This document shows, piece after piece, positions 1-64,000 of a stretch of DNA of 64,000 nucleotides; within the stretch, counting starts at the first letter, position 1, and each line of letters starts with the position of its first letter. A program made the translations under genes and the position numbers. Source of the DNA: Glycera tridactyla (Eukaryota). The DNA lies in NCBI GenBank assembly GCA_965644265.1, contig OZ286461.1:36270001-36334000 (forward strand). The letters run 5' to 3'. The notes under the pieces are model-generated. The model had not been told where the DNA came from. It was given only the letters and a program-made list of their open reading frames with translations, and searched no databases.

Positions 1-28640: not shown

Positions 28641-29982
28641 ATCCACATTGTCCATAGAACATGGTAACATCACAACAGGGACCAGCCAATTTGAGTACTG
28701 GTTATCTAATGAGTAATTTGTGGATTGATAATTTGAGGTGATGACTGAATGTGAATGTGGGTTTTATTGTATGTAAACTTACATACTCAAACCTTCTGAA
28801 TTACCGAGCGTGTCAATTGTAATGCAGTCTGACCAGTGGAATTTTGACACTGGTCATCAGAGGGCATTCTTATTCGTACCAGGAAGTGCATCACGATGTT
28901 GTTGCAATGAAAAGTTCTGAACAAAGAAAAGTGAAAAGGGTATTTGAGTGCAAGGCAATTTCGTCGGACTCATGGGAGACGGTGAGGAGATGAAATGTTT
29001 TTTTTGGCAATTACACCATTGCTGAAAGGTGCTCAGGGGAATAGATTAGATCCCTGTAAACTAATACTATGGGAGTTTTCTAATTGTAGTCCTGAAAGTG
29101 ATATTTTTGCACATCTGACTGCCATACTCCGTATGTAAGGATTGATAGATGTATTCATACCAATTCAATGCGTCATGCGATGTTTCAATAATGGATAAAG
29201 AGCATCATATGAGTTTTATTGCAGAACTACTGTTCCCAGCTTTTTGTACACGATGGATATAGATTCTAAGACTGAATAGACGATTCTCAAGAGTCATATT
29301 TCAGGTCATTGCTAGTGTTCAAATCTCTCGAGATTGGTACCATTCGAATGTGTTCGGGTGGGCCAAGGAATGATATGAGTAAGATATTGATTAAAGTACA
29401 AGTGGCCTACATATTTTTCGCTGTATCGTAGGAATCACCATAGAAAGTAAATGACCTGTTATTAGTACCACGGGATTGTTCTTCTGCATCATTGCGCGAG
29501 TCACATTCACCCTATTGTCTATACCACATCTAGGTCTACTTGGAAGATAATGGATAAAGTGCTCATTGGTGCTTCAATCGCACAGGTGTCCACTTCCATA
29601 GAGAATACAGGATGTGATACAGTGTTTATGGACTAATATCTGATATGGTATTTGGAAGGGAATGAAAGAATAGGCACAATTCCGAGGCCAACCCTGGATT
29701 TTTTTCAGGCAACAAGACAATCGGGGAATGTGCACATTTGCCATTCAATACTCGCCTTCGATATGTCATCGGATTGCTATATCATACGACATGAGATTGA
29801 AGAATGAATGAAACGTGCCAATTTGACAAAATACACTGACATGATCGTGGCTCTCAGAGTGCTTCGATGAAAATATGATATATGTTCTTGGTGCCAACTG
29901 AATTTCACTTACAAGCAAACACACAAACCACCAAATAACAGAGTCTGCGTGTCTCATGTTTACAACATTGAGAGAGAAGTAA

Positions 29983-29989
<7 letters not shown>

Positions 29990-30069
<80 letters not shown>
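29990..30069. repeat. (AG)n microsatellite
   Basis: About 40 AG units. Confidence 0.97.
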
Positions 30070-30072
<3 letters not shown>

Positions 30073-31016
30073 TGCAATAGATGAATGAAAACGTCGTGGA
30101 CGACTCGCTGGGAAAAAATTACTAGCGAGTAATCAGGGGATTACACCATACATCCGTATCTGAAAGATCTAATTGGATTATATAGGTTGGCTTATGTTTT
30201 TTTCTCCAGACCAGGCATCCAACAACTTGACAAATAACACCCAGCTCAAGTTCACTTGTCTTGCCGACCGAAATGAGCAGTAATTCGTTAGAAGAGAGCA
30301 TAGCTCCGAACGCTCTGTCTGTCAGGACGCCATGATTAATAGCAGACGCTTCGCGTTTTCTGATAGGTCAAGTCTCGGGTCACGTGATGGATGAGCGAGA
30401 GTTGGCGAGATGTAATCACCGAGAGCCGACCAGCTTGTTCTCATAATTTGCTGCGGTATTGCATATGATTGTTTACCGGTGTCCGAGTCATTTATTGCCG
30501 GCTGTGTCTTCGTCCATGTCTATATCTACTGCTGCATTTGTTGAGATGGAAGGCAGATATGTATGATTATTAATAATAAGTGTCTAGTGCAAGCTATGCT
30601 TGCAGCTTTATATCAGCCGCTAGTGGTCTATATCACCAGAATATAGAAGTCCTCGAATGATTCAACATCCGAGTATACGACAATGCCTAGAATGACTAGA
30701 ATGCCCTACAACTCTCATATTGATCGATATAATCAACACAGAAGACAGCATGTATTGATATGAAGATGGTGAACACGAATACCAACCATGGCTGATTGAT
30801 ACGAGCTTGTAGGACACTTTCCATATTGAGAGTACGAAACTTGATGAAATGATCCCTGGCTCCCATATTGGATATATATGAGACGTGCATATGAGATAGA
30901 ATTGATTGAATCACAGTTTTTGCCAGGATCCCGATTTCTGATATCATTTATTGCATGTGTGGTCCTAGCGGCAGAATGGTTATTGCCATTCATTCGACAA
31001 AAAATCACCCTCAAGA

Positions 31017-31022
31017 GTGTAT
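31017..31022. repeat. Left target-site duplication GTGTAT
   Basis: Identical hexamer at 53688-53693, directly outside the right TIR. Confidence 0.95.
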
Positions 31023-31084
31023 AGTAGTATAATGGGCACTTTGCGGGCAGACCAGAAGAATAGAGGCACTATACGGGCAAACAT
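31023..31084 (+). repeat. Left terminal inverted repeat (62 bp)
   Basis: AGTAGTATAATGGGCACTTTGCGGGCAGACCAGAAGAATAGAGGCACTATACGGGCAAACAT is the reverse complement of 53626-53687 with 2 transitions. Confidence 0.96.
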
Positions 31085-31237
31085 TTATATAAATAGGTAT
31101 TTGTAATCATCAGACAGGGAATGGGTAAATGTATATAGGAAGTTCCAGATATATGTAATCAACGTATTAAAGGTAGTTACGTACATTCAACGTGGGTTTT
31201 CATACCTCATTACATATGAGGGCTATCTATTCCATAG

Positions 31238-31311
31238 GGTTAGTTAGCTCAATTGGTTAGAGCGTCATCCTAATGAGTTGAAGGTCACAGGTTCGATTCC
31301 TGTACTGACCA
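31238..31311 (+). tRNA. tRNA-Ile(AAT): tRNA-Ile, anticodon AAT (31272-31274), inside the Polinton
   Basis: Acceptor GGTTAGT/ACTGACC plus discriminator A; D stem GCTC/GAGC; anticodon stem TCATC/GTTGA (one T-T mismatch) with loop CTAATGA; T stem ACAGG/CCTGT with loop TTCGATT; A and B boxes intact; TTTT terminator immediately after. Confidence 0.88.
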
Positions 31312-31537
31312 TTTTATAGTTCTGAATAGTGTGAATAGATAATAATAGATGTGGTGTATATTAGTGACTATTTTACATCTTCATTCTACACCATAGTAGG
31401 GAATCCTATATAGAATCTTGATAAAAAGAGTAATATAATATATCATTCATCCCTAATAGCAAACAATATTAGGAGAATATATTATATGCTTTGATGCAAA
31501 ATAGCATAGGAATATATAATATACCCCATAGGTTACC

Positions 31538-31567
31538 TATAAAAGAGCTGACAATTCATTATCATTC
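31538..31567 (+). promoter_or_regulatory. TATA box (TATAAAAG) and Inr (TCATTC) for the zinc-finger gene
   Basis: TATAAAAG at 31538 and TCATTC at 31562, about 26 nt apart; ATG at 31648. Confidence 0.65.
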
Positions 31568-31647
31568 CACCATATGCAGATTCTCTGAGCACTCTTTACC
31601 TTAGGACTGACACTAGGTATATTTGATTATTACACTTTATCACTACG

Positions 31648-32316
31648 ATGGTTCAGACAAGGAGTCGGAGATGTATTTTATGTTATAGAATGTTCCGTGG
31701 CGGTGCTGGGATCTCAATGCATGAGCGAAGATCACATCATAACATTTTGAACTCAAACATAGAAATCAATCAGGAGTTTATGAACAGGGAAAGTTCATTT
31801 TTATCTCAGTATGAGTCTCAATTGACTCCCACAGACATCAGAACGTGTGTTTTGACCAATATGGACTCTCGAAAACAGATGTATATTGTTGATGTGATAA
31901 TCAAGTGGGAGCTGCTCAAGTTGAATGCTATCGCAGCTATACACCCTGTGACCATGTCATGGAGTATGGATTGGTTCACGTGCTATCGTATAAACCAGAT
32001 AGTGGTAGAGTGCATCGAGGTGTTTGCATGTAACAGCCTCCTGGATTGGGCAGGGGATGACGTCAAAAAAGACACTTTTCTCTCCAGTCAAGTTATGAAT
32101 GACTTAATGACACAAGCAAAAATCAATTCATTCAAATCACAGTTTTCTCATAAGATGCATGAAAAAAGATATCATGCAAGTAGACGAATGATGCAATATC
32201 TGTTCACTTACATAGATATCATTGCTAAAACTTCACATTTCAGGGTGATCTTACTATGTAATTTGTCTAAGGCGATTGGACAACTAGATGAACATTCCTG
32301 TTCCAGTTCATGTTAG
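31648..32316 (+). CDS. 222-aa protein with an N-terminal C2H2 zinc finger and an unknown helical domain
   Basis: CILC-YRM-F-RGGAG-I-SM-H-ERRS-H fits C-x2-C-x3-F-x5-hydrophobic-x2-H-x4-H; upstream TATA/Inr. Confidence 0.75.
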   Translation: MVQTRSRRCILCYRMFRGGAGISMHERRSHHNILNSNIEINQEFMNRESSFLSQYESQLTPTDIRTCVLTNMDSRKQMYIVDVIIKWELLKLNAIAAIHPVTMSWSMDWFTCYRINQIVVECIEVFACNSLLDWAGDDVKKDTFLSSQVMNDLMTQAKINSFKSQFSHKMHEKRYHASRRMMQYLFTYIDIIAKTSHFRVILLCNLSKAIGQLDEHSCSSSC

Positions 32317-32427
32317 AATTCGACAAACAAGCTGTTTACTATACAATCAAACAAACAAGCTGTTTGCTATACAAGACTGAACTTTGACAGTGGGGTATAT
32401 TATAGCTGTTGACAGAATTTAGCATAC

Positions 32428-32463
32428 TATATAAACTGACTTCGATTTTGTATTCAATCATTT
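32428..32463 (+). promoter_or_regulatory. TATA box (TATATAAA) and Inr-like TCATTT
   Basis: TATA at 32428, TCATTT at 32458, ATG at 32487. Confidence 0.6.
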
Positions 32464-32486
32464 AACTCTGAGATCTCTAACCTGTG

Positions 32487-33929
32487 ATGGATAAATCAGG
32501 GTTGTATATACCACAGTCGTTCACTCTCACGGATATGGATACATCACAGAGGATTGAGCAGGAGTTGTATACAGCTACAACATCGATACATGATGCATCA
32601 GACGTTACACAAACATCTAACGGACAGTCAGACAGTGACTCTAGATCTGATAGTTCTGTTTCATTTCTCACACCCAGTTTTGATTCAGAGGAGCTGCAGT
32701 CTTTGCTCGAGTTCATGCCAGATTCACTACCTGATAATCTGTTCAACAGCTTTCATCCACCATCTGATACGTTTGACACGAGCTATCAGATGCTAGATGA
32801 GTTGCTAGAGGCACAGGAATCACATACCTTCAAAGTAGGGGATGTAGAGCAATATGAGATCATATCTGATGATGAAGATAGCACTCCTCTCATGACATTA
32901 GCGGTTGCTAAGACTACAAATTCACGATGTAGTATAGAGACCAGTCATGTCATTAGTGATGATTCAAATCAGTCTGACTGTCAGATCGTCCAGACTGAAC
33001 AACTAGTGGGTGGTTTAAAACCTATGGACGTGAACCAAGAATCATCTAATGTTACATATGCTGGTGACTATGATTTGTGTTCATTGATATCATCTTGTTC
33101 AGCGAATACTGCTCAACAGAAGGTGTTGTTGAATGAGATGAATGATGTGAACACCAGTGTGCAGGATATATTCGCTCTAGCTAGCGATAACAAGATATCC
33201 AATGTCGAGCCAGAACAATCCACCTCCACAAAGGGTAGTAAAAGGTTGCGACAGGCTGATAATGAAGATCAGAAAGACCACAAAAGGTTCCATCATGATG
33301 ATGGCAAGTATTCGGAACCCATCACAAAACTAGCTTTAGATATCGTCATGGCACCATTTTTTGACTTGAATTATAATCCGGAGGAAAGATCAATCATGAC
33401 GATGGCTAAACATTTGAATTCTCTTCAGTCTATGCTGCCTGAGTTGGGTTATTTGTACTCAACTCTGAAGACATCTAGAAAACCTTTTTATACGTATTCA
33501 ATCAAAAGTCACCTGAAAACACATCTCACCGACATGATAATTGATTTATGTGTACAAGAGGCTGGCAGCAAGACCGATGTGATCAAAATCATAGATGTAT
33601 TTGATGTCATATTAGAGAAGATTATCAAAGACAGTGATTTCATTCAGCCAAGCTGCATGTACGATTTTGAGGCTGATACCACCTCGTATCGTCAGCTGAT
33701 AGCCGATAGGGTCATGGTGGCGGTCTCTATCGATCTGACAGATATTCAAGACAGGGAATCAAAAAAATATGACATCATTGCAGTAAACAATGATGTTACG
33801 GTATTTATGTATTGGGCCATCCATAAGTTGGCTAGCAGATCACACACTCGTTCAGCACTGAAGCAACTGGTCGCGTACGAAGTCGCTCGGTCAGTAAAGA
33901 TGTGCGAAGACGAGCGTGACAGATCATAA
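32487..33929 (+). CDS. 480-aa hypothetical protein: acidic Ser/Asp-rich N half, basic patch (KRLRQ...KRFHH), helical C-terminal domain
   Basis: Long ORF inside the element, with TATA upstream and AATAAA near 34080 downstream. Confidence 0.8.
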   Translation: MDKSGLYIPQSFTLTDMDTSQRIEQELYTATTSIHDASDVTQTSNGQSDSDSRSDSSVSFLTPSFDSEELQSLLEFMPDSLPDNLFNSFHPPSDTFDTSYQMLDELLEAQESHTFKVGDVEQYEIISDDEDSTPLMTLAVAKTTNSRCSIETSHVISDDSNQSDCQIVQTEQLVGGLKPMDVNQESSNVTYAGDYDLCSLISSCSANTAQQKVLLNEMNDVNTSVQDIFALASDNKISNVEPEQSTSTKGSKRLRQADNEDQKDHKRFHHDDGKYSEPITKLALDIVMAPFFDLNYNPEERSIMTMAKHLNSLQSMLPELGYLYSTLKTSRKPFYTYSIKSHLKTHLTDMIIDLCVQEAGSKTDVIKIIDVFDVILEKIIKDSDFIQPSCMYDFEADTTSYRQLIADRVMVAVSIDLTDIQDRESKKYDIIAVNNDVTVFMYWAIHKLASRSHTRSALKQLVAYEVARSVKMCEDERDRS

Positions 33930-35122
33930 TCAGATCTGAGCATACTATATAGATCGCTATTTATATATATTCTTATTCCCGTGTACAGATATATATAATT
34001 CCATGTAGTGTGATTATTCATATTGAGATTATAATTATAGATATATCACGTAAATATATATTTCACTAGTATACTTCACAATAAATTGCGATATAGGAGA
34101 CAGTCACAACTGAATGACGAAGACATAAAATACTAGATGCATCATCAGGATTTCTGTGGGTGATAGAGGTATGTATAACCCTAAGTTTCATTACATTAGT
34201 TAGGGATTGGAGAGTAATCTATGATTACTTACTATGTCATGGAGTATAGATAGCTCATAGAATACAACCGCCGCAAACGACGCCGAACTGGCGTGAAATT
34301 GACATATTCCGCGTTCTGAAGTGAAATATACAGTGAAACTCGGCGTGATCACATTTTCTGTTCTGTCAGAGATATCCAAAATGTCTGTCTGCAAGCTTCA
34401 TTCCAATCTGATGGGAATTCACAATGCTAGGGCGAAAAAAACGTACCCGCCACGAATAAGCTTGACAGACTTTAGACTTGCATGATAAATCTGAATATCC
34501 CCCAAAAAACACACGATCAGTTAATACTCAAAGAGTGAAAGTAAATTGAATGGATCTCTAGGTAAACCACAGTTCCAGCTATCATGATGTTAAACTTCAT
34601 CATATTAATCAGTAAACAAACAATTATCAGCAGGAATGGAGTTAGGTGATATTATATGATATACAAACCTGATTGATAATTTATTAATCCCTTTCACTTC
34701 CATTGTAGATTCGAAGAATTATTTCCCACTACAATTCAAGGCGTGAGAGCAAGCGTACTCCACATCCATTGCTGGTGAGTGTATAAGTGATTCTGAACTG
34801 TGTCCCACAAACATTCCACGTCACATCTACCAACATACCTACACCCACTCCTCTCATATCACCATCCTCATCAGCATCATAGATACAAATCCAAATTTTG
34901 AAATTAACAGTTTGTGATGATTTGTTGCATGAAGATATGTATACGAACAATATCATGAAGATGATCGGTATCAACGTTCGACTCTGGAGTTATGATACAT
35001 CATCTCAGTAGAATTCACACCATTTAAGAATGTCTAATAATATCAATCTACATAAGCATTAAATGGATGAATCATAGATCAAATAATTTCTAATACATGT
35101 ATGATTGTATTTGCAGGTTACC

Positions 35123-36694
35123 ATGGCGAACAGTGATTCGAGTGATTCACAACAATCGGATCGTAAGTCACCTATCCCTTCAAGCTCATACAACACTCAG
35201 TTAGAGTCCTCGACATCATCTAGATCTCATAGCAGGCGAGCTATCAAACGAGCAAGTACGCAAGGGAAATCAACTGAATGGACGTCCAAGGTCCGTCGGA
35301 TGAATGCCAGATCAAATCCAGATACTTTATTACCTCATCAACGTTTGGATGATGTAAGCATCAATAACCGTCAGTACTCTTTGATCAGACATACTGTCAG
35401 ACCATTCATAAATGGTCTAGGTGTGAGCATATCATTCGATTTGAATTTTTCGAGTGAAATGATCCACTCCAATCTCAGGCTAATGGACATGAAAGATACT
35501 CTAGAGTCAATATTTGATGAAATACTTACGACACTAACACAAAATACACAGTCTGAAGCCCTTGTTAGGATTGTGCTTTTCCAACAGGAGTTGGACTCTC
35601 CCATGGTGGTTCCTCTGAGGAAACTGAAACTAATGAATTCATCGCTCATACTGAAAGTACTGAGAGATTGTAACATTGATCATAGAGTGTTGGTTAATTG
35701 TGAACACATTCCAGTAATAGAGGATTATTTCAAATGTGCGATATTCGTCATTTCAAACACGTGTTCAGATAGATACTGGCGTTCGCCGGATGAACAGGTG
35801 ATTGAAAATGCAGAGTCAGCTTTGTTTGTATATCATACAAAGCAACCCAATAATACATATCACTACGATGCAGTCACCAATGTTAAAGCCTTTTTTGGTA
35901 AAGGCAGCTATTGCGATGTATGTCACACACCCTATAAGGATGTACACCAATGTAAGAAGAAATGTCAGGTGTGTCAAACATCTCAGTGTTTCAGAGAACA
36001 AAAGACATGTCAAGTGAGAGAGAGAACATGTTCAGATTGTAACATGGTATGTAAGACACAGTTTTGTTTTGAGGAACATAAAAAACTGAAAGGAGTGAGG
36101 AAGAAAATATCTCAGTGTCTTAAATGGTGGAAATGTCTTTCGTGTTGCAGGGTGGTATATCGTGCAAGGAGTAAGAGATCACATAATTGTGGTGAATTCC
36201 TGTGCAAGAATTGTGGATGCTATTCCAGAGACTATCATCAATGCACCATGAGAGCAGTGACAAAGAAGGAGACGGCATCCAAAAATGATATCCACATGTA
36301 TATAGCCTACGATATTGAGACATGTCAGGATGAGATACAGCAATGTTCGCAAGGATACACACCGAGAGATAATTGTGAAGCATGCTCAGATTCTTCCTTC
36401 AAGTGTAATGCATGCAGTCGATGTGTCAACTGCGCTAGCATGGAATGTGGGAGTTCGGTACACAGACCAAACCTCGTAGTAGGTGAGAAATGGTGTACAT
36501 TCTGTAGAAACATTCCATTCGGAGAAAGTACGTTCTGTTCACATTGTGGCGACAGATGCAAGAAGTGCAACAAAAGGATACCTAACATGGGACAATTTGC
36601 TTATAGATGTCCCCCATGTGATAATAACATTTGCGGAAGGAGAAGGGTTATATTCCACGGACTCAATGTGTCACACATTTTTGTGACTGGTTGA
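35123..36694 (+). CDS. polB: pPolB N-terminal segment (terminal-protein/OTU-like region, Cys-rich zinc clusters, Exo I); joins the next ORF across a 1-nt frameshift
   Basis: Kozak accATGg; HYDAVTNVKAFFG..YC..C; many CxxC pairs; AYDIET (Exo I); HRPNLVV; RRVIFHG. Confidence 0.9.
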   Translation: MANSDSSDSQQSDRKSPIPSSSYNTQLESSTSSRSHSRRAIKRASTQGKSTEWTSKVRRMNARSNPDTLLPHQRLDDVSINNRQYSLIRHTVRPFINGLGVSISFDLNFSSEMIHSNLRLMDMKDTLESIFDEILTTLTQNTQSEALVRIVLFQQELDSPMVVPLRKLKLMNSSLILKVLRDCNIDHRVLVNCEHIPVIEDYFKCAIFVISNTCSDRYWRSPDEQVIENAESALFVYHTKQPNNTYHYDAVTNVKAFFGKGSYCDVCHTPYKDVHQCKKKCQVCQTSQCFREQKTCQVRERTCSDCNMVCKTQFCFEEHKKLKGVRKKISQCLKWWKCLSCCRVVYRARSKRSHNCGEFLCKNCGCYSRDYHQCTMRAVTKKETASKNDIHMYIAYDIETCQDEIQQCSQGYTPRDNCEACSDSSFKCNACSRCVNCASMECGSSVHRPNLVVGEKWCTFCRNIPFGESTFCSHCGDRCKKCNKRIPNMGQFAYRCPPCDNNICGRRRVIFHGLNVSHIFVTG

Positions 36695-39336
36695 TCGTTA
36701 GAAATCATACTCATGCCACTGTAACAGCTCACAATTCAAGCAGGTATGATTCATATTTTCTACTGAAAGAGATGTTATCTATGAAGATCAAGGTTACCAA
36801 TATCATTGTCAATGCCGGTCAGATCCTATTCTTTAAGGTGAACTCTCCATACAGTAATCGTTTTGTAGACTCAGCCAGATTTTTACCAGTGAGTTTAGCT
36901 AAACTCACCGGAATGTTCCATATGAGAGGAGATGGAGACGTAAGCGAGTCCATTTCCAAAGGCTTCTTCCCTCATTTATTCAACACCACAGAAAGGATAA
37001 ATGATAACTATGTAGGTGTCATACCCCCCAAGTCTGACTTTATGCTTGAAAACATGACCCCAGATCAAAGGTCCAAGTTTGAGACATGGTATCAGGAGAG
37101 AGTGAGCGAGGACTATGTATTTGATTTGAAGAAGGAGTTGATCAGATATTGTATAAATGATGTTACGATTCTCCGAAAGGCAGTTATGCAGTTTGATGAA
37201 ATCATATATAGTCTAGCAGATATCCATCCATTCAGGGACTGTTTCACATTAGCCTCTCTCGCAATGAGAATATATAGGAAGAAACACCTGACTGAAGTAT
37301 ATGATGTGAAGCTCGAGCGTAAGCACGATGGCCAAGTGATTGGAAGTGAGGCTTTGGTAAGAGACGGTGTCACCAAGGTACAAATTGATAATTGCATTCA
37401 GGTAGTAGACAATTCATTTGGTTACAGGATTCTCTCCAAGTTCTTTAAGACTTCTTTCGTAGGTGTGTCTCCTCCAAACGGTTATAGATATAGTATAAAG
37501 GCATTCAGTAAAAAGGCAGTTGCATGGCTAGAATATCTGTCGCAGACTCGTAACATCAATATACTTCATGCTTCCAATTTTCAGGAAATAATGATCAGAA
37601 AACCAGACGGTTCTGTCATGCATGTAGATGGTTATCACCCAGGTCAAAGCACTCCTCTCATCAATCAAATTGTTGAGCATGTACCGGTAGATGCAATAGT
37701 ATTTCTATACCATGGATGTTTGTATCATGGGTGTATTCAATGCTATCCTGAGAATAGAGAAAGAATCCTGTTCAAAGCATCCGGTCGAAGCTATCAAGAG
37801 TGTTATGTCAAGACCATCAAAGATCAAGAACTCCTATCTTCGATGGGAGTAAAAGTAGAGATAATGTGGGAGCACGATCACGATGCTCTGATTCTCACAG
37901 ACTCTCTTGCTAAAGACCTTCATCATAACGTTCATTTCGAGCCCCCACTGAATCCTAGAGGGGCTTTTTTTGGCGGGAGAGTGGAAAATATAAGACTCAC
38001 GTGGAACAAGGGGGAAAATGGTAAGATACTATCATATTATGACTTTTGTTCATTATATCCATGGGCAATGAAATATAGACCTATGCCATTATTCAATCCC
38101 ACTGTTATAACAAAGGACTTCACACGTATTGAAGACTATTTCGGACTAGCTAAGGTTCTGGTTGTTCCACCAAAAAAGCTGTTCTATCCAGTGTTACCTT
38201 ATAGAGCACGTGGTAAGCTCGTGTTTACTCTATGTGCAAATTGTGCTCATAACAATAATCAAAAAGACTCTTGCATATGCTCAGAAAAAGAAAGAACTCT
38301 GAAAGGAGTCTACGTCACAGAGGAGCTGAAATTAGCGGTTGAGAACGGGTATCGTATTTCCAAGTATTTTGAAGTATATCATTATGAGCATAATTCGGAT
38401 AACTATCATGATCTATTCCGCGATCGCAATTCAAATATATTCGAGGACTATATCAACCAGTTCTTGAAGATCAAGACAGAAAGTTCAGGCTATCCAACAG
38501 AGTGTGAAAGTGACGAGGATTGCAGAAAATACATTAACGATTACTATTTGAAGGAGGGCATCCATTTAGATCCGAATAACATTGAAAATAACCCCTCCAA
38601 ACGTGCAATTGCGAAGCTTATGTTAAATGCGTTGTTCGGCAAATACGCCCAACGTATACATAGAAAACAGACTAAATTCATCACATCTGACTATCCACAA
38701 GAGTTATTGAACATTCTCTCAGATAGCAAGATTGAAATAAGTGATTTCAATATCATTTCCAGTGATATATTGTCACTGGAATACACTGAAACAAAGGATT
38801 GCATGAAATCACCCGCAGTGAACAATGTTGTGATCGCGGCTTTCATTACAGCATATGGAAGAATGAAGCTGTATGAAGCATTGAAAAAGACACAGGAAAG
38901 CTGTCTATATATGGATACAGATTCAGTAGTATTTGAGCACGATCCGAAAAAATGTGTCCTTCCTCTTGGTAAGTTCCTAGGCGATCTCACATCCGAGATT
39001 CCAGACAAGGAACATATCAATGAATTTGTGAGCACGGGTCCCAAGAGCTACTCGTATGTTCTATCAAATGGGGTAAAGATTCTCAAGTATAAAGGATTCT
39101 CACTTAACTCAAGAGCAGAATCTATTCTCAACATCGGATCAATGAAGGGTCTACTTAGAACCCATGATGAAAGGGGAGTTAGTGCAAACTCAATCAGTGT
39201 CCCAAACACTCTCATTAGACGTCACAAAAAGAATTTATCCATCACCACCTCCTTTGATAAAATGAAAGACTATACATTCACAGTGGATAAGAGGAGAGTG
39301 CTCTCAGACTTCTCAACATTACCATTCGGCTATTGA
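36631..39336 (+). CDS. polB: Protein-primed family B DNA polymerase, main segment, with an inserted Vsr-like nuclease domain
   Basis: HNSSRYD (Exo II), YCINDV (Exo III), YYDFCSLYP (motif A), KLMLNALFGK (motif B), YMDTDS (motif C), C-terminal DKRRV...TLPFGY. The insert carries VDGY and HGCLYHGC. Confidence 0.97.
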   Translation: MRKEKGYIPRTQCVTHFCDWLIVRNHTHATVTAHNSSRYDSYFLLKEMLSMKIKVTNIIVNAGQILFFKVNSPYSNRFVDSARFLPVSLAKLTGMFHMRGDGDVSESISKGFFPHLFNTTERINDNYVGVIPPKSDFMLENMTPDQRSKFETWYQERVSEDYVFDLKKELIRYCINDVTILRKAVMQFDEIIYSLADIHPFRDCFTLASLAMRIYRKKHLTEVYDVKLERKHDGQVIGSEALVRDGVTKVQIDNCIQVVDNSFGYRILSKFFKTSFVGVSPPNGYRYSIKAFSKKAVAWLEYLSQTRNINILHASNFQEIMIRKPDGSVMHVDGYHPGQSTPLINQIVEHVPVDAIVFLYHGCLYHGCIQCYPENRERILFKASGRSYQECYVKTIKDQELLSSMGVKVEIMWEHDHDALILTDSLAKDLHHNVHFEPPLNPRGAFFGGRVENIRLTWNKGENGKILSYYDFCSLYPWAMKYRPMPLFNPTVITKDFTRIEDYFGLAKVLVVPPKKLFYPVLPYRARGKLVFTLCANCAHNNNQKDSCICSEKERTLKGVYVTEELKLAVENGYRISKYFEVYHYEHNSDNYHDLFRDRNSNIFEDYINQFLKIKTESSGYPTECESDEDCRKYINDYYLKEGIHLDPNNIENNPSKRAIAKLMLNALFGKYAQRIHRKQTKFITSDYPQELLNILSDSKIEISDFNIISSDILSLEYTETKDCMKSPAVNNVVIAAFITAYGRMKLYEALKKTQESCLYMDTDSVVFEHDPKKCVLPLGKFLGDLTSEIPDKEHINEFVSTGPKSYSYVLSNGVKILKYKGFSLNSRAESILNIGSMKGLLRTHDERGVSANSISVPNTLIRRHKKNLSITTSFDKMKDYTFTVDKRRVLSDFSTLPFGY

Positions 39337-39448
39337 GTTTAGAAAGCCAGCAAGTTTATATGTCAACTTGTTAGTAAATATAGAGACGTCTCGCCATAGC
39401 TCACTGATTCCATATAGTATATCCATAGTGTATGAGTATTTCATACTG

Positions 39449-39604
39449 CACTCGAACCTATAAAGACCGCTTTCTATCGCAACAAAAAGTGGTCTTTATA
39501 GGCAGGTGATCTTTATAGAGAGGTCATCTACTGTTGAAAATACTACCATGGTCTATCTCAGGGTGGTCTTTAGAGAGAGGTGGTCTTTAGAACAGCTTCG
39601 ACTG
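39449..39604. mobile_element. Host MITE (12900 family) inserted into the Polinton downstream of pol
   Basis: CACTCGAACC...AAAGACCGC...AAAAAGTGGTCTTTATAGG...TTCGACTG|TA, sharing blocks with 12900-13135. Confidence 0.75.
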
Positions 39605-40068
39605 TATATATATATATATAGCACTCCTTTCATCTCACTATTGAACTACTTCGTATCACAGTTGATGTCTCAATATAGCACATCAACAGTGTGTTTCACA
39701 GATGAAGCATACTGCAATGTTATACAGCTTCACACTCTAGCTCATGATGATGATATGTTGAAATGCTTGATATGTTCTGTAGACATCTCAATATAGCCAT
39801 TGATAATCTCATGAAGGTCTTCGTAATACGCCATTGTATATTACATGTATTGATGGTGTATTGATTTTTTGTTTTATATTGTTCGTTACACACATGTAAT
39901 TCACAATAAATATATGTTTATATTTGAAATGTTGGACTTTGTTATGTATATCTGGACTGATCATACAGATAAGATAGGTTGAGACAATGTCTTTTTAGTA
40001 GATTCATCAAAGAGCTGATCTCAATAAAGGCCACTTCCACAAACCCTGAACATGAGAGGATGGATCAC

Positions 40069-43000
40069 TCAGTCAAATAGTCATTTGAACATGTGAATAA
40101 ATACCTTCCAAGTGAGACCACCTCCAATGTGAAACCGCTTTTAACTTCATGTCCATACGTAAAACAAGATGAGGAACAATCTGCTTGGGTTGGATTCATG
40201 ATGGAACTGACGGTTTCTTCACAAATAGTCGCCAAAGTGAGCATTCGAGATGTTTGTGAATCTACTTGAGCCATGAGAACTGATGGTTTCTTCACCTCCG
40301 ATGCGAGACCGCTTTTAACTTCATATCAATANNNNNNNNNNNNNNNNNNNNNNNNNNNNNNNNNNNNNNNNNNNNNNNNNNNNNNNNNNNNNNNNNNNNN
40401 NNNNNNNNNNNNNNNNNNNNNNNNNNNNNNNNNNNNNNNNNNNNNNNNNNNNNNNNNNNNNNNNNNNNNNNNNNNNNNNNNNNNNNNNNNNNNNNNNNNN
40501 NNNNNNNNNNNNNNNNNNNNNNNNNNNNNNNNNNNNNNNNNNNNNNNNNNNNNNNNNNNNNNNNNNNNNNNNNNNNNNNNNNNNNNNNNNNNNNNNNNNN
40601 NNNNNNNNNNNNNNNNNNNNNNNNNNNNNNNNNNNNNNNNNNNNNACCACCTCCATTGTGAGACCACTTTTGACTTCATGTCTATACGTAAAACAAGACG
40701 ATGAACACGCTGATGGGGTCGGATTTGTGATAGAAGTGACGGTTTCTTCACAAAGTGAACATTCCAATATGTGAATAAATACCTGTCTGTGTGAGACCAC
40801 CTCCAATGTGAGACCGCTTTTGGCTTCATGTCTATACGTAAAACAAGATGATGAACACGCTGATGGGGTCGGATTTGTGATAGAAGTGACGGTTTCTTCA
40901 CAAAGTGAACATTCCAACATGTGAATAAATACCTGTCTGTGTGAGATCACCTCCAATGTGAGACCGCTTTTGGCTCCATGTCTATACGTAAAACAAGATG
41001 ATGAACACGCTGATGGGGTCGGATTTGTGATAGAAGTGACGGTTTCTTCACAAAGTGAACATTCCAACATGTGAATAAATACCTGTCTGTGTGAGATCAC
41101 CTCCAATTTGAGACCGCTTTTGGCTTCATGTCTATACGTAAAACAAGATGATGAACACGCTGATGGGGTCGGATTTGTGATAGAACTGAAGGTTTCTTCA
41201 CAAATAGTCGCCAAAGTGAGCACTAGATAGGAATGTGTATCTACTCGAGCCGCATATTTGACTTTATCTAGCCTACTTATTCTAGCCGAGCACAGGTTCG
41301 AATCCACTCGGATATTTCCGTTAAGACAGGAGTAGATACACATTCCTATCTAATGCTCACTTTGATGGCTATTTGTGGAGAAACCGTCAGTTCTATCACG
41401 AATCCGACTTGATCAGCGTATTCAGCATCATGTTTTACGTTTAGATATGAAGTTTGATGACTATAATCGTTAAAGCGGTCTCACATTGGAGGTGGTCTCG
41501 AGAGGTATTTATTCGCATATTAGACTGTATCAAACCGACTGTACGATCGGCTACATTCGACTACTTCGAGTCGAGCACAGGTTCGGACAGACTCGGCTAT
41601 TTCCGTTACTGCTCGAGTAGATACACAAATGTGGAATGCTCACTTTGGCGACTATTCATGAAGAAACCGTCAGTTCTATCACAAATCCGACCCCAGCAGC
41701 GTGTTCATCGTCTTGTTTTACGTATAGACATGAAGTTTGAAGACTATAATCATCAAAGTGGTCTCACATTGGAGGTGGTCTCGAGAGCTATTTATACGTA
41801 TATTTGACTGTATCTAGCCTACTTATTCTAGCCGAGCACAAGTTTGGATACACTCGGCTATCTCCGTCACGACACGAGTAGATATACATTCCTATCGAAT
41901 GCTGACTTTGATGACAATTTGTGAAGAGACCGTCAGTTCTATCACAAATCCAACCCCAGCAGCGTGTTCATCGTCTTGTTTTACGTATAGACACGAAGTT
42001 TGGAGACTATATTCATCAAAGCGGTCTCACATTGGAGGTGGTCTCGAGAGGTATTTATACGTATATTTGACTGTATCAAGCCGAGGGCAGGTTCGGGTAC
42101 ACTCGGCTCTGGTGACACAGTAACCTGCTACGAGTGTGAGTCTTGGGCAGGGGTAGATCCGGGGAGGGTGATGTGTGTTGCCCAGCAGCAGCAGCTGCAT
42201 CGTGACAGCATGCATATCTCCTCAAGCCGTGACGGAAATAACCGATCCTGCACTCGGCTTGCATACAGTCAAATATGTGGATAAATATCTCCCGAGACCA
42301 CCTCCAATGTGAGACCACTTTCAGCGAATATAGTCATCAAACTTCGTATCTATACGTAAAACATGACGCTGAATACGCTGATCAAGTCGGATTCGTGATA
42401 GAACTGACGGTTTCTTCACAAATAGTCGCCAAAGTGAGCACTAGATAGGAATGTGTATCTACTCGAGCCGTGACGAAAATAGCCGAGTGAATCCGAACCT
42501 GCACTCGGCCTGAAATAGTCGAGTGTAGCCGATCGTGCGTTCGGTTTGCTACAGTCGAATATGCGAATAAATACCTCTAGAGACCACCTCCAATGTGAGA
42601 CCGCTTTTAGTGAATATCGTCGTCAAACTTCGTATCTATACGTAAAACAAGACGATGAACATGCTGATGGGGTCGGATTTGTGATAGAAGTGACGGTTTC
42701 TTCACAAATAGTCATCAAAGTGAGCATTCGATAGGAATGTGTATCTACTCGAGCTGTGACGGAAATAGCCGAGTGTACCCGATCCTGTGTACAAGTAGAT
42801 ACACAAACGTGGAATGCTCACTTTGAAGACTATTTGTGAAGCAATCGTCAGTTCTATCACGAATCCGGCCCCATCAGTGTATTCATCGTCTTGTTTACGT
42901 AGAGATAAGAAGTTAAAAGCGGTCTCACATTGGAGGTGGTCTCACTGAGAGAGGTATTTATTCACATCTTCGAATGCCTATTCGTGAAGAAACCGTCAGT

Positions 43001-43602
43001 TCTATCGCGAATCCGACTCGACCAGCGAATTCACCAGCTTGTTTTACGTATAGATACGAAGCCAAAATCGGTCTCACATTGGAGGTGGTCTCAGTTAGAG
43101 AGGTATTTATTCACATGTTCGAATAACTATTTGTGGAGAAACCGTCAGTCCTATCGCGAATCTTGTTTTACGTACAGATATGAAATTAAAAGCGGTCTCG
43201 CATTGGAGGTGGTCTCTCTTGGAATGTATTTATTTGACTGACTGACTGACTGACTGACTGACTGACTGACTGACTGACTGACTTATTCACATGTTCAAAT
43301 GACTATTTGTGAAGAATCCTACTTGACCAGCGTATTCACCATCTTGTTTTACATACAGATATCAAGCCAAAAGCGGTCTCAAATTGGAGGTGGTCTCACT
43401 TGAAAGGTGAAGAAACCGTCAGTTCCATCATGAATCCAACCCGAGCAGATTGTTCCTCATCTTGTTTTACGTATGGACATGAAGTTAAAAGCGGTTTCAC
43501 ATTGGAGGTGGTCTCACTTGGAAGGTATTTATTCACATGTTCAAATGACTATTTGACTGACTATTTGACTGACTGACTGACTGACTGACTGACTGACTGA
43601 CT
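40069..43602. repeat. Nested inverted (fold-back) array of ~150-bp units with (GACT)n tracts
   Basis: 40069-40222 is the reverse complement of 43407-43560 (one mismatch seen). Exact 150-bp period at 40681/40831/40981/41131. Unit orientation flips near 41290, 42160 and 42770. Confidence 0.9.
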
Positions 43603-43650
43603 CCCTGTCGGCCGACTTCGTCTATGTCCTTCGGTAATTATGAAACCCGA

Positions 43651-43675
43651 CGAGCCCGCCCGGAGGGCGGGCTCG
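43651..43675. other. Perfect GC-rich hairpin (11-bp stem, 3-nt loop)
   Basis: CGAGCCCGCCC-GGA-GGGCGGGCTCG. Confidence 0.85.
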
Positions 43676-43759
43676 GCGGCAGAGGAGGGCGGGCTGGCGG
43701 GCCGGCGCTCCCCCGCCCCCCCTCCAGGGAAAACACAAACACGTAGATCATATATTTTT

Positions 43760-43771
43760 CTTTATTTATTA
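43760..43771 (-). terminator. Polyadenylation signals for the capsid transcript
   Basis: Overlapping AATAAA motifs on the minus strand, about 45 nt after the MCP stop. Confidence 0.6.
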
Positions 43772-43811
43772 TCGAGTAAATACATGTCGATTACAGCGTA
43801 AATACGGTCAG

Positions 43812-45149
43812 TTACGATGCCGGAAACACGTTCCTGCCTTCGTCGATCGACATGACGGCGGGAAACATGGCGTACAGGACGACGACGATGCTTTCCGTCA
43901 GGTTCGACGCGAAGCGCAGGGTCAGTCTAGTGGTGCCCGTCTGGCGTTGCTGCGTGAACTCGTTCTGAAGCATGTGCGGCATGATGTCGAAGACGATGAA
44001 ACAATAGCCGTTCTTGTACTCGTCTCTCCCGATCATCGGGAATTGCCCGGTTTGCTCATTTTTTGCGTGAGCCAGCGTCGAATAGGCTTCCAGATATCGG
44101 TCGTTTTCGAAATCCGTGTTGATCGGTCTGTTCGGCACGCTCTGTCCGTTCACCTCGAAAGAAATCGAGGAGAGCTCGAAATGCTTGAACACGAACGGGT
44201 TCTTGTTGTAGGCGCCGTTGAAGTTCGCTTGGGGTACCATGCCCACGATCAATCTCGTTGGCGTCCTGCCGTTGAACGGGTTGTCGTACTGGTCGCCGCT
44301 GGTTCCGTCTTTGATGATCCACGTCTTGGTATCGCATCTCGTGTAGGGATACATGGCGGGTCGGACCGCCAGCGCTTCGCCGTGAGCCAGAAATACGGAC
44401 GGCGAAACGTTCAGCATGGGCACCCTGACGAAGGCGTTGGTGATCTCGACCTTGTAGTTCCCGGTCGCGCTACTGCAGATCAGTCTGAAGGCGTCCGTGC
44501 TCTGGCGGAATTTCAGTTGGAGTTGACACGCGTTCAACAGATATCGTCCGCACTTGAACAGGTCCAGGTGGATGCGACCGATCAGCTCGATTTCGGTCGA
44601 CTCGCTCGTCCTCTCGGCTCGTTTTGCCAGCGCGACATTGACGTTGGTGGCGCTCGAGAGCTCCGCTGCGGTGCGTTTCGGAACGGCATCGTCCAACGTT
44701 CCCGCCTCCTCTTTGTCGAACATGCCCATGCTCAGCGGTGCGATGGTTTCCGAGGCGTTGGCGTTCAGTAGAACGTCCATCATGGACTTGTAGGGATAAT
44801 TCGACTGACATTCCACCATCTTTTGCGAAATGTAGCATTCGACGGCGCCGAAGAGGGACGAGATCGGCATGTTCGCCAGTGCCACCCCGTCCGTCGACTC
44901 GAGATCGCTACCGTCGCTCTTGACCTTCAGATGCAGGTTCATGCGTTCCAAATCGATGTACATGCGCTGGTTTCCCGTGATGCTGAACTCCAGCGGCGAA
45001 TAGCTGTTTATGGCCGCCACCGGACCGTAGTCGACGTGATTTCGCGACTCGATCGAGACCTCTCGCGGCGGGAGGTTGAACAGTGCCATGGACGACACGT
45101 ATCCCCAATCTCGGTCCGTGGAGTCGGGCGGGCTCTCGGACGTGTCCAT
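43812..45149 (-). CDS. Major capsid protein (double jelly-roll), 445 aa
   Basis: LFNLPPREVSIE, NYPYKSMMDVLL, ELIGRIHLDLF...RYLLN, FNGRTPTRLIVGMV, NPFVFKHF and LTLRFASNL match Polinton MCP blocks. Confidence 0.95.
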   Translation of the reverse strand: MDTSESPPDSTDRDWGYVSSMALFNLPPREVSIESRNHVDYGPVAAINSYSPLEFSITGNQRMYIDLERMNLHLKVKSDGSDLESTDGVALANMPISSLFGAVECYISQKMVECQSNYPYKSMMDVLLNANASETIAPLSMGMFDKEEAGTLDDAVPKRTAAELSSATNVNVALAKRAERTSESTEIELIGRIHLDLFKCGRYLLNACQLQLKFRQSTDAFRLICSSATGNYKVEITNAFVRVPMLNVSPSVFLAHGEALAVRPAMYPYTRCDTKTWIIKDGTSGDQYDNPFNGRTPTRLIVGMVPQANFNGAYNKNPFVFKHFELSSISFEVNGQSVPNRPINTDFENDRYLEAYSTLAHAKNEQTGQFPMIGRDEYKNGYCFIVFDIMPHMLQNEFTQQRQTGTTRLTLRFASNLTESIVVVLYAMFPAVMSIDEGRNVFPAS

Positions 45150-45158
45150 GATTTTTTT

Positions 45159-45452
45159 CTAAAATGCTTCTCGTAGCGAGCCTTTTTTCGACGAACGTTT
45201 GACTGCGGTTCGGGGTCTCTTCGCGCGCTTCTTATGCCTTTTGACGCCGGCGGACGACGGTCGTTTCACCCCCAATAGCGATTGCGATTGTTCCACCGCG
45301 GCTTGAGCGGGAGATATGGCGACCAGCGATTTCACAGTCGTCGTGGGTTTTACCGGTTTGCTCTCGCGAAGAAGTTTGAAGGACTTGGTGTAGGGTACCC
45401 GACCGCGAGCCATTTGCACAAAGTGTTCCTTGACCTTCGCGTGCTCAGCCAT
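45159..45452 (-). CDS. Small basic core-like protein, 97 aa
   Basis: HFVQMARG, ISPAQAAVEQ and a Lys/Arg-rich tail; packed between the penton and MCP genes. Confidence 0.75.
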   Translation of the reverse strand: MAEHAKVKEHFVQMARGRVPYTKSFKLLRESKPVKPTTTVKSLVAISPAQAAVEQSQSLLGVKRPSSAGVKRHKKRAKRPRTAVKRSSKKGSLREAF

Positions 45453-45915
45453 CCTTCTTCAGAATCAGTTTCAGATAGCAGAAACGTCGAATGCACGGCG
45501 AGTTCGAGTGCGTGGGTTGATCGAGATCCCGGTTGACGAACCGCACTTTGATACGATCCACGTAATTCTTCACGACTCTGACGTAATGATCTTCGGGAAA
45601 GTCGATTTGGTAGTTCTTATAGACTTTGCTCGTGGTTCTCATCGGAAGATCGCTCGGTATCAGGAGGGTGAGCAGCGGGAGTTGCGCGTTTCCGACCTGC
45701 GTCTCTTCTATAAAGTCGCACAGCACCAGTAGCGGTAATCGGAGGCTCTTGACGGACTTGTTTGCCGGAAACAGGTACGAGAAGTACGCGCTGGCGATTC
45801 GACATTTCCAGCTGCCGTCCAAAAACAAAGGTTGCGGTAAGACGTACGTAAACTCGGACAGCTCTTCTCCGTCGTCACTCCCGGAAATACCCGGTACAAT
45901 CACAATCTGATCCAT
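45445..45915 (-). CDS. Minor capsid (penton) protein, only 156 aa
   Basis: FTYVLPQPLFLDGSWK, LLVLCDFIEETQVGNAQLPLL and YVRVVKNYVDRIKV match the two conserved halves of Polinton pentons. Confidence 0.85.
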   Translation of the reverse strand: MDQIVIVPGISGSDDGEELSEFTYVLPQPLFLDGSWKCRIASAYFSYLFPANKSVKSLRLPLLVLCDFIEETQVGNAQLPLLTLLIPSDLPMRTTSKVYKNYQIDFPEDHYVRVVKNYVDRIKVRFVNRDLDQPTHSNSPCIRRFCYLKLILKKDG

Positions 45916-46102
45916 GGGCTAGTGCGTGTTCCAGTCTTTTGACTCTGGCGCGAAAGCGGATGGAATCGAGAAGCTGCGAGCTAATGTCTCTCGCGTCTCT
46001 AGCCTCGTGCGGGTACTCTTCCAGATATCTGAATTCGACGAAATGATCGAAAGCCACTTTCAACTGTGTGGAACGTGTGTGACCTCCTTCGCGTCTATCC
46101 AT
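45875..46102 (-). CDS. Possible 75-aa hypothetical protein bridging integrase and penton
   Basis: Fills the only gap longer than 100 nt in an otherwise tightly packed operon; amphipathic pattern; no recognised motif. Confidence 0.3.
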   Translation of the reverse strand: MDRREGGHTRSTQLKVAFDHFVEFRYLEEYPHEARDARDISSQLLDSIRFRARVKRLEHALAHGSDCDCTGYFRE

Positions 46103-47199
46103 GAGTTGAACTTGTTGTGGAAGCCTTTCCACTTGACGTACACCTGGTCTCTTCCATCTAGCACGCGTCTCTTGATGATCTTCTCTATGTCGTATAGTCG
46201 ATCCGCGTCCGCCGTGTCACGCACTGCCTGTAGTTCGCTTTCGTAGAAACTACCTTGCAACCGCTCGCCGTCTTGATCTCTTATGAAGTACACGGACATG
46301 TCTTGCCTCTTTATGACCGAGTCTACGTAGTAGATTTCTCTGGTCCATCTCTCCGCGTACTCTCCGTACATTTTCTCGCGTCGCTTGGTGATTCTGACCG
46401 ATTGACCCACACCGTATCTCGGCTTCTTGTTGACGTAGCTCGCATAATTCCTGGGCTTCCGTTTTTCGCGACTGACGTATTGTGCGTATCTGACTTCGTG
46501 TTCGTTGTCGGCGTTCACTTCGTTCGGCGTACAACCGATGGAGGTGTGATTGGTGTCGTTGTATCCTCGAACGAAATCCTGTAGCTTGTCTACGTAACGC
46601 TCTGTGCGGTTCTCCTTCATGTATTTTTTAATGCGCTTCTTGAGCGATCTCCACACTCTTTCGATGAATGCGCATTGCGCCGTGCCGTGAGAGAAGTAGT
46701 GACCTACGTCCTTCGATTTCAAGTACTGCGAAAACTTGCTGTTGGTGAACTCGCTGCCCATGTCTGTCCTCAGACTGTTGCATTTCGCTCCCGCCTCTTT
46801 CAACACCGAGTCGAACGCCTCTATCACGTTGTCGGCCGTCTTTGTTCGGAGCGGTCTCACGTACAGCTTTTTACTGAATATGCAAATTACACCCAATAGG
46901 TATCCGGTGTTGGAATTCCGTTTTCGCAACTTCTGATAATCGCACAGATCCGCTTCCCATATGTCGTTTATCCCGTTGGATATGACGTTCGACTTTGGGA
47001 ACTTGAACCGCGTCTCCTTGTTCAGCGTATAACTGTCCCGGGACTGTAACCACGTTTTCACGTCGTTCAGCGTCATCTCGAACTTGGTGTTTTTTCTCAC
47101 GGCTTTGTACACCTTGTCCGGCGATTGAAAACTACCGGCGGAGCGCGGATCGCTATAGTGTCTTTCGAGATATTCTTCGCCCTTTTTTGTTAGGACCAT
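46060..47199 (-). CDS. Retroviral-type (rve) integrase with C-terminal chromodomain, 379 aa
   Basis: YSDPRSAGSF, WEADL (D), LRTDMGSEF (D), FIERVWRSLK (E). Chromodomain YDIEKII...VYVKWKGFHNKFNSWI. Confidence 0.97.
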   Translation of the reverse strand: MVLTKKGEEYLERHYSDPRSAGSFQSPDKVYKAVRKNTKFEMTLNDVKTWLQSRDSYTLNKETRFKFPKSNVISNGINDIWEADLCDYQKLRKRNSNTGYLLGVICIFSKKLYVRPLRTKTADNVIEAFDSVLKEAGAKCNSLRTDMGSEFTNSKFSQYLKSKDVGHYFSHGTAQCAFIERVWRSLKKRIKKYMKENRTERYVDKLQDFVRGYNDTNHTSIGCTPNEVNADNEHEVRYAQYVSREKRKPRNYASYVNKKPRYGVGQSVRITKRREKMYGEYAERWTREIYYVDSVIKRQDMSVYFIRDQDGERLQGSFYESELQAVRDTADADRLYDIEKIIKRRVLDGRDQVYVKWKGFHNKFNSWIDAKEVTHVPHS

Positions 47200-47201
47200 C
47201 G

Positions 47202-64000: not shown

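Follow-up and report, generated by a model that had tools for sequence, protein, structure and literature searches.

Why does a Polinton in the genome of Glycera tridactyla carry a tRNA gene just inside one of its ends? The locus lies within a 64-kb window (the whole 64,000-nt stretch of DNA analyzed here), in which the original prediction had placed a tRNA-Ile(AAT) gene 215 bp inside the left terminus of the element. This placement was borne out (31238 − 31023 = 215). The data presented below confirm that the gene is real; it is probably a cargo of the element on which selection has acted as on a tRNA, and it resides in a decaying copy. Its parts are the following.

31238–31311, forward strand: tRNA-Ile(AAT) gene, 74 nt, intron-less, with no encoded CCA, its last base being the discriminator A73 (ARAGORN, Rfam)
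31245–31256, forward strand: A box (internal Pol III promoter), containing A15 at 31252 (box scan)
31265–31281, forward strand: anticodon arm; stem 4/5, with a T-T opposition at 31268:31278 (standard positions 30:40), anticodon AAT at 31272–31274 and G37 at 31275
31290–31300, forward strand: B box, perfect (box scan)
31312–31315, forward strand: T4 (TTTT) Pol III terminator, immediately 3′ of A73 (sequence)

This gene was the sole tRNA called by ARAGORN in the window (tRNA-Ile(aat), 31238–31311, forward strand), and also the sole Rfam match. It scored 67.4 bits with RF00005 (E 1.7e-12; model positions 1–71, complete), against a gathering threshold of 29 bits and above the 60.3–61.8 bits of four eukaryote-type Ile(AAT) genes. 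Pairing is complete in the acceptor (7/7, with one U-G pair), D (4/4) and T (5/5) stems and reaches 4/5 in the anticodon stem. The A and B boxes were assigned by their consensus; in a pattern scan of the 64-kb window, an A box followed by a B box occurred at a single site, the tRNA gene. Together with the T4 stretch, these boxes make up a full type-2 Pol III gene lying within the terminal inverted repeats (TIRs) of the element. The tRNA strand folded better than 199 of 200 shuffled sequences (z −2.9). Better folding than shuffles was also seen in two of the seven flanking stretches tested (31150–31237, z −2.45; 31400–31520, z −2.74). Over the 60–110 nt downstream of the gene, folding did not exceed that of shuffled sequences (z +0.85, +0.93 and +0.27), and no hairpin of the TMER type was present. 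The sequence shows neither a tail nor an encoded CCA, and no target-site duplication (TSD) borders the tRNA gene itself, the longest flanking repeat being 4 nt, the commonest chance length. Thus, ARAGORN, the Rfam score, the box scan and the sequence itself agree with the full cloverleaf, A and B boxes, T4 terminator and lack of a SINE-like tail initially described. The description of AT-rich stems that still pair was equally accurate, the GC content being 45% versus 59–61% in the four eukaryote-type references. The Ile identity elements A(I)34-A35-U36 and A73, as given in the accessible part of PMC9976931, are present in the gene.

The tRNA gene starts 153 bp inside the left TIR of an element of 22.7 kb (31023–53687). 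The features of the element, from left to right, are as follows.

31017–31022, no strand: left TSD, GTGTAT (sequence)
31023–31084, forward strand: left TIR, 62 bp, beginning AGTAGT (96.8% identical to 53687–53626)
31085–31095, forward strand: TATA-like stretch immediately inside the left TIR (sequence)
31648–32316, forward strand: ORF of 222 aa with no Pfam match; a weak C2H2 zinc-finger-like signal (Atlas 0.86) is a lead only
32487–33929, forward strand: ORF of 480 aa with no Pfam match
35123–39336, forward strand: protein-primed DNA polymerase B (PolB; PF03175, E 5.6e-49), interrupted by a change of frame near 36.67 kb
43812–45149, reverse strand: major capsid protein, double-jelly-roll-like (Atlas 0.98; clusters with PF21738 on 14–30% of members)
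46060–47199, reverse strand: rve integrase (PF00665, E 2.1e-10) with a chromodomain (Pfam)
47827–48240, reverse strand: TBP-like ORF, truncated in its second repeat by an in-frame stop (Pfam)
49089–49799, reverse strand: packaging-type ATPase with a P-loop (Pfam; Pox_A32, E 0.006, below cut-off)
49796–50104, reverse strand: Bcl-2-like ORF (E 3.5e-4, below the Pfam cut-off)
50616–50942, reverse strand: PC4-like ORF (Pfam)
53626–53687, reverse strand: right TIR, ending ACTACT (inverted-repeat match)
53688–53693, no strand: right TSD, GTGTAT (sequence)

The TIRs are identical at 60 of 62 positions (two mismatches), and the 6-bp TSD GTGTAT is found on both sides. TIRs with a 6-bp TSD, a PF03175 polymerase, an rve integrase and a double-jelly-roll capsid assign the element to the Polinton/Maverick (adintovirus) group, the capsid being identified by its Atlas feature score with a recognition value of 2281, slightly under the tool's mark of 2300. 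The clusters resembling the capsid are 86–100% eukaryotic, with arthropods or nematodes the commonest source, and the best 150 relatives of the polymerase are 31–47% identical to it, one named relative coming from a beetle; the library searched thus includes no close member of its family. From the capsid look-alikes, the beetle relative and the repeat-rich context, the host of the element is most likely an animal. The candidate packaging ATPase matched an ORF of locus L044 in a tblastn search (E 7e-4). No protease family, and thus no adenain cysteine protease, was found in the scanned ORFs of this copy; since the capsid gene adjoins a 3.5-kb repeat block and a gap of 314 N, it is possible that adenain was lost as the copy decayed. 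Scans for related loci with the polymerase or the capsid alone returned none, and an alignment-based scan returned ten distant polymerase-bearing viral loci, several of them partial, with a tRNA in none of the ten. The 44 ORFs in the flanks of the element gave no informative Pfam match. The TBP-like and PC4-like ORFs share the element with the tRNA gene; TBP and PC4 both act in Pol III transcription. At the right end, two tandem paralogous ORFs on the reverse strand (51560–52516 and 52727–53515) are 41% identical over about 245 aa and have no Pfam match. In the left flank, positions 8899–10406 hold a 63-bp tandem array (about 16 copies among those listed) with open frames and a repetitive, sub-threshold SAM-domain Pfam match.

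Several features indicate that this copy is decaying. PolB is spread over two frames near 36.67 kb and the TBP-like ORF has an internal stop, two coding breaks that may be assembly errors in a draft with twelve N gaps in the window. The element also contains nested host repeats, at 34.3, 39.5 and 40.1–43.6 kb. The first (34291–34475) is a fragment of a high-copy host repeat, matched by dozens of contigs of public runs X1 and X2 (described below) that continue into other sequence. The second (39449–39589), another nested host insertion, is common to the left host flank (12900–13112, 79–84% identity). The third (40069–43560) is a 3.5-kb block of direct and inverted repeats of about 150–300 bp, lying between the converging polymerase and capsid genes; it is flanked by arms of 154 bp with 99% complementarity and has (GACT)n at its end. 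This block may be either a foldback-like insertion or a repeat region specific to the element. One of its units has a perfect B-box-like hairpin at 41295, with no A box. The capsid/integrase module (43812–50104) has 51% GC and a CpG observed/expected ratio of 1.43, versus 39% and 0.63 in the left polymerase module (31023–39336), a contrast suggesting that the element is chimeric or that the two modules differ in their history of methylation. From the two TIR mismatches, the private divergence of the copy was estimated at 1.6% (0.2–5.8%), which predicts about 1.2 (0.14–4.3) changes per 74 nt.

The tRNA itself departs from known genes far more than that. A relaxed motif in which the stems were left free retrieved 41 loci of the Ile(AAT) type, 27 from viruses and 14 from a genome collection. 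The nearest are eukaryote-type and identical to the Polinton tRNA at 55–58 of 74 positions, and none of the 41 exceeds 58/74. Among the 198 tRNAs in these 41 loci, which had been selected by an Ile-AAT motif, Ile(AAT) was the best isotype (58/74) and the next isotypes reached 53, so that a shift of the anticodon from another isotype was weakly rejected. Four of the references (L031, L032, L035 and L038), tRNA-Ile(AAT) genes of eukaryote type, come from short contigs catalogued as bacterial, where they are probable contaminants; L031 presumably resembles the usual animal tRNA-Ile(AAT) gene. A search of the phage collection gave no full-length close relative among the 15 matches listed out of 1120 records; these 15 are 77–85% identical and labelled Met, Arg, Asn/Lys or left without a name. 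An Ile motif of the G37 type had no match in viral contigs and one partial, unrelated match in metagenome contigs (L001), which was rejected as a relative, there being no tRNA call and no similarity to the element outside the motif region.

Relative to the nearest eukaryote-type Ile(AAT) genes, the Polinton tRNA shows 16–19 differences, with five or six two-sided compensatory pairs. The 18 differences from L031 comprise six such pairs, two one-sided changes that remain paired, one broken pair and three loop changes (positions 15, 37 and 60). Eighteen changes greatly exceed the 1.2 or so expected from the TIRs (P 2e-7 even at the upper bound of divergence), hence the copy's own decay cannot explain them. 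Two of the compensatory pairs are G-C to C-G swaps and therefore not products of deamination. The pattern was compared with 50,000 random placements of the changes, limited to the 15 pairs left free by the search motif and using as references three of the four nearest loci, L031, L038 and L032 (the L035 tRNA is the same as that of L038). Under uniform placement, pairing and compensation as observed were both reached in 2, 2 and 2 of the 50,000 trials, respectively; with tenfold hypermutation of CpG the figures were 7, 247 and 1. Neutral or CpG-driven decay thus rarely reproduces five or six two-sided pairs. As random placement almost never matches the observed pairing, the cloverleaf was kept through a long divergence. 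The original prediction had invoked compensatory evolution inside the element. Compensation has statistical backing; that it took place inside the element is what we infer, as any two working tRNAs show compensation and the references are not host genes.

We consider it somewhat better than an even bet that the tRNA is a cargo of the Polinton, transcribed by host Pol III and topping up Ile decoding. The element would have acquired a eukaryotic tRNA-Ile(AAT) at a remote date and lodged it in the spacer, free of coding sequence, that follows the left TIR; there its base composition would have shifted towards A+T, with the cloverleaf maintained by selection. TFIIIC, TFIIIB and Pol III of the host would transcribe the gene in the nucleus, and the transcript would pass through RNase P, RNase Z, CCA addition and A34-to-I editing to yield a tRNA with an IAU anticodon. 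Host IleRS would then charge it through I34-A35-U36 and A73, and the RNA would join the pool reading AUU and AUC during synthesis of capsid and polymerase. The transcription and maturation steps are standard Pol III and tRNA biology. Ile is the third commonest residue encoded by the element (323 of 4638 codons, 7.0%). ATT and ATC account for 213 of these 323 codons and for 21 of 22 in the capsid gene, where ATC alone makes 19 of 22. Over the whole element ATC is used 127 times, ATA 110 times and ATT, the match of the unedited anticodon, only 86 times, making it the rarest. Codon usage lends the translation role weak support. Among the roles initially proposed (translation support, a TMER-like RNA and a Pol III insulator), translation support fits best: the TMER model lacks its 3′ hairpin, and a pure insulator needs no paired acceptor and anticodon stems. 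A remnant of an integration site was rejected, the gene being whole and located 153 bp inside the TIR, away from the junction.

In a different view the gene is a passenger. A tRNA-Ile isodecoder would have diverged in the host genome and then entered the element, by capture or by insertion, with no benefit to the latter. The compensation test is silent on where selection acted, this copy has already taken up at least three host repeats, and host tRNA loci are named as a possible source of capture in the available portion of PMC12220804. Contigs from three public runs (X1, X2 and X3), of uncertain kind and patchy coverage, bear on this point; they were aligned to 30500–39400 at 80% likeness. 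A 199-nt contig of X2 matches 31238–31319 with five differences in 82 nt (94% identity), the match starting exactly at the 5′ end of the tRNA; the 110 letters upstream do not align, which places the X2 variant behind a different flank. This contig shows that the variant tRNA exists in more than one version. A diverged sister element whose spacer has changed would account for it, and a free host locus would do so just as well. Against the second option, X2 also contains diverged pieces of the element itself (92–94% like 34851–35131, plus some cover of the TIR bin). The tRNA piece diverges by 6.1% and the other X2 pieces by 7.2%, so the former is not clearly more conserved. Among the patchy contigs of the three runs, none of those listed joins TIR and tRNA. 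X1 has element contigs that differ by about 2% (30 differences in 1446 letters over the seven pieces listed; 17 of 30 bins covered); it lacks cover of the tRNA bin and X3 has none, holes that carry no weight with contigs this patchy. Also at odds with a passenger is the make-up of the gene: Ile(AAT) genes of the cellular type have conserved anticodon stems (10 of 40 references share that of L031 exactly) and are GC-rich, unlike the Polinton tRNA, which differs from this stem at 7 of 10 positions. The divergent stem and the 45% GC would, indirectly, lean towards an origin in the element rather than towards an ordinary cellular isodecoder. An insertion should further contend with the lack of a TSD at the gene. 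Overall, we regard a passenger as unlikely, if still worth serious attention.

Three features of the tRNA are not compensated. The T-T opposition in the anticodon stem (31268:31278) and G37 (31275) were already noted in the original prediction; an A15-C48 tertiary pair had been missed. The latter replaces a G-C found in 21 of the 23 references whose D arm is in register, and occurs in none of the 23. An unpaired 30:40 is found in 0 of 41 references and G37 in 1 of 41. This sole other G37 Ile(AAT) among the 41 motif matches lies at 2980–3055 of L025, in a tRNA cluster of a 151-kb viral contig, and also has C31-G39. At the decay rate derived from the TIRs, the probability of at least one oddity is 0.70 and that of at least three is 0.12 at the point estimate and up to 0.8. 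One to three of A15-C48, U30-U40 and G37 may therefore reflect decay after insertion, in which case this particular copy may have little function or none. According to the accessible text of PMC9976931, I34 and A73 are of importance, and bacterial-type IleRS and the cytosolic IleRS of mammals use t6A37 as a determinant, which other eukaryal-type enzymes do not. Since most eukaryal-type enzymes do not depend on t6A37, G37 is no necessary obstacle to charging outside mammals. In human mitochondrial tRNA-Ile, the A37G change harms processing, stability and charging (PMC7826259, as far as available).

The same three deviations from working Ile(AAT) genes could point to an RNA that takes no part in translation: tRNA-shaped and poorly charged, like the vtRNAs of gammaherpesviruses, and serving as a decoy or as a source of fragments. 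The vtRNAs of MHV68 are likewise encoded at the left end and are not aminoacylated (PMC4337559, part of the text). Such a role would leave unexplained the retention of the AAT anticodon and of A73, as well as a T4 that abuts A73 with no hairpin downstream (z +0.27 to +0.93), and the oddities themselves are within reach of decay, as calculated above. This reading appears decidedly unlikely.

A further proposal gives the oddities a function in translation. The rebuilt anticodon arm, with three swapped pairs and G37 in place of the t6A site, would evade a host defence that cuts tRNAs and so sustain translation in an active nuclear virus; the tRNA and the TBP-like and PC4-like genes would then form a small module for taking over Pol III. 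Phage tRNAs have been proposed to evade anticodon nucleases (PMC10264068, accessible part), and SAMD9 cuts tRNA-Phe (PMC10246899, likewise in part); the literature searched yielded no Ile-specific animal nuclease. Changes in the Polinton tRNA are enriched in the anticodon arm (8 of 17 positions versus 10 of 57 elsewhere; Fisher p 0.02), much as the phage case would have it, but the excess is gone when the anticodon stem is set against the acceptor stem alone (7/10 versus 5/14 changed, p 0.21). We view nuclease escape, module included, as improbable. If true, it would imply an Ile-directed anticodon-nuclease defence in a host of the invertebrate type.

tRNA genes (tDNAs) have chromatin barrier activity, and TFIIIC bound at the end of the element might shield it against host silencing. 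The location of the gene, inside the TIR and upstream of the first ORF, the perfect B box and the encoded TBP-like and PC4-like proteins would suit such a barrier. For this purpose the boxes suffice and paired stems are needless, yet the acceptor and anticodon stems hold five of the six compensatory pairs. Moreover, the right end has no site with A and B boxes. Barrier activity could only be a side effect, and as the explanation of the gene it is very improbable.

tRNA-headed SINEs are common in animals and other repeats are nested in the element, but a SINE head, which the original prediction had named as one of two findings that would overturn it, or a retro-copied tRNA pseudogene, is scarcely credible for a gene with no tail, encoded CCA or TSD, with T4 immediately after A73, near-complete stem pairing, a single copy in 64 kb and an X2 bin depth of 1.4 as compared with about 2,180 at the nested repeat of 34.3–34.5 kb (depth being a hint and not a copy number).

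As a cargo, the tRNA has precedents in elements of protists. The available portion of PMC12220804 reports 558 tRNAs in 8300 genomes of Polinton-like viruses (PLVs) and virophages, with 14 tRNA-Ile rows in Table S12, and virophages are also said to carry tRNA genes in the accessible part of PMC6905037. The claim that tRNA genes are not a standard Polinton feature thus stands for animal Polintons in the literature searched and fails for the PLVs and virophages of protists. The likeness extends to a single tRNA gene in a dsDNA element of about 20 kb encoding integrase and capsid (PMC12220804, in part). In that source, the hosts in rows 316–401 and in the tRNA-Ile rows are all protists (dinoflagellate, algae, oomycetes, Trichomonas, rhizarians and amoebae), and within its supplementary file "Metazoa" appears only in Table S9. 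Codon compensation or a counter to tRNA depletion is proposed there for these tRNAs, without test. The passages of PMC12220804 and PMC6905037 that are available contain no analysis of stems or of position 37 to set beside that of the Polinton tRNA.

With adintoviruses and animal Polintons, as described in the accessible part of PMC8502044, the element shares a PF03175-type pPolB, an rve integrase, a double-jelly-roll capsid, a candidate packaging ATPase, inverted terminal repeats and a Bcl2-like gene; it differs in that no adenain was found in the Glycera copy and in the 31–47% identity of its polymerase relatives. In the available text of that paper, tRNA is mentioned once, in the legend of a figure on MELD viruses, whose replicases are different. 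Bracoviruses are endogenous DNA viruses of animals with 3–7 predicted tRNA genes, but they are domesticated, segmented viruses of wasps, with particles devoid of a replication module, and unrelated to Polintons (PMC2646287, part of the text). The TMER/vtRNA genes of MHV68 are also type-2 Pol III genes of tRNA-like form at the left end of a genome. There are eight of them, with 3′ miRNA hairpins and products that are not aminoacylated, whereas the Polinton has one gene with no hairpin and with canonical anticodon and discriminator (PMC4337559, in part). The literature searched, mostly non-subscription full text and exclusive of the figures and supplements of PMC8502044, yielded no account of tRNA genes in animal Polintons. 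The tRNA described here is marked by an A34 Ile anticodon and a rebuilt anticodon arm.

It is debated whether the Polintons of animals are transposons lying dormant or viruses that have a lytic phase. A selected tRNA pays only if the element at times strains or contests host translation; the gene described here would accordingly be indirect evidence of a viral phase. A Pol III RNA some 18 positions away from the canonical type of tRNA-Ile would also provide a marker by which tRNA-seq could detect the awakening of the element. Finally, G37, if common to sister copies, would constitute a natural test of whether IleRS and the ribosome of an invertebrate accept an Ile tRNA that lacks t6A37.
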